NCBI GenBank assembly: GCA_048270185.1
Contig: JBLWTJ010000001.1
Coordinates: 640,001 to 704,000 of the forward strand
Length of the DNA: 64,000 nucleotides
Origin: Bacteriovoracaceae bacterium
Lineage (GTDB): Bacteria > Bdellovibrionota > Bacteriovoracia > Bacteriovoracales > Bacteriovoracaceae
Direction: 5' to 3'
Numbering within the stretch: position 1 is the first letter of the stretch; each line of letters begins with the position of its first letter. The translations under genes and the position numbers were made by a program. The notes under the pieces are model-generated. The model did no database searches, was not told the origin of the DNA, and saw only the letters and a list, made by a program, of their open reading frames with translations. Of this stretch, positions 1 to 64,000 are shown in pieces.

Positions 1-1
1 A

Positions 2-1339
2 ATTTGGACTTTGGGTGATAAGAGTTTTGGGCTTCTAATCTGTGAAGATATGTGGCACTCAAAACAATATGAAATCAATCCATTACAAATGCTAATGGAT
101 GAAGCAAGTGGCAAGAAACTTAATGGAATTATTAATTTCTCTGCTTCACCTTGGAATATTGATAAAGAAGAAAAGCGCATTAAAAGGGCCAGTGAAATCT
201 CGAAAGTTTTTAAAGTGCCATTCTATTACGTTAATAAAGTTGGCGCCGAAGATGAGATCATTTTTGATGGTGCAAGCTTTGTTGTCAATGATAGCACTGT
301 GGTTGCCAAGGCAAAGTCCTTTGTGGCCGATAAAATGAAAGTCGAGATTATTGATGCAGTCGAAGTCAATGAGCTAGGTATAGCTCCAGAAGGAGCCCAT
401 TCATGGGAGTCTCTCTTTGGCCCACATATCGAAGAACACACTGGCGTTGCTGGACAGCCTCTAAGACTTAAGCCCTTAACTCAGCACAAGCTTGACTCAA
501 TTCTTGGGGCCATCAATCTTGGACTCCAAGACTATGCTAAGAAGTGTGGTATGAACAAATTTCTCATCGCACTGTCAGGTGGTATCGACTCAGCACTTGT
601 ACTGACTTTAGTGAAACTTTTTCTAAAGCCTGGCCAAGAAGTCGAGGCCATTTATATGCCAAGTAAGTTCTCAGCAGGCCTGAGCTGGGAAATCAGTGAA
701 AAACTCTGTAAGAATCTTGGTGTTAAGCTTCATAGTGTCCCGATAAAATTTCTCCATTCATCAATGCAGAATCTCTTTCAGGATAGTCTAAGTCCACTCG
801 AAGGATTAGCTGACGAAAATATTCAGTCTCGTTTGCGAGGGGCCATCCTCTATGCTCGCTCAAATCAGACCGGTGCTATGGTTATTAATACATCAAATAA
901 GTCAGAGATAGCAGTTGGCTACTCAACTCTCTACGGTGATTCTGTCGGCGCCTTAAGCATTCTTGGGGATCTTTATAAGAGTGAAGTATTTGAACTTGCA
1001 AAGCATATTAATAAGAACTTCAATGGTATTATACCTGTTGAAGTTATTGAGCGCCCACCAAGTGCAGAACTAAGAGAAGAGCAAAAAGATGAGGATTCAC
1101 TACCTCCGTATCATATCCTTGATGCCATTCTCGAATCATATCTTTCGTACCGATATGATATTGAAGACCTTCTTAAACTAGGTTTTAACAAAACTGAAGT
1201 TGAAAGGAGCGTGAAATTAATATTAAATAGTGAGTACAAGCGTCAGCAATTTTGTCCTATCCTAAAACTAAAGGATAAAAGCTTTGGTTTTGGACGTCGT
1301 GTACCGATATGTAAAAAGGTAGACTTTGACTTAAAATAA
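2..1339 (+). CDS. nadE: Glutamine-dependent NAD+ synthetase, 5'-truncated by the window edge
   Basis: Nitrilase-domain ICED and SASP motifs, then synthetase motifs LSGGIDS, ENIQSRLRG, NKSE-GYSTLYGD, PPSAEL and EYKRQQ. The frame is open to the window start. Confidence 0.95.
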   Translation: MWTLGDKSFGLLICEDMWHSKQYEINPLQMLMDEASGKKLNGIINFSASPWNIDKEEKRIKRASEISKVFKVPFYYVNKVGAEDEIIFDGASFVVNDSTVVAKAKSFVADKMKVEIIDAVEVNELGIAPEGAHSWESLFGPHIEEHTGVAGQPLRLKPLTQHKLDSILGAINLGLQDYAKKCGMNKFLIALSGGIDSALVLTLVKLFLKPGQEVEAIYMPSKFSAGLSWEISEKLCKNLGVKLHSVPIKFLHSSMQNLFQDSLSPLEGLADENIQSRLRGAILYARSNQTGAMVINTSNKSEIAVGYSTLYGDSVGALSILGDLYKSEVFELAKHINKNFNGIIPVEVIERPPSAELREEQKDEDSLPPYHILDAILESYLSYRYDIEDLLKLGFNKTEVERSVKLILNSEYKRQQFCPILKLKDKSFGFGRRVPICKKVDFDLK

Positions 1340-1362
1340 AACGGGATAAAAGGGAGTAATTA

Positions 1363-1935
1363 ATGAATAAGACATTTGAAAAAGTTTTAAGCTCTTTTGA
1401 TGATGTAAAAGCAATGGTTGATAATGTTATTGCTAACAAATCAGTAAAAGAAGTTGAAAAGAACGTTAGAGACTTCATTGGCCAAGTTGAGAAAGAGGCC
1501 AAGAATGTTATGGACAAAGATGTACGCAAAGTTGTGACAACATTAAAAAAAGAAAAGAAGAAAGTTGAGAAATTTGTCGATTCAACAATTCAAAAAGAAG
1601 TAAAAGCCGCAAAGAAATATCTTGATGGTCACATTAAAGAAGTTCAAAAGCTTCAAAAGACGCTTGATAAATTTTTAAAAGACGAAATTAAAAAGGCAAA
1701 GAAGCAGGCAACAAATAAAGTTAAGGAAGCCGAAAAGACAATTAAAAAAACGGCAAAAAAAGTTTCCAAGAAAGCAGCAAAGAAGGCCCCTGCTAAAAAT
1801 AAAGTAACAAAGAAAAAAGTAACAAAGAAGAAGGTAATTAAAGCTTCTCCTAAAAAGGCCACTCCAAAGAAGTCGCCTAAATCAATTAAGTCGACAAACA
1901 AAGTCGCAAAGAAAGCCGCCACAAAAAAGAAGTAA
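1363..1935 (+). CDS. Helical protein with a histone H1-like Lys/Ala/Pro-rich C-terminal tail
   Basis: RBS AGGGAG upstream. The tail has KKAAKKAPAK and KKVTKKK repeats. Confidence 0.75.
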   Translation: MNKTFEKVLSSFDDVKAMVDNVIANKSVKEVEKNVRDFIGQVEKEAKNVMDKDVRKVVTTLKKEKKKVEKFVDSTIQKEVKAAKKYLDGHIKEVQKLQKTLDKFLKDEIKKAKKQATNKVKEAEKTIKKTAKKVSKKAAKKAPAKNKVTKKKVTKKKVIKASPKKATPKKSPKSIKSTNKVAKKAATKKK

Positions 1936-1953
1936 TCACTTAAATTTGATATC

Positions 1954-1975
1954 AGGGGAACAATCATGTTCCCCT
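1954..1975 (+). terminator. Stem-loop after the H1-like gene
   Basis: AGGGGAACA-atca-TGTTCCCCT, a 9-bp perfect stem with a weak U-tract. Confidence 0.5.
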
Positions 1976-1995
1976 CATTCATAAAGGATGCTGAA

Positions 1996-2265
1996 ATGGA
2001 AAGAGGTTTAAATCAACATATTCAAAAGCTTTTACCAAAGTTTAAGGCATCCAAAAAAGCCGAAATTAATCATTTGCTCATTAATGTTGCGACCATGAAA
2101 GAGAAAGAATTAAGAGAACTTCTCCATAAGATGGCCGGCAGCTTCGCCTGCTATAATTTTATTGAGATTGGAAACACATTAAGAACATTTGAGAATGACC
2201 AAAACCTCGACTCCAAGCGAGCTTTAGTCAAAAAGGCATTAGAAGATATTCTGTTAGAACTCTGA
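1996..2265 (+). CDS. Stand-alone Hpt (histidine phosphotransfer) domain protein
   Basis: LHKMAGS resembles the Hpt H-x-x-x-G-S motif. The start is moved to ATG 1996 because AAGGA lies at 1984-1988 and the track start lies inside the hairpin. Confidence 0.7.
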   Translation: MERGLNQHIQKLLPKFKASKKAEINHLLINVATMKEKELRELLHKMAGSFACYNFIEIGNTLRTFENDQNLDSKRALVKKALEDILLEL

Positions 2266-2368
2266 GAAAATTAACTCTAAGTGCGTCATGCCCAATTTTT
2301 ATTAACATTCCCAATTAATTAAGTAATAATACACCTCACATTTATATTATTGTTTAAGTGAGGATTTA

Positions 2369-4531
2369 TTGAAAAAGCTTGAAAGAAACCTCGGCCTTTC
2401 GTCAGTTATCTCTATTAGTATTGCATCAATGTTGGGATCAGGAATCTTTGTTCTTCCAGGACTTGCCTTTGCCGTTACTGGTGAATTTGTTTGGATTTCA
2501 TATCTGGTAGCAGGACTATGTGTTCTTCCGGCAGCACTGTCAAAATCAGAGCTTGCTACGGCCATGCCTACTTCAGGTGGGACATATATTTATATCGAGA
2601 GAACGTTTGGCCCAATGGCCGGAACAATTTCAGGACTAGGCCTTTGGCTATCGCTACTTCTTAAGGCGGCTTTTGCTCTCGTAGGATTTGGAGCATATCT
2701 TTCAACTCTGACAACTAATTTTGATATAAAGAATATAGCTTTACTGCTTACAGTCATCATTACATTGTTAAATGTCGTGGGTATCGGTAAGGTATCGGGA
2801 CTTTTAATTGTCGTCGTACTCTTATCAACATTTGGATTAACAGTTCTCAATATTGGAACTCTTAGTACAGCAACGGTTATTCCTGGGATACCATTTGATA
2901 TTGGTCACACTGAAACGATTCTAGCAGCTGCTGGTCTTGTCTTTATCTCTTATGCTGGTGTAACAAAAGTTGCTGCCATTGCTGAAGAGATTAAAACTCC
3001 AGAAAAGAATTTACCGCGTGGTATTCTACTCTCACTACTCATTGTAACAATACTTTATTGTGTCACAACTCTTGCACTCGCTAAGTACTTACCACTTGAT
3101 CAATTAAAGAATAACTTAAGGCCAATTTATACATTGGCACTAAGTTTTGGCGGAAAAGGCTTTGCTACGACCATGGCCATTTTAGCAATTCTAACGATGA
3201 CTTCCATGGCAAATGCAGGGCTTCTTGCGGCCTCACGTTTTCCATTTGCCATGAGCCGTGATCACTTAATCCCTGGCCTATTTGGGCACCTTCACCGTCG
3301 ATTTCGCACACCAGTGTGGAGTATTGTGGCCTCAGGGATCATCATAGGCCTTGCCGTCTATTTCTTAAATATTGCAAAAATCGCTAAATTGGCATCGGCC
3401 TTTATTCTAACGATCTATATGATTGAAAATATCGCCGTTATCGCTCTAAGAGAAACACATATCCAGTGGTACAAACCAACTTACAAGTCACCTCTTTATC
3501 CATTCATGCAAATTTTTGGAATTCTCTCAACATTATATTTATTGGTGATGATGAAAAACCTGGCAATTATTGGACTAGTTTCAATTTCTGTTCCAGGGGT
3601 ACTAATTTATCTCTTCTATGCAAAAAGTCGTGTAACCCGTAAGGGAGTTCTAGGGATACGAGGTAAGAGAAAGGACTTAGTTAATGAGTCGCAATTTCCG
3701 GCTCCAGCGATGTCTGAGAGACTTGATCTTAATCAAGATGCAAATGTCGTAGTGGCACTTGTTGGAAATGAGAGATCTCCAGAAATGTTAATTGATATGG
3801 GTGCAACACTTGCCAATGGTGAAAGAATCGAAGTTGCTCACTTAACAGAAGCTCCAGAACAAACAGATCTAAATGACTTTACTGTCGAAGACCCTATTCT
3901 TAGATCATTACGTCGACGTGTCATTGCGATGGCCATAGAGAAAACAACTCCTATTAATTTTGACCCTATCGTTACCCACGATCTTTCTAAGTCTATTTTT
4001 GAGATCGGACAACGCATGCATTCAAATTGGCTTTTCATGGAATGGAAAGGTAGACATAGAGGAACATTTACAACTCAATCTCCAATTGCATGGCTTCGTT
4101 CTCACTTAAATTGTAATCTAGCAATTTTTAGAGACAACGGTGTACGCTACATGAGAAAAATCCTAGTAGTGGTTGATCAAGACTCAAATGATGGAATTCT
4201 CGCAAGGGCCGCGGAACAAATTGCAGAAAATAACAAAGCTGACATTACATTTATCTACCTAACAAATAAAGATCTCGATATTGAGGAAACTTATAAAGTT
4301 GAACAGTACATAAGACTTCTAAGTGATGACTTAAGTGTTCGCACTGCAGGTCATATAGTGAAGTATCAAGACAAAGTTGAAACCCTCGAGATGCTAACTG
4401 TTGAGTATGATTTATTGATCTTTAATTCAAACTCTCAGTATCGTTGGTACCATGTCTTTGGAACGGCCGACGACCAAATTATGGCCAAGGCATCCTGTTC
4501 TGTTCTAGGGATTCACGCAGCAATGAATTAG
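2369..4531 (+). CDS. APC-family amino acid permease with C-terminal universal-stress-protein-like domains
   Basis: LGSGIF TM1, SELATAMP-SGG and AEEIK-P-KNLP motifs, about 12 hydrophobic segments, and a soluble tail ending FG...ASCSVL. RBS GAGGA precedes a TTG start. Confidence 0.9.
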   Translation: MKKLERNLGLSSVISISIASMLGSGIFVLPGLAFAVTGEFVWISYLVAGLCVLPAALSKSELATAMPTSGGTYIYIERTFGPMAGTISGLGLWLSLLLKAAFALVGFGAYLSTLTTNFDIKNIALLLTVIITLLNVVGIGKVSGLLIVVVLLSTFGLTVLNIGTLSTATVIPGIPFDIGHTETILAAAGLVFISYAGVTKVAAIAEEIKTPEKNLPRGILLSLLIVTILYCVTTLALAKYLPLDQLKNNLRPIYTLALSFGGKGFATTMAILAILTMTSMANAGLLAASRFPFAMSRDHLIPGLFGHLHRRFRTPVWSIVASGIIIGLAVYFLNIAKIAKLASAFILTIYMIENIAVIALRETHIQWYKPTYKSPLYPFMQIFGILSTLYLLVMMKNLAIIGLVSISVPGVLIYLFYAKSRVTRKGVLGIRGKRKDLVNESQFPAPAMSERLDLNQDANVVVALVGNERSPEMLIDMGATLANGERIEVAHLTEAPEQTDLNDFTVEDPILRSLRRRVIAMAIEKTTPINFDPIVTHDLSKSIFEIGQRMHSNWLFMEWKGRHRGTFTTQSPIAWLRSHLNCNLAIFRDNGVRYMRKILVVVDQDSNDGILARAAEQIAENNKADITFIYLTNKDLDIEETYKVEQYIRLLSDDLSVRTAGHIVKYQDKVETLEMLTVEYDLLIFNSNSQYRWYHVFGTADDQIMAKASCSVLGIHAAMN

Positions 4532-4538
4532 AGTTTAC

Positions 4539-5993
4539 TTAGCTTAAGCTTAGCTTAGGAAGTGAAATAGTAAAGGTGGTATATTCTGAAGTAAAATCAT
4601 ACTGAAGATTACCACCGTGATCCATGATGATTTCCTGACTTATATTTAGCCCAAGGCCAGTTCCCTTGTCCTTAGACTTAGTCGTATAGAATCGATTAAA
4701 GATATTTTTTGCAACCTCTTTATCAATTCCATGTCCACTATCAAGAACATCGAGAAGAACATAGTCTTCTTCATCATAGAGATTGAGTTCTATCCAACGC
4801 TCAGTTTGCTCACTAATTGCATCGTAAGCATTATTTAGTAAATTGATTAGAACCTGAATAATTTCAGATGAATTTATATTAACGATATCGCTATCGGAAT
4901 CATTTGAGAAAACTATTCTCAATCGCTCATCAACAAAGCGAGTTTTAAATAGAGCAATAGCATCATGGACAACAGAAGATAGAGGTGTAGCCTCTCTTTG
5001 AGATCGATCATCTTGTGAGTAAATATTAAGTGAACTTACAATATTAGCAATACGATTTTTCTGATCAGCAATTGATCGAATCTTATCCATTAGAATCTTA
5101 GATGATATTTGTTCTCCACGTCGCTCAATGGCCTGTACCTGTAGCTCAATAATTGCCAACGGATTATTAACTTCATGAGCAATATTTGCGGCCATTTGTC
5201 CAAGGGCCGTCCACTTAGACATTTTATCAATAGCATCTTTCTGACTTTCAATTTCTTTCTTACGCTGATATTCTTCAGTCTTATCTCTAGAACGATCAAG
5301 ATAGAAGCATCCAATTTGACCAAATTGGTGATACTCCATCGAAGACTCTAAAACAATCTCATTATCTTCGGCCGTTTCAAAATGCATGATATCAGAAGCA
5401 AAAACTCCAGGTTGATCTTTGGCACGCTTAGCACGATCCATAAAGATTTCAAGATCTTTACCTGAAAGTAAATCAGTCACGTTTGAACCAAGGACCTTAA
5501 CTCCCTTCCATTCCGCATGAACTCGCGAGACATAGACGACATTAAAATCTTCGTCAAAAACAGTGAAGATATCAGAACTTTGCTCGACTAACTCTCTGAC
5601 AAAGTGATTTGTCGAATTAGGAGTAATCTGAATTTCTCGAGGAGAGATACGTGATAGGATATAACGTTTCCCATCTTCATCATCAAATGGATTAAACTCG
5701 ACATCCCATTGGATCTCACTACGATTAAGGCCATTGACAAAATTGATGAGAGACTTATTGGACTCTCCAGCAACAGCTTTTGCCATGGCCTTCTTAACCT
5801 TCTCGGCTTCTTCCCCTATTAGATGACCTTTGTAATACTCATAAACAGTCATACCAATATAGTCTTGTGGAAAACCAATTAATGGTGAAGAAATATAGAC
5901 GAACCTCGATTGATCATCAAATATAGCAACTCGGATATTTTGGTCTTCAAAACTCCCAAGTTTCAATAAATCAATGAGTCTATCTACGTTCAT
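4539..5993 (-). CDS. PAS-domain sensor histidine kinase (cytoplasmic)
   Basis: H-box AHEVNNPL, N-box NLLNNAYDA, DSGHGI, FYTTK and GTGLGL, with N-terminal PAS-like segments. Confidence 0.93.
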   Translation of the reverse strand: MNVDRLIDLLKLGSFEDQNIRVAIFDDQSRFVYISSPLIGFPQDYIGMTVYEYYKGHLIGEEAEKVKKAMAKAVAGESNKSLINFVNGLNRSEIQWDVEFNPFDDEDGKRYILSRISPREIQITPNSTNHFVRELVEQSSDIFTVFDEDFNVVYVSRVHAEWKGVKVLGSNVTDLLSGKDLEIFMDRAKRAKDQPGVFASDIMHFETAEDNEIVLESSMEYHQFGQIGCFYLDRSRDKTEEYQRKKEIESQKDAIDKMSKWTALGQMAANIAHEVNNPLAIIELQVQAIERRGEQISSKILMDKIRSIADQKNRIANIVSSLNIYSQDDRSQREATPLSSVVHDAIALFKTRFVDERLRIVFSNDSDSDIVNINSSEIIQVLINLLNNAYDAISEQTERWIELNLYDEEDYVLLDVLDSGHGIDKEVAKNIFNRFYTTKSKDKGTGLGLNISQEIIMDHGGNLQYDFTSEYTTFTISLPKLSLS

Positions 5994-6005
5994 CTAGGTC
6001 CTTAT

Positions 6006-7271
6006 TTATACAAATTTTACTACACAGTAATTCTTCTTACCCTTTTTAAGGATAAGACAAGATTCACTGGCAAGATCGGCCTGACCAATAATATGATCAA
6101 CATCGGCATTCTTTACGTTATTAATGGCAACACCATTTTGTGAAACCATCTTACGTGCTTCACCTTTTGATTTGAAAAGAGGTGTAAGAGCTAACATATC
6201 AAGATAGCTAATTTCACCAAGCTGTGTTTTTTCAACTTCAATTGAAGGGACATCATCAAAAATACTTTCAAGCTCAGCATCTGTTGTATTCTCAATAACC
6301 TTACCAAAGAAGAAATCCGTTGCCCTTTGGGCCGCTTCAATTCCCTCTTGACCGTGGACAAGAGTTACAATTTCTTGAGCTAATTTCTTTTGAGCAGCTC
6401 TTAAGTGTGGTTCTGTTTCAACTAACTTTTCGTACTCAGCAATTTCATCTAGAGTTAAGAAAGTTAAAGCTTTTAAATATTTAATAACTGATGTGTCATC
6501 AGAGTTTAGTAAGAATTGATACATTTTATAAGGAGATGTCATTGTTGGATCAAGGTAGATTGCGCCACCTTCAGACTTTCCAAATTTCTTTCCATTTGAA
6601 TCTGTTAGAAGTGGAATCGTCATACAGAATGCAGGCTTTGAGTGCATCTTACGAGTAAGATCCATTCCTGCCGTCATATTCCCCCATTGATCGGCACCAC
6701 CGATTTGTAAGCTAACATCAAATTCTTTATTAAGGTGAGCAAAGTCATAGCCTTGAATCATTTGATAAGTAAATTCAGTGAAGCTAATTCCTGCATCAGA
6801 GTTTAAGCGAGACTTTACAGAGTCTTTAGCAAGCATTTCACCGATTCTAAATCTCTTCCCTACATCTCTTAAGAATTCAATAAGAGAGAATTTTCCAATC
6901 CAATCGATATTATTAACCATGACCGCACCATTTTCTCCAGTGAAGTCTAATAGCTTTTCTAGTTGAGCTTTTTGACCGGCCAGATTCCTATCAAGATCAT
7001 CTTGAGTTTGAAGATTTCTCTCATCACTCTTTCCCGATGGGTCACCAATCATTCCTGTCGCACCACCTACAAGTACATAAGGCTTATGCCCTTGTCTTTG
7101 AAGACGCATCATTGTGATAACAGCAAATAAATTCCCTAATTGAAGTGATTTTGCTGTCGGATCATAACCACAGTAAAAAGAAAGTTTCTTATCATTTAAG
7201 ATTTCTTTTAATTCCTCGTGCGAGTATTGGTTTACAATTCCTCTTGCTTCTAATTCTTCGAAAAAATTCAT
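6006..7271 (-). CDS. tyrS: Tyrosine--tRNA ligase
   Basis: YCGYDPTAKSLQLGN (HIGH variant), GDPSGK, QIGGADQWGN, KFGKS and a C-terminal S4 domain (KKGKK). Confidence 0.98.
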   Translation of the reverse strand: MNFFEELEARGIVNQYSHEELKEILNDKKLSFYCGYDPTAKSLQLGNLFAVITMMRLQRQGHKPYVLVGGATGMIGDPSGKSDERNLQTQDDLDRNLAGQKAQLEKLLDFTGENGAVMVNNIDWIGKFSLIEFLRDVGKRFRIGEMLAKDSVKSRLNSDAGISFTEFTYQMIQGYDFAHLNKEFDVSLQIGGADQWGNMTAGMDLTRKMHSKPAFCMTIPLLTDSNGKKFGKSEGGAIYLDPTMTSPYKMYQFLLNSDDTSVIKYLKALTFLTLDEIAEYEKLVETEPHLRAAQKKLAQEIVTLVHGQEGIEAAQRATDFFFGKVIENTTDAELESIFDDVPSIEVEKTQLGEISYLDMLALTPLFKSKGEARKMVSQNGVAINNVKNADVDHIIGQADLASESCLILKKGKKNYCVVKFV

Positions 7272-8695
7272 TATGCTAATCTCTCTTTAATTATTTCAAT
7301 CGGTGTCAGAGCAACAACCGTCTTTAAGTCTGGCCCATGAGCTCTTCCAGTTAGACAAACACGAGTTCCCATAAAAAGAGGCTTGCCTTTAATTTTTAAT
7401 TCTTTCTTTAAATAATCCATCCACTCACCAACTTGATCCTCACTTACATTCGTCGTTTGATTAGTTAGTTGTGACTTTAAGTATTCTTTAACTTGTGGAG
7501 TAGACTCCCAAGTTAGCGCCTCGTTATATTGATCGTCAGCATCCACACCAGCATCAAAGAAGATCGGTAGGTGCTCATTGATATCGCTAAAGAGCTGAAC
7601 TTTTTCTTTCATTAGTCCTGCAAACTTCGTCTTCCAAGCATCGTCTTGATTGTGGAATTCACTCTCGGCCGGGATGAACTTTTCAAAACCAGCAGCAATC
7701 TCTTGATCATCTAATTTTCTAAGCCACTGCTCATTAAAGAAGTTTAATTTTTGAATATCATACATGGCCGATGATTTTGAAAATCTCTCATAACCAAAAG
7801 TGCTTCCTAATTCATTTACATCAAAAATATCTGTCTCATCAGGATGTGACCAACCAAGAAGACAAAGATAATTTGCTAGTGCACCAGGAAGATAACCTAG
7901 ATCTTTATATTGAGTCACTGAAGTTGCTCCGTGACGCTTAGAAAGTTTTTGACGATCAGAACCAATGAGAAGTGAAACGTGTCCAAAGAATGGAGGCTTA
8001 ACACCCATGGCATCGTAGATCATTAACTGACGGCAAGTATTATTTAAGTGCTCTTCTGCGCGAAAGACGTGAGTCATCTCCATCTTTGCATCATCAACCA
8101 CACAACAAAAGTTATAAACCGGCATTCCGTTGGCCCTTAAAATAACAAAGTCACCAACCATATTTTCTGGAAATTTAACGTGTCCTTTTACTAGGTCAGT
8201 AAATTCCCATGTCTTACCAGGGTTTTTAAAACGAATGACATAATCCTCACCTGCATCAACGCGAGCTTTCGCTTCAGCTGCATCAAGGTCGCGGAATTTT
8301 CCATGGTATGCATGTGGGTCTTTATTTTCAGAAACTGCTTTTTCAGTTAAAGTCTCAAGCTCTTCACTAGTTAGGAAACATGGATAAGCAAGGCCACGAT
8401 TTACGAAGTCCCATGCTATATCTTTGTAAATATCAAGTCTTTCAGACTGACGGTATGGACCAAAGTCTCCGGCCTTATCAGGGCCTTCATCGTGTTCAAT
8501 TCCCATCCACTTAAGATCAGCAATTTGTGCTTGCTCATATTCACGCTTTGATCTTTCTAGATCTGTATCTTCAATTCTTAAAATATATTTACCACCATTG
8601 GCCTTAGCAAAGAGGTAGCTAAAAAGTGCAGTACGAGCGCCACCGATGTGAAGGTAGCCAGTTGGAGAAGGTGCAAAACGTACACGAACAGTCAT
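7271..8695 (-). CDS. gltX: Glutamate--tRNA ligase
   Basis: RFAPSPTGYLHIGGARTA, LRIEDTD and KLSKR. The stop overlaps the tyrS start (TAATG). Confidence 0.98.
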   Translation of the reverse strand: MTVRVRFAPSPTGYLHIGGARTALFSYLFAKANGGKYILRIEDTDLERSKREYEQAQIADLKWMGIEHDEGPDKAGDFGPYRQSERLDIYKDIAWDFVNRGLAYPCFLTSEELETLTEKAVSENKDPHAYHGKFRDLDAAEAKARVDAGEDYVIRFKNPGKTWEFTDLVKGHVKFPENMVGDFVILRANGMPVYNFCCVVDDAKMEMTHVFRAEEHLNNTCRQLMIYDAMGVKPPFFGHVSLLIGSDRQKLSKRHGATSVTQYKDLGYLPGALANYLCLLGWSHPDETDIFDVNELGSTFGYERFSKSSAMYDIQKLNFFNEQWLRKLDDQEIAAGFEKFIPAESEFHNQDDAWKTKFAGLMKEKVQLFSDINEHLPIFFDAGVDADDQYNEALTWESTPQVKEYLKSQLTNQTTNVSEDQVGEWMDYLKKELKIKGKPLFMGTRVCLTGRAHGPDLKTVVALTPIEIIKERLA

Positions 8696-8896
8696 AATAA
8701 TCCTTTCAATTAATTTCTATAGTCTAAAACAGGGATCATTATAGCTCTTAAAACAGCAAATGACACTTGAAAAAGCCTGATTTCCTAGACTTGACGAGAG
8801 TGATTAACGAAGAAATGGCCTTGTGAGAATGGATTTAAACGCCGCAGAAAGTCATTTTATAGGATTAAGTTAAATAGAGGCTCTTATGATAAAAAA

Positions 8897-9253
8897 CTAG
8901 AACTTTTGTAATATTTTGTCGACGTGCTCAACATTTCTAAGTCGCTTCGACATAGAGCGAGAGACAATACAATTTTCTCCGTAACACTTATTTGTAATAT
9001 TTGAAAAACAGTGACTTAGTAGTGCAAAATACTTGGGAGTCCCAACAACAATCTTTCCCGTATTGCCTTCATCCTTTGTAACAATTTTATCACTATGTAG
9101 TTTTAAACATTCATCAACACCAAAAGTCGTATACTCAAGCAAGTATTGCTTACGGGCCTTTAAATATTCTTTTTGTTGTATAGGAGTATGCTTACGAGCA
9201 GAAGCCGTAAAGACTATTTGACAAGAGATAAGCATTATCATTATTTTAATCAT
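8897..9253 (-). CDS. Hypothetical secreted protein
   Basis: 118-aa ORF with a signal-peptide-like N-terminus (ASA) and several Cys. Confidence 0.6.
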   Translation of the reverse strand: MIKIMIMLISCQIVFTASARKHTPIQQKEYLKARKQYLLEYTTFGVDECLKLHSDKIVTKDEGNTGKIVVGTPKYFALLSHCFSNITNKCYGENCIVSRSMSKRLRNVEHVDKILQKF

Positions 9254-9300
9254 AGATTAATTCTAACAACAAAAAAACCTTTAGCAACAAAAGAATACTT

Positions 9301-9579
9301 ATGCGTCGTGAAATTGAACTTAACTCTAATGGCCTTGAAAATCTTGAGGATTACTTGATTGAGTTAGGTCGTATTTTCGACTTTCCTAGCTTCTATTCAA
9401 ATAACTTAGACGAACTCTACGAGTTCATTCAGACTTATACAGATAAGAATATGAGCCTCTACTGGACAAATGCTAAAGAAGCACAGAAAAAATTAGGTCA
9501 CGATTTTGAGAGACTTAAAGAGGTTTTTGATCAAATCGACTCACAACACGAATCTTTTAAATTCTATCTTAACGAGTAA
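9301..9579 (+). CDS. Barstar family protein
   Basis: FDFPSFYSNNLDELYE resembles the barstar signature (P-YYG-NLDALWD). It is 92 aa and acidic. Confidence 0.85.
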   Translation: MRREIELNSNGLENLEDYLIELGRIFDFPSFYSNNLDELYEFIQTYTDKNMSLYWTNAKEAQKKLGHDFERLKEVFDQIDSQHESFKFYLNE

Positions 9580-10660
9580 AGAAAGTAGTTTGACCATTTG
9601 AGATGGGTACTGAAATATTGTTATCAATAATTAAATCGGTTTCACTTAGTCCATCTTCAAGACGTCCTTTATAGAAATAAAGGCCATCGCGAATATATTC
9701 AAGCTTAAATTGAAGGCCACGTTTAACACCTACTCCACTAACTGACAGACGCTTTCTTTCGACATCTTCAGACTGATAATAGAGAGCAAAGGTATTAATA
9801 TTTTTGGCCTCTCTGATATCGACTCTTCTTTCTCCAATAAACTCTGTTTCAAAAATACCCAGACTTGAGTTCTTACAATCGTAATTTGAATTCAAGCACT
9901 TCTTTGAAACTAATGTCGTAGCAGGTGTTGCAAGGATATTAAAACGTAGGTGAACACCTTGAATATTATAGTGTTTTGAAATTGGCGTCATACCAACAAT
10001 ATTTGGATTAGAGCTAAATGGAGAAACAGCGAAATCTCCTTCTATATCAGGATTATACCAAGAAGGCGCTAAAACGGCCGATATTGAAATAAAGTTCTTT
10101 TGAGAAATGAAAGAGTGAAAATTTATGTCCGTAAAAAGTTGCCAGGTTTCAATGACTTTCTTAGAGCCAATTTTCATATCACGAAGTTCTTTCTTTCCAA
10201 GGTTTGGTAGAATATATGTGCCTAGACCAACACCGAGGTTTGCAATACGTGCACCATAAAAAGGTGTCGCCATCGTCATAATATTGTTCACACGACTTGC
10301 AAGAAGATCCCCTTTATCAAATAATTTCTTAAGCCAGAAGAAAGTGATCAGGCCACCTTGGGAATGGGCCACAATTGTTATATCCTTCGTTTTCACACCA
10401 TCAAATTTCTGGTGCATGAATTTATCAAACTCTGTAATGAAGTCATTAAGATCAAGTTGATTATTTCCCGTATCATATTCAAAGAAATAAGGACTAAAGC
10501 ACTCTTCAGGATAATTTTTTGTGAGATATTTATCCCATTGTCCAAATGCACCTTTATTACTTGCGATACCATGGATAAAGACCACAGGTCTTACTAGTTC
10601 ACAACGAGCATGAACTAGATTGAAAAATATAAGAGTAAAAAGAAATAAGAATTTCTTCAA
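9569..10660 (-). CDS. Secreted alpha/beta hydrolase (lipase/esterase, PGAP1-like)
   Basis: Signal peptide, PVVFIHG, nucleophile elbow AHSQGG and ATPFYG. Confidence 0.85.
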   Translation of the reverse strand: MKKFLFLFTLIFFNLVHARCELVRPVVFIHGIASNKGAFGQWDKYLTKNYPEECFSPYFFEYDTGNNQLDLNDFITEFDKFMHQKFDGVKTKDITIVAHSQGGLITFFWLKKLFDKGDLLASRVNNIMTMATPFYGARIANLGVGLGTYILPNLGKKELRDMKIGSKKVIETWQLFTDINFHSFISQKNFISISAVLAPSWYNPDIEGDFAVSPFSSNPNIVGMTPISKHYNIQGVHLRFNILATPATTLVSKKCLNSNYDCKNSSLGIFETEFIGERRVDIREAKNINTFALYYQSEDVERKRLSVSGVGVKRGLQFKLEYIRDGLYFYKGRLEDGLSETDLIIDNNISVPISNGQTTFFTR

Positions 10661-10664
10661 CGAT

Positions 10665-11780
10665 TTACTCCATTGCCTCTGGATAAATCTGAATTGCGTG
10701 ATTTAGAGTCGTCTGTGCCCATGCAAACTCTCTGGCAATTAAAGGCGCATTTAAGAAATCTTCTTCACCTTCTTGAGCAAGATCGTAGTCATACTTCGGC
10801 ATTGATTCATTTGGAAAAATTGAATCTCGAACATAGAAGACACCTTTTTTTGCACAACCAACCTCTTCAAACTTAGCTTGAACGGCGTTTCCTTTCTTCA
10901 TAACATTTTCTGCATTCGCTAGATACTTAGCACGCCAAGTATCACTCTTAGTCTTAGCAGCTTTTTCAAGATAGCCATCACGTTTTTCTTTCATACGAGG
11001 AAGAAAACTTGAAGTAAAAGGACAACCGTTTGTATCGGCATGGTCATTATAACCAAAGATATAATTAGCGTGCCAAAAGCCTTTGTGATTATAGATAACT
11101 AGAACTGGTGCATTCCTCTTATGAAGAGCATGCTTAATTATTTCAACGATATTGCTCGGTGCTTTTGCAACGGCCCATTGGTCTTTATCTGCATCGGCGT
11201 ATAAGACTTCTCTTTTAAAGCTTGGAAGCTTATAAACTTTAGCATCACTTGAAATATCTTTCGTTAAATCAATCCAGTTAAAAGAAGTCCCGTAAATACC
11301 GTCTTTATCATCAGCATCTGTTACGACTCTTTTACCATCAACCTTTTTAAAGTGACCTTTTGTAAAATGATAATCATCATTACCAAAGAAGATTGAGCTC
11401 TTATTCAAACGGCGAATATTATCTGTGCGCCAGTTATCGATATTATCTTGGTTCTCTTTACGAGTCTTAAGTGCCATATAGTAGCGTTCTGCAAAATTTA
11501 CTTTGCGATCACCTTCTAAAGAGTTAAGACGGTTGTACCACCACTCTACAACACCAGTGTGAGACATATAGAGGCAAGAGCCTGCATCTTCTTGAGAAGG
11601 CGCTGGAACAACATATTTCATTAGTTCGTTAAACCCACCTAAAGTGACATCACTTTCAGTAATTGAGTTTGGTTTAATAATATCGACATAATCTTTTTCA
11701 ATAGATTGATTTGATTGATTAATATTTGAAACTTCGGCCAGAGATGGCAGAGCAATTAAAAGTAATAAAGTTTTAAGCAT
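10665..11780 (-). CDS. Secreted papain-like (C1) cysteine peptidase candidate
   Basis: Signal peptide, Q-x4-SC (SQEDAGSC), HANYIFGY, and YVRDS in place of the usual VRNS. Confidence 0.65.
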   Translation of the reverse strand: MLKTLLLLIALPSLAEVSNINQSNQSIEKDYVDIIKPNSITESDVTLGGFNELMKYVVPAPSQEDAGSCLYMSHTGVVEWWYNRLNSLEGDRKVNFAERYYMALKTRKENQDNIDNWRTDNIRRLNKSSIFFGNDDYHFTKGHFKKVDGKRVVTDADDKDGIYGTSFNWIDLTKDISSDAKVYKLPSFKREVLYADADKDQWAVAKAPSNIVEIIKHALHKRNAPVLVIYNHKGFWHANYIFGYNDHADTNGCPFTSSFLPRMKEKRDGYLEKAAKTKSDTWRAKYLANAENVMKKGNAVQAKFEEVGCAKKGVFYVRDSIFPNESMPKYDYDLAQEGEEDFLNAPLIAREFAWAQTTLNHAIQIYPEAME

Positions 11781-11868
11781 TTTTCCTCTTTTTCAATTTT
11801 GGTATTCTTGTGTGTTGAGGTGAAAATGCTAGCAAAGATATAACGTATTCACAAAAAATACATCGATT

Positions 11869-11886
11869 TGCGGCGCTAGCGCCGCA
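11869..11886. terminator. Perfect 18-bp GC-rich palindrome, probably a terminator hairpin or operator
   Basis: TGCGGCGCTAGCGCCGCA lies 14 bp downstream of the small ORF stop at 11901. Confidence 0.5.
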
Positions 11887-11900
11887 CAAAACCTTTGAAA

Positions 11901-12041
11901 TTACGAAAGGTAAATAACTAGGCCTGCCCCAATAATCGTTATAGTAACTAAAATCCATGTATTAAGGCCTGAACTCTTCTGCTTAACTGCTGAATTAGTC
12001 ACATATTTCTTGTCACGCTTCTTATGCTTTGATTTTGCCAT
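11901..12041 (-). CDS. Small (46-aa) basic protein with a single C-terminal membrane segment
   Basis: MAKSKHKKRDKK...WILVTITIIGAGLVIYLS, with a GGAG RBS before ATG 12041. Confidence 0.6.
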   Translation of the reverse strand: MAKSKHKKRDKKYVTNSAVKQKSSGLNTWILVTITIIGAGLVIYLS

Positions 12042-12199
12042 TTTTACTCCAAATAAATTATTGTTATCTCTATTGTAATCAAAAGAAATTAGCTTTGAAT
12101 AGACCAAGCGTTTCAATCGACTTTAGACGATCAAAAAGTATTTTCTACCACTTCATAGACCGTGTTAAATCCCTAAAATAACTATGATATTATAGACTT

Positions 12200-12670
12200 A
12201 TGACGGGAAGAAAACTACTTGATCAACTTATTATAGCATTAACACTACTGGCCACTTTGGCAACAGTTGGTGTCTTCGTCTATACCAATGTGATTTATCA
12301 AAAAGAACTTCCAGATGGGGCCAAAGAAATGCAGGCCTTAAAAGACGACTTTACTCAAATCAACTTTCCACACACCTATATTCTAGACAAGATTACAGTG
12401 AACCTAGATTCTGCCACACGCAGACTGCGCTTCCTCGATGTAGAAGTTCACCTAGTGCTCTTTCTACAAGAAGATTCAGAAATTCTTGATACGATTAAAC
12501 CGAAAGTCTATGACATCATCATTGACGTTGCTGCCGCAATCTCTCCAGATGAACTTAATTCCCTATCAGGAAAATTGATTTTTGAAAGTCGAATCAAAAA
12601 GCGTATTAATGACCTAGCAAAGAAGCGCGTGATTAAGGAAGTTTTCTTTTCTAAATTCGTTGTTCAATAA
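12200..12670 (+). CDS. fliL: Flagellar basal body-associated FliL family protein
   Basis: N-terminal TM segment, ITVNL, RFL-V, PKVYD and C-terminal VFFSKFVVQ. Confidence 0.88.
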   Translation: MTGRKLLDQLIIALTLLATLATVGVFVYTNVIYQKELPDGAKEMQALKDDFTQINFPHTYILDKITVNLDSATRRLRFLDVEVHLVLFLQEDSEILDTIKPKVYDIIIDVAAAISPDELNSLSGKLIFESRIKKRINDLAKKRVIKEVFFSKFVVQ

Positions 12671-12678
12671 ATCCGAAA

Positions 12679-12708
12679 TAAAGGCCCGGCACACTGGCCA
12701 GGCCTTTA
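12679..12708. terminator. Bidirectional terminator between convergent fliL and the adhesin gene
   Basis: TAAAGGCC...GGCCTTTA inverted repeat. Confidence 0.6.
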
Positions 12709-12714
12709 GTTTAA

Positions 12715-15700
12715 TTATTTACAAATCTTATCAAGTTCATCTAATTCAATATAGAGTAGACCATCTGTTGAACATGGCCCAACTTCACGATCAAATCTCA
12801 TTGCCTCAGTTACCTCAATTGTGTTTAAAGGTCCATCATTTGGGTCAAGATAATACTCGTTTAGAGCAAGTGAACTTACCTGTCCGTTTGAAATTGCGAA
12901 TGTATCAGTAAAGTCATAAACATACTGACCAGCAGTTTGTACTGGATGCATAAGTTGTGCTTGATCAAGAACTAGAAGTCCAGTTGTTGCATCATAATTT
13001 CTTGTAACCTTTTGGAAGAATGATGCCCCATTACCATTAGAGACCTCTAAGTCCATAACATAATTACGAGTACTAGAGTACGCTAAATTAGCATCTGCAT
13101 ATGGAACGTAAATTGTCGTACGACCGACATGAGCATGATCACCGTTGGCATCAGGAGCTGACGCATAGAGCGCCTGGTTAATATATAGCATTCCTGAATC
13201 AAAACTATCATCATCCAAACTTGAACAAGACGCAATATCTTTAACGTAGAATGAGTTGATACAAATTCCTGTTGTTGCATTATAGTAATCGACTGAACCA
13301 CAATTACCTGTAACATCATTAGTTGTATACTGATAACCACTATTAACATCTTCAAGTGTACTTCCACTAATATACTTTAATTCAACCCAACTTGTACGAG
13401 CATCATTCGCTAATAGTTGTGAGTACTCTGAGCCATCATACTTATAGAAGACTTGTGAACCATCACAGAATGCACTTGTAAATGTCTCAACAGAGGCCAT
13501 CTTGCTATAATTAAATGAAGCAAGACGATTACTTCCATCATAAGTAAAGGCAAGCTTAGTTGAAGCACTTGCTGAAGTCGCACGATCTTTATGAGCAACA
13601 TCCGAACCTTGATCACTAGCACCAACCATCATAAAGCTTACATCTTCAATATGTCCTGATGCATTGTAGTTCATGACGAAGAAGTCATTGTAATACTGAT
13701 CGAAAAAAGTTCCAGTAGGAAATGCTGCAACTGTCGCATCTAAGTTTTCAAGGTCAAGTGTAACATTAATATTTCTCTCTTCAATAGTCGCAACACGCAT
13801 ACCCGTTGAAGCACTTGGACAAAGAACGGCTTTTCTTAGGTAAGTCGCAAATTCTGAGTCATCAATTTCATCGACGATATTTGCATCAATCACATTACAA
13901 ACTCCACTCTCCCAAGTGAAATTATAGTACTTATTATAAGTTGCTAATGTATCAAAACTAAGAACACTATTGAAGTAAGAGATATAATCATCGTTTGAAA
14001 CATCGTTTGTTTTTATATAACTAATCAGCCCTAAAAGATCTGCTTGACTAGGATGTGAGTCGTAGTTAACACCAGAACTAATTACTTTATCTAATTCACC
14101 AAATTCATTCTTATATAAGTGAACAAGAGTTGTGCGTCCATACCATGCTGAGTACTTAGTAACACGATCTAGTAATCCAGCATCATTATAACTCATGAAG
14201 AATATTTCTTCTTGATCATCAACGAATACTCGTGGTTGACCTTTTTCATTATAACGAACAGTACTGATTAGCTCGTTAGATCCATTGTCAAGAACAAAAT
14301 CAAGTAGACGTGACTTTTCAGCGGCCTTAATGGCAATTGCGAGATCAGTTGCAATAATCGAATCATCAGAGAGTTTGGCCGAGATTGCTAGGTCTGCGAT
14401 ACGATCAACTTTGAAAGAGAAGGCACCATAGACTTGGTCACTATTAAGCTTACCTGTCATTGAAAGATCACCTGCTCCAGAAATATCACTTGCTTCAAGA
14501 AGATTTGAGCCAACGATATCACCTGCATTTAAGGAAACTGTGATTTCATCATTTGTCGTTATAGGATTCTGGTCACTATCGACAAGTTGTAGGATGGCGT
14601 GAAAAGTATTTCCCTTTTCAACAGAAAGATCTCCATTATTCTCATCGTAATCGACATCAATTGAAGGATGGACTAATAGGCTCGCAGGAACACCAGCTGT
14701 AACTGTAAAGTCTAGCTCAGAGCTCACACTTGCATCTGACGAGTCAGCAACATTAATCTTTGATGGCACTGCTCTCATAAGATTAATTCCACTAACAACA
14801 ACTTGTGATTGACCATCAAGAATGACTTGAGATTCAATTCCATTAAAGTCAAAGGCTCCAGCAACGAAGTCAGGAACTGAAGCAGGTCCACCAATTTGGA
14901 AGTCATAGCTATCACCTGTAATTTCAACCTTATTTGGAAGATCATTTACATAAGGAGTAACTGCTTCACTTAGAGTAATAGTACTATCACCACTTGTGAT
15001 TGGGTTACCATACATATCCTGTCTTACAATAGTAAGCTCAAGTGTATCATCGGCCGAAAGAGTTGCAGCTGATGGTGTAATTTCAAATTGAGCAATTGCA
15101 GCAAGGGCCACAACAGGAATTGAATTTGTATGAAGAGCACCAGCTTCTTCACCTTTATAGAATGCATAATCTAGTGTTCCAGCATCAAGACCACGAACAA
15201 CGATTTCACCACCACTTGCACTTGGTAGACGACCTCTTAAAACACCACTTTCGATTGTTGCATCAAGAAGATTGTGGCTTACGATTTCATTGCGCCCACC
15301 ACTTGTAAACTCAAAACGTAGAACGTCTTGGTCATTATGACCTGTTGGGTTTGTGAAGCTGTCGGCTGCTGAAACAGAAATTGTAATTTCTTCACCAGCA
15401 TCTGCTTGAATATCAGGGCTTGCAAAAGAGTCTATAGATGCGATAGCACCAGAAGTAATCACAATCGATTCAGATGCATTAACTGCCGTACTATCAGAAT
15501 CAGATTTTACCGTTGCAAAATCGATTGTGAAAGTTCCCATGGCCGTTGGTGAGATATCAAAAGACCCTATACCATTTGCATAAGTAACAGTTGGATTCGA
15601 AGTTGCTCCACCTTCTTCAGTAAGAGTTACCACAACACTTTCATTGTGATCAGTTACTGTTGAACCATTAATATCGGCAACTAGGAAATTAATCGTCTGA

Positions 15701-18498
15701 GACTCTCCTGCTCCAAGTTGATCTGGTAAGTTTGAGATAGCAACTTGAGAAGCTGTCCCAAATACTTCAACGTTAACAGTATGGGACTCACTTGTAAGTG
15801 ATCCATCAGAAACTGTATAAGAGAAAGTATCTTGGCCCACGAAGCTTGCGGCCGGCGTATATGTACAATCAGCACCAGTACAAGAAACTGTACCATTTGC
15901 ACCATTACTTGCACTAAAAGTTAGTGCATCACCTTCAACATCACTACCTGTTAAAGTAAATGAAGCTGAAGCTGTATTTTCTTTTGTATTAATAATTGAT
16001 GCAAAATTTGCAACCGGTGCATCATTGATTGGATTAACAGTGATTGTGACAACTTTTTCAATCGAATCACCACTACCATCATTGACAGTATATCCAAATG
16101 AATCGCTTCCATTAAAATCTTGCCCAGGCGTATATGAACAAATTGCACCTGAGCAAGTAATTGCACCACTTGCTGGGTCTGAACTAATAATATAAGAAAG
16201 AGCATCACCATCAACATCACTACCACTTAAAGTAAGAGGAAGTGAATTATCTTCATCAACACTTTGGTCAGCTAAAGTACCAACAGGTAAATCATTTAAA
16301 GCTGAAATCGAAATATTAATTTGAGACTGAGAAACTTGCCCATCATTATCTGTTACACTAACTATAAAAGAATCACTTCCATTTGCATTTGCATTTGGCG
16401 TGTAAGTGAAGTTATTACCAGTGAAAGAAACAGTCCCTTTTAAACCTTGACTAACAACTGAATAAATTAAACTTGCTTCTAAAGTATCGTAGTCATCAGA
16501 AATGAGCATACCAGTAATATCGCTATCCTCACTTCCACTATGATTTAAGAAATTAGTTGAGATATGTGGAATATTTGAACCTAGACACTCAAATAATACC
16601 GATCTTTCTTCGCCATTTCCTGAATCCATATTAAGCTCATAAGTTCTTCTAAGAACTTCATGTAAACCAGAGAGAGGATCAACAATATTATCCGTAAAAG
16701 ATAGGGCATCATCTGCTAAAGGATTAGCAGCTCCTGAATACGAGCCTGCCTCATAGAATCCGGCAGAACCGTTATCCGACTCTCTATCAGTTGAGAGACT
16801 AATTGAAGCATCGATAAATTTATAACCTGAAGGAATTGACCAACCAACAGTTGAACTACCAATAGAAGCACATAACTCCGCTTCTGAGTTTGAAAAACTT
16901 GGGTAAGCTTTTGCAGACATGGCCGAAGGCCTTGGCACCATCATCTTGTAAGTATGTCCACTTTGCGTGATCTTATAAATTAATTTCTCAGGTAGCATTG
17001 TTACATCATTTGGAAGATCAAATTTTGAACTCTCAGATGAACCAGAGGCGATTGAAACTGGTGAGGCAGGATCAATCCCCGGTCCAACAATACTAATATC
17101 TGCAGCAGCGCTACTGTCAACTTCTAGGTTACCTTGAATAATCTTAGTTGATGTCGAAGCTGTCGAAAGTTTTAAATCTTTTGAAATAATATTACGGTGT
17201 CTGACAAATAAAGACAGATCACTAATATCTGATTGGTTACCATCAATTGGATAGACATTAATATCGGCCGTTGCTGCATCGGCATCGTAGTCAACCGCTT
17301 GAACTGCATCAAAAGTCGTCCAGAAACTTAGCTCTTCACTACCTCCTACTTTCTTTACAAGTCGTAGTGTAATAAAGGCTTCAGGAGTTTCACCGTCACC
17401 TAATCCTGATAGTGTAAAGTTCGCTACTTGAACAGCTGAAAGATCAGTCGTATTAGCGATTTTATTTTTAAACCCAGTTAAATCAAGGCCATCATTTTTA
17501 AAGGCAGCATCATTAGATGATTCTGTATCAAAGAGTAGGTCATATTGCGCACTTGGAGAACCGCTCCATGCAAGGCGATTGATTGTCGCTTCAATATCAT
17601 CACGCTTATTACTTGTCGAATTAACCAGAGTCTCAAGTGAAGATTGCGCACTATTTGCAGCGGCAACTTTTGCATCATACTCAGTATCAGCTTCATCCAG
17701 AGAATCTGTGTCTAATGGAATTGCTTGAACGTCATTTTCAAGATCTGTTGGATCACCAGCATCGAGAACAAATAGCTCAGTTGATTGAGCGCCAGCATTT
17801 GTTGGATCTTTAAATTCTTGAACCTTCGCTTGAATTGTTGGATCTTTTGGTGAAACTGTAATCTCACCATTAGTACTTCCACTGTGATTCATCGTAATAC
17901 TTAGATTATCTAAAACAGCATCTAGACCTCTATTATTGGCAACGAATGACTGATTCATAATATCAACAGAATCAGTGGCCATAACGGCCTTAATAATTGG
18001 CTTAATGGCCTTTCTAACTAATTCCTTATTTGTATTAAGCTTTGCTTTTGTAATAAGTGAATCAACATTGGCCATGGCATAATTATCAAAGATATCACTT
18101 GGGTCTGTATCACCCACCGTGTTGGCCATAACTAAGTGAGTAAGTGGCGTAATATTTACAGTTCCACCAATATCTTCACTTGTGGCAGCTGAAGTAAATT
18201 GAACAGAAGGGTTTTCAATTGAAGTTACTTTAATAATATAAGGCCCTTTCTTATTAGTGACATTGAAAGTGTACTTACCATTTGAATCAGTATAAGTTTC
18301 TCCAAGCTGAACATTATCGTCAGCATCACGATACTTAACCTGTACTCTCCCAAGAATCGGTTTACCTGTTGCTGCTACACCTGAAATATATGACTGACTT
18401 CCGCCTGCTGCACTTCCAGCACTACCTGAACCACCGCCAGAGCAAGAAGCTAGTAGTCCCATTAATATAAAAAATGTATATCCCTTTTGAAATTTCAC
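12715..18498 (-). CDS. Giant surface lipoprotein/adhesin with cadherin-like (Big_9/tandem-95) Ig repeats, invasin-like Ig domains and YD-like repeats
   Basis: Lipobox LASC, ND[LA]PV and D-[DE]GDAL repeats, DxxGNP motifs and several Y[ND]xxG motifs. GTG start at 18498 after RBS GAGGAGG. Confidence 0.85.
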   Translation of the reverse strand: MKFQKGYTFFILMGLLASCSGGGSGSAGSAAGGSQSYISGVAATGKPILGRVQVKYRDADDNVQLGETYTDSNGKYTFNVTNKKGPYIIKVTSIENPSVQFTSAATSEDIGGTVNITPLTHLVMANTVGDTDPSDIFDNYAMANVDSLITKAKLNTNKELVRKAIKPIIKAVMATDSVDIMNQSFVANNRGLDAVLDNLSITMNHSGSTNGEITVSPKDPTIQAKVQEFKDPTNAGAQSTELFVLDAGDPTDLENDVQAIPLDTDSLDEADTEYDAKVAAANSAQSSLETLVNSTSNKRDDIEATINRLAWSGSPSAQYDLLFDTESSNDAAFKNDGLDLTGFKNKIANTTDLSAVQVANFTLSGLGDGETPEAFITLRLVKKVGGSEELSFWTTFDAVQAVDYDADAATADINVYPIDGNQSDISDLSLFVRHRNIISKDLKLSTASTSTKIIQGNLEVDSSAAADISIVGPGIDPASPVSIASGSSESSKFDLPNDVTMLPEKLIYKITQSGHTYKMMVPRPSAMSAKAYPSFSNSEAELCASIGSSTVGWSIPSGYKFIDASISLSTDRESDNGSAGFYEAGSYSGAANPLADDALSFTDNIVDPLSGLHEVLRRTYELNMDSGNGEERSVLFECLGSNIPHISTNFLNHSGSEDSDITGMLISDDYDTLEASLIYSVVSQGLKGTVSFTGNNFTYTPNANANGSDSFIVSVTDNDGQVSQSQINISISALNDLPVGTLADQSVDEDNSLPLTLSGSDVDGDALSYIISSDPASGAITCSGAICSYTPGQDFNGSDSFGYTVNDGSGDSIEKVVTITVNPINDAPVANFASIINTKENTASASFTLTGSDVEGDALTFSASNGANGTVSCTGADCTYTPAASFVGQDTFSYTVSDGSLTSESHTVNVEVFGTASQVAISNLPDQLGAGESQTINFLVADINGSTVTDHNESVVVTLTEEGGATSNPTVTYANGIGSFDISPTAMGTFTIDFATVKSDSDSTAVNASESIVITSGAIASIDSFASPDIQADAGEEITISVSAADSFTNPTGHNDQDVLRFEFTSGGRNEIVSHNLLDATIESGVLRGRLPSASGGEIVVRGLDAGTLDYAFYKGEEAGALHTNSIPVVALAAIAQFEITPSAATLSADDTLELTIVRQDMYGNPITSGDSTITLSEAVTPYVNDLPNKVEITGDSYDFQIGGPASVPDFVAGAFDFNGIESQVILDGQSQVVVSGINLMRAVPSKINVADSSDASVSSELDFTVTAGVPASLLVHPSIDVDYDENNGDLSVEKGNTFHAILQLVDSDQNPITTNDEITVSLNAGDIVGSNLLEASDISGAGDLSMTGKLNSDQVYGAFSFKVDRIADLAISAKLSDDSIIATDLAIAIKAAEKSRLLDFVLDNGSNELISTVRYNEKGQPRVFVDDQEEIFFMSYNDAGLLDRVTKYSAWYGRTTLVHLYKNEFGELDKVISSGVNYDSHPSQADLLGLISYIKTNDVSNDDYISYFNSVLSFDTLATYNKYYNFTWESGVCNVIDANIVDEIDDSEFATYLRKAVLCPSASTGMRVATIEERNINVTLDLENLDATVAAFPTGTFFDQYYNDFFVMNYNASGHIEDVSFMMVGASDQGSDVAHKDRATSASASTKLAFTYDGSNRLASFNYSKMASVETFTSAFCDGSQVFYKYDGSEYSQLLANDARTSWVELKYISGSTLEDVNSGYQYTTNDVTGNCGSVDYYNATTGICINSFYVKDIASCSSLDDDSFDSGMLYINQALYASAPDANGDHAHVGRTTIYVPYADANLAYSSTRNYVMDLEVSNGNGASFFQKVTRNYDATTGLLVLDQAQLMHPVQTAGQYVYDFTDTFAISNGQVSSLALNEYYLDPNDGPLNTIEVTEAMRFDREVGPCSTDGLLYIELDELDKICK

Positions 18499-18538
18499 TA
18501 ACCCTCCTCGACAAGTTAACAAAAATAAGTTTAGTGCT

Positions 18539-18565
18539 TAATCGGATATATAATTTGGTCCTTAA
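18539..18565 (-). promoter_or_regulatory. Putative sigma28 (FliA) promoter
   Basis: TTAAG-N14-TCCGATTA upstream of the adhesin, compared with the consensus TAAA-N15-GCCGATAA. Confidence 0.5.
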
Positions 18566-18709
18566 GCCCGTCAGAGGCCATTGGTAACAATCAATCTAAT
18601 AATTTCAGCAAGTTAGGTAAGTTAAGGTAATAAGAATTACCAATAAACTTTCTTAAGCTTAACCAAGAATTATTTCAAAATTTTAAGAAATGGCAATTTT
18701 GCGTGCTAG

Positions 18710-18994
18710 TTACATATTAATAAACATCCGGCGTAGCTTATTGCCGTTACTAAAGCGATGGTCTTTTGCATGACTCCCCTTTAATCGAAAATGATGTCTT
18801 TGCTTAAATTTCTCACGATGCTTTCTCTTGCCCTTATGATACTTCCGCTGCACACGTTTTTGAGAGCGCTTCTTATCACTAAAGTCATAACTAGTTTCAT
18901 CATCAGTAAACATCACCTGAAGACGTCTTCGACTTAGGTCAAATAATGGCAGACAAAAGCCTATATAGAATAGGGCCAGTAAGTATTTCATCAA
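18710..18994 (-). CDS. Hypothetical highly basic small protein
   Basis: Hydrophobic N-terminus, Arg/Lys/His-rich C-terminal half and RBS AGAGGT. Confidence 0.5.
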   Translation of the reverse strand: MMKYLLALFYIGFCLPLFDLSRRRLQVMFTDDETSYDFSDKKRSQKRVQRKYHKGKRKHREKFKQRHHFRLKGSHAKDHRFSNGNKLRRMFINM

Positions 18995-19163
18995 TACCTC
19001 TCTTCTTAGAAGTTAAATGTCATTTGGATTTTTTAATTAAGAATTGAAGTATTCATATCATTCACCTCGAATGTTGATTTGATTGGTCGTTTTGAAATTG
19101 AATTTTAGGTGAAGTTATTTATTCATGATGGATAGATTATAACATATGAAAGCGTGTTCATGT

Positions 19164-19194
19164 AAAAAGAAAAGGCCCGCGAGGGAGCGGGCCT
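19164..19194 (-). terminator. Rho-independent terminator of the Kazal gene
   Basis: AGGCCCGC/GCGGGCCT stem with a U-tract on the minus strand. Confidence 0.75.
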
Positions 19195-19240
19195 AAAATC
19201 AACAACAACACATGGAAATTTAAAAAAGGGAATTTTTAAA

Positions 19241-19663
19241 TTACTCGCAAAGACCTTCGTGTGCGAACACGGCCTTAGCTCTATATAATTCACAAGAATT
19301 TGAATAATTAATAGCAAACTCTCCATCAATACCACTTACAACACCACAGACAGGTGCAAAGATTTCTGGACAAGCTTGTACTTCAGCTGTTTCATCGACC
19401 CAATTTTGGCAATCAAGGATAGCTTCTAATTTATACTTACCAAGACCAGCTTGCTTAACAGCGTATTTACCGTTTTCACAACTTTGAGTTTCAAAGTATT
19501 CGTTGATTAAAGAGATCTCTTCGTTTTGCTCAGTGATAATCACTTTGAAGATTCTACCTTTAAAAGTTTGTGAGTCTACTAAGTTACCATTTAGAATAAT
19601 TTCTTTAGCACTTACGTTTAATGTTAATACCGCTAAAAAAATGATTGATACTAATTTACTCAT
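19241..19663 (-). CDS. Secreted protein with a C-terminal Kazal-type protease inhibitor domain
   Basis: Signal peptide and CPEIFAPVCG...YSNSC...HEGLC Kazal pattern. Confidence 0.8.
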   Translation of the reverse strand: MSKLVSIIFLAVLTLNVSAKEIILNGNLVDSQTFKGRIFKVIITEQNEEISLINEYFETQSCENGKYAVKQAGLGKYKLEAILDCQNWVDETAEVQACPEIFAPVCGVVSGIDGEFAINYSNSCELYRAKAVFAHEGLCE

Positions 19664-19775
19664 GGTTTTCTCCCGTACGTCCCTAAAATATTTAATCGAA
19701 CGAAGTCTTATCTTGTGAAAAGAGTTATAGACCAGAATATAAATTAGTAAAAATTATATATTTTAATGATTATCC

Positions 19776-19790
19776 ATAATATTCTGTTAT
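19776..19790. promoter_or_regulatory. LysR-type binding box (T-N11-A)
   Basis: ATAA-N7-TTAT dyad in the divergent Kazal/LysR intergenic region. Confidence 0.45.
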
Positions 19791-19828
19791 ACTAAAACAG
19801 CTAAAAACAAGGATAAATAGCTGAAATT

Positions 19829-20731
19829 ATGAACGTTGACCATATATCAATTCCGACATTAAGAGTTTTTATTGAGGTTTTTGAGACAAAGAATATGTCT
19901 CAGGCCGCAAAAAATCTTGCTATGACTCAACCAGGAGTCTCTCAGCATATAAAATCTTTAGAGGGTTTACTTGAGACGCCCCTATTTGATCGCATTAGCA
20001 AAAAGCTTCTACCAACGGCCGAGGCCGTCTTACTTTATGAAAAGACGAAAACTATCTTAAACAGTCTTGAACTTGCATTAAATGATGTATCAAGTAAGAA
20101 GAATAAACTTAGAGGAACGATTCGAATGGGAATGCCGATTGAGTTTGGCAATAATAAAATCCTTCCTATCGTTTCTAGTTGGCTTAAAAAGCATCCACAA
20201 GTCTCTCTTATTATCAATTACGATCACGCGGCAAGACAGAGCCAAATGCTACTTGATGGAAGTCTTGATTTTGCAATTACTGATAGTTTCAATTTTCCAA
20301 AGCAAATTGCCACAGAAAATCTTTCTTCAGAAAGACTTATTCTTTGTTGTTCTAAGCAATACGCTTTGGAGCATGGCCTAACCGAGCAAAGTCTTTTTAA
20401 GAAAACAGATGGACTCGATTTTATCGCCTATCTTGAAGGCGCTCCAATGGTTTCAAGCTGGTTTAAATATCACCTTAATCGTGTCTTTCACGGAAATATA
20501 AAATCACAACTAATGGATGTACAAGGGGTACTAAGACTTACCCTGGCCTCTGTTGGAATTTCAATTCTTCCTCTGCACGTTATTTCGCAACAAGGAAATA
20601 TCGATCAACTCATCCTCTTTAAGGGAAGGAAAGAGCACTTAATAAATGAGCTTAATCTCGCTTTTTTAAAAGGCAGGAATGTGTCAGAGGCGACAGAGAG
20701 TTTATTTAATGAATTAAGAGGTCATATCTAA
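19829..20731 (+). CDS. LysR family transcriptional regulator
   Basis: HTH SQAAKNLAMTQPGVSQHIKSLE...LFDR, 300 aa, with a substrate-binding domain. Confidence 0.95.
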   Translation: MNVDHISIPTLRVFIEVFETKNMSQAAKNLAMTQPGVSQHIKSLEGLLETPLFDRISKKLLPTAEAVLLYEKTKTILNSLELALNDVSSKKNKLRGTIRMGMPIEFGNNKILPIVSSWLKKHPQVSLIINYDHAARQSQMLLDGSLDFAITDSFNFPKQIATENLSSERLILCCSKQYALEHGLTEQSLFKKTDGLDFIAYLEGAPMVSSWFKYHLNRVFHGNIKSQLMDVQGVLRLTLASVGISILPLHVISQQGNIDQLILFKGRKEHLINELNLAFLKGRNVSEATESLFNELRGHI

Positions 20732-20732
20732 G

Positions 20733-20762
20733 AAAAAAAAAGCCGCTTTGTAAGCGGCCTTT
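20733..20762. terminator. Bidirectional terminator
   Basis: A9-GCCGCTT-tgt-AAGCGGC-CTTT between convergent genes. Confidence 0.75.
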
Positions 20763-20787
20763 ATCAATTATCAATTTATCTAGTAAA

Positions 20788-20964
20788 TTATTGATTCATT
20801 CCTGGAGCTGTTGATTCGTTAGTTGTCGTAACGTTTGCTTCTTCATCTGCCAGAGTGTTTAAGTACTCTTCAACTTGAGCTTTAGTAACTTTACCTTCAG
20901 CAATTAGTTTATCTCTTAGTCTTAGGTCTAATACCTTTTCTTGTAGTGCTCTTGAAAGTCTCAT
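20788..20964 (-). CDS. Small protein (58 aa) missing from the ORF track
   Basis: MRLSRALQEKVLDLRLRDKLIAEGKVTKAQVEEYLNTLADEEANVTTTNESTAPGMNQ, with a TAAGGA RBS and a downstream terminator. Confidence 0.8.
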   Translation of the reverse strand: MRLSRALQEKVLDLRLRDKLIAEGKVTKAQVEEYLNTLADEEANVTTTNESTAPGMNQ

Positions 20965-21071
20965 GGAATTTCCTTATCTAATAAATTATGGTTAATTTAA
21001 ATATTAATGTAGCTTTATATCATGTGTTAGAGGCTTTGCAAAGCCCTAAATAATTCAATAAGTTACCTTAA

Positions 21072-21818
21072 TTACTGCCAATAACGCGGCTCTTCTGGGT
21101 TTGGCTTCTCTTCTTCATCCACCAATCTAAGATGTCCCTTCTTTTTCTTATTCGCCTTAGCTGAGAATTTATTAGTTCCACCAGCACGCGCACCTTGTGT
21201 TCGCAAGTAATTACCTAGTGCCTTAACACCAACGACAAAGACGGCGCCAAAGATCATCGATGCAATATTTCCAAAGGCCTGAGCTCCACCTGGAGTAAAG
21301 AAGCCTTGGTAAACATTCATCCCTGCCAGAATTAAGCAGAAGTACTTTGCTTTAACAGGAATAATCATAAAGAACTGAAAAATTCGATCAGGATAAATAA
21401 CGGCATAGCTCACACACATGGCCGAAGACAAGAAGGCCATTCCGTGAAATGGATAATGCAAAGATGCTCCTCCCATAAAGAGAGAAAAGAAACTAAAAGC
21501 AAAACCATTGACGAGAGTAGCAAGCATTAGATACTGAATATAGCGCTTCGAACCCCAACGCATTTCAAGGTCACTTCCAAGAAACCAAAAGAGAAGTCCA
21601 GTAAAGACAACATTAAAAAGCCCCACATTCACAAAAGGATAAGTAATCATTTTGTAAATATGGCCTTGTTTTAAACCTGAAAGATTAAGACCTAAAATAT
21701 TCACAAGTGAAATATCTAAGAATTGAGCAAAGACTGCGGCCACCACAAATGAAACGACAAGAATACCTATTAGGTATCGGTTCACTTTAGTTAAAGGTGG
21801 TAAGTATGTTTGCTGCAT
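21072..21818 (-). CDS. Rhomboid-like membrane protein, apparently catalytically inactive
   Basis: Rhomboid scaffold (TYPF, LGSDLE-RWG, YP, PVKAKY) is present, but GxS and the catalytic His are absent. Confidence 0.8.
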   Translation of the reverse strand: MQQTYLPPLTKVNRYLIGILVVSFVVAAVFAQFLDISLVNILGLNLSGLKQGHIYKMITYPFVNVGLFNVVFTGLLFWFLGSDLEMRWGSKRYIQYLMLATLVNGFAFSFFSLFMGGASLHYPFHGMAFLSSAMCVSYAVIYPDRIFQFFMIIPVKAKYFCLILAGMNVYQGFFTPGGAQAFGNIASMIFGAVFVVGVKALGNYLRTQGARAGGTNKFSAKANKKKKGHLRLVDEEEKPNPEEPRYWQ

Positions 21819-21827
21819 TCGATCTCC

Positions 21828-22241
21828 CTATGACATTTTTTGTGCAATTTCGATGAGAACGCCACCAGTTGACTTAGGATGAATGAAGTTCACTAAGCAG
21901 TTGTTGGCACCAGTGCGTGGCTCATCATACAAAAGATTATAGCCTAGATCACGTAGCTCTTGGGACTTTTTTGTAACATCTGGAACGCGGTAGCACATAT
22001 GGTGAATACCTGGACCTTTTTTCTCAAGATACTTGGCAATAGGACCTTGCCCATCAATTGGCTCAAGTAATTCAACATGAGCATTTTCATCAATATTGGC
22101 AAATGATGTCGTTACTTGCTGGTCTTCAACCACCTCTCGATGATTAAATGTTAGACCTAAATCTTGATAAATTTTTTCGGCCTTATCGAGGTTTTCAACC
22201 GCGATAGCTATATGATCTAAGAAACAATCTTTATTAAACAT
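21828..22241 (-). CDS. mce: Methylmalonyl-CoA epimerase (VOC family)
   Basis: LDHIAIAV, VELLEP, GPGIHHMC and FIHPKSTGGVLIE. Confidence 0.93.
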   Translation of the reverse strand: MFNKDCFLDHIAIAVENLDKAEKIYQDLGLTFNHREVVEDQQVTTSFANIDENAHVELLEPIDGQGPIAKYLEKKGPGIHHMCYRVPDVTKKSQELRDLGYNLLYDEPRTGANNCLVNFIHPKSTGGVLIEIAQKMS

Positions 22242-22326
22242 AAATTCTCCATGACGATAGATTTCCTAGGCATTATAGGAAACTCCTAAAGCATGAGCAA
22301 GTATGAGCTTTAGACATAATTAGAGC

Positions 22327-24198
22327 CTAAAGGTCACTTAAATTAAATGGCGGTGAATCAAGCACATTGTCACCAGTACAATCAGCTGCCGTCGTCGGTG
22401 CAGCAGGCTCCTGAGGAGTCACTGGTGGCTTACAAAGTCCGTCAACACAATCCCCAAATGTTGGCACAGAGTAACATCTCTTAGCACAAGAAAGGGCACT
22501 ATTTGGATCATTGATGCGGATCAAGTAACATTGACGAACATATTCAATTCGACAAAATTCCTTTGATACACACGACTGATTTGGAACCTTTGAACAAAGA
22601 ACTTGTTCAAAGTCATTATTAACGTGGTCTTTACATGTATTTGTTGATCCATCACAACACAGTGACGAACAATCAAAGTCTGAGTTACAACTATCACCAG
22701 TTGACTGATTCCCCGTTGAATCAAAGTCGTCACTACACTGGCCAACAATCGAGCGAGAGAAACAACGATTATTAAAACAACACTCTCCTGAGCCACACTC
22801 GCGGTTAGCACCACAAGACTTAAGAGAATTAAAATCATAACCGTCTTTAGCTCCAAGTCCTGTTTTTAAAAGTTGAAGTTTAATATCTTTAGTAACTGCA
22901 ACCTGAACCTCAAAACCATTTTCCATTGTGAATAATTCGATTGAACCAGTTACGTTACAACTTGAAATTGTCTCACCAGTTACTTCGTTATAATTCTTGG
23001 CACGGATATTACAACCATCCATATAATCAGTATCTCCTGCCGCATTTAGTGTCTGCACAGAGCGATTAGCAAATGGTGAAGTTGCACCGAGGTATTGAAT
23101 CCCTGTTGTTTGGTAGTTAATTTTTCCAGCACGTGGAAATAAGTAAGCCTGCATCCCTGCTGTGACATTTGCGAAATTTGCAGCACCAGCAAGCGGTGAC
23201 TTAAAGATCGCACTTGGAGTTGTCCCCGACTGATAAATTGCAGAACCTGAAATCTCCCATTCGTCAGTGTTAAAAACACGGTATGGGCCATTATAAGTAT
23301 AAGCGCTACCATCAAGAGTTAAAACTTGTCCGATACTTGTTGGATGATTAGAACCAAAGAGGCTTAAGAACATTGAACTGTCACTACGATCAGGAAGACA
23401 TTTCTTCATATTCGTTTCAAGTGACTCACCTGAAAGAAGATTACCTTCAATATCAATTTGCTCATAAGTTGGAATATTAGTTTTAGCAACCGTATTCCCA
23501 TCAACCACTTCGTTATACCAAAGTGTTTGGTCCTTAATCTTTGCATAAGCGTAGAGACAAGTATCCCCCGCTTGGTCACAATTAGGATGGCTGATTGAAG
23601 AAGTAAAAGTTGGATCATCTTCAATACGAAGCCCACGACAATAAAGACCTGCATTTGTTGGGTCATCAATGACATCAGCAGCTGTGTCACTATCATAGTC
23701 ATTATAGTCAAATAGATCATAAAGGAGTCTGATGTCTGCAAATTGCTTGGCACTCATATCAAAAGTGATAACGTTGATTGTTGAATATTCAGTAATCCCT
23801 GAACCTGGAACTTGGCCAACAACACCGTCGATCACAACCGGTGTTCTCTCACGGCCAAAATAGAAGCGACCTTTAATAACTCTATTTTTAAGTGAAGCAA
23901 TATTTAAACCTGTAAGGTGTAATTTCCCACGGAAATCACGAGGGATCGAAACTTTCTTTTTAAATGAACCTGTATTTGGATCAATAATCTGAGTGATTTC
24001 AACGGCCGTTGTCTCCGGCATACTCGTTACTTCATCTTCACCATTGATGGCGCCATTGCCACCACCTGTACTTCCACCATCACCGTCACCGACTGTCTCA
24101 GAAGGTGCATCGACGAGAGAAGATCGCGTCGATCTCGGGGCCTCCATACATGAGGCAAGACTTGTTAAAACGAATAGACCAAAAATTAATTTCTTCAT
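22327..24198 (-). CDS. Lipoprotein with Cys-rich C-terminal repeats
   Basis: Lipobox LASC and repeated C-x5-C-x3/4-CC-x4/6-C modules. Confidence 0.8.
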   Translation of the reverse strand: MKKLIFGLFVLTSLASCMEAPRSTRSSLVDAPSETVGDGDGGSTGGGNGAINGEDEVTSMPETTAVEITQIIDPNTGSFKKKVSIPRDFRGKLHLTGLNIASLKNRVIKGRFYFGRERTPVVIDGVVGQVPGSGITEYSTINVITFDMSAKQFADIRLLYDLFDYNDYDSDTAADVIDDPTNAGLYCRGLRIEDDPTFTSSISHPNCDQAGDTCLYAYAKIKDQTLWYNEVVDGNTVAKTNIPTYEQIDIEGNLLSGESLETNMKKCLPDRSDSSMFLSLFGSNHPTSIGQVLTLDGSAYTYNGPYRVFNTDEWEISGSAIYQSGTTPSAIFKSPLAGAANFANVTAGMQAYLFPRAGKINYQTTGIQYLGATSPFANRSVQTLNAAGDTDYMDGCNIRAKNYNEVTGETISSCNVTGSIELFTMENGFEVQVAVTKDIKLQLLKTGLGAKDGYDFNSLKSCGANRECGSGECCFNNRCFSRSIVGQCSDDFDSTGNQSTGDSCNSDFDCSSLCCDGSTNTCKDHVNNDFEQVLCSKVPNQSCVSKEFCRIEYVRQCYLIRINDPNSALSCAKRCYSVPTFGDCVDGLCKPPVTPQEPAAPTTAADCTGDNVLDSPPFNLSDL

Positions 24199-24238
24199 AA
24201 TACTCTGTGGTTAACGAAAGTGATTCATCTCAATACCC

Positions 24239-24266
24239 TTATCGAAATAAGAATTAATTAAGTTAA
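24239..24266 (-). promoter_or_regulatory. Putative sigma28 promoter
   Basis: TTAAC-N15-TTCGATAA upstream of the Cys-rich lipoprotein. Confidence 0.4.
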
Positions 24267-24380
24267 GTCTAAGTAAATATTAACCTAAGTTATGAAAATT
24301 CTGCCGAATGGACGATAACCAACTGTATTTAGGTAGGAGTATTGAAAACAACCGCCTTAAAAACTGGACTAATTAGCTAG

Positions 24381-25049
24381 TTAGTTTGCTCTCTTAAATA
24401 GGGCGATAACCATTCCCGCTAGGGCGTCTTCGAGGAAGCTGACAAGTAATGCCATGGTGTAAGTAATGGCAAGTGGAACACCTGCTCCTGGAGCATAGCT
24501 AGTTAGCACAAAACTAAAGAAGCCAATGACTAGAGTCAGAAGTAGAACTCCAAAATAAGTTACACCTAAAGAAGAAACCTTGCGCTTTGTAATGGCAAAA
24601 TTAGACTCCCCTTCCTTATCAAAGAGGATTGCCACCATTGGTAGAAAATAAAAGAAGTATAAGAAGAAGATCCCAGGAATGACTAAAAGCGCCACCCCTA
24701 TTAAGCTCCCAAGACCCATGATAACGCTGAAGAAAACGTATGTTGGAATATCCCAGAAAACTTTTGCAATATTAAATTTTAATTTTTCAAAATTAAAGAA
24801 GAAGAAGTTTAAAAGTAAAACAGTATGGATAATTGAGGCCACGGCCATAACAATACTTGAAATAATAACTTGCGCATCTTCTGTTGCATTTGCATTGGCC
24901 AGAATATAAATCTTAATACAAAAAGAAATAAAAAGAAGTGGAAGATAGAGTTTGTAATTGGATTTAATTGCATTAAGAGTGTCGTAAAGGGCGTTAAATA
25001 GCGTATTCTCGCTCTTCTTCTCTACTAGTAATTCTTGTTGCATATCCAT
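24381..25049 (-). CDS. Hypothetical multi-pass membrane protein
   Basis: Five to six hydrophobic segments, including LLVIPGI. Confidence 0.75.
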   Translation of the reverse strand: MDMQQELLVEKKSENTLFNALYDTLNAIKSNYKLYLPLLFISFCIKIYILANANATEDAQVIISSIVMAVASIIHTVLLLNFFFFNFEKLKFNIAKVFWDIPTYVFFSVIMGLGSLIGVALLVIPGIFFLYFFYFLPMVAILFDKEGESNFAITKRKVSSLGVTYFGVLLLTLVIGFFSFVLTSYAPGAGVPLAITYTMALLVSFLEDALAGMVIALFKRAN

Positions 25050-25076
25050 CGCATTTTCCTTAATTAGCTTCTTTCG

Positions 25077-25613
25077 TTATTCATCGGTATATTCAAAAGT
25101 TCTCTTAGCGTGATTCTTTCTCACACCAGGAACTTTAAAAAGTTGCCCGTGAAATGAAATATAAATTCCAGGTCCTACTATTTTGGCAGCATAAAGACTT
25201 TCTGTCACATTTTGGAAAGCATCACTATCCACAAAACCCATTGGTTTCATGGCCCCAGTGAAAATGATGGGAACAGTTAAATCTTTTGCATCGTTAAGGT
25301 GTGAGTAAACATATTGGGCCGACTTGGCCATGGTATCTGTACCATGGAGAACGATAAGTGGTATTTCTTTTTCTAGCTGTGACTTAATTGTCTTCACTAG
25401 AATATTGCGATCATAATCAGTAAAGTATAGGGAGTCCTTATTGATGATATTCATAATATGTAGTCTTGTGTACGGAAGCCTTAACCTCTCCACAATTGTC
25501 TGGCGAATAAATGAATCGCGATTCTTTAAAGAGCCGTCGCTCTCACTATAAGATTTCTCAATTGTGCCACCTGTAGAGATGAGCTGAATATCTTGAACAT
25601 GGTTTTTTTCCAC
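25077..25613 (-). CDS. Asparaginase N-terminal-domain protein (short form)
   Basis: TGGTI, HGTDT and FTGAM motifs. GTG start with RBS GAGGG. Confidence 0.9.
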   Translation of the reverse strand: MEKNHVQDIQLISTGGTIEKSYSESDGSLKNRDSFIRQTIVERLRLPYTRLHIMNIINKDSLYFTDYDRNILVKTIKSQLEKEIPLIVLHGTDTMAKSAQYVYSHLNDAKDLTVPIIFTGAMKPMGFVDSDAFQNVTESLYAAKIVGPGIYISFHGQLFKVPGVRKNHAKRTFEYTDE

Positions 25614-25713
25614 GTAGTACCCTCATTTGAATGATCAATATCTATTATGACATGTTTTATACACGATTTCTTTAATGATTTTAAGCGTTTAAGTAAAAAA
25701 TTCTAAATCTAAC

Positions 25714-25741
25714 CTTGACGCCTACAAATTTGGCCCCATAT
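25714..25741 (+). promoter_or_regulatory. Sigma32 (RpoH) heat-shock promoter of htpG
   Basis: CTTGAC-N14-CCCCATAT matches the CTTGAA-N13/14-CCCCATNT consensus and precedes a heat-shock gene. Confidence 0.8.
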
Positions 25742-25794
25742 TGTCTGTGTAAAGCTTTTAACTATCTGATTAATAATAAATTGAAGGAGTATCA

Positions 25795-27705
25795 ATGACT
25801 AATCGCACAGGACAAATTTCAGTTGCTACAAGTGACATTTTCCCAATTATTAAGAAATGGCTCTACTCAGAACACGATATTTTCATTCGTGAGCTTATCG
25901 CCAATGCCAGTGATGCCATCACAAAGAGAGCGACTCTGGCCCGCCAAACTGGAGATGAAGTTCCAACAGGAGCAATCTCAGTTGTCATCAACAAAGATAA
26001 GAAAACAATTACCCTAACAGATAACGGAATCGGGATGACTGAAGAAGAGGTTGAAAAGTATATCGCTCAACTTGCCTTCTCTGGTGCGGAAGAGTTCGTA
26101 AAGAAATTAGAAGAAGCAGGTGGTGAATCAGATAAGGATATCATCGGTAAATTCGGTCTTGGTTTCTACTCGGCCTTCATGGTTGCTTCTAAAGTTGAAG
26201 TTGATTCACTATCAATGAATAAAGATGCCAAGGCCACAAAATGGACTTGTGAAGGTGACACAGAATATACATTCGCTGACTCAGATAAAGCTGAAGTTGG
26301 AACAACAATCACTCTTCATATCAATGATGATTCAGTTGAGTTCTTAGACAAGTGGAAGCTAAATGAAACTCTAAGTAACCACTGTGATTTCATGCCTTAT
26401 GAAATCGCTCTTTCTAATGAGGGCGAAAAAGATAGCGAAGGTAAAGAAGTAGCACCAACAATCATCAACGACACAAACCCAATTTGGAAGCGTGATCCAA
26501 AAGAGTTAACAGATGAAGACTATAAGGGTCTCTACCGTAAGCTCTTTCCAATGGACGGCGAGCCACTATTTTGGATTCACTTAAATGTTGATCACCCGTT
26601 TACTTTAAACGGTATCCTCTTCTTCCCAAAGTACAATCCAATGAAGCCAATTGGTGATAAGAATATTCGTCTTTACTGTCGTCAGGTCTTTGTCTCAGAT
26701 AACGTCAAGAATATTATCCCAGAGTTCTTAGGATTATTAAAAGGTGCCATCGACTCACACGATATTCCACTTAACGTTTCACGCTCGTCTCTACAAGGTG
26801 ATCCAAATGTTAAGAAGATCTCAAACTACATCGTTAAGAAAGTAGCTGAGGCCCTAAAACTTCTAAACAAGAAAGACCGTGAAAAATATGAAAGTATCTG
26901 GAATGATATCGGGCTATTCGTGAAATACGGATGTGTCTCAGATGAGAAATTCGATACAGTTATGAGAGACCGCGTTCTCTTTAAAACAAGTGATGAGAAA
27001 TTTGTCACAATCGAAGAGTACCTAAATGCAATCCCAGCAGACTATAATGATAAGATGAAAGGAAAGATTCTCTACTATGAAAAAGAGAATACAAACCAAG
27101 CTCTTCTTTCTCAACTAAAGGAAGCAGGCCTTGCTGCTGTTGAAACTGATAATCATATCGATCCGCACTTCATTCAGCATAGTGAAATGAAGAAGTTCAA
27201 ACTTGGTGAAGAAGAAATTGAAATTAAGTTCACAAGTGTTGATAGTGAAATTGAAAGCCTTCTTGGAAGTGAGAATACTTCTGAAGACGATATCAAAGTA
27301 AAAGAAATGTTTGCAAAATTCCTTGATATCAAGCTTGAAGAAAAAGAAGGTGAAGCACCAAGTGATAAGGGACTTGAGATCGGTCGTATCGCAAGTGCTC
27401 AAACACCGGCCTACTTTAAAGTTGATGAGTCAATGAAGCGTTTTGCTCAAATGACTCAGTCAATGGGTGGAGGCGCTCAATTCCCTATCAAGAAAACTCT
27501 TGTTGTTAATGCTTCAAACCCACTAGTTAAGAATGCACTAAAAATTCACACTAGTGGAAAGAATGAGGAACTTGCTAAGAAGCTTTGTCTTCACGTGCAA
27601 GATCTAGCAGGAATTTCAAGTGAAGGACTTAAGCCTGAAGAGCGTGAGCTCTTTGTGAAGCGTTCACAAGATCTAGTTAGTGAACTTTCAAATATGATTA
27701 ACTAA
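25795..27705 (+). CDS. htpG: Molecular chaperone HtpG (Hsp90)
   Basis: LYS-x3-FIRELIANASDA, DNGIGM, IGKFGLGFYSAF and PLNVSRS-LQ. Confidence 0.98.
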   Translation: MTNRTGQISVATSDIFPIIKKWLYSEHDIFIRELIANASDAITKRATLARQTGDEVPTGAISVVINKDKKTITLTDNGIGMTEEEVEKYIAQLAFSGAEEFVKKLEEAGGESDKDIIGKFGLGFYSAFMVASKVEVDSLSMNKDAKATKWTCEGDTEYTFADSDKAEVGTTITLHINDDSVEFLDKWKLNETLSNHCDFMPYEIALSNEGEKDSEGKEVAPTIINDTNPIWKRDPKELTDEDYKGLYRKLFPMDGEPLFWIHLNVDHPFTLNGILFFPKYNPMKPIGDKNIRLYCRQVFVSDNVKNIIPEFLGLLKGAIDSHDIPLNVSRSSLQGDPNVKKISNYIVKKVAEALKLLNKKDREKYESIWNDIGLFVKYGCVSDEKFDTVMRDRVLFKTSDEKFVTIEEYLNAIPADYNDKMKGKILYYEKENTNQALLSQLKEAGLAAVETDNHIDPHFIQHSEMKKFKLGEEEIEIKFTSVDSEIESLLGSENTSEDDIKVKEMFAKFLDIKLEEKEGEAPSDKGLEIGRIASAQTPAYFKVDESMKRFAQMTQSMGGGAQFPIKKTLVVNASNPLVKNALKIHTSGKNEELAKKLCLHVQDLAGISSEGLKPEERELFVKRSQDLVSELSNMIN

Positions 27706-27717
27706 TCATTCAAAATA

Positions 27718-27752
27718 ATAAGTAAGGCCAGCATTACGCTGGCCTTACTTAT
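27718..27752 (+). terminator. htpG terminator hairpin
   Basis: ATAAGTAAGGCCAGC-attac-GCTGGCCTTACTTAT, a 15-bp stem. Confidence 0.8.
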
Positions 27753-27851
27753 CACCTAATATACTGAAATAACTAACAAACTTAGATATCGTCCTATATA
27801 GAAATTATAGGACACCTCCCATGTCGATATTTTCTATTGTATTCATAAGTT

Positions 27852-30329
27852 ATGAAAATGATAAAAATATTACCTCTAATACTTCTATTAATCTCGCTAC
27901 GATTTAATCTCTATGCAAATCAGGCATGGGACAGTAACGCTACTTCTTGGTGGCTCATAGCCGATACTAACAAAAACAGAGCAGGAGTGATCCACTACGA
28001 CGGCACCCTTACTCCATTGACCCTTATAAGACACGGTGTAAGAACAATTGCCAAAAATCTAAAAAACAGTCCTAAACAAAAGAAAGCAGGACTAATGACA
28101 GGACTCGTTGGCAAATATTCACAGGTAGCGAACGAGTTTGGTAACTTAGATCTTATTATAAATGATCTTAACGAATACGGTTACACAAAGTATTACCATC
28201 CTAGTAATAGATCTATTTTTTACAATTGGAAATTCCTCCACATGTACCAAGTTAAAGGGCAAGAATCTTGTCATAACTTCGTGTTATTTACGTACCATAT
28301 AAATACAGAAAATCTGCCTTATGAATATATAGAAAAAATAATCAATCAGTGTAGTAGCATATTTATCGTAGAAATTGATTACTTCGATACTTCTCATCCA
28401 AACTATATGAATGAAATTAATAGAAAGAAAGATATCTTCTCAAAACTAGGTGTTTCATACTGCGCAACGATTGTAACAAAGGAAGGAATGCAAGGATGTA
28501 TCGACGAAATCACTGGATTTAGAACAGAGAAGAAATTTAAATGGGACTCAAAATCAAAAAGATGTATAAATCCAACAACAAAGGAAGTTGGCTTAAACCC
28601 AAGTGAAGGGCCAAAAGATTTAAAAAATGCTAAAGACCTTGAATGTTATGATTTCAATGGCATTAGTTTTAAATATGGTGAATATGGGGATATAGGAATC
28701 GTAAGTAAATCAATCAATGGTTCACATTTCACTGATACAGACTTAAGTCACCTAGTCTTTGAACAAATTAAGCCGATTGAGGGAGTAAAAATCACAAGAA
28801 CAAATCTTGAAGAGACGTACTTCAAAACAGGTCTTATTAATAGTACTTTTAATGATAATGATCTAAATAGTGTTTCTGTAAAAGGTGAATTTACGGGAAA
28901 TACTTTTAACTTAGATAGAGTTCATCATTTGAATATTGAGGTACCATTAACTTCAAGTGTTAATAGACAAAATGAATTCAAGAATATTACAGCTAAAAAT
29001 ATCACATTCAAAAACGACAGTAATAGAGTTACGGATAAAGAAAATTGCATCTCGGTCTCTATACAAGATTCAAGTATAAAAGAACTTGATATTGAAAAGT
29101 TAAACTTATGTAACCTAGGTATAGAGAATACAATATTAGAAAATTCTAAAATTGAAGAAGTACAAATACTTAAGGGTGATATTTACAATGTGAAATCAGA
29201 GAATCTAAGACTTTCAAAGTCCACTATTCATAGAGGTTCAATTAACATTTTCTTAATTAGCAATAGTCGTCTGAAAGAGACTGGTTTCGCAAATATTAAA
29301 CCATTCAAAAGCCTGACAATAAACAACTCTAAAATCGAAAAATTAGGCTTACTTTACTCTAATGTGGAAGATCTAAAGATTAACAGTAACGAAGGTGGTA
29401 CATTGATTTTTCAAGAATCTGAAGCACTTAAGACCGACTTTTCAAAATCGAATATTAGTATAATAGCAGATACAACGAACTTAAGTGGATCTCTCTTTAA
29501 TACAGATCAATTGCAATATAATCTCAATTCCAGAGAACTAGCCTTTCAAAATTCAAAGTGCAACAATTGTTCTTTTAGCAACACCAAGGCATCGAGTTTA
29601 ATTTCAGTGACCTCTGAGTTAAATGGTTCGGATTTTTCAAACCTATATACTGATAATTTTTTAACTCAAGAAAGTTATTTGAATAATTCAAAATTTAACA
29701 ACGCACGCCTAAATCATATTGAATCTAACGCAAGCTTCTTTAACTTTTGCGATTTTACACAGGCATCTGGTTTTAGAGATTCGCTCTTTCTAAAGACTAA
29801 TTTTAATGACACTAATTTTAATCAAGTTGCTTTTACTAATGCCACAATCGTAGAAAGTAATTTCGTTAGAGCTAACTTTAAAGATGCATTTTTTTCAAGT
29901 GGTATGTCCTTAGAAAAAGATAATTTTACAGGTGCGAACTTTTATAATGCAAAAGTTGATGGTTTGATCTTTATTCAATCAAATTTAAATGAGGTTAAAC
30001 AATTCGGGGCCCATGGCTGGAGCATGGCAACAGGTATTCAAATGGATATGACAACAATGGAAAACGCAGAGATAAGAGGCGGTTTTAGAGATGCAAATAT
30101 TCATAACTCTTCATTTAGTGGAACAAATCTTAATGATGTTACATTAAGTGGTACATTTGTGAATACTAGATTTATTGGTGCTGACCTTAATAATGCTAAA
30201 TTTCAAAATGCTTTTTTAAAGGATCTTAATTTTACAAATGCAAGCTTAAGAAATGCTACTTTTTTTAATATTAGTCAAACTGGTTTAATTTTTGATAATG
30301 CTGACTTAACAGGTGTAAGTGGACTTTAA
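27852..30329 (+). CDS. Secreted pentapeptide-repeat protein
   Basis: Signal peptide and a long C-terminal run of A(D/N)(L/F)xx repeats (ANFKD, ANFYN, ADLNN, ASLRN, ADLTG). Confidence 0.88.
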   Translation: MKMIKILPLILLLISLRFNLYANQAWDSNATSWWLIADTNKNRAGVIHYDGTLTPLTLIRHGVRTIAKNLKNSPKQKKAGLMTGLVGKYSQVANEFGNLDLIINDLNEYGYTKYYHPSNRSIFYNWKFLHMYQVKGQESCHNFVLFTYHINTENLPYEYIEKIINQCSSIFIVEIDYFDTSHPNYMNEINRKKDIFSKLGVSYCATIVTKEGMQGCIDEITGFRTEKKFKWDSKSKRCINPTTKEVGLNPSEGPKDLKNAKDLECYDFNGISFKYGEYGDIGIVSKSINGSHFTDTDLSHLVFEQIKPIEGVKITRTNLEETYFKTGLINSTFNDNDLNSVSVKGEFTGNTFNLDRVHHLNIEVPLTSSVNRQNEFKNITAKNITFKNDSNRVTDKENCISVSIQDSSIKELDIEKLNLCNLGIENTILENSKIEEVQILKGDIYNVKSENLRLSKSTIHRGSINIFLISNSRLKETGFANIKPFKSLTINNSKIEKLGLLYSNVEDLKINSNEGGTLIFQESEALKTDFSKSNISIIADTTNLSGSLFNTDQLQYNLNSRELAFQNSKCNNCSFSNTKASSLISVTSELNGSDFSNLYTDNFLTQESYLNNSKFNNARLNHIESNASFFNFCDFTQASGFRDSLFLKTNFNDTNFNQVAFTNATIVESNFVRANFKDAFFSSGMSLEKDNFTGANFYNAKVDGLIFIQSNLNEVKQFGAHGWSMATGIQMDMTTMENAEIRGGFRDANIHNSSFSGTNLNDVTLSGTFVNTRFIGADLNNAKFQNAFLKDLNFTNASLRNATFFNISQTGLIFDNADLTGVSGL

Positions 30330-30330
30330 A

Positions 30331-30363
30331 AAAAGAAGGCCAGCATTTCGCCGGCCTTCTTTT
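30331..30363. terminator. Bidirectional terminator, near-copy of the htpG terminator core
   Basis: AAAAGAAGGCCAGC-atttc-GCCGGCCTTCTTTT. Confidence 0.8.
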
Positions 30364-30388
30364 ATATATTCCTTTTGTTTTCTAGTGA

Positions 30389-30892
30389 TTAAAAAGCTGC
30401 ATTTGACTCATCAAAGTTTCTTGCAAATGTCTCAATTGAAATAACATTTGTATTCTCATCCATCCCATCGGCATGATTAAAAGCAACATTCTTATTATGT
30501 GCTGACATTTTATTTCCAGCAGTGTGTGAGCGTTTCTCATATGTACGAGAGCTCTCTTCTCTTTCTAATTCTTCTTTACAAGCAATACAACAAGTTGCAA
30601 TTGGTCTTGCGTGCAGTCTTCTCATTGAGATTGTTTCACCACATTCTTCACATTCACCAAATGTTCCTGCTTCTAATTTCTCAAGTGCGCGATTCACTTT
30701 ATTTAGAAGGAATTTATCCCTACCCATAAGTTTTAGTTTTAGTTGTGCATCTCTTTCATTCGAAGTTTGATCGATGATGTCACCCGAAGTTTGGTTCGAT
30801 AGTACCTGCTCAACTTTTTCAGTTGAACTAACTAACTGGTTTTTAAGATTTAGGAAAAGATTCTTAAAGTGTTCTTTTTGTTCAATATTCAT
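30389..30892 (-). CDS. DksA/TraR family C4 zinc-finger protein
   Basis: Coiled-coil tip DIIDQT and FGECEECG-x17-CIAC. Confidence 0.9.
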   Translation of the reverse strand: MNIEQKEHFKNLFLNLKNQLVSSTEKVEQVLSNQTSGDIIDQTSNERDAQLKLKLMGRDKFLLNKVNRALEKLEAGTFGECEECGETISMRRLHARPIATCCIACKEELEREESSRTYEKRSHTAGNKMSAHNKNVAFNHADGMDENTNVISIETFARNFDESNAAF

Positions 30893-30985
30893 TATTAACT
30901 CCCAAGTCTAAAAATATTCCGTCATATGGTACTAAAGCCTACTTCCTGTCCACTTTAGAGAGAATCCTTTCTCTGCCTATTATTA

Positions 30986-31002
30986 AGCAATGAGTATGCC
31001 AA
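30986..31002 (-). promoter_or_regulatory. Sigma54 (-24/-12) promoter of the DksA-like gene
   Basis: TTGGCATACTCATTGCT has GG-N10-GC spacing. Confidence 0.75.
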
Positions 31003-31131
31003 CTTTTTGGTCAATTAATGGGAGTATATTGTGAGTTATAGGTGAATTTTGGTGCCGATATGACATTTTGGTGGAGTTTTGGGCCTGCCTCTTAGCTAAA
31101 AGCCCCGCCATAACGCACCAGTCAATAGATT

Positions 31132-31560
31132 TTATACGAGTTTTTCGTCGCGAGAAACGATTAGGCGTTCATCATCAATCATCTTTGAATAGATGCTCAT
31201 GACTTCCATATGGGCCTCTAGGGCCTGTGATTTAGGAATTTTATTGGCAAGATGAAACTCAATATCTTCACGAATGCTCTTTGGAAGCTTTGTTAAGATC
31301 TCAGATACAATCGCTTCATCTTCTAGCTTGAAACTTAGGGCCAAGCTCTTAGGCTTTACCTCTCTTAAGAACTCGCTCATCATTTGCGACGTGATATAGC
31401 GCAAATCACTTAAGCGGTACATATGCTTCTTAAGCTTTTGAGCAAGCTGAGCATCCATACGAGAAAGGTTTCCAATTAAAGTATCCTTCTCTTCTTTATT
31501 CATTAAAGAGATGGCCTCTAGTATTTCTTCAAAGCCTGACTTCTTACCATTTTGAGACAT
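31132..31560 (-). CDS. Stand-alone FliG C-terminal-domain-like protein
   Basis: LAQKLKKHMY...FLREV...LALSFK...EAHMEV...LIV resembles FliG_C. Confidence 0.7.
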   Translation of the reverse strand: MSQNGKKSGFEEILEAISLMNKEEKDTLIGNLSRMDAQLAQKLKKHMYRLSDLRYITSQMMSEFLREVKPKSLALSFKLEDEAIVSEILTKLPKSIREDIEFHLANKIPKSQALEAHMEVMSIYSKMIDDERLIVSRDEKLV

Positions 31561-32530
31561 AGCGATCTTCTTTTAATAAGTAATTCTTAACGTAGTCCTC
31601 AACACCTTCTTCCACAATTTTAAATTCAAAATTAGGAAGGATCTTTCTAAACTTATCCATATCAGCTTGTGTGTAGTACTGATATTGATTTCTTAAGTGC
31701 ATTGGCATATCAATGAACTCAACCACGGCCTCTTTACCCATGGCCTTAAAAGTCGAGTTCACAAGATTTAAGAAACTATCAGCTCTGGCCGTTCCTATAT
31801 TTAAAATTCCAGAGTGCTTAGCAAGTTCTTGGTTACTTAACTCAATCATGGCATTGACGACATCTTTGACATAGATGAAGTCGCGAAGTTGCTTGCCATG
31901 TTCGTAACCTTCTTTATGAGATTTAAAGAGCTTTACTTGTCCTGTCTCATTAATTTGCTCAAAGGCCTTGTGAACGAGAGAGCGCATCTCTTCTTTATGG
32001 TATTCATTTGGCCCGTAAACATTAAAGAATTTTAGTCCAAACCAATGACTGGGCTTACTTTCTTGCTTTAGAACCCACTCATCAAATAATTGCTTTGAGT
32101 ATCCATAAGGATTTAATGGGCGAAGCTTTCCAATTTCCTCTTCATTATCTTCATAGCCTAACTCTCCATCACCGTATGTTGCGGCCGATGAAGCGTAGAT
32201 AAAAGGAATGTCCAGATCACAGGCAAGTTCGAAGTAATACTTTGAATGGGCAACATTGTTGACCATGAGATAGTCCATATCCATCTCTGTAGTGGAAGAG
32301 CATGCTCCCATATGATAGATCTTAGTAATAGCACCGTGAACTTCTCGAAAGCTCTCATCAAAGAATTCATCAGCGTGAAAATATTCGGCATATTTTAAAT
32401 TTCTAAGATTTTTCCACTTATCCTTGTGATCAAAGCGATCAATGATAATAATATCTTCGCGTCCTAAGGCATTTAATTTTGCGACAAGGACACTTCCAAT
32501 AAAGCCTGCACCACCAGTGACGAGAATCAT
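31544..32530 (-). CDS. hldD: ADP-L-glycero-D-manno-heptose 6-epimerase
   Basis: VTGGAGFIGS, HMGACSSTTE, YASSAATYG, PLNPYGYSK and FNVYGPNEYHK. Confidence 0.95.
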   Translation of the reverse strand: MILVTGGAGFIGSVLVAKLNALGREDIIIIDRFDHKDKWKNLRNLKYAEYFHADEFFDESFREVHGAITKIYHMGACSSTTEMDMDYLMVNNVAHSKYYFELACDLDIPFIYASSAATYGDGELGYEDNEEEIGKLRPLNPYGYSKQLFDEWVLKQESKPSHWFGLKFFNVYGPNEYHKEEMRSLVHKAFEQINETGQVKLFKSHKEGYEHGKQLRDFIYVKDVVNAMIELSNQELAKHSGILNIGTARADSFLNLVNSTFKAMGKEAVVEFIDMPMHLRNQYQYYTQADMDKFRKILPNFEFKIVEEGVEDYVKNYLLKEDRYVSKW

Positions 32531-33042
32531 GCCTCACCTTCTTCTTTTGTATTTAATTTACTCAAGTGAGTGAGTGAGATTCCACACATGGTAAGAAGAG
32601 CGATTAACTTGAAACTATCAAGACGAACGTATGTCTTGTGGTAGCTTCTTAATTGTTCATCAAAGATTTGATATTCTTCATCTGTTTCAATGTAGTTAGA
32701 TTTTGAAATATTGGCCTCTTTAATTCCAGGGGATAATTTAAAAGTATAAATAACGGCCAAGATCAAGGTCGCAAGAGAGAGAACTTTTACAATCTTAGAA
32801 GCAATGGACTTATTGCGATAAAGTAGAGCAAGAATAATGAGGAAACAGGCCAGGATTAATTCGATCACATTAAATGATGTGAAGATGATTCCACCAAGAG
32901 TTCCTGCTTCTTTTAAAGAGCTTACATTACGAAAGATATTTGGAGCGGCAATGAAGTCGATGAAAATCGTGGCAAAGAACCAGCTCATTGAAACGGCCAA
33001 AATAAGACTAAGAGTGACGTGTTTTTTTAAAATTGATTTCAT
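32527..33042 (-). CDS. Four-TM membrane protein (DUF4149-like)
   Basis: FIAAP-IF, AG-LGG-IF and a conserved His near the C-terminus. Confidence 0.65.
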   Translation of the reverse strand: MKSILKKHVTLSLILAVSMSWFFATIFIDFIAAPNIFRNVSSLKEAGTLGGIIFTSFNVIELILACFLIILALLYRNKSIASKIVKVLSLATLILAVIYTFKLSPGIKEANISKSNYIETDEEYQIFDEQLRSYHKTYVRLDSFKLIALLTMCGISLTHLSKLNTKEEGEA

Positions 33043-33058
33043 GTAGAAATCATACCGA

Positions 33059-33796
33059 CTATTTCATGTGATGACGAGCAAGATATGGGTGCACAATTAA
33101 TGCGACGGCCCAAATTCCGGCCTCAAACAAGCAAACCAATGGAACCCATAATCCCATCATAGTGATGACATCAGGTGGCGTTAGCATGGCCGAGACAATG
33201 GCAAAGGCCACATAGACATAGCGGCGCATATTTGAAAGTGATTGTTTTGTCACAATCCCCATAAAGCCAAGGATCAGCATTACATTGGGAAGTTGAAAGA
33301 TAAGACCTAAAAAGACTAGTACTTTACTAGAGAGAACAAGATAGTCTTTAAGTCCAATCGTTGCCTCTACGTTCTGCACCCCAAAACCAAGCAGTGTTTC
33401 AAAAGTTAATGGGAAGACAACGAAATAGCCAAATGCCACACCTAGAGCAAAAAGAAATAGTCCAATAACAATAAAGGGACGCACGGCCTTCTTTTCATGG
33501 TCATAAAGCCCTGGTGAAATAAATTTCCAGACTTGGTAAAACCACAGAGGACATGACAAAATCACACTTGAATAAAATGATACCTGGAATTGTGAGAGGA
33601 CTTTATCGAGAAGGCCTAAGTAGACAACCTTTCCCCCATCACTTCCAAGGGCCATGCGAAGTGGCCTTAATAAGATTTCTTGAATTTGGTCACCTAGGCC
33701 GTAGCAGACGATAAATGAGACCAAGATTATCACAAACACCTTAATAAGCGCTGTGCGTAATTCCTCTAAATGGTCAATCAAACCCATCTCTTTCAA
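33059..33796 (-). CDS. tatC: Twin-arginine translocase subunit TatC
   Basis: MGLIDHLEELR, QVWKFISPGLY-HEK, FQLP and LTPPD. Confidence 0.96.
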   Translation of the reverse strand: MKEMGLIDHLEELRTALIKVFVIILVSFIVCYGLGDQIQEILLRPLRMALGSDGGKVVYLGLLDKVLSQFQVSFYSSVILSCPLWFYQVWKFISPGLYDHEKKAVRPFIVIGLFLFALGVAFGYFVVFPLTFETLLGFGVQNVEATIGLKDYLVLSSKVLVFLGLIFQLPNVMLILGFMGIVTKQSLSNMRRYVYVAFAIVSAMLTPPDVITMMGLWVPLVCLFEAGIWAVALIVHPYLARHHMK

Positions 33797-33870
33797 AACT
33801 TACCCTAGTTTTCCATCTGTACTTCAAGTAAAATAATATTAATACTAAATATTTAACATAGTTAGAGCAA

Positions 33871-34452
33871 ATGAAGTACCCATTAATTCTTATTACATTA
33901 ATTTTTTTATTCAGTCTTAACACTCAAGCTAAGACGATTCTGCTATGCCTTGGGCAAGAAGAAAGCTTCTATGCGAAAAAGCACGACACGGGTCCTCGCT
34001 ATCATCTTAATCAAATAATGATTAATGAGATCTCAGCTATTGGTAATCCTGAGTTTACAGGCAAAAAATATAAGAAGTATTGTTCACATCCAGACAAAAT
34101 GCCTTCACTTCAAATTCTTAAGGCCCTAACTATTGGCAATGAGAAATTATTCAAATTCAAAACAGAAGATACAAGTGCTATGAGTCTTCAATATACAATG
34201 GTGACTTATGATGAGTTTAGACTCAAATCCATTAAGATCTTAATTGATTACTTGGCCAAATTACAAATGAATGCAAAGAGTGCAGATTGCTTAACAAATA
34301 ATATCAAGGGCCTTTCTGACTTCTATGCACGTTTTCGCTATCTTGAAGGCGAAGTCAACTTTCAAAGCTTAAAAGGTTCCAAGACAGAACTTGAGACAAT
34401 CTATAATTCTCTTGAAAATATTGAGAGTATTTATAAAAAGTGTAAGAAATAA
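33871..34452 (+). CDS. Hypothetical secreted protein
   Basis: 193-aa ORF with a signal peptide (TQA). Confidence 0.7.
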   Translation: MKYPLILITLIFLFSLNTQAKTILLCLGQEESFYAKKHDTGPRYHLNQIMINEISAIGNPEFTGKKYKKYCSHPDKMPSLQILKALTIGNEKLFKFKTEDTSAMSLQYTMVTYDEFRLKSIKILIDYLAKLQMNAKSADCLTNNIKGLSDFYARFRYLEGEVNFQSLKGSKTELETIYNSLENIESIYKKCKK

Positions 34453-34462
34453 CAGCTGAGAA

Positions 34463-35149
34463 TTAAATAAAGAAAACTTTTACGTTTGAATCTGCATCAT
34501 TAACAAAAGTTAGAAACTTCTTAGCTTCATCACTCGCTTCATCAGCAATTATGTAGAGATGATCTCCAATTAAAGCTTCGATTGTGATATTTCCTAATTG
34601 TTCAGCTAATGGAAAGAGGTCTTCTTTTAAAAATTGCCATGGCCTCTTTCCTGCCACAGTTTCCTTCTTATAGGAATTAAAAGTCACAGCAGGAATTGTC
34701 GTTTGTGTACTTTTACTTTTAAGCATTGGCCTAATATCAACAATACAACTTCCACAACCTCCACCGGCCTTAGAAATATTGGTAATCGTTAGAAGATCAC
34801 TAGCACCATTATCAATGAGGTCTTTAACACTGGCACGTGAAACACCAAAGCAGCGACATAATAGATTATCGGTATCGATGACTAGACCTTGATTTGGATA
34901 GAAGTAATTAAGTACTCCCTTAAAAAGAGTGAATAATTCAATTTGATCTAAAGTCTTATCATTGAACTTGGATTCAAGATATTCAACTAATGGAAGCTTT
35001 GTAGCTAAGGCATCATTAAGAACAGTATTTATCGTGGAGTCACTTGATTCCACATAGTATTCTTTAAGCACATTAAACTTATTAAAGCGCATCTGAATGC
35101 GACAAGGGTGACTAAGAGTTAAATCAGGAGCGATAAGAGATTGAGTCAC
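34463..35149 (-). CDS. BFD-like [2Fe-2S]-binding domain protein
   Basis: LCRCFGV...AGGGCGSC, like the NifU central domain. Confidence 0.8.
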   Translation of the reverse strand: MTQSLIAPDLTLSHPCRIQMRFNKFNVLKEYYVESSDSTINTVLNDALATKLPLVEYLESKFNDKTLDQIELFTLFKGVLNYFYPNQGLVIDTDNLLCRCFGVSRASVKDLIDNGASDLLTITNISKAGGGCGSCIVDIRPMLKSKSTQTTIPAVTFNSYKKETVAGKRPWQFLKEDLFPLAEQLGNITIEALIGDHLYIIADEASDEAKKFLTFVNDADSNVKVFFI

Positions 35150-35151
35150 AA

Positions 35152-35919
35152 TTAAGGATGAACCTCATCACTTCTTAGTGTCAGAATTTCAAAAGCATCA
35201 TCTGTTACAAGAATAGTGTGTTCAAATTGTGCCGACCACTTCTTATCTTTTGTAAGAACGGTCCAACCATCTTTTAGAACTTTGCAATCTTTTGTTCCAA
35301 GATTGATCATTGGCTCAATTGTAAAAGTCATACCAGGCTTCATCTCGGCGCCCTTACCTCTTTTCCCAACGTGAACGACTTGTGGATCTTCGTGGAACTC
35401 ACGACCGATACCGTGACCACAATAATCTTCAACAATTCCATATCCGTGATCGTGAGCGATCTCCATAATGGCCGCACCGATGTCTCCGATGTGTCCACCA
35501 GGGCGAACTTGCTTAATCCCTTCCATCATACATTGGTAAGTTACATCAACAAGCTTCTTAACTTCATCACTTACATTACCCACAAGAAAAGTCTTGTTAG
35601 TATCACCATGGAATTTATTAAGGTATGTCGTCACATCAATATTTAGAATATCACCATCTTTTAGAACATCTTTTGTACTTGGAATCCCATGGCAAACAAC
35701 TTCATTAAGAGAAGTACATACTGATTTTGGAAATCCGTGGTAATTAAGTGGTGATGGATAAGCTCCATTCTTTACAATATAGTCATGACATAATTTATTG
35801 AGCTCTTCAGTGCTAACGCCTGGCTTAACAAATGGCCCAATATACTCAAGAGTCGAAGCCGCAAGCCTTGAAGTCGCACGCATTAATTCGATTTCACGTT
35901 TTGATTTTATTGAGATCAT
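35152..35919 (-). CDS. map: Type I methionine aminopeptidase
   Basis: VCHGIP, NIDVT, HGD, GHGIG-FHE, FTIEPM and SAQFEHT. Confidence 0.98.
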   Translation of the reverse strand: MISIKSKREIELMRATSRLAASTLEYIGPFVKPGVSTEELNKLCHDYIVKNGAYPSPLNYHGFPKSVCTSLNEVVCHGIPSTKDVLKDGDILNIDVTTYLNKFHGDTNKTFLVGNVSDEVKKLVDVTYQCMMEGIKQVRPGGHIGDIGAAIMEIAHDHGYGIVEDYCGHGIGREFHEDPQVVHVGKRGKGAEMKPGMTFTIEPMINLGTKDCKVLKDGWTVLTKDKKWSAQFEHTILVTDDAFEILTLRSDEVHP

Positions 35920-36073
35920 ATCTTATCCTTATTCTAAGTACTTAAATATTCATACCTTTTAACATATTTGGGCCCACTAAAAAATAGACAAATTGAAAAT
36001 ATTACAATTTCCATGCTTCTAAACCCTTAAAATGGTATGATAAATGAAAATAATCATCAATCGGACCCATATT

Positions 36074-37732
36074 ATGAAAGTAAGAACGAAAATTTTAAGC
36101 CTATTCCTTTGTCTCATCCTTGGCCTCAATGTCATGGCCACGCAAGATGATGCTCGTTCAAAACTCTTCATTCTTAAGTCAATTGATGACAATATCAATG
36201 CCCTTACCTTTGATAAGATTGGTGAAAAATACGATCCTGAATTTAATAACTTTGATAAATTTAGCGTCATCATGGACCATACAGCGCAGCTAGAAAAAGT
36301 AGCGACTACCTTTGCATCAGAGTTAAATGAGAAAGAAAAGAATGAACTTCCAATTAAAGGCGAAGACCTTGCGATCATGAGGGCCCTAATGAGATCAATG
36401 ATTCTCATTATGGAAAAAACGAGTATCTTCACGAATATTTACAAGAAGGCGAAAACAAGACAAATAAAAATGAGCTCAGAAGAGCTTGATGCACAAAAAG
36501 AAATTGCATCACTTTTGGCCAAGCTAAATTATTTAAAAGCTTATAAGGCCGCCTATCATGCTTTTTATAAAAGTAGCCGTACAAAGAGAATGGCAAAAGA
36601 AGTTGCAAGGGTCATTGAGAACGACAAGGACAAAGAAATTCTTAAACAATTTACTAAAATTGCTCGACATGATGACTTTCAAGAGTCTCTCCAAAGAGAA
36701 GCAAAACAATTCCTTGAGTTTAGAAATTACTACCTGCAACTTTTAAAACCAATGGTGACAACAGGAGTTGTTCAAGTTGAAAAATTTGATCTTAGAAAAA
36801 ATGTAATTGATAAAGAAATACCTAAAATTAAAGTATCAGGTATTGGAGATTGGTTTGTTGAGATTTTCAGTAAGACAACAAACTTCATTTCAGGTCTTTT
36901 TGGAAACCTCGTTGGTAAACTTAGATTCCGTCACGGTTATATGAAAGATCATGAAGGAGCTCTTAAGTATCTTTATGGAACTCTTAAACCACTTGATATC
37001 ATTGCTGAGAAAACTCCATTTGCGGCCACTGACTTCTTTATTCCAGGACACTTTGGTCACATTGCAGTTTATATTGGAACTCAAGCACAATTAGAAGAAG
37101 CGGGTCTATGGAACCATCCATCAATTAAGAAAATCAAAAAAGATATTCAAGCAGGTAAAACAATTCTTGAGTCGATTAGACCAGGAAGCCGCATGGTTTC
37201 ACTTGAAGAATTCTTAGAAATTGATGAGATCACAATTATTCGTGAAACAAATATCTTAGATAATAAATGGCAGAAGGAACAAGTCCTTGCAACGGCAATC
37301 GAGCAATTGAATAAAGATTACGATTTCAATTTTGATGTTTCAACACTTAAGAAAGTTGTTTGTTCTGAAGTTCCATACCATGCCTTTGGTCATAAGAGAT
37401 GGACAACAAGTTATATCTTTGGACGCAATACGATCTCACCTGATGAGATTATTGAAAATGCTTATACAAGAGGATCTGGTATTGAATTTATTGCTTCAAT
37501 TCAGGCAACTAAAGACGGTAAACTAAAAGGTATCGATAAAGAAAAAATGGCAAAGAATCTAAGCTTTGACTTTGATAAAAAGAAGAACCTATTCACAAAA
37601 GAGACGAAAGAATGTCGACTCGTGAGAGTTGTTCAACATAGAAATAAAAATGATCACTATATTGGTAAAAAATACCGTTATTACAAGAAATGTAAGAAAG
37701 TCGACACACCGCTAATTTATAGCGCCCTATAG
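36074..37732 (+). CDS. Secreted permuted NlpC/P60 (YiiX/YebB-like) cysteine hydrolase
   Basis: Signal peptide, IPGHFGHIAVY, YDFNF and VCSE. The start may instead be at 36044. Confidence 0.85.
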   Translation: MKVRTKILSLFLCLILGLNVMATQDDARSKLFILKSIDDNINALTFDKIGEKYDPEFNNFDKFSVIMDHTAQLEKVATTFASELNEKEKNELPIKGEDLAIMRALMRSMILIMEKTSIFTNIYKKAKTRQIKMSSEELDAQKEIASLLAKLNYLKAYKAAYHAFYKSSRTKRMAKEVARVIENDKDKEILKQFTKIARHDDFQESLQREAKQFLEFRNYYLQLLKPMVTTGVVQVEKFDLRKNVIDKEIPKIKVSGIGDWFVEIFSKTTNFISGLFGNLVGKLRFRHGYMKDHEGALKYLYGTLKPLDIIAEKTPFAATDFFIPGHFGHIAVYIGTQAQLEEAGLWNHPSIKKIKKDIQAGKTILESIRPGSRMVSLEEFLEIDEITIIRETNILDNKWQKEQVLATAIEQLNKDYDFNFDVSTLKKVVCSEVPYHAFGHKRWTTSYIFGRNTISPDEIIENAYTRGSGIEFIASIQATKDGKLKGIDKEKMAKNLSFDFDKKKNLFTKETKECRLVRVVQHRNKNDHYIGKKYRYYKKCKKVDTPLIYSAL

Positions 37733-37764
37733 TAATTGAGGGAAAAAGTTGATAGATTAGAGGT

Positions 37765-38718
37765 ATGAACTACTATATCTATCGACCAGAAATATCGAGC
37801 TACCAAGGTGAAAGCTTCCGCTTAAAAGAGCGTAAGGCCCTTGATGAGCTGGGTGCTAAATACGTTGATACACCCATTGAGATTCCTGATGGTGCACAGG
37901 CCATTGTCATCTCTACCAGCTATACAAAGAATGAAGAAATTCTCGCATCTCTTTCACATGCACAAATTGCTCTTTGGATTCACCCTAATTCAGGCTATGA
38001 TAATTTCTCGTATGATTTCGTCAAGACAACACCATTTCCGATTGTATTAGGAAATGAAATTAGGGCCAATGCCGTTTCTCAATTCTATCTGCAATCCCTC
38101 CTCGATCACTTGGGGCGTATCCCGATAGTTAAAAATTGGGATAAGAAGAGACAATATAATCGCAATTTACTTGATGGAAAAAATATTCTAATTATTGGAC
38201 GAGGTCCAATTGGACAAAAGGTTGGAACTTGCCTTGAGAATTTTGATGCAAAAGTTAACTACTACGATCCATATCAAAATACCAAACAAAGCAAGAAAGA
38301 TCTCACTCAATGCTTAGAAAAAGCTCAAGTTCTTATCATGGCCTGCTCACTAAATAAGTCTTCATTTCACATGATTGATGAAGATGTTTTTAAAATTCTT
38401 CGTCCAGAGATTCTCATCATGAATGCAGCAAGAGGAAAGCTTATTAAACAAGAGGCCCTTCTTGAATTTTTAGAAAAGAATAGAGAGGCTCACGCTATTA
38501 TCGATGTATTCGAAAAAGAACCAATTGATTTTGAACAATTTAAAAAATACTCAAACCTAACAATGACTTCACATATCGCAGGTGTCTATCATGGCATCAA
38601 TAATAAAGTAATTAAATTTGAAAAAGAAGTGATTAGAAGCTTTCTACAAGATACTAAACTAGATAAATACCAACATCGCTTCTTAAGTAACCGTATCAAA
38701 GGCGACCTACTAATATGA
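37765..38718 (+). CDS. D-isomer-specific 2-hydroxyacid dehydrogenase family protein
   Basis: GRGPIG, NAARG, DVFEKEP and SHIAG. Confidence 0.88.
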   Translation: MNYYIYRPEISSYQGESFRLKERKALDELGAKYVDTPIEIPDGAQAIVISTSYTKNEEILASLSHAQIALWIHPNSGYDNFSYDFVKTTPFPIVLGNEIRANAVSQFYLQSLLDHLGRIPIVKNWDKKRQYNRNLLDGKNILIIGRGPIGQKVGTCLENFDAKVNYYDPYQNTKQSKKDLTQCLEKAQVLIMACSLNKSSFHMIDEDVFKILRPEILIMNAARGKLIKQEALLEFLEKNREAHAIIDVFEKEPIDFEQFKKYSNLTMTSHIAGVYHGINNKVIKFEKEVIRSFLQDTKLDKYQHRFLSNRIKGDLLI

Positions 38719-39812
38719 ATTCACAAGATAAATTAGAGCAATACCTATGTCCTGCTGGATATGGTGTCTTCACAGTCAACACAGCAAAAGAAAGAAAAGA
38801 AAAACTAACACAATTTCTCTATAAAACATCGCAAGACAATGAAGTCAGAAATGCGTGGGGTAAGAACTTAGACAAAATTGCAAGTGCAAAAGGCTGTGCT
38901 ATCTTAGGAATTGCCTCAGACTGTGGAGGTGGAATTCAAAGAGGTGCAAACTGGGGGCCTTTATTTCTTAGAAATACACTCATTGAAGATCATCTTGATA
39001 TATACAGTGAATGTCTTGATATAGGAGATATTCGTGTTATCCCTCACCTACTTCATGACAAGTACTTAAACGATGAAACAATTAAAAGTGCACAGAACGC
39101 ATTATATAACGGTAAGGATCTAAGTGTCTCACCATTAAGTATTGCGAAAGAAAGTGTTGATGAAGTTTTTAAAATTAACAATGACCTTAAACTTTTTAGT
39201 ATTGGTGGTGACCACTCCGTAAGCTTTCCACTAGTAAAAGCTTGGATTAATAATCGTAAATCCTTAGGAAAAAAAGTTGGGCTCATACATTTCGATGCCC
39301 ACACAGACCTGTTAAGAGAACGTCTTGGTATCGACTACTGCTTTGGTTCATGGCTTACTCACGTCTTAGATGATCTTGATTCTCCATCTCTGTGTTATCA
39401 ATTTGGAATTCGCTCCACAGGTAAGAGCAAAGAACACTGGGAAAGAGAATTTGGACTAAACCAATATTGGGCAAAAGATGTCAAAGAAATGGGAGCGCTT
39501 GAACTAGCACAAAAAACCTGTAAAGAACTTAAAGCACATGGAGTTGAAGAAATCTATATTAGCTTCGACATTGACGCTCTTGATGAGAGTGTTGCCGGTG
39601 CAACAGGGACTCCTGAACCAGATGGTATGATGCCACACGAATGTGCTATAATGATAAAAGAGTTCACAAAAGAATTCAACCTAACAGGTGCTGACATGGT
39701 TGAAATAGCTCCTCTTGTGGGACTTAGCGAGGAAGGCTCTAAGACAACACTTGAGGTTGGCGCGGCCATGAGCGCATTAATGATGGAGGCCATGATTAAT
39801 GGCAATAATTGA
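38715..39812 (+). CDS. Arginase/agmatinase family ureohydrolase
   Basis: GGDHS, HFDAHTD, SFDIDALD and GTPEPDG. Confidence 0.92.
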   Translation: MNSQDKLEQYLCPAGYGVFTVNTAKERKEKLTQFLYKTSQDNEVRNAWGKNLDKIASAKGCAILGIASDCGGGIQRGANWGPLFLRNTLIEDHLDIYSECLDIGDIRVIPHLLHDKYLNDETIKSAQNALYNGKDLSVSPLSIAKESVDEVFKINNDLKLFSIGGDHSVSFPLVKAWINNRKSLGKKVGLIHFDAHTDLLRERLGIDYCFGSWLTHVLDDLDSPSLCYQFGIRSTGKSKEHWEREFGLNQYWAKDVKEMGALELAQKTCKELKAHGVEEIYISFDIDALDESVAGATGTPEPDGMMPHECAIMIKEFTKEFNLTGADMVEIAPLVGLSEEGSKTTLEVGAAMSALMMEAMINGNN

Positions 39813-40494
39813 ATTTCCACCTGTCGATATCGCTGATGAGCAAGGACTCCTTGCCATCGGTGGAGATCTGCACCACGACTCTCTCCTTTTGGCGTACAAA
39901 AGTGGGATCTTCCCTTGGCCAATTTCTGAAGAATATCCTCTTGCCTGGTTTTCACCTCCACTTCGTGGAATCATTAAACAAGAAAATATCTCTCTTTCAA
40001 AATCAACAAGAAAATTTTTAAAGAATTGTGATTGGAAAATAACGTTTAATAAAGACTTCTTTGCAATCATCACTCATTGCCAAGAAACCCATTTAAAATC
40101 ACAAGATGGAACTTGGATTACAGATGAAATTATCTCTGGCTATACAAATTTCTTCAACAAAGAAATGGCATATAGTGTGGAAGTGAGAGATGAGCAAAAT
40201 GAGATTATAGGCGGACTATACGGTGTTAATATTGGACATTTCCTAAGCGGTGAATCAATGTTCTACATGAAGCCTTATGCCTCAAAAGTAGCCTTACTGG
40301 CAGTCTTATCAATTGTAAAAAAGTTTGATATCCCATATCTAGACACTCAAATGGTGACACCAGTAACTGAAAGTTTTGGAGCAACTGAAATCAATCGAAT
40401 CGACTTTATAAATACATTAAAGGAGCTAATGAACAAAAGGCCTATTGATTTTCCCGAAGAAATGAAGGCACGTGACTTACTTTCTCTTTTTTAA
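39799..40494 (+). CDS. aat: Leucyl/phenylalanyl-tRNA--protein transferase
   Basis: GLLAIGGDL, AY-GIFPW, WFSP, GTWIT, GGLYGV, GESMF and ASKVAL. Confidence 0.96.
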   Translation: MAIIEFPPVDIADEQGLLAIGGDLHHDSLLLAYKSGIFPWPISEEYPLAWFSPPLRGIIKQENISLSKSTRKFLKNCDWKITFNKDFFAIITHCQETHLKSQDGTWITDEIISGYTNFFNKEMAYSVEVRDEQNEIIGGLYGVNIGHFLSGESMFYMKPYASKVALLAVLSIVKKFDIPYLDTQMVTPVTESFGATEINRIDFINTLKELMNKRPIDFPEEMKARDLLSLF

Positions 40495-40568
40495 TTTGAA
40501 ATACAAACCAATTCTTTTTAGAAAAGTACTAATTCTAAAGCGACGATTATAAATGACCTTTGGTAAAA

Positions 40569-42086
40569 TCATTTAATCACCTCCTCTTCATTAATCCCTA
40601 AAGCATTCCACTCACAAGCAATCTGAGCAAGAGAAAATCTTTTCAATCGATCTTTAAAATACTCAATATTAGTTAGAGATGGAGTAATATAATGGAAACG
40701 CTCTACTTTAGAATCATCATTTAAATAGCAAAGCACACTAAGCTCACCAGAAGAAACTTGTGTTGTTGCATAGAAGATACCTTTTAAACACTCTTCTCCA
40801 TTTTGTTTGAAGCGTTTTTTTATGACAGGATATTCTTCACATACTTTTATGATATTTGAATAATTATTACTAAGCTCCTGTAGACGAATAAGAATTATTT
40901 CATAAGTCGTTCCACGTAAACTTAGAAACTCCTTATTATTAAGGTCGCAATATTCATAAAAACTTTCAAATTTCTTTATATTATAGTGATGGCCAAGTGA
41001 TTGTAGAGGATATGACTTAAGTGAATAATTTAAAGCAGGTAGAGGGCCATTAAATGAGTCATCTAAACTTAAGAAGTAATCATTACCTTTAGCGATTTCA
41101 ATAATATGATTTATTTCATCTTGAAATTCATGAATGAGATCTCTAACTTGATAAATCCAAGAGCGATCTTCTTTTTCAAGTAGTGAAATAAACTCATCAT
41201 AATTTGAAATATTAGCTAAATTTAACTTTTTGACAATAGAACGATATTGCAAAGAAATAAATTGAGTAACTTCACTCATCCCAGCTTTCTTAAATATATT
41301 CTCAAGACACTTTAAATTTTCAAGTGCACTTAGAACTTCAAAAATAAACATTCGTTGAATATTTGCTTGAGGACTCTTTAGTTTTCCCTCTGTGTACTCT
41401 TTTAATTCAACACATAAAAGAGCACTCATATACTTTAGTGAGAAATCACTTTCTAGAAAGCTTCCTACAATATCATCAATCGACTTTCCTTCCTGATATT
41501 TTTCAAAACTTTTAGAACTACCAAGGTCAAATTCAAACTTTATATTCTCTATTAAATTAGCATTAACATCAAAGAGAATATTTGACTTAGAGTAAGGGCC
41601 CAAAAACTTTTTAATAGGAACAACCACTTCTTCGTGGCCTATTGAACAGTCTTTAAAATATGAAAGGCAAATATCTTTTGAATCAGTATCTTTTTCAAAA
41701 CTATACTTCGAAGAAGGATGGACAATTTCATGTTGGATTCGATCATCTTTATGGTAAAAGTGAACACCATAGTGGCGGTTTATTTCAGCTTCAAACCATG
41801 TCATGGCACTGTACAAGTGAGCAAAAGAAGTAATAGTTTGCCCATAACTTAAGGCTACACCATAGAACTCACGCTTATGAAGTGCCAAATTTTGGAATTG
41901 ATAAATAAGTAAGAATCTTGCATTTAATAGGTTATATTTTGACTTCAGATCATAGGCATTCATCAAATCAATACAGCTTAAACTTGTAAAGATGACTTCT
42001 TGACTATCAAAATAATCATATGCAAGCTCACTAAGACGTGATTTTGTGATTATCTGAATTTCATCCGTAATATTAAAAATATTCAT
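40569..42086 (-). CDS. Divergent NADH:quinone oxidoreductase C/D (NuoCD)-like protein
   Basis: NuoC-like RF-LIY and W-EAE-x4-GV-F motifs. NuoD-like FEK-E, R-x4-E, IRLQE, GEL and R-x4-PS motifs. Confidence 0.65.
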   Translation of the reverse strand: MNIFNITDEIQIITKSRLSELAYDYFDSQEVIFTSLSCIDLMNAYDLKSKYNLLNARFLLIYQFQNLALHKREFYGVALSYGQTITSFAHLYSAMTWFEAEINRHYGVHFYHKDDRIQHEIVHPSSKYSFEKDTDSKDICLSYFKDCSIGHEEVVVPIKKFLGPYSKSNILFDVNANLIENIKFEFDLGSSKSFEKYQEGKSIDDIVGSFLESDFSLKYMSALLCVELKEYTEGKLKSPQANIQRMFIFEVLSALENLKCLENIFKKAGMSEVTQFISLQYRSIVKKLNLANISNYDEFISLLEKEDRSWIYQVRDLIHEFQDEINHIIEIAKGNDYFLSLDDSFNGPLPALNYSLKSYPLQSLGHHYNIKKFESFYEYCDLNNKEFLSLRGTTYEIILIRLQELSNNYSNIIKVCEEYPVIKKRFKQNGEECLKGIFYATTQVSSGELSVLCYLNDDSKVERFHYITPSLTNIEYFKDRLKRFSLAQIACEWNALGINEEEVIK

Positions 42087-42101
42087 TTAAATAAAAACCT
42101 A

Positions 42102-43445
42102 TTATAAATTAAAACTAATATCGCTTGGAAAGATTATATCTTTTTTATCAGACTTGTCACAGCTTTGTTTCTTTCCATTAAATAAAACCCAATTATAAAT
42201 TTTTTGATTAAATGTATCGGCACCACTATCGTATTCGATATAACGATAGTATGGAGTGCCCGCTTGTGAAATTGAAGCTAGTAAAGATACTGCAGAAGGA
42301 AATGCATCGGCTAGATTTTCATCACGACAACCACCAATGATTTTCCCTTGGTTAACAATGAACTCACCTTTATTATTTTTAATATTTCTAACCCAAGTTT
42401 TTAAACGACAATCATAGTAGAAGCCAATTTCTGCCGCATGCTTAAAAGCCGTTAAATATTCGATCTTCCAATGTTTATCTTTTTCTTTCTTAATATCGTA
42501 ATGACGCACGAATTTACGACAAATATCAAATTTGTTCCAATCATTCTGATAGAATTTTTTTAGACGATCTGATAAATCCTTTTTTTTATCAAATAGTTTT
42601 AAAGCGTCAGAGTAAACAACACGGCAAGATTTTTTAAGTGTTGCTAACTCACTATTTGAAAAAAGATGTCCTGAGTTAATAACATACTTCAAGGCCCTAC
42701 TTGGTAGAATTGGTGACTCTAAACGATAAGCGCCTTTAGATGTACGACCGATTTCATTTCGCCCCATTGAATTTTCGATAAATGCTTTAAAATAGCCCCA
42801 ATCAATATACTTCTTCAAAGTAGTCAGCCCCTGAGCATTATGTAGACTTTCATCAAGCATACTTTTTGCAATCAGAATAACTTCCGATTTCCAATGATTA
42901 TTTAAGTCACAAAGACCAGTGAGACAACTTTTAACTATATAAGCGCCAAGGATTTGGACTTGGACACTTTCCTCTTTCGGAAAACTTCCATCAACTAAGT
43001 ATTTAAGGTCACCAAAAACGGCCACTCGCTGAGGTTTTCCGTTTCGATTAAGTAAACGTGGAACAAAGGCCCAAGAAAAATTTGGACGCTCAATTGAAGA
43101 CGTATAATTCTTCCAAATATCTTCTTCTTTACAGAAAGTGCGCTCTTTATAAAACCTCCCACTAACCAGATCAATGTCATAATGATTTTGACTATCACGG
43201 GGCGTCGAAATAACAACATCAACCAAGTGGGACTTCACATCAATTTGTGGAGCGAAGTCAAAGAAGAGATGACCAACTGTACTTCCTTCATAATCGCGAT
43301 AAATAAAACCTTCAGGTGAATTAAACCAATTGGCCGTTAAACGATTTGTAGGTAGAACAATTTTTTTTGTTGCACAGCCAATAACAAATAATGCAAGTAA
43401 AAGAAAAATGAATTTAGTAGTTTTTTTGAATTGACAAATATACAC
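42102..43445 (-). CDS. Hypothetical lipoprotein
   Basis: Lipobox VIGC after a hydrophobic stretch. The start is set at GTG 43445 because the longer track ORF runs antisense through the tRNA. Confidence 0.75.
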   Translation of the reverse strand: MYICQFKKTTKFIFLLLALFVIGCATKKIVLPTNRLTANWFNSPEGFIYRDYEGSTVGHLFFDFAPQIDVKSHLVDVVISTPRDSQNHYDIDLVSGRFYKERTFCKEEDIWKNYTSSIERPNFSWAFVPRLLNRNGKPQRVAVFGDLKYLVDGSFPKEESVQVQILGAYIVKSCLTGLCDLNNHWKSEVILIAKSMLDESLHNAQGLTTLKKYIDWGYFKAFIENSMGRNEIGRTSKGAYRLESPILPSRALKYVINSGHLFSNSELATLKKSCRVVYSDALKLFDKKKDLSDRLKKFYQNDWNKFDICRKFVRHYDIKKEKDKHWKIEYLTAFKHAAEIGFYYDCRLKTWVRNIKNNKGEFIVNQGKIIGGCRDENLADAFPSAVSLLASISQAGTPYYRYIEYDSGADTFNQKIYNWVLFNGKKQSCDKSDKKDIIFPSDISFNL

Positions 43446-43477
43446 GTTATAGTCCAAAATCGTTAAGCATTCTAAGC

Positions 43478-43564
43478 GGTTCGGTGTTGGAATTGGTAGA
43501 CAATCTGGATTTAAAATCCAGTGGGGGCAACCCCGTGCGGGTTCAAGTCCCGCCCGAACCACCA
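43478..43564 (+). tRNA. tRNA-Leu (anticodon TAA)
   Basis: Acceptor stem GGTTCGG/CCGAACC, anticodon arm CTGGA-TT-TAA-AA-TCCAG, long variable arm GGGG-CAA-CCCC, T-arm GCGGG-TTCAAGT-CCCGC, discriminator A and encoded CCA. Confidence 0.97.
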
Positions 43565-43668
43565 TTCCTTTTTATTAATTATCAACTCTACATTTAACTT
43601 TATCAAGCTCATAATTAAATCGAAGAATTTATCATTGATTATTTTGAAAAAATGCACTGCATCTATTT

Positions 43669-45258
43669 TTAGGCAGCTTTCTTTTGACCTTGGTCCTGAT
43701 TGAGAATTTCGATCATTCTCTCACCTAGAACTTCCATAATTGTATCTGAGAGGGACTCAAATCTGATCCCAAAACCACGTGGCCTTTGGTGTGAAGTTCG
43801 CATAATAGTGAAATCAACAGCGATAGCACGCTCAAAATTCCCTTCGGAGATATAAAGAGTTCCTCTTGTATTCTTTTTAAATTCATCTTCAAATCTTGTG
43901 ACCTCGAGAAAGCCACCACTAAGAGAAAGATTTGTTATATATCCCTTAAATTCTTTATCAACGTCCATTAACGAAAATGACACAACTTCTTGCATCTCAA
44001 CGCGATACTCCGTGCGTTCAATAAGATACTTATTATTTTCAGGGTTTTCTTTATCTTCAAAAATAAGCGTTGCTTCAGTATTAAGCTCTAGCCTTTCACT
44101 TGCTGTCATCCAAGGAGTACCTGCTTTTTTCTTAACAAGAGTATCAGGCTTAATATTTCCCTTTTCCATATCAACAAGCATTTCATCAAAACGAAGAGGT
44201 CCAACAACACCTGCGCCTGTATCATACGACCATGATTTTTTATTTGAAATTTCAAAGCTCTTACCTTTTTTAAGGCCTTCGAGATTTAAACTTTCAAGTT
44301 CTTCATCATCTGCGTGCGCACGACTACCAATCTCAAGACTACCACTGGAAATATCAAACTCACCAGTTGCCTCTTCTGTGTACTCTTCAATTCCACTAGT
44401 ATCTTTTGCAAGTTCATCCTGCGAGATCATATTAAACTTTGGAGATTCAGACGCTACAACTTCATCAAGTTGATATTCCTGTGTGCGATCCTCATCATCA
44501 TTTACTAAAATATCAGGATTTGTAGAATCGGTGATTTTCTTTTCTGTATAACTTTTAAAATGCTCTAGCTCTTGTTCTGCAACTTCTAGTTTTGCATTTA
44601 AGGCCTTAGCTTTAGCAATAACCTTGGCAAGATTCTTCTTCGCCATTTTATTTTCAACAGATAAGGTTTTATATTTAATTTTAAGTGCATTAAATTTCTT
44701 TGAATACTCTTGAGAATTAGTCCCACTATCTTCGATTTCTCTAGTTGTCGAAAGTATTTTTGTAACTTTACGATTTACATCACTAATGAGTGTCATCTCA
44801 TCAAGAACACCGTCGATCTTAGCAAGAATTAAATGACTCTTGTCTTTATCACTTGAACCAATAAATTGGGCCATCTCACCAATCTTCTCTTCTAATGTTT
44901 CAACTTTTGTTTCAAAGTCTTCTCTAACCTTTTGCATTTCAGTTTGAATGATTTTAGAAATTTCATTTAGAAGATTATTAGAAGAATTATGCTCAACTTC
45001 TTCGACCACATTGATTTGTTTTAACTCAAAACCTTTAGGTGCAACTTGTGGCATATCAAAATGATTAGGAGATACTTGCAGAGACTCGTTTATAACTTTA
45101 GGAAGTTGAATATCTTTTAAAAGTTTCCATGTAAGTGAAGATTCTTCAAAGCCATATTGATTAGAAAAGACGATGCCAGACAAAGCTTCGACATAGAGAT
45201 CATTTAGATCTACCACCCTAAAATCGGTCAATGTTTCTGCAATTATAAGCTTCTTCAA
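43669..45258 (-). CDS. Coiled-coil + GYF_2 + PilZ domain protein (putative c-di-GMP receptor)
   Basis: W-Y...GP...TLV...W (GYF_2), with PilZ motifs RTEYR and NLSLSG. RBS GAGGA precedes a TTG start. Confidence 0.85.
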   Translation of the reverse strand: MKKLIIAETLTDFRVVDLNDLYVEALSGIVFSNQYGFEESSLTWKLLKDIQLPKVINESLQVSPNHFDMPQVAPKGFELKQINVVEEVEHNSSNNLLNEISKIIQTEMQKVREDFETKVETLEEKIGEMAQFIGSSDKDKSHLILAKIDGVLDEMTLISDVNRKVTKILSTTREIEDSGTNSQEYSKKFNALKIKYKTLSVENKMAKKNLAKVIAKAKALNAKLEVAEQELEHFKSYTEKKITDSTNPDILVNDDEDRTQEYQLDEVVASESPKFNMISQDELAKDTSGIEEYTEEATGEFDISSGSLEIGSRAHADDEELESLNLEGLKKGKSFEISNKKSWSYDTGAGVVGPLRFDEMLVDMEKGNIKPDTLVKKKAGTPWMTASERLELNTEATLIFEDKENPENNKYLIERTEYRVEMQEVVSFSLMDVDKEFKGYITNLSLSGGFLEVTRFEDEFKKNTRGTLYISEGNFERAIAVDFTIMRTSHQRPRGFGIRFESLSDTIMEVLGERMIEILNQDQGQKKAA

Positions 45259-45284
45259 ACTATCCTCGTTAATCTCTAAATAAA

Positions 45285-45312
45285 GTATCGGATAATAATT
45301 AATTAAAGTTTA
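45285..45312 (-). promoter_or_regulatory. Putative sigma28 promoter
   Basis: TAAAC-N15-TCCGATAC upstream of the PilZ gene. Confidence 0.5.
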
Positions 45313-45498
45313 ATAAAAATAGGTATTTACTCGGTTTTTATTTAACAAACTAAATATTGAACGCCATAACTGATTAAAATCATAGAACCTCCCCTTAATA
45401 TTTATTGGGCAAAATCAGTTCGCAACAATATTATTAATTGACTAAAATATGGCCATAATCTTTGGCATGACGGCCCTTAGAAAATATGACAAATTACT

Positions 45499-46431
45499 TT
45501 GATGTATAACTTAAGTGAGAATGAACTTATCAAGACAACAGGGTTTGAAATCGATATTGTTTCAGAAATTGAAAATTCTCTAAAACAAATTGACTGTAAA
45601 TCAACACCAGAGTTCTATCTCGATGGCCAAAAAGAAGAGGCCATCAACACTTCTCTTCAAGATTTTTACCAAATATTAAAGTCATTTAGTAATAGTCACA
45701 AAGGCCCTATTACAATTTGTGATATTGGAGCCTCCTATGGAAAGATGGCATTCGTTGCACAAGCTTATTTTCCAAATATAAAAGTCATTAGTATTGAGCC
45801 AGTAAAAAAGAGAATCGATTACGCTATCAATAAATTAAAAAACTCTAAACACGTATTTATTAATGATAGATTTAGGCAAAAATACGTTAGTGAATTTGCT
45901 ATTGATTACTACTTTCTCTACTTTCCTGTTGGAGTTATTTTAGATGAAATAATTGAGGCCATAGAATCCCCAATTATCGCAATAGAAAGCCATGGAGAGC
46001 TTTTAAATCGCTTGGGACATAGCTTCAAGCAAAAGAGACAACTAACAAAACTAATCTCACCTCGTCACAACCCAAACAGCTTTATTTTTTCAGATAAATG
46101 TGAAAGCGTACTCTATCAAGAATTTAAAGAGTTTCTATCAAAAGAGAGTGATTTAATCCTAATTACAAATGAAAAGCCTTGGTATGCAGACAAGGCTGAT
46201 CTTAAATATTTCTTCGATGAAGAAGATCAGATTACACTTGAGCTTATGACGCCTCCACGTACAATCCACTTTAGTAACAATTTAGAAACGATAAAAAGCA
46301 GCGAGCTTGATACTAACGTTCAAGAAATCATTTCCATGCGACGTGAAGGTAAACAAATTGATGGATGCTTTATTCGTAAGATTTTTGTAGATGGAAGTTA
46401 TGAGCTTTCAAGTGGGGTGATTAAGAAGTAA
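45499..46431 (+). CDS. Class I SAM-dependent methyltransferase-like protein
   Basis: CDIGASYG motif I and an acidic residue after strand 2 (ISIE). Confidence 0.65.
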   Translation: MMYNLSENELIKTTGFEIDIVSEIENSLKQIDCKSTPEFYLDGQKEEAINTSLQDFYQILKSFSNSHKGPITICDIGASYGKMAFVAQAYFPNIKVISIEPVKKRIDYAINKLKNSKHVFINDRFRQKYVSEFAIDYYFLYFPVGVILDEIIEAIESPIIAIESHGELLNRLGHSFKQKRQLTKLISPRHNPNSFIFSDKCESVLYQEFKEFLSKESDLILITNEKPWYADKADLKYFFDEEDQITLELMTPPRTIHFSNNLETIKSSELDTNVQEIISMRREGKQIDGCFIRKIFVDGSYELSSGVIKK

Positions 46432-46665
46432 CTCTTTCCCATTGCTCCTGCGGAAACAAAATCGACATAAACGTCGATTTGTTTAAATAGTATTCGAGCT
46501 AAAGACTGGGGAGCTAACACCGCATCATATCTTGCTTCCGCAAGATGCTGCGGATGTTTTCGTAAGATTTTTGTAGATGGAAGTTATGAGCTTTCAAGTG
46601 GGGTGATTAAGAAGTTATGAGCTTTCAAATGGGGTGATTAAGAAGTAACTCTTTCCCATTGCTCC
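46363..46665 (+). repeat. Direct duplication of the methyltransferase gene 3' end, including a 31-bp unit in three copies
   Basis: 46373-46429 is identical to 46559-46615. 46394-46448 matches 46611-46665 with one mismatch. GAAGTTATGAGCTTTCAARTGGGGTGATTAA starts at 46394, 46580 and 46611. Confidence 0.95.
46432..46553. ncRNA. Structured non-coding element, copy A (unknown family)
   Basis: Two hairpins plus an outer TTCCCA/TGGGGA pairing. The stems covary with copy B. Confidence 0.55.
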
Positions 46666-46777
46666 AGAGGCAACAAAGCCGACATAAACGTCGGCTTGTT
46701 GAATATATTTTTTTAGCTAAAGTGCTGGGGAGCCTATAGTGCGTCAAATCTTAGCTTCGCTAAGATGCCGCACTATA
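46649..46777. ncRNA. Structured non-coding element, copy B (unknown family)
   Basis: Same architecture as copy A with compensatory substitutions. The last stem overlaps the lpdA stop codon. Confidence 0.55.
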
Positions 46778-48176
46778 TATTTAGAGGTTTCTTATCAAAG
46801 GCATCAAGAGCAGCTTCTTTAAGCGCTTCAGAATAAGTTGGGTGCGCATGACAAATGCGTCCAATATCTTCAGCTGCAGCTCTAAATTCCATTGCCACAC
46901 AAGCTTCTGCAATTAAGTCAGCAGCACGAGGGCCTACGATGTGAACTCCAAGAACTTCGTCAGTTTCTTTACAAGCAAGTACTTTTACAAAACCAGCAGA
47001 TTCATTTGATGCACGAGCACGTCCACTTGCTTTAAATGGAAATTTTCCTGCTTTATATGGAGTCTTATTAGCTTTAAGCTCTTGTTCTGTTACACCAACT
47101 GAGGCAACTTCCGGCCATGTATAAACAACACCTGGAATTAAGTTGTAGTTAATATGTGGCTTCTGCCCAGCAATAATCTCAGCACAAACAACACCTTCTT
47201 CCTCAGCTTTGTGAGCAAGCATAGCACCAGTTGTTACATCACCAATTGCATAGATATGAGAAACATTTGTACGAAGGTGATCGTCAGTAATAACACGACC
47301 TCTCTCATCTAGGTTTACACCTGCGTTCTCAAGACCAAGGCCATCAGTGAATGGACGACGTCCTACGGCCATTAGGCAGTAGTCACCATCTAGTTTGATT
47401 TCTTCTTCATTCTTTTTGTTCTTGGCCTTAACATGTACCTTGTCGCCTTTTCTAACAACTTCAGTTACACCGTGACCAGTATAGAATTCCATTCCTTGTT
47501 TCTTTAGAACTTTCGTCATCTCTTTTGCACAATCTTTATCCATTGTTGCGAGGATCGAGTCTGCGTATTCAACAACAGAAACTTTTGAACCAAGTCTTAA
47601 AAATACTGAACCAAGCTCAAGTCCGATAACACCACCACCAATAACGATGAAATGCTTTGGAAGAGTATCAAGTTTTAGAGCTTCAGTAGATGTAATGATT
47701 CTTTCTTTATCAATTTCAATTCCAGGAATTGAAGCCGGCTTAGAACCAGTTGCAATGATGAAATTCTTAGCTTTAAGAGTTTCTTCTTTTTCACCAGATA
47801 CTTTAAGCGTATTAGCATCAACGAATGAACCAATACCATGGAAAGTTTCAACTTTATTCTTACCCATTAAGTAAGTGATCCCACCTGAAGTATCTTTTAC
47901 AACTTCAGCAACACGCGCTGCCATCTTTCCGATGTCGGCCTTAACTTTTCCAGTTGAGATACCGTGCGCTTCAAACTCATGAGTCGCTTCGTGAAATTTC
48001 TCACTTGAGTCAAGCCATGCTTTTGATGGGATACATCCAACGTTAAGGCATGTCCCACCAAGTGTATTATACTTTTCTACGATTGCTGTCTTCATTCCTA
48101 GTTGAGCACAACGAACAGCACTGATATATCCACCAGGACCTGAACCAATTATAACAACATCAAATTCTTTACTCAT
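46773..48176 (-). CDS. lpdA: Dihydrolipoyl dehydrogenase (E3)
   Basis: GSGPGG, GGTCLNVGCIPSK, GGGVIGLE, LAHKAEEEG and HAHPT-SE. Confidence 0.98.
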   Translation of the reverse strand: MSKEFDVVIIGSGPGGYISAVRCAQLGMKTAIVEKYNTLGGTCLNVGCIPSKAWLDSSEKFHEATHEFEAHGISTGKVKADIGKMAARVAEVVKDTSGGITYLMGKNKVETFHGIGSFVDANTLKVSGEKEETLKAKNFIIATGSKPASIPGIEIDKERIITSTEALKLDTLPKHFIVIGGGVIGLELGSVFLRLGSKVSVVEYADSILATMDKDCAKEMTKVLKKQGMEFYTGHGVTEVVRKGDKVHVKAKNKKNEEEIKLDGDYCLMAVGRRPFTDGLGLENAGVNLDERGRVITDDHLRTNVSHIYAIGDVTTGAMLAHKAEEEGVVCAEIIAGQKPHINYNLIPGVVYTWPEVASVGVTEQELKANKTPYKAGKFPFKASGRARASNESAGFVKVLACKETDEVLGVHIVGPRAADLIAEACVAMEFRAAAEDIGRICHAHPTYSEALKEAALDAFDKKPLNI

Positions 48177-48209
48177 ACTTATTCCTTCAAAAAATTAAAT
48201 TAGATAGTC

Positions 48210-49436
48210 TTAAATATCTAGTAGCATTCTGGCCGGATCTTCTAGCATTTCCTTAACCATTTTAAGGAATGTTACTGATTCCTTACCATCGATGATTCTG
48301 TGGTCATATGAAAGAGCTAAGTACATCACAGGGTGAATAACAACTTGTCCGTTTACAGCAACAGGTCTTTCAACAATATTGTGCATTCCTAGAATCGCTG
48401 ATTGTGGAACGTTAATAATTGGAGTTGAAAGCATTGAGCCGAAAACACCACCATTTGTAATCGTGAAAGTTCCACCAGTCATTTCATCAACTGTAAGCTT
48501 TCCATCACGTCCCTTAAGAGCAAGTCTTCTTACTTCTTTTTCAATTTGTGCAAGACTTAGACTTTCAGCGTTTCTAATAACTGGAACAACTAGACCTTTT
48601 GGAGTTGATACCGCAATACCAACATCTGCATAGTCGTGATAAATGATATTTTCACCATCAATTTGTGCGTTAACACCTTTGATCTCCATAAGAGCTTTTG
48701 TACAAGCTTTTGTGAAGAAAGACATGAAACCAAGACCGATATCGTGCTTATCTTTGAATGCATCTTTATATTTCTTACGAAGCTCCATTAGGTTGAACAT
48801 ATCAACTTCATTGAAAGTCGTAAGCATAGCAGTTGTATTCTTTGCCTCCACAAGACGTTTTGCAATTGTCTTACGGATACGCTTCATTTTCACTTCTTCT
48901 TTAGCGCGACTTGCTCCACCCATTGGTGCCTGAACAGCAATTTCTTGTGCTGGAGCAGACTTTGCAGCAGGAGCTGCGGCAGGTGCTTGAGCAACCTTAG
49001 CGTTAACAGCATCGTTCTTTGTAATGCGTCCATCTTTTCCTGTTCCAGCAACAGATGAAGCATCAACACCTTTTTCTGCAAGAATTTTTGCAGCGGCCGG
49101 AGATGGATAATTCTTATCTCCACCAGTAGGAGTTGGTGCGCTCGCTGGAGTTGAAGCTGATTCTGTTGCAGGAGCACTAGTCCCTGCTGGAGCTGAAGCC
49201 GAAGTATCAAGTTCAGCAACAACAGCACCGATCTCTAACTCAGCACCTTCTTCAGCGATAATTCTAATGATACCGCTTTCTTCCGCTGGAAGTGGAAGAG
49301 TTGCCTTGTCAGATTCAACCTCAACAAGTTCATCACCTTCACTTACATAGTCACCATCACTTACTAGCCACTCACCTAGAGCAACTTCAGTAATTGATTC
49401 ACCAATTGGTGGAATAGTAATTTTTACGATTGCCAT
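48210..49436 (-). CDS. sucB: 2-oxoglutarate dehydrogenase E2 (dihydrolipoyl succinyltransferase)
   Basis: Lipoyl motif ESDKA, E3-binding [18 protein letters not shown] and SYDHRIIDG. Confidence 0.97.
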
Positions 49437-49450
49437 TTTCTTTTCCTTAT

Positions 49451-52195
49451 TTATTTAAATGCATTCTCTACAATTGTTTCTTGTTCTTTAATATGGACTG
49501 ATGCATATCCAGTAGCAGGAGATGCCGAAGCCTTTCTCGAAATACAATCAATATCTCTAAAAGTGTCACGCCAACGATTTAAGTGCATCCAAGCTCCCAT
49601 ATTTGAAGGCTCTTCTTGTACCCAACGATGAGTCGCTTTTGGATACTTCTTAAGAATCTCTTCAATTTTTTCAACAGGAAGTGGATATAGTTGCTCAAGA
49701 CGAACAACCGCAACATCTTTGCGATCATTTTCTTGTTGATACTTAAATAGATCGTAGTAGATCTTACCAGTACAGAAGACAACTTTCTTAACATCTTTTG
49801 GATTTACCCAAGTATCGTCAAATACCTCTTCAAATTTACCATCAGTTAAGTCTGAAACTTTTGACTGACATAATGGATGCCTTAGAAGAGATTTTGGAGT
49901 GAAGACAACTAGTGGCTTTCTAAACTCCCACTTTAGCTGACGTCTAAGAGCATGGAACATATTGGCCGGAGTTGTAATATTACAAACAACCATATTCTCT
50001 TCAGCACATTGTTGTAGAAATCTTTCTGGACGACATGAAGAGTGTTCTGGGCCTGCCCCCTCATAACCATGAGGAAGAAGCATTACTAAGTTACTCATTC
50101 TTCTCCACTTACTCTCTGCTGCCGAAATAAATTGATCGATAACAATTTGGGCACCATTAGTGAAGTCACCAAATTGCGCTTCCCAAATATTTAGCGCATG
50201 TGGAGTTGCTTGTGAGTAACCATACTCAAACGCAAGAACCGCATATTCAGAAAGAAGTGAGTTATAAATATAGAAATCACCTTGACCAGTTGTTAGGTGC
50301 TCTAGTCCACAATATGCTTCATTTGTTTTCTCATCGAAAACTTTTGCGTGACGGTGAGAGAATGTCCCACGGATAACGTCTTCACCAGAGAAGCGAACAT
50401 CGTTACCTTCAGTAAGAATTGATCCATAAGCAAAAAGCTCTGCCATGGCCCAGTCGATTTGATCATTATCAAAATTTGCTCGACGTTGATCAAGTAGCTT
50501 CTTCGCCTTTCTTAAAGGCTTAAACCCTGCAGGTGTTTGTGTGATTGAGTTTACAATCGTTTCAAGAACATTCTTATCAACTCCTGTAGCAGGAGAATTT
50601 GCAAAGTCTTCTAAAGTCGAGAAACGAATGTTCTTCCACTGTTGGTGAGGTCCAGGAACCTTCTTAGGAATAACATTTTGTTTTACGTTGTTAAAACGAT
50701 CTGAAAGAAGATTCTTATACTCTTCTTGCATTTCTTTTGCCACGGCCTTATCTACAGACCCGTGTGCAGCTAGTTCTTCAATATACATTTCACGAGGATT
50801 CTTATGCTTTGAAATCATCCCGTAAAGTTCTGGTTGTGTATACTTTGGTTCATCACCTTCGTTGTGACCGTGCTTACGGTAACAAACCATATCGATGAAA
50901 ACATCTCTCTTAAATTTTTGTCTAAACTTAACAGCAAGCTCACATGCGTAAACCACGTCTTCAGGACAGTCACCATTAACATGAATAACTGGAATATTTA
51001 GCATTTTAGCAACTGATGTTGAGTAGTGAGATGAGCGTGCATCTGTGAAGTCAGTAGTGAAACCAATTTGATTATTAATAACAAAGTGAACTGAACCACC
51101 TGTACGATAACCATCAAGCTCAGACATTTGCAGCGTTTCGTAAACAATCCCTTGTCCTGCAACAGCAGCATCACCGTGAATAACGATTGGAATAATTTTA
51201 CTTTCATCGCCTTCGTAAGCGATATCAATTTGAGCACGAGCGTAACCAGTTGCCACTGGAGAAACTGTTTCTAAGTGTGATGGGTTTGGAAGAAGCTTTA
51301 AGTAAACTTCTTTCTCATCTTCAGTTTTAGCAACAGAAGTAAATCCCATGTGGTACTTAACATCTCCATCACCTTGACCTGCAAGTTGCTCTAGTGAGTT
51401 TCCTTCAAATTCAGAAAAGATATACTCATAAGTTTTTCCTAACGTATTTGCTAGAATATTTAGACGTCCTCTGTGGGCCATTCCAATAATAAATTCTTTA
51501 GCACCTAATCTTGCACCTTCGTTAATGACAGCATCAAGACCAGGAATTGTTGACTCTCCACCTTCAAGAGAAAATCTCTTTTGACCTGTGTACTTAGTTT
51601 GAAGAAAGTTTTCAAAAACATTTGCTTCATTAAGCTTGTGAAGAATTCTCTTCTTCTTATCGACTGTAAAATCTTTTTTTAGATATGTCCCTTCGAACTC
51701 ATTTCTAAACCAACGTCTCATATCTGTGTCAGTTGAGTGCATATATTCAACACCAATTTTTCCACAGTATAATTTCATCATGTGATCCATGATTGCTTGT
51801 AGAGTTGCACCAGGCATTCCGATAAACTCACCACATACAAAGCTTTCTTTTAGATCATCATTTGTTAAATCATAATCTTCAAGAGAGATATGGGCATGAC
51901 GATTCAATCTTGGACGAATTGGATTCGTATCAGAAAGAAGATGTCCTCTTGCACGAAAAGATTGAATTAGACGAAAGACATTAAATTCTTTGCGTAATTT
52001 TTCATCACTAACATCTCCACCAGCTGAAGATGATCCCTTACCTGCTCCAAATTCAAATCCTAGAAAAAAGTTTCGCCAACTTTCTTCTACTTCATTTGGG
52101 TTTGATTCATATTGCTCATAAAGTGAGTCAATGTAAGAGATGTCTGAACTTGAAAGGGTTGAAAAGTCGAATTGATCCATTTGATAAAAATCCAT
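49451..52195 (-). CDS. sucA: 2-oxoglutarate dehydrogenase E1
   Basis: [35 protein letters not shown] and LPHGYEG-GPEHSS. Confidence 0.98.
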
Positions 52196-52383
52196 TTTTT
52201 AGCGCTTTGCGGCTATTACAAAATTAATAATTTAGGCACGTTAATATACCTTATATCTTAACAGTTCGTGAAGTTTTCTTTTTTAAGAGGCAAGCTTTGA
52301 CTAGATAAAAATCAAAGTGATAAAGTCCGAAGATATTCACAAATTAAGTTAGTTTAACTCATCAACTAAACACAGGAGATTAT

Positions 52384-52776
52384 ATGAACTCAAAGCAGTA
52401 TATGGCCGATGCAATCAGAACAGAATCAAGAGATTTTGATGCAATGAACACTCGACTAAATGACGATGGTATTAAAAGACTCTTACACGCAGGAATTGGC
52501 CTATCAACTGAAGCTGGTGAGTTCCTCGATGCCCTAAAGAAGCATATATTCTACGGTAAAGAACTTGATCGAGTTAATCTTGCCGAAGAACTTGGTGACC
52601 TATTCTGGTATATGGCCATTGTAGGAGATGAACTTGGTATAGAATTCGAAGATGTGATGGCACGCAATATTACAAAGCTTAAGGCGCGCTATGGAGAGAA
52701 GTTCTCAGAAGAAAAAGCTGATAAGAGAGACCTTGAAACCGAAAGAAAAATTCTTGAGGAACAGGCCTTTAACTAA
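52384..52776 (+). CDS. MazG-like nucleoside triphosphate pyrophosphohydrolase
   Basis: GL-TEAGE-x4-KK, EELGDLFWY and N-KL-RY. Confidence 0.9.
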   Translation: MNSKQYMADAIRTESRDFDAMNTRLNDDGIKRLLHAGIGLSTEAGEFLDALKKHIFYGKELDRVNLAEELGDLFWYMAIVGDELGIEFEDVMARNITKLKARYGEKFSEEKADKRDLETERKILEEQAFN

Positions 52777-53786
52777 TGAAACTTCACCAAATCTTAATAT
52801 TTATTCTTGGGATACTTCTCACCTCATGCCAGAGCGATAATCTTCAAATTCATCGTTTATCGGGAAAAACGATGGGGACAACGTACCACATCAAGTATAT
52901 TGCACCAAAAGATCACGATGAGAAGACTCTCCAACAAGATATTGATCTTCGACTCAATGACGTCAATAAGGCCATGAGTACTTATATCGCTGACTCGGAG
53001 ATTTCGCTCTTTAATAAAATGCCAAAGAGTGAAAAGTTCTATCCCGGAGAAGATTTTAAAAAGACGCTGGCCCATGCTCTGGAGTTGGCCCAAAAGACTC
53101 AAGGAATATTTGACCCGACAATTGGAACACTTGTTAATCTTTGGGGCTTTGGACCAACCGGTAAGAGAAAAATACCAAGTCCACAATCAATTGAAGAGGC
53201 AAAGAAGAAAGTTGGATACGAGAAGATAAAATTAAAAGACGGCATCCTTACAAAAGAAATAGATGGGGTTTACCTTGATCTTTCGGCATCGGCCAAAGGT
53301 TATGGTGTCGATACGATTATTACCCTCCTAAAGTCGCGTGGAATTCACAATGCTTTAGTTGAGGTAGGTGGCGAAGTTGCAACAATGGGAGAATCCCTTA
53401 CTCGTCCATGGCGAATTGGTGTTGAGTCCCCTAGTAATGAAAATGGCAATCCAGTAGTTCGTGTTGTAAAAATCAAGAATGTTGCACTAGCAACTTCTGG
53501 TGATTATCGAAACTTCTTCAAGGAAGGTGGCAAACGCTATCAACACACTATTAACTTTAAATCGGGAGCCCCTGTTGCTTCTAAGCTTGCTTCCGTAAGT
53601 GTGATCTCTGACACTTGTATGGATGCAGATGCTTGGGCCACGGCCCTCATGGCAATGGGTGCAACAAAGGCCATCGCCTACGCTAAAGAAAATAAGTTGA
53701 AAGCATTCTTCATTCACCGTTCACAAGATGGTTCAGGAAAGTATTTGGAGACATCAACGGAAGAATTTGATAAGATAACCGAGTAA
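52776..53786 (+). CDS. apbE: FAD:protein FMN transferase (ApbE) lipoprotein
   Basis: Lipobox LTSC, TMGT, FDPT-G-L-LWGF, AKGYGVD, ATSGDY and ADAWATA. Confidence 0.95.
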   Translation: MKLHQILIFILGILLTSCQSDNLQIHRLSGKTMGTTYHIKYIAPKDHDEKTLQQDIDLRLNDVNKAMSTYIADSEISLFNKMPKSEKFYPGEDFKKTLAHALELAQKTQGIFDPTIGTLVNLWGFGPTGKRKIPSPQSIEEAKKKVGYEKIKLKDGILTKEIDGVYLDLSASAKGYGVDTIITLLKSRGIHNALVEVGGEVATMGESLTRPWRIGVESPSNENGNPVVRVVKIKNVALATSGDYRNFFKEGGKRYQHTINFKSGAPVASKLASVSVISDTCMDADAWATALMAMGATKAIAYAKENKLKAFFIHRSQDGSGKYLETSTEEFDKITE

Positions 53787-53814
53787 ATAGCTCACCCTAT
53801 TAGGAGATCGAATT

Positions 53815-54027
53815 ATGGACGCTAACTTTAAATTATTCCTCGTAACTTTTGCAGTACTCGCACTGTCGATTACAGGAATGGCAGTTGGTGTAATCATATC
53901 TAACCGCAAACTTTCAGGATCTTGTGGTGGACTTGGTGCAATTATCGGTGAAGACTGCATGTTCTGTGAAAAGAAAGAAGAATGTAAAGAACATCCAGAA
54001 GAAGCTGAAGAATGCTTAAAAGCATAA
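53815..54027 (+). CDS. nqrM: NqrM-like (DUF539) Na+-NQR maturation protein
   Basis: N-terminal TM ending MAVGVI, then GSCGGL and further Cys residues. It lies directly after apbE. Confidence 0.8.
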   Translation: MDANFKLFLVTFAVLALSITGMAVGVIISNRKLSGSCGGLGAIIGEDCMFCEKKEECKEHPEEAEECLKA

Positions 54028-54056
54028 TTTAAAAATCAATAAATTCTAATCATATT

Positions 54057-54080
54057 GGCCCCGATCTGGGGCCTTTTTTT
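54057..54080 (+). terminator. Rho-independent terminator
   Basis: GGCCCC-gatct-GGGGCC followed by T7. Confidence 0.85.
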
Positions 54081-54137
54081 GTTTCAAAGATGGCAAAAGG
54101 CCACCAGTCCCCCAAAAGACACCACCTTCATCATAGC

Positions 54138-54181
54138 TAAGTCACTGATTGTACGTGTTCAGAATTGGCACGAGACATGCT
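54138..54181 (+). promoter_or_regulatory. Sigma54 promoter with an upstream IHF-like site
   Basis: TTGGCACGAGACATGCT (54165-54181, GG-N10-GC). TAAGTCACTGATT (54138-54150) reads AATCAG-N4-TTA on the minus strand. Confidence 0.75.
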
Positions 54182-54263
54182 TTTATACTGGCATCAAGCT
54201 CTTAGATAGGAAGTTCAAGAGCAAATGGCTTCAGGAAGAAATAGTGACCATGAAGGGGCCGAC

Positions 54264-54623
54264 ATGAAAAAATCAGTAATAAAAGCATTGTACATCACAT
54301 TTGGGATCATCATGCTTACACTAACGATTCAGGAGACTGCAAGCGCAAGAGAAATGCAGAGAATCACGCCAGAGCAAATCCAAAAACTAGATCGCGCCAT
54401 GGCAATTGAAACTGTTAATGGACGTTTTCTAGATATCAGCACAGCTGCCCATATCAAAAAAACTTTTGGAAACGTGGAGGAATTAAAAAAATTAGGTGAA
54501 ATCAAATTAAAAGATGGAGGTTACTTAAACGCAGGTGATATCCGCTACCTTTACGTAGAAAGGTTAAAGGCAAAGAAAGCGAAGAAGTTAGAGGTGGGAA
54601 GAACTCCACATGACGAAGAATAA
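54264..54623 (+). CDS. Hypothetical secreted protein
   Basis: The signal peptide MKKSV...ASA begins at ATG 54264, after RBS AAGGGG. Confidence 0.7.
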   Translation: MKKSVIKALYITFGIIMLTLTIQETASAREMQRITPEQIQKLDRAMAIETVNGRFLDISTAAHIKKTFGNVEELKKLGEIKLKDGGYLNAGDIRYLYVERLKAKKAKKLEVGRTPHDEE

Positions 54624-54627
54624 TTTT

Positions 54628-55248
54628 TCAATACGCTTTTGCTACTCCTTCCTTAGTAGCAATAACCAGTAAGACATCCGGGTCGCTCGAAAGAGCGGCC
54701 TTTCTTTTTTTTGAGGCCACAAATTTTCGTCCACGAGGAAGTGTTAGAAACTTTATTGTAAAGCCGCGCTCAATTAATAAACTCTCATATTCCATCGAAT
54801 CTAAAACGGTTACAGCAAGCTGCGTAGCTCGATATTCCTTATGTGAAATCATGGCCTCAAAACAGAAGATCCCACCGTCATTTAAAGCATTAAAAACCTC
54901 GTCAAGATATTTCTCAATCTCTCCTACACCGTTCAGATAATGAATTTGATGAGCGTCTAAAATAAGATCGTAAGACTCTCCAAGCTCCCTTAGGTTAAGA
55001 CTTGAATGAGTTTTAAAGTTTTGATTTGGGAAATTCTCTTTTGCTTTTTCAATGGCCTCAGATGAAATATCAATTCCTGTTATGCGACATTCATCATTAA
55101 TAAAGTGCAGGCCCTGGCCGCAGCCGACTTCGAGTATACTTGAAATTGTAATCCCACAAAGACTGTGGGCCTTTTCAACAAGTGAGATTAGACTTGGAGA
55201 AGCTTCAAAATGATTCGTAACTAAATGGAGCTCATTAAATTTATTCAC
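54628..55248 (-). CDS. Class I SAM-dependent methyltransferase
   Basis: ILEVGCGQG, GIDIS, YDLI and L-GG. Confidence 0.88.
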   Translation of the reverse strand: MNKFNELHLVTNHFEASPSLISLVEKAHSLCGITISSILEVGCGQGLHFINDECRITGIDISSEAIEKAKENFPNQNFKTHSSLNLRELGESYDLILDAHQIHYLNGVGEIEKYLDEVFNALNDGGIFCFEAMISHKEYRATQLAVTVLDSMEYESLLIERGFTIKFLTLPRGRKFVASKKRKAALSSDPDVLLVIATKEGVAKAY

Positions 55249-55251
55249 AAT

Positions 55252-55842
55252 TTAATATAACAGGCCCATATCCTCAAAGTCACTTGAATAGTAGAAATCA
55301 TTTGGAGAAAGTCCTGGAAGGCCAGTTGGTGGCTTCTTCCCAAAGTAGCGCTCCCAAGCGTCAGTATTCTTATCATAGCTCATAGGCTTTGGAACAAAGT
55401 CCACAATGGCATAGACGCTCTTTAGAAGCTTATAAAGAAACTCTGAACAATAGAGTTTTTCATCATCCCAGATATAGTCATGGTCAAACGGTTGCCCCAT
55501 ATACTTTTCTTGATAATTAGCAAGAAGCTGCTTTCTCATAGCGTAGCTTAAGTATTTTGGACGCATAACCTGCGCCTTCTTACGAGAATAACTTAGAAAG
55601 TTCTTCAGAGGAATGTGATGAACATTTCCAAGAGACTGAGCGACGAAATAGCGACTACCGTGTTTGAGCACAATTCCAGAGTGAGAAAAAGGTCCACCAG
55701 TTTGTTGCTCAATTAGTTCACAACTGAAACAATCCATATCCAAAAGAATAATATCACCTGTTTTTAGGCTTTCTTTTGGTAGTGCCAACGAATTAAGGCT
55801 AGCAAAAATTGAAAATAAGGCCATAAATCTAGCTGCTTTCAC
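55252..55842 (-). CDS. Secreted permuted NlpC/P60 (YiiX/YebB-like) cysteine hydrolase
   Basis: LKTGDII, FSHSGIV, G-PFD, LYCSE and SP-D. Confidence 0.88.
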   Translation of the reverse strand: MKAARFMALFSIFASLNSLALPKESLKTGDIILLDMDCFSCELIEQQTGGPFSHSGIVLKHGSRYFVAQSLGNVHHIPLKNFLSYSRKKAQVMRPKYLSYAMRKQLLANYQEKYMGQPFDHDYIWDDEKLYCSEFLYKLLKSVYAIVDFVPKPMSYDKNTDAWERYFGKKPPTGLPGLSPNDFYYSSDFEDMGLLY

Positions 55843-55972
55843 GTCAAAACTCCTTTAATATCAAAAACTTAACGTCTGATAAAGCAATTGCCCCTCTATC
55901 GAAAAACAAGGCTTTGCTGTTATACTAAGATAGTTACTACTTTAATAGACCAAAAAAGAGAGATAGGTAAAA

Positions 55973-57781
55973 ATGAAAGGCATACTTTTAACACTCATAT
56001 TTCTAAGTTTTGCCCTTGGACACTTTGAGATCTTTGCTACGACAAAATGTCCCACTGGACAGATCTTCAACACAAGTCTCAACCGCTGTATGTACACAGA
56101 GGGATCAATAAAAAATCGTAATGATTACACCGAGTGTGAAGGCATTGAAAACGAGACAGAAAAGAATGCATGTATTAAGAGAACGGCCGATACTCGTCAA
56201 CAAGCAGCAATCAACGAATTAAATGAGGGCCGTGTAAGTGATAGCGACGTAAATAACAATGGTCAATTCAACGGTGGCTTCACAGGTTTTTCAGCTTCTC
56301 TTTTAGAAGCCTATGGCCTTGTTAACGGGATTGCTCTCGTGGCCGGTAAGGCTTTTGATTCTGTGGATAAAAAACTTGGTGAACAGGATTGTATGTCTTG
56401 TACAATCGTTTCAGCAACAGCAGCCTATAGTTTCTATCAATCCAAAATTCAAAAAGAAGATGTTGAAAAGAAGACAGATGAATTTAAAACAGAATATGAA
56501 GAATACACTAAGAATCCAGAGTCGATGAATGGTGCACAACTTGAAGCTTTCAATATGATTGAAAAAGAACAACAGTATCTCGCTGAAGTTTCAGGTAAAC
56601 ACAAAAAACAATATCGTACGACAGCAATGGGCTATACTGCTGCAACAGTGGCAGCGGCTTATGATATCTGGAAAGATGGTGGAACAAAGTGTTTTGGTGA
56701 AGAAGGAAGTATGGGACGTGGCAATTGGGCGGCCACTATGTTTAAAAACCCGTGTGTAATTCTCTTTGGGGGTGCTGTCGCTGCGACCGCTTCATTAAGC
56801 GTATCAAGTGCAGCAGGCCAACAAGAAAAAGAAGCTGAAGCCAATGTTGCTCAAATTAAAGAACTAAAAGAAAAGTATATCAAAAGTGTTGCATCATACT
56901 GTCCAAATGGACGTGACAGCTTGAGTGAGCCTGCATGTTATTGTTATACAGCAGACGGAAAGAAGAATCCAAATCGTCAAAAGTCCAATACATGTATCGC
57001 CTACTGGAATAAGTATGATGGCTCATACGTATCTTCCACTGATGCATCAAGAGCTGCGCCAAATAGGAATCCATCAGGATGTATCTATAAAGATGGAAAA
57101 TTTGACCGTGAATGTAATTGTCGAAAACTTAAAAATAATAAAGGTGAAAATGCCTGTCAAAGCTTAAAAGTCTCATCAGGATTTGGAACAAGTCTTGGTG
57201 GTTTAGATGTTTCAGAGGCCCTTGATTTAGTAAATCAGACATCACAAGGTAATGCTGGAACCTATTCTTCATCAAGTGCTAATCAGTCGGCCATAACAGA
57301 TAAGGCCCTTGCCGCAGTTAAGAAGAAAGTAGAAGCTCCATTCAAAAAAGCAACAGGTATTACTTTAGATCAAGCCGCTAATAAATTCGCAAAAGATTTA
57401 GGTCGCTCAGGTGATAACAATAATGTCGCAATCTTCAATGGTTCTCCAGGAGAGCAATTTGCGCGCCTTAGACCAACTCCCCCTTCACAGTTTCAAGAAA
57501 CCATTGCCAGTGTAGAAAGTAAACTTCCGGCCAAAGGTATTATTGCGAGTAGAAAAACAACACGTACAAGATCAAAAACAAAAAATAGTAATCGTTGGAA
57601 ATTTGATGACTCAACAAGTTCTCAGGTTTTAAGCTACGGTAAGGGTGCAGATGAAGCAACTTCAAATAAGAAGTATGATCTGGGTGATAATGACATTATC
57701 AAAGATAAATCAGTTTCAATTTTTAAAGTAATTTCTCATCGCTATGTTCAGTCAGGACTTAAGAAATTATTCTCAGAATAG
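55973..57781 (+). CDS. Large Cys-rich secreted hypothetical protein
   Basis: Signal peptide, many Cys, Ala/Gly-rich helices and C-terminal SIFKVISHRY. Confidence 0.8.
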   Translation: MKGILLTLIFLSFALGHFEIFATTKCPTGQIFNTSLNRCMYTEGSIKNRNDYTECEGIENETEKNACIKRTADTRQQAAINELNEGRVSDSDVNNNGQFNGGFTGFSASLLEAYGLVNGIALVAGKAFDSVDKKLGEQDCMSCTIVSATAAYSFYQSKIQKEDVEKKTDEFKTEYEEYTKNPESMNGAQLEAFNMIEKEQQYLAEVSGKHKKQYRTTAMGYTAATVAAAYDIWKDGGTKCFGEEGSMGRGNWAATMFKNPCVILFGGAVAATASLSVSSAAGQQEKEAEANVAQIKELKEKYIKSVASYCPNGRDSLSEPACYCYTADGKKNPNRQKSNTCIAYWNKYDGSYVSSTDASRAAPNRNPSGCIYKDGKFDRECNCRKLKNNKGENACQSLKVSSGFGTSLGGLDVSEALDLVNQTSQGNAGTYSSSSANQSAITDKALAAVKKKVEAPFKKATGITLDQAANKFAKDLGRSGDNNNVAIFNGSPGEQFARLRPTPPSQFQETIASVESKLPAKGIIASRKTTRTRSKTKNSNRWKFDDSTSSQVLSYGKGADEATSNKKYDLGDNDIIKDKSVSIFKVISHRYVQSGLKKLFSE

Positions 57782-57791
57782 GAATTAAATC

Positions 57792-58487
57792 ATGAGTAAA
57801 GTAGACAAGGATGTCTTATTCGGAATGACCAAAGATCATCTTATCTTTGATGAATCGATTAATCGCTACTTCCATAAAGAATCCTATGAAGACTTTTTAA
57901 AATTCAAAGATGATGGCCTAAATGAAGAAATTGATATCTTTGTCACGAGCTCTTTTCGCTCCTTTGATGATCAACTAAGAATTTGGAATGAGAAGTGTGA
58001 GGGAAAGCGTCCAATCTATGATAGAGACGGTAAACAGCTAAACCAACAAGAGATGACACCTTCACAAATCGTAACAAGTATTATCAATTGGTCTGCCCTA
58101 CCGGGGACATCCCGCCATCATTGGGGCACAGAATTAGATGTCGTTGACGGCAATAGCTGGCCCGAAGGTTATCATATTCAATTAGTTCCTGAAGAGTTTA
58201 CACAAGGTGGACCATTTGCAGCTTTCAGTGTGTGGCTAAATCGTAAAATTCAGGAAGATAAGAGCTATTCTTATTATAGGCCATATCAAGAAGATCTTGG
58301 TGGTGTTGCGCCAGAAGCCTGGCATATAAGCTATGCCAATGTATCAAGAGACTATCACGAGCAATATACATATGAAATTTTTTGTGAATTACTTGAACAT
58401 CAGAAGATGCGCGAGCTTACTTACTTAGATGAAGTAAAAGCAAACTCGCAACAAATCTATTATCATTTCTTTAGGCTTTTAAAGTAA
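57792..58487 (+). CDS. M15 family D,D-carboxypeptidase (VanY-like)
   Basis: SSFRS-x2-Q, SALPGTSRHHWGTELD and EAWH. Confidence 0.92.
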   Translation: MSKVDKDVLFGMTKDHLIFDESINRYFHKESYEDFLKFKDDGLNEEIDIFVTSSFRSFDDQLRIWNEKCEGKRPIYDRDGKQLNQQEMTPSQIVTSIINWSALPGTSRHHWGTELDVVDGNSWPEGYHIQLVPEEFTQGGPFAAFSVWLNRKIQEDKSYSYYRPYQEDLGGVAPEAWHISYANVSRDYHEQYTYEIFCELLEHQKMRELTYLDEVKANSQQIYYHFFRLLK

Positions 58488-58923
58488 GTCCTACGGCCTT
58501 TAACCAATCAGGATCATGACTTAATAATTTTCTCTCTTTTAGATCAAAGAGCCCTGCCGTCATTGTAAAGTGTGTATAGACCTTTCCACTATCGTCAAAC
58601 ATCTCTTGCTCATAAACCAGGACGCGGCTATTCACAAATTGAGTTGCTCTTGAGCGAATCTTTACAACTTGCCTTAGTCTTAACTCTGACTTGAATTTGA
58701 TATTGATATCAAGAACAACTGGTCCTTTTTTTTCACGCATAATACGCTCCATTCCCCATCCATTCTTTGTAATCATATCCCAACGGGCCTGCTCAAAAAT
58801 AGTCAGGTAAGTAGCATTATTCATATGTCCAAAAGTATCGAGATGAGTCTCTTGAACAGTAAATTCATAGATTGATTCTTCAATATTATAATCTTCAATA
58901 GATAAGCTTTTTTGAGTACTCAT
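58471..58923 (-). CDS. Acyl-CoA thioesterase (YbgC/FadM hot-dog family)
   Basis: LDTFGHMNNATY-x3-E-AR. Confidence 0.9.
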   Translation of the reverse strand: MSTQKSLSIEDYNIEESIYEFTVQETHLDTFGHMNNATYLTIFEQARWDMITKNGWGMERIMREKKGPVVLDINIKFKSELRLRQVVKIRSRATQFVNSRVLVYEQEMFDDSGKVYTHFTMTAGLFDLKERKLLSHDPDWLKAVGLTLKA

Positions 58924-59078
58924 ATTATCATCCTGTAAGTTATTAAAATCTTTGAATTGGCCATTATCATTGGCATTATTAAAATTTCATTTTATCTCGC
59001 AGATACTGAAAAATGAACATATTTCTAACTACTTATGTTGTGCAACACCCCTCAAAAGCTCAAATCATGCTTAAATAC

Positions 59079-59106
59079 TCAACTTTTCAAAGAAATTAAC
59101 CGATTA
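59079..59106 (+). promoter_or_regulatory. Putative sigma28 promoter
   Basis: TCAAC-N15-ACCGATTA upstream of the 686-aa secreted protein. Confidence 0.5.
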
Positions 59107-59152
59107 GAACTTATAATTTAAGTAAGCATAAAACCTAACTTTCGAGATATTT

Positions 59153-61213
59153 ATGAAAAAACCAACAAGAAAGATTTTATTCAACATCGCTTCCACGCTC
59201 TTCATTATTAGTCTAATGGGCCCTGCTCATGCTGAAATAATCAACCACCCATGTGTAGACGAAAACAATAATCACTATATGGTTGAAATCGAAGATAGTG
59301 TCCCTGAAGACGAGAGAGACAAGTACTGTATCAAAGACGATGGAGCTGCCGGTGCTGGGCTTCAAAGCCAAGGTAAAGAAGTTAGTGATAATGTTGATAA
59401 TAAGCCTCCAGCTCCTGTAAATAAAAAAGCTGTCCAAGAAGTTGGTGTGTGGGAAAAGTGTAGCGGTGAATCAGAAGGTGCCGATGCACTAAAAGATAAA
59501 ATCAAGAGTTGTTATAGCGCGACAGATCTAAATTTTAGTGAGGTTGCGACAAATAATATTATGGAAGGGACTGCGGCCGCTCAAAATTGTCAGCGCCTAC
59601 TCACTAAAGCCGTTGATAATATGACTTGGAAGCAGATCACAATGGAAACTTATGATCGTAAAATACCAACGTCATTAAATAATCCCAAAGCATTTGCAAA
59701 ACTTGTTGCAATCTATCTGAATAATTTATCAGGAATAAGCTCAGGAGAAGAGCCAAGTGATAGTAACATTAAAGATGCAACAAAGATGTCGATTAGCTGC
59801 CTTCAGCTTGCGGCAGCCGTTGGTCAAAATATGAAAGAAGGACGTGAGACAGAAGACGCCTATAGTGAAACGGAGAAACTCACTTCACTAGATGGCAAAA
59901 TTACTTGTAAAGTATCAGGTCTAGAAACTCTCGACTATGATGAATGTTCAAATCTTGTTCTTGCTCACAATGCCGCACAATTAGGTAAGACAGCAACCGC
60001 AACATACCAAACAATTTCGGCACAAGAGTTTCGTTCTGATCAACAAAATGATCTTCTTAATATGGACGGAACTGAAAACGTAACAACTGTTGCCCTTAAA
60101 GCGCAGAAAGATGGCCTAAATAAGCAACAAGAGATGGCCGAACAAAGACGTGCACTGGAGCTGGCAAGACTTGCAACAATTGGTGAGATGTCTCGCCAAA
60201 TTCCTACTTCTGAAGATTATTTTGATAATAGAAAGTTATGTGCTGATCCAATTGACCAAGCTAAAGATATTGCAAGTCAAATGGGAGTCGATCTAACTTC
60301 GGCTACAACAGCGGCCCTATGTTCAGAGAACTTTTTAAACGGTGGTTTTGCTTTCCTTAGAAATGGAGCTGCAAAGCGAGTCGGTTTTAGAATTATGGCC
60401 GAAGCAGGTATCGATGCTGCAGCTGAGACAATGTCGATTGAACAGCTTGGTAAACAAAAGAGTATGATAAATAATGCTATCGGAAAAATTGAAGGGATGG
60501 ATACAATCAAACTCCCTGAAGGTTTCTTTGATAATGAAGAAGTTTACGCACAATTTTGTTCAGTAAACCCTACTCATGCTCAGTGCCAGTCAGGTTACGG
60601 AGCAGCGACAAATGTACCTTCATTTGGCGATTATAATATGGGTGGCTTTGGAACAAATCAGGCTTACCAACAAAATGAAGACGAAGCAGTTGTAACTGCA
60701 ACGGCCGCTTCATCATCAGACCCAACAAGCGCTGGAGTAGAAACAGGAACTGCTGTTGATAAGAAGACAGTAGCAAGCGGACTGAATGGAAATTATGGTT
60801 CTGCAGCTTCGGTAAGTGAAGGTGGCCAATTAGCTCAAGGCTCAGGTGGCGGTGGTAGCTCTCCAGGAGGCGGAGGTGGTGGCGGTGGTTCATCAGCTGG
60901 CGGTGATGGACAAGGACAACCACAAGGAACAGGTTCAGTAAATGGAACGAAGGGACTTAGCTACGTTGGTGGTGGCGGACCTAGTTTCGTGGGAGGACGT
61001 GGAACATCGAGATCGAGAAAACCGTCTTCAGCAAACCCATTTAAGAATATGTTTAATAAGACAAAAGACCGTAACCTTAGTTCACTTAACTATAAAGGTA
61101 AGACGGCCATTGGTTCGAAGACAGGAAATCTCTTTGATCGAATTTCATCGGCCTATGACAAGGCAAATAACAGTGGTAACCTACTGAAATATGAAACGAA
61201 AACACTTGAATAA
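59153..61213 (+). CDS. Large secreted hypothetical protein with a Gly-rich linker
   Basis: Signal peptide (AHA), paired Cys, a poly-Gly/Ser region and C-terminal NLFDRISSAY. Confidence 0.8.
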   Translation: MKKPTRKILFNIASTLFIISLMGPAHAEIINHPCVDENNNHYMVEIEDSVPEDERDKYCIKDDGAAGAGLQSQGKEVSDNVDNKPPAPVNKKAVQEVGVWEKCSGESEGADALKDKIKSCYSATDLNFSEVATNNIMEGTAAAQNCQRLLTKAVDNMTWKQITMETYDRKIPTSLNNPKAFAKLVAIYLNNLSGISSGEEPSDSNIKDATKMSISCLQLAAAVGQNMKEGRETEDAYSETEKLTSLDGKITCKVSGLETLDYDECSNLVLAHNAAQLGKTATATYQTISAQEFRSDQQNDLLNMDGTENVTTVALKAQKDGLNKQQEMAEQRRALELARLATIGEMSRQIPTSEDYFDNRKLCADPIDQAKDIASQMGVDLTSATTAALCSENFLNGGFAFLRNGAAKRVGFRIMAEAGIDAAAETMSIEQLGKQKSMINNAIGKIEGMDTIKLPEGFFDNEEVYAQFCSVNPTHAQCQSGYGAATNVPSFGDYNMGGFGTNQAYQQNEDEAVVTATAASSSDPTSAGVETGTAVDKKTVASGLNGNYGSAASVSEGGQLAQGSGGGGSSPGGGGGGGGSSAGGDGQGQPQGTGSVNGTKGLSYVGGGGPSFVGGRGTSRSRKPSSANPFKNMFNKTKDRNLSSLNYKGKTAIGSKTGNLFDRISSAYDKANNSGNLLKYETKTLE

Positions 61214-61253
61214 ACTTAATTAATCACACGCATTCACAATATTTTATAGACAC

Positions 61254-61275
61254 TGGGGCCAATTTTTTGGCCCCA
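61254..61275 (+). terminator. Stem-loop/terminator
   Basis: TGGGGCCAA-tttt-TTGGCCCCA. Confidence 0.65.
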
Positions 61276-61320
61276 CTCTATTTCTGAACATTTGATTTCG
61301 GTAACTTATCAAAAATAAAT

Positions 61321-61337
61321 TTGGCACGTATCGTGTA
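61321..61337 (+). promoter_or_regulatory. Putative sigma54 promoter (variant -12)
   Basis: TTGGCACGTATCGTGTA has a perfect -24 element and GT instead of GC at -12. Confidence 0.5.
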
Positions 61338-61424
61338 TATGTAATAATGAGCTTACTGATGAGCCCATGACACGACACAACGTGGACAAGATGCAAATGA
61401 AAGTGCATATTTCAAGGAAGAGAT

Positions 61425-62648
61425 ATGAGTAATTCAAAGGAAGAAATGAATACTGTTCAAGAAATTTTATTAAGTGAATTAACACAATCAAAGAGCTACT
61501 TAGAAAGAATTCTCCATGCTACTTGTGAGTTAAGTGATACACACCTTGACCCTAAGGCACGTCTTGCTATTCAAGAGCTTAGTATGGGCTATGAGAAGCT
61601 TATTTGCGATATGTTAATCCCAAGTCACTATCCAGAACTAAGTCTTATTCATCAAAATAACTTCCGCCAGGGCCGTGAAAATATGCGCCTGATGAATAAC
61701 TTCATTGAAAGTTTTATTACTCTAGCTCCAAAGAATGAAGATGAGCTTGTCTCAGTCATTACTAGACTTATTAACTTCTCTTATAAGTATACAAGAGAGC
61801 TTCACCTAATTCTCATTGAAAGATCATCTCTTGATGTTGCCACTCCTCGTATGGGGCTTTTAAAGGCCATCGATATTAATGAGAAGAAAGAAATCGTCAT
61901 AGCAAATAAGCCTATTAAAAAAGGTCCATTCACACTTATCGAAGGTGGACGCAGTGATGAAGAAGATATTGAGTTTGAAGATGAAGTCGACTTCACTCCT
62001 CCTCTATTCTTCTTAGAGTCACTCGAAATTATTAATCTTGCAAATGCAAAGACAGCACCAATTCTTGGAATGAATGCCAAGCGAGAAGAAAAGTACGAAA
62101 AATATATTTCAGAGGCACACGTTCTCGTTGCAAAAAAAGATCTTGCTGGAGCACTAGAGCTCTTTGAGAAAGCAAGAGGTCACAAAGAAACAGCTGAAGT
62201 ACTAACTCTTATGGGATGGGTAACTTCACAAATGGGCAACTCTGAAGATGCAAAATCTCTATGTCTAAAGGCCATTGAAATTGATCCTGAATACGGTGCC
62301 CCTTATAATGACATGGGAACACTCCTTCTAAATGAAGGTCATATCAATGAGTCAATTAAGTGGTATGAATTAGCAAAGCGTGCTCCAAAGTACACAAACC
62401 GCGAGTATCCATATATCAATGCTGGCCGCGCCTATATGCAGTTAAATAACTTCGATAAGGCGATGGAAGAATTTGAAGTGGCCTTAAAACTCGTGCCAGA
62501 AAACCAAGAACTTCGCCACACTGTTAGCAAAATTCGCTCATCTGTCCAAAAAGGACAAGAGCGTCAAGATGCACATAAAGGCTTTAATAAGTTCAAAGTT
62601 GATTTCTCAACATCCAAAGGGGATAATGATAACCAACCAACACAATAA
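61425..62648 (+). CDS. Tetratricopeptide repeat protein
   Basis: C-terminal TPR motifs (AIEIDPEY-APYNDMG, PYINAGRAY, ALKLVP). Confidence 0.88.
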   Translation: MSNSKEEMNTVQEILLSELTQSKSYLERILHATCELSDTHLDPKARLAIQELSMGYEKLICDMLIPSHYPELSLIHQNNFRQGRENMRLMNNFIESFITLAPKNEDELVSVITRLINFSYKYTRELHLILIERSSLDVATPRMGLLKAIDINEKKEIVIANKPIKKGPFTLIEGGRSDEEDIEFEDEVDFTPPLFFLESLEIINLANAKTAPILGMNAKREEKYEKYISEAHVLVAKKDLAGALELFEKARGHKETAEVLTLMGWVTSQMGNSEDAKSLCLKAIEIDPEYGAPYNDMGTLLLNEGHINESIKWYELAKRAPKYTNREYPYINAGRAYMQLNNFDKAMEEFEVALKLVPENQELRHTVSKIRSSVQKGQERQDAHKGFNKFKVDFSTSKGDNDNQPTQ

Positions 62649-62671
62649 TTAAAAAGGTTTGGATATCATTT

Positions 62672-63448
62672 ATGCCAGAAGCAAAAGTTATTAAGAGAAA
62701 AGAGCTCGAAAAGTTTTTAAATAAGCACTTAAATATCTATGAGTACCAAGATTACGGCCCGAATGGGCTTCAAATCGAAGGGAAAGAAGAGATCTCAAAG
62801 ATTGCCTTTGCCGTTTCGGCCCAAAGAGACTCAATCACAAAAGCCTGTGAATGGGGAGCAGATGCCCTTATTGTTCACCACGGTCTATTTTGGAAATTCC
62901 ATGGCGTTAGAAAAATCACGGGAAGCTTTGCAAAGCGAGTAAAGCCTCTTATTCAAAATGATATTAATCTATTTGGTTACCACTTACCTCTTGATGCCCA
63001 TATCGAAGATGGAAATGCTGCGGGAATCGCCAAGGCCTTAGGCCTTACAGATCTTGCACCTTATGGTGATCACAAGGGAATGCCAACTGGCCTACAGGGA
63101 AAGTTTCCAACTCCCATAACTCCAATTGAGCTAAAAGAAAAATTAAAGGCCATCCTAAATCACGAAGTCATCCACAGTGAACCTAATGAAGAAAAAATCT
63201 CTTCAATGGGAATTATCACAGGTGGAGCAAACTCAGATTGGCGCTACTGTATTAGAGAAGGGCTTGATGCCTATCTGACAGGAGAGATGAGTGAACACGA
63301 TTGGCACGAGTCACGTGAAGAAGATATTCACTTCTATGCAGGTGGACATAATGCCACAGAGAGATTTGGTGTCTTAGCTCTTAAAGAATTAATTGAAAAA
63401 GAGTTTGGGTCAGAGTGTCTCTTTATTGACTCCTCTAACCCTGCTTAA
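62672..63448 (+). CDS. Nif3-like dinuclear metal centre protein (YbgI/DUF34)
   Basis: DY-PNGLQIEG, VHHGLFW, YHLPLDAH, TGE, GHNATE and C-terminal NPA. Confidence 0.95.
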   Translation: MPEAKVIKRKELEKFLNKHLNIYEYQDYGPNGLQIEGKEEISKIAFAVSAQRDSITKACEWGADALIVHHGLFWKFHGVRKITGSFAKRVKPLIQNDINLFGYHLPLDAHIEDGNAAGIAKALGLTDLAPYGDHKGMPTGLQGKFPTPITPIELKEKLKAILNHEVIHSEPNEEKISSMGIITGGANSDWRYCIREGLDAYLTGEMSEHDWHESREEDIHFYAGGHNATERFGVLALKELIEKEFGSECLFIDSSNPA

Positions 63449-63480
63449 GTAACTGCGAAATTGTTCGTCTCAGGAGTGAT

Positions 63481-63972
63481 CTACTTTCTTTTAAGAGAAA
63501 GCGTAATCACGAATTTTGCAACAGGCTCATCTCCTGAAATGTCAGGGCAAGTTGCGATAATATTAAGAGGAAGGTTGTGACGCTCATCACTTGCTAAGAC
63601 CTTCTCAACAAAAGCGTCAATTTCTTTACCTTGAGTACAAGTAAAGACAGTATCCCCTTCGGCCCTTTTTAAAAACTCAGCATGAAATTCTTTAAAGGCC
63701 AAAGAAACTCTCTTCCCCTTATCCATCGTTTTTTTCATAGCAGCAAAACCACCTGCAAGATCCGCACCGCAAGCAAGGGCACCAAAGTACATACTATTTA
63801 AATGATTCTTTGAACGACGAGATAGAGGGATTTTAATTGCTGTCACTTCTTCATTTAATTCAAGAACTGATGGACGAAGCCAAAAAATCATAGGAACTTT
63901 TGTTAGTCCAAATAGTCTAACAAAGGCAGTATTTCTTAAACCTTCAGGTAATTTATCTAAAACTTTTTTCAT
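63481..63972 (-). CDS. Hot-dog fold thioesterase-like protein (DUF4442/YiiD-like)
   Basis: NHLNSMYFGA-x4-D and FLKRAEGD. Confidence 0.8.
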   Translation of the reverse strand: MKKVLDKLPEGLRNTAFVRLFGLTKVPMIFWLRPSVLELNEEVTAIKIPLSRRSKNHLNSMYFGALACGADLAGGFAAMKKTMDKGKRVSLAFKEFHAEFLKRAEGDTVFTCTQGKEIDAFVEKVLASDERHNLPLNIIATCPDISGDEPVAKFVITLSLKRK

Positions 63973-64000
63973 TATTTATTTCCTTTTAATTCGAGTGTTC

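Follow-up and report, generated by a model that had tools for sequence, protein, structure and literature searches.

The window analysed here, a stretch of 64,000 nt of a Halobacteriovorax genome (contig JBLWTJ010000001.1, positions 640,001 to 704,000), holds between the 3′ ends of two converging genes two copies (A and B) of a structured repeat, together with a duplicated gene tail. The repeat has a modular build of about 135 nt, in which a 5′ box (CTTTCCCATTG) is followed by a helix (P1) enclosing a hairpin (H1) and then by a bulged hairpin (H2); a further, optional module lies upstream of the 5′ box in the repeat family. The features of the locus are the following.

45499–46431, plus strand: upstream ORF of 310 aa, without a Pfam family, whose orthologs were compared
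46373–46429, plus strand: direct repeat 1, made up of the final 57 nt of the upstream ORF and 100% identical to 46559–46615
46429–46431, plus strand: TAA stop codon of the upstream ORF, directly abutting the 5′ end of copy A
46429–46559, plus strand: copy A (covariance-model span), 114.4 bits, E 1.6e-26
Parts of copy A: 5′ box CTTTCCCATTG at 46434–46444; P1 at 46444–46448 with 46510–46514; H1 at 46454–46484; H2 at 46520–46553
46559–46615, plus strand: direct repeat 2, in which the ORF tail recurs as non-coding DNA; it adjoins the end of copy A where ...GCGGATG meets TTTTCG
46580–46646, plus strand: 31-nt tandem duplication (2.2 copies) within the duplicated tail
46646–46779, plus strand: copy B, 119.7 bits, E 6.7e-28
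Parts of copy B: 5′ box at 46651–46661; P1 at 46661–46665 with 46729–46733; H1 at 46671–46701; H2 at 46735–46777
46773–46775, minus strand: TAG stop codon of lpdA (CTA on the plus strand), paired inside the outer stem of H2 in copy B
46773–48176, minus strand: lpdA (dihydrolipoyl dehydrogenase), its stop codon docked by copy B

Both copies lie downstream of lpdA on the minus strand, in a 3′UTR-like position. The original prediction had placed two copies of one element at 46432–46553 and 46649–46777, and the sequence there is as it was described. The H1 arms differ (AAACAAAATCGAC/GTCGATTTGTTT in copy A, CAACAAAGCCGAC/GTCGGCTTGTTG in copy B) around an ATAAAC loop and an extra A common to both, H2 has the same asymmetric internal loop, CTTTCCCATTGCTCC ... 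GGGGAGC is present in the two copies, and the stem of copy B does include the lpdA stop. Both copies are real; what had been drawn too short was the extent of the repetition, which also takes in the 57-nt ORF tail, giving a locus in the order tail-A-tail-B. Copies A and B are only about 78% alike. When they were folded on both strands, z-scores ranged from −4.3 to −5.9 and none of 200 shuffles did as well. Minus-strand ORFs of 40 aa run over each copy, and were dismissed as coding by inspection, given indels of lengths not divisible by three and variation that is pairwise compensatory. Among related genomes, G011 has at this locus a copy that is identical to copy A in the aligned columns, the lpdA locus of G004 carries the same variant as copy B and that of G002 a variant with a different H1.

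Copies A and B are confirmed members of a repeat family confined to Halobacteriovorax. A search for further copies with a covariance model, as had been proposed, gave at least 15 in the genome of the window (E ≤ 1.8e-8; model built from 11 copies) and full-length matches in 10 of the 12 other Halobacteriovorax genomes. The alignment used for all structure and docking counts comprises 115 copies from 10 genomes of the genus. Copy numbers reach at least 10–25 per genome (at least 20–24 each in G002, G004 and G011) and are lower bounds throughout, since 27 candidates were scored per genome. Among 121 genomes searched, no full-length match was found outside Halobacteriovorax, only weak and mostly partial ones (best E 2.4e-5). 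The 5′ box pattern was multi-copy only in Halobacteriovorax records (13 matches at 11 loci in 2 records) and elsewhere gave 34 single-match loci, against about 35 by our own chance estimate. In the literature on repeats of Halobacteriovorax and Bacteriovorax marinus, including the available part of the paper on the genome of H. marinus SJ (PMC3526173), we found no description of this family.

The dispersed copies within a genome are old and highly diverged, with a median identity of 0.60 over 803 pairs. Only three pairs reach 0.95, all of them tandem neighbours, and six reach 0.90, five of them tandem and the sixth dispersed (0.927). Tandem arrays are present, five in G004 with a 117-nt period and three in G006. 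Solo or H2-less modules of the family also occur, and the H1 or H2 loops of some copies host other, nested small repeats.

The larger alignment shows strong covariation. Standard pairs fill 90.5% of pair cells across the 115 copies, compared with 33–43% when partners are slid by 1–3 columns, and two-sided changes occur in 32 of the 34 pairs; none of 500 shuffles reached the observed values. The original prediction had drawn two mutually exclusive pairings. One of them, P1 (GCTCC/GGAGC), covaries, changing to GGCCT/AGGCC, GCGCC/GGCGC and others, whereas the alternative helix TTCCCA/TGGGGA was no better than shuffled alignments (72.8% paired versus 72.9%, with 296 of 500 shuffles as high) and shows no covariation. 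The RNA-switch idea loses its footing with that helix. Strong covariation, the lack of a match to any known family and the alternative pairing that can still be drawn in GCTCC-type copies could also suggest a gene family of trans-acting small RNAs, or a switch that senses a ligand or temperature, but the element sits after stop codons, not ahead of genes in 5′ leaders, promoter-like sites occur at chance level (2 found versus 2.4 expected) and the many copies are highly diverged in sequence. Conservation within the element is lowest in loops and linkers, so that neither a ligand pocket nor a seed region stands out as conserved. We consider a regulatory RNA of either kind highly improbable.

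An opposite-strand ORF lies on the H2 side in 113 of the 115 copies, which share one orientation to that gene, and in 88 of the 115 the stop codon of that ORF falls inside or against the H2 stem (counted for ORFs of at least 100 aa whose stop is found in the final 45 nt of the model or at most 5 nt past its end). Docked stops cluster at offsets −8, −5 and −1, and the stop triplet forms part of the H2 palindrome; 55 are TAA, 33 TAG and none TGA, while a crude genome-wide count gave 1471, 572 and 234, respectively. On the strand of the gene, the stop codon comes first and is followed by H2, one P1 strand, H1, the other P1 strand and the box, the layout of a 3′ untranslated region. About 37 loci are docked in this way, among them groEL, groES, rpsA, rpsD, EF-G (fusA), ffh, an ATP synthase subunit gene and lpdA, as well as nqrF, etfA, metG, metK, the AdoHcy hydrolase gene, guaA, gdh, ychF and ahpC. 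Docked genes are for the most part core genes and presumably highly expressed, the latter judging by their identity. A family dispersed over so many distinct gene ends is more than diverged tandem terminators, the reading that the original prediction had kept for the case of no further copies and no covariation, both of which are clearly present.

Where filled sites could be compared with empty orthologous ones (lpdA, rpsD, ffh and gdh), the C-terminal residues of the protein were kept and the element started exactly at the stop codon, in four cases out of four. At two of these loci, certain filled alleles (G000 and G004 at lpdA, G002 at gdh) carry TAG in place of the TAA of empty ones. Past the element, rpsD and gdh still have the native terminator, which lpdA has lost.

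As for the wider context, 71 of the 115 copies are found between converging ORFs and 31 between co-directional genes. The former figure, and the core nature of the docked genes, could point to an action on DNA as for BIMEs, each copy being a binding or processing site for gyrase or for an IHF-like or histone-like protein that relieves supercoiling or insulates converging, heavily transcribed genes, with the potential to form a cruciform or hairpin as the selected trait; supercoiling roles of REPs and BIMEs are named in the available text of PMC3733652. Both strands are equally able to fold, G:U and A:C counts (54 versus 51, partly an alignment effect of H1/H2 subtypes) carry no clear strand signal, and P1 covaries despite bracketing a terminator-like hairpin. 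Why the element should be strictly oriented to one gene and dock on stop codons would, however, not be readily explained by such an action, it sits poorly with the 31 copies between co-directional genes, and no binding motif was identified; we give it a slim chance.

Copies that have stayed in place allow the rate of change of the element to be set against that of its neighbour genes. Over 98 orthologous pairs, identity was 0.69 at 4-fold sites and 0.77 in the element (0.83 in paired columns, 0.72 in unpaired ones), the element being more conserved than the 4-fold sites in 65 of the 98. For the 48 pairs with an element identity of at least 0.8, among which related pairs are not independent, divergence amounted to 0.269 for 4-fold sites, 0.044 for paired and 0.149 for unpaired columns, i.e. 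stems diverge about six times slower than 4-fold codon sites, and 36 compensatory pair changes were counted. Judging from these comparisons, the stems appear to be held by purifying selection at each locus, and the earlier suggestion that the structure is under selection is borne out by the covariation together with this slow divergence. Conservation of the element could in part be due to gene conversion among copies, not to function. Swapped variants are found at some orthologous loci, where element identity is 0.5–0.67 and that of 4-fold sites 0.8–0.9.

Presence or absence of a copy differs among close species at the lpdA, rpsD, ffh, gdh and C2:437254 loci. Gain, swapping or tandem duplication of copies leaves either a deletion of about 10–17 nt in the native 3′UTR or a duplication of 29–117 nt of the neighbouring gene tail, and long direct repeats of 29–117 nt flank 9 copies at about five loci, besides tandem-array neighbours. 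The differences in presence and the flanking repeats, with the tandem arrays, the solo or H2-less modules and the small repeats nested in hairpin loops, would fit an element that is nothing but selfish mobile DNA, of the MITE, REPIN or PATE kind. Under that explanation the hairpins would be the single-stranded DNA form recognised by a nuclease or transposase (RAYT or other HUH), covariation would reflect competence to move, and docking would result from target choice plus the purging of harmful insertions. That P1 is barred in any RNA ending at H1 would favour a DNA fold, and Y1_Tnp (RAYT-like) genes are present in 12 of the 13 Halobacteriovorax genomes. The family nevertheless lacks near-identical dispersed copies, save the one pair noted above, and it has neither terminal inverted repeats nor, as the flanks of the 115 copies show, a fixed short target duplication. 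Strict co-orientation with one gene and the slow divergence of stems at loci kept since speciation also speak against it.

No dedicated transposase could be linked to the family either. The suggested tie to RAYT genes failed, as none of the four RAYT-like ORFs in the genome of the window adjoins a copy and at least three are accompanied by short palindromes of another kind, which in two cases lie on either side of the gene. A tie to reverse transcriptase fared no better: RVT_1 occurs in 5 of the 13 Halobacteriovorax genomes and is absent from the copy-rich G002, G004 and G011. The TnpB domain PF07282 was found in 0 of the 13 (the control search was positive in 8 of 14 reference genomes). We regard a purely selfish element as unlikely, although it is an explanation to be taken seriously.

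Gain, exchange and tandem duplication of copies appear to proceed with no short target duplication of fixed length; with no dedicated transposase identified, we infer that they spread via gene conversion, unequal recombination or microhomology-mediated copying. The tail-A-tail-B arrangement of the window is probably one such event. Simple tandem duplication was rejected as its origin because some second tails lead into the native terminator without a second element (the lpdA locus of G011, and the C2:437254 locus of G011 and G000) and because the first element is usually another variant than the second. A recent insertion, as the identical 57-nt repeats might suggest, is made less credible by orthologous tail repeats in three species. 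At that one locus the tail repeats are near-identical within genomes and different between them, which indicates concerted evolution.

What the element does can be approached from its position and build, and we think that it is probably a REP/BIME-like structural module of the 3′UTR that stabilises or ends mRNA. Each copy would be oriented to one gene with H2 docked on its stop codon, H2 and P1 could act as a barrier to 3′-to-5′ decay, and H1 (a GC stem, then UUUGUUG) may terminate transcription weakly, and more or less in both directions, where genes converge. Folding is slightly better in the gene sense (61 copies versus 38, mean difference 1.2 kcal/mol). By relaxed criteria of our own (stem cut at its GC core, 5 or more T among 8 nt of tail), 89 of the 115 copies contain in gene sense a hairpin with a T-rich tail, and in 59 copies it is the only one in the element plus 160 nt downstream. 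A standard terminator scan does not flag H1, the U-tract of which is poor. The second strand of P1 lies past the H1 U-tract in both directions, so that with efficient termination at H1 the helix would be unable to form in RNA; yet P1 covaries strongly, which is a better fit to read-through RNA or to single-stranded DNA. Copy A and similar copies in G011 and at C2:437254 of G000 are located beyond a native terminator or duplicated tail and would fall outside the 3′UTR of the docked gene if the terminator works.

The only two metatranscriptome contig sets found, both weak (5–10% of sampled words), cover lpdA and its flanks, leave copy A uncovered and touch copy B in two short stretches only (46652–46792); as no contig spans a copy, they cannot show transcription. 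In one contig, 46403 and 46777 are connected by 58 letters of other sequence, which is read as the empty allele of a relative. A bolder possibility, to which we attach a small probability, is that a process sensing the end of translation installs a 3′UTR cassette, bringing its own TAA or TAG, right on the stop codons of core, heavily expressed genes and thereby governs their mRNA stability or storage jointly. H2 would then hold the stop codon, P1 and the 5′ box would be a putative protein-binding platform, and the long duplications of gene tails would be traces of a way of insertion that has yet to be described and needs no transposase. Such a mobile 3′ element would define a post-transcriptional regulon, for instance for the attack versus growth phases of a predatory bacterium.

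The original prediction could match the element to no known family, and comparison with Rfam agrees. Window positions 45500–47800, searched with E up to 10, gave STnc430 as the best match (24.2 bits versus a gathering score of 47), and 12 further loci (37.6 kb) gave Phe_leader (32.1 bits versus 55); the sub-threshold matches were inconsistent between copies. Integron attC sites have complementary R″/R′ ends (RYYYAAC ... GTTRRRY) and form arrays beside an integron integrase. The 5′ end of the element is often nnnAAC and its 3′ junction G/TT, but these ends are unpaired in the supported structure, and the copies are dispersed at housekeeping gene ends. Bidirectional intrinsic terminators resemble H1 in their GC-rich stem with A-rich and U-rich arms, and at lpdA the element occupies the place of a plain bidirectional terminator in close relatives. 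It differs from them in the poor U-tract (UUUGUUG or UUGUUGA), in conserved extras without a role in termination (5′ box, P1 and H2), and in leaving the native terminator beside it at rpsD and gdh. An IS200/IS605-derived PATE or TnpB guide RNA (omega RNA) does not agree with PF07282 in 0 of 13 genomes, nor a SINE-like retroelement or retron with the lack of RVT_1 in G002, G004 and G011, nor a riboswitch with an alternative helix at shuffle level and a position after stop codons.

REPIN-RAYT systems are built on a palindrome of 20–40 nt with a conserved, unpaired GTAG tag, usually in inverted doublets. They share with the Halobacteriovorax family hairpin repeats that are long vertically inherited and the presence of RAYT-like Y1 transposase genes in the genomes. 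Here, however, the unit is about 135 nt with three helices, there is no inverted REP doublet and there are no near-identical copies; GTAG, CTAG or ATAG precedes H2 in some copies as part of the paired outer stem, and at least three of the four RAYT-like genes in the genome of the window have their own unrelated REPs nearby, with no cognate RAYT adjoining a copy. Hairpin MITEs such as ERIC/IRU, Correia/NEMIS, RUP and BOX are transcribed into mRNA ends and, being co-transcribed, affect mRNA stability. Their size (about 100–150 nt), strong folding, location next to coding regions and modular build (BOX) recall our element. By contrast, it lacks terminal inverted repeats, its two ends not being complementary in the consensus; neither a TA nor any other target duplication of fixed length was seen around the 115 copies, and no related insertion sequence was found. 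All four kinds of MITE are named in the background of the available text of PMC3733652.

The closest known kind is that of REP/BIME elements (repetitive extragenic palindromes and their mosaic clusters), and REP/REPIN-like was also the nearest of the options listed at the outset. As described by Di Nocera et al. in the available text (2013, PMC3733652), most REPs are located at under 20 bp from the 3′ end of an ORF and a TAG stop is frequently contributed by the ends of GTAG REPs; roles in mRNA stabilisation, termination and supercoiling have been proposed. The likeness extends to dispersed, imperfect, intergenic palindromes near the ORF 3′ ends of converging or co-directional genes, to termini that can provide the stop codon and to a modular, mosaic build. 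In CGTC-tagged REPs, by the same text, an unpaired terminal CGTC is combined with a stem of 8–9 bp starting A-T, T-A, a loop of 4–5 nt and a 3-nt CCA tail at the opposite end, with no linked transposase gene. The inner stem of H2 begins AT in 106 of 107 scored copies, then TA in 99 of 106, has a loop of 3–4 nt and is flanked in many copies by CGTC, which recalls this description. Unlike in the REPs of that text, this CGTC is paired with GACG and covaries (CGAA, CAAA, CAGC and others), and the CCA-like triplet is on the CGTC side of H2. Other differences are the length of about 135 nt with three helices and a junction, against 20–40 nt for REPs, the low and highly diverged copy complement (at least 10–25 per genome), strict co-orientation with the docked gene, and head-to-head dimers that are not usual.

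The Halobacteriovorax family is a new relative of bacterial REP/BIME repeats and not a riboswitch. If our reading of its role holds, one lineage has about 35–40 core gene ends (chaperonins, ribosomal proteins, EF-G, SRP54, respiratory and central-metabolism enzymes) sharing a selected RNA or DNA structure that contains the stop codon, a well-documented bacterial case of the recurring pattern in which hairpin repeats dock on stop codons. Gene-tail duplications and replacement of native 3′UTRs without a linked transposase raise the question of the copying route. With filled and empty orthologous sites in close species, compensatory stem evolution in place and natural variation of its modules (H1, H2, P1 and the 5′ box), the family would be a tractable natural system in which to study the benefit of REP-like elements to their hosts.

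Copies A and B share one architecture: a 5' box, a helix (P1) enclosing a hairpin (H1) and then a bulged hairpin (H2), lying as follows between the upstream gene and lpdA.

45499..46431, + strand, upstream ORF, its TAA stop immediately 5' of copy A
46434-46444, copy A 5' box CTTTCCCATTG
46444-46448 with 46510-46514, copy A P1 (GCTCC/GGAGC)
46454-46484, copy A H1
46520-46553, copy A H2
46651-46661, copy B 5' box
46661-46665 with 46729-46733, copy B P1
46671-46701, copy B H1
46735-46777, copy B H2
46773..48176, - strand, lpdA, TAG stop

The window sequence bears out the original prediction of two such copies, and also of a stem that takes in the lpdA stop: the complement of its TAG (CTA, 46773-46775) is base-paired within the H2 outer stem of copy B. 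Against shuffles, each copy folds far better whichever strand is taken (z -4.3 to -5.9). The copies were as described but the repeated unit proved longer, as it includes a gene tail: the upstream ORF's final 57 nt (46373-46429) have a 100% identical counterpart at 46559-46615, between A and B, so that the layout of the locus is tail-A-tail-B. Despite this layout, A and B are only about 78% alike. After the 57-nt repeat comes a 31-nt tandem duplication; its unit, GAAGTTATGAGCTTTCAAATGGGGTGATTAA, is present in 2.2 copies with 97% matches (46580-46646, within the duplicated tail between A and B), a second duplication nested at the same spot as that of the gene tail. The 310-aa upstream ORF and its orthologs (loci L077-L081) have no Pfam family and fall into two allele classes by their C-terminus (...SSGVIKK* or ...SSGEIKKAP*); in one close species (G004) the ORF lacks its stop, and the frame enters the element for about 14 codons, stopping at the TAA of the H1 loop.

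BLAST and nhmmer found more copies on four contigs of the same genome. Eleven copies were aligned (A1), RNAalifold gave P1 and H1, and H2 was added by hand to obtain a covariance model (R1). The covariance-model search for further copies proposed with the prediction returned 15 in the window's own genome (E <= 1.8e-8) and more across the genus, Halobacteriovorax. Among the 121 genomes searched, 10 of the 12 others in the genus had full-length matches, and outside it matches were weak and mostly partial (best E 2.4e-5). Copy counts across the genus range from 1 to 24 per genome; with only 27 candidates scored in each, these are minimum numbers. When one genome per species was scanned for the exact 5' box pattern, it was multi-copy only in Halobacteriovorax (13 matches at 11 loci in two records); elsewhere there were 34 loci with a single match, close to the chance number (about 35 by our own estimate). 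As the prediction had it, no known RNA family matched: the Rfam search of the window region and 12 further loci gave none at threshold.

Aligning 115 copies to the model, including those of five close species (A2), gave 34 modelled pairs. Standard pairs fill 90.5% of cells, against 69.6% in column shuffles and 33–43% with slid partners; 32 of the 34 pairs show two-sided changes, confirming the compensatory changes first noticed between A and B, and none of 500 shuffles matched the observed covariation on any measure. The element is a real, statistically solid feature. P1 alone occurs as GCTCC/GGAGC, GGCCT/AGGCC, GCGCC/GGCGC and other pairs, there are subtypes of both H1 and H2, and H2 keeps conserved mismatches, e.g. 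one A:A and one U:C pair. The mutually exclusive alternative pairing that had also been proposed did not hold: the helix TTCCCA/TGGGGA is paired in 72.8% of cells against 72.9% in shuffles (296 of 500 as high), and the idea of an RNA switch is therefore rejected.

The family is built of modules. In more distant species the copies consist of P1 and H2 without H1, G004 holds an array of H2-less units, another species (G011) a partial, H2-only match, and a copy in the window's own genome (C4:220658) has a clear H2, a diverged H1 and no 5' box. Some copies have an added upstream module, or carry other small repeats within their H1 or H2 loops. One such repeat family, of about 50–70 nt with the core ...GGCTCCTGCC...GACATAC..., is found in several genomes, both in element loops (H1 of the second element in L117, from G002; H2 at L115:1469-1598) and outside them, upstream of the element in L109, at the rpsD locus of G009 (L178) and adjoining native terminators. 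This suggests that hairpin loops are favoured landing sites.

On the H2 side the neighbour is an opposite-strand ORF in 113 of the 115 copies, and in 88 of the 115 an ORF of at least 100 aa has its stop in the model's final 45 nt or no more than 5 nt past the model end. The stop offsets from that end cluster at -8, -5 and -1, so that the stop is either within the outer stem of H2 or abuts it. These docked stops comprise 55 TAA, 33 TAG and no TGA (against 1471, 572 and 234 in a crude count over the genome). The 5'-box side varies, with 71 copies between converging ORFs, 31 co-directional and 11 with no ORF nearby. From docking and orientation it follows that the gene strand reads stop, H2, P1 strand, linker, H1, P1 strand, box, which is the layout of a 3'UTR. 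The 37 distinct docked loci are mostly core genes (groEL, groES, rpsA, rpsD, EF-G, ffh, an ATP synthase subunit, lpdA, nqrF, etfA, metG, metK, AdoHcy hydrolase, guaA, glutamate dehydrogenase, ychF, ahpC, relA/spoT and tex), highly expressed to judge from the products they encode.

Orthologous sites are filled in some species and empty in others. At lpdA, G009 and G008 have between the stops only a plain two-way terminator, AAAAAGGCACC-CTAA-GGTGCCTTTT; G002 and G004 have a single B-type element, stop to stop; G011 has tail-A-old tail-terminator, its copy A being the same as ours in aligned columns; and the window has tail-A-tail-B. A mangrove metatranscriptome contig (run X2) links 46403 to 46777 via 58 other letters, and we read it as a relative whose lpdA locus is without A and B. 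The element is likewise present in some species and missing in others at rpsD, ffh and gdh, and at all four loci the docked protein keeps its last residues, and the stop marks exactly where the element begins. In some filled alleles (G000, the window's own genome, and G004 at lpdA; G002 at gdh) the stop is TAG, against TAA in the empty ones. The element replaces about 10–17 nt of native 3'UTR, and the native terminator is kept past it at rpsD and gdh and gone at lpdA. Just before the native rpsD terminator lie tandem repeats with a period of about 15–28 nt, whose unit and copy number differ between G000 (AAATGGCTAAGAATAAGAGTCTAAAAAT, L023:1360-1470) and G011 (AAGGTTAAGAATAAA, L092).

Direct repeats of 29–117 nt, consisting of the tail of the 5'-box-side gene, flank nine copies at about five loci; a tenth copy was flagged at L103, a G011 locus that is partly masked, and is not in this count.

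Window copy A, and the same locus in G011
C2:437254 in G000 and G011, with empty sites in G009, G008 and G002
Oligopeptidase locus, common to G002, G008 and G011
One more locus in G002

In every case the downstream repeat opens with a T-run directly after the H2 end (...GCGGATG, then TTT...). At the three loci with no extra module, the upstream repeat runs up to a TAA that is joined to the 5' box; at the oligopeptidase and G002 loci a spacer and upstream module intervene. The paired repeats of the three-species oligopeptidase locus are near-identical within a genome and different between genomes, a pattern that points to concerted evolution, under which the identity of the window's 57-nt repeats would not date the duplication. 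Plain tandem duplication does not explain loci where the second tail leads to the old terminator with no second element; candidate routes are copying mediated by microhomology, or allelic recombination with subsequent conversion. The G004 ortholog of C2:437254 (L165, C10:188097-188323) is missing the element and has, immediately after the TAA stop, an insert of about 228 nt with inverted GGGTACGTCGATACTTTTCGAC repeats at its bounds; half of this repeat is retained in G011.

For 98 pairs of orthologous loci from six close species, mean identity was 0.69 at 4-fold sites of the docked gene and 0.77 in the element (0.83 in paired and 0.72 in unpaired columns), and the element was better conserved than those sites in 65 pairs. 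Some loci combine stem identity of 99–100% with 4-fold identity of 0.5–0.6, and others have had a different variant substituted for the element. For the 48 pairs whose element identity is >=0.8, divergence came to 0.269 (4-fold sites), 0.044 (paired columns) and 0.149 (unpaired columns), with 36 compensatory, 15 one-sided pair-keeping and 44 pair-breaking changes; this filter biases the 4-fold comparison and not the paired-unpaired contrast, and related pairs are non-independent. Dispersed copies within a genome have a median identity of 0.60 (803 pairs). All three pairs at >=0.95 are tandem neighbours, as are five of the six at >=0.90, the sixth being dispersed (0.927). By these identities the dispersed copies are old and diverged, unlike an active MITE or REPIN population.

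The proposed links to a mover found no backing. RAYT-like Y1 transposase genes are present in 12 of 13 genomes of the genus, but the four in the window's own genome, all outside the window, have their own, different palindromes alongside and none adjoins the element.

C3:364629-367958 (L162), RAYT-like ORF locus
C1:821330-821959, RAYT-like ORF
C1:563186-563863, RAYT-like ORF
C1:1332794-1333516, RAYT-like ORF

These ORFs (209–240 aa, PF01797 at 33–40 bits) have short palindromic repeats near at least three of the four, on both sides in two, and one such repeat, GTAGGGTGCCATGCTCCTTTGGTTTCGCAC, also occurs in inverted doublets at several other loci; they form a classical REPIN-RAYT set and are distinct from the element. 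As for a reverse transcriptase, RVT_1 is found in 5 of the 13 genomes and is missing from three copy-rich ones. TnpB is in none of the 13, and the element showed neither terminal inverted repeats nor a fixed short target duplication.

G:U and A:C counts (54 vs 51) carry no strand signal; the gene-sense strand folds slightly better (61 vs 38 copies, mean 1.2 kcal/mol). Under relaxed criteria, 89 of 115 copies have a gene-sense hairpin with a T-rich tail, in 59 the sole one in the element and 160 nt downstream; a standard terminator scan did not flag H1. Strict co-orientation, stop docking, the kind of genes that are docked and stem conservation in place lead us to favour, with moderate confidence, a structural role in the 3'UTR, where the element might act as a decay barrier and H1 as a weak terminator. 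Since P1 brackets H1, it can form only in read-through RNA or single-stranded DNA, and this bracketing is the one observation that the 3'UTR reading leaves unexplained.

We found no description of this family in the literature on Halobacteriovorax; it is undescribed, yet of the known REP/BIME kind. REPs mostly lie <20 bp from the 3' end of an ORF, with the genes on either side converging or co-directional, and GTAG REPs frequently provide a TAG stop through their termini (Di Nocera et al. 2013, PMC3733652). CGTC-tagged REPs have stems of 8–9 bp starting A-T, loops of 4–5 nt and no linked transposase (PMC3733652). H2 recalls the description of these last, and differs from them in that its CGTC is paired and the tail is on the other side. 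Compared with a REP, the element is far larger, and its copies are few and diverged.
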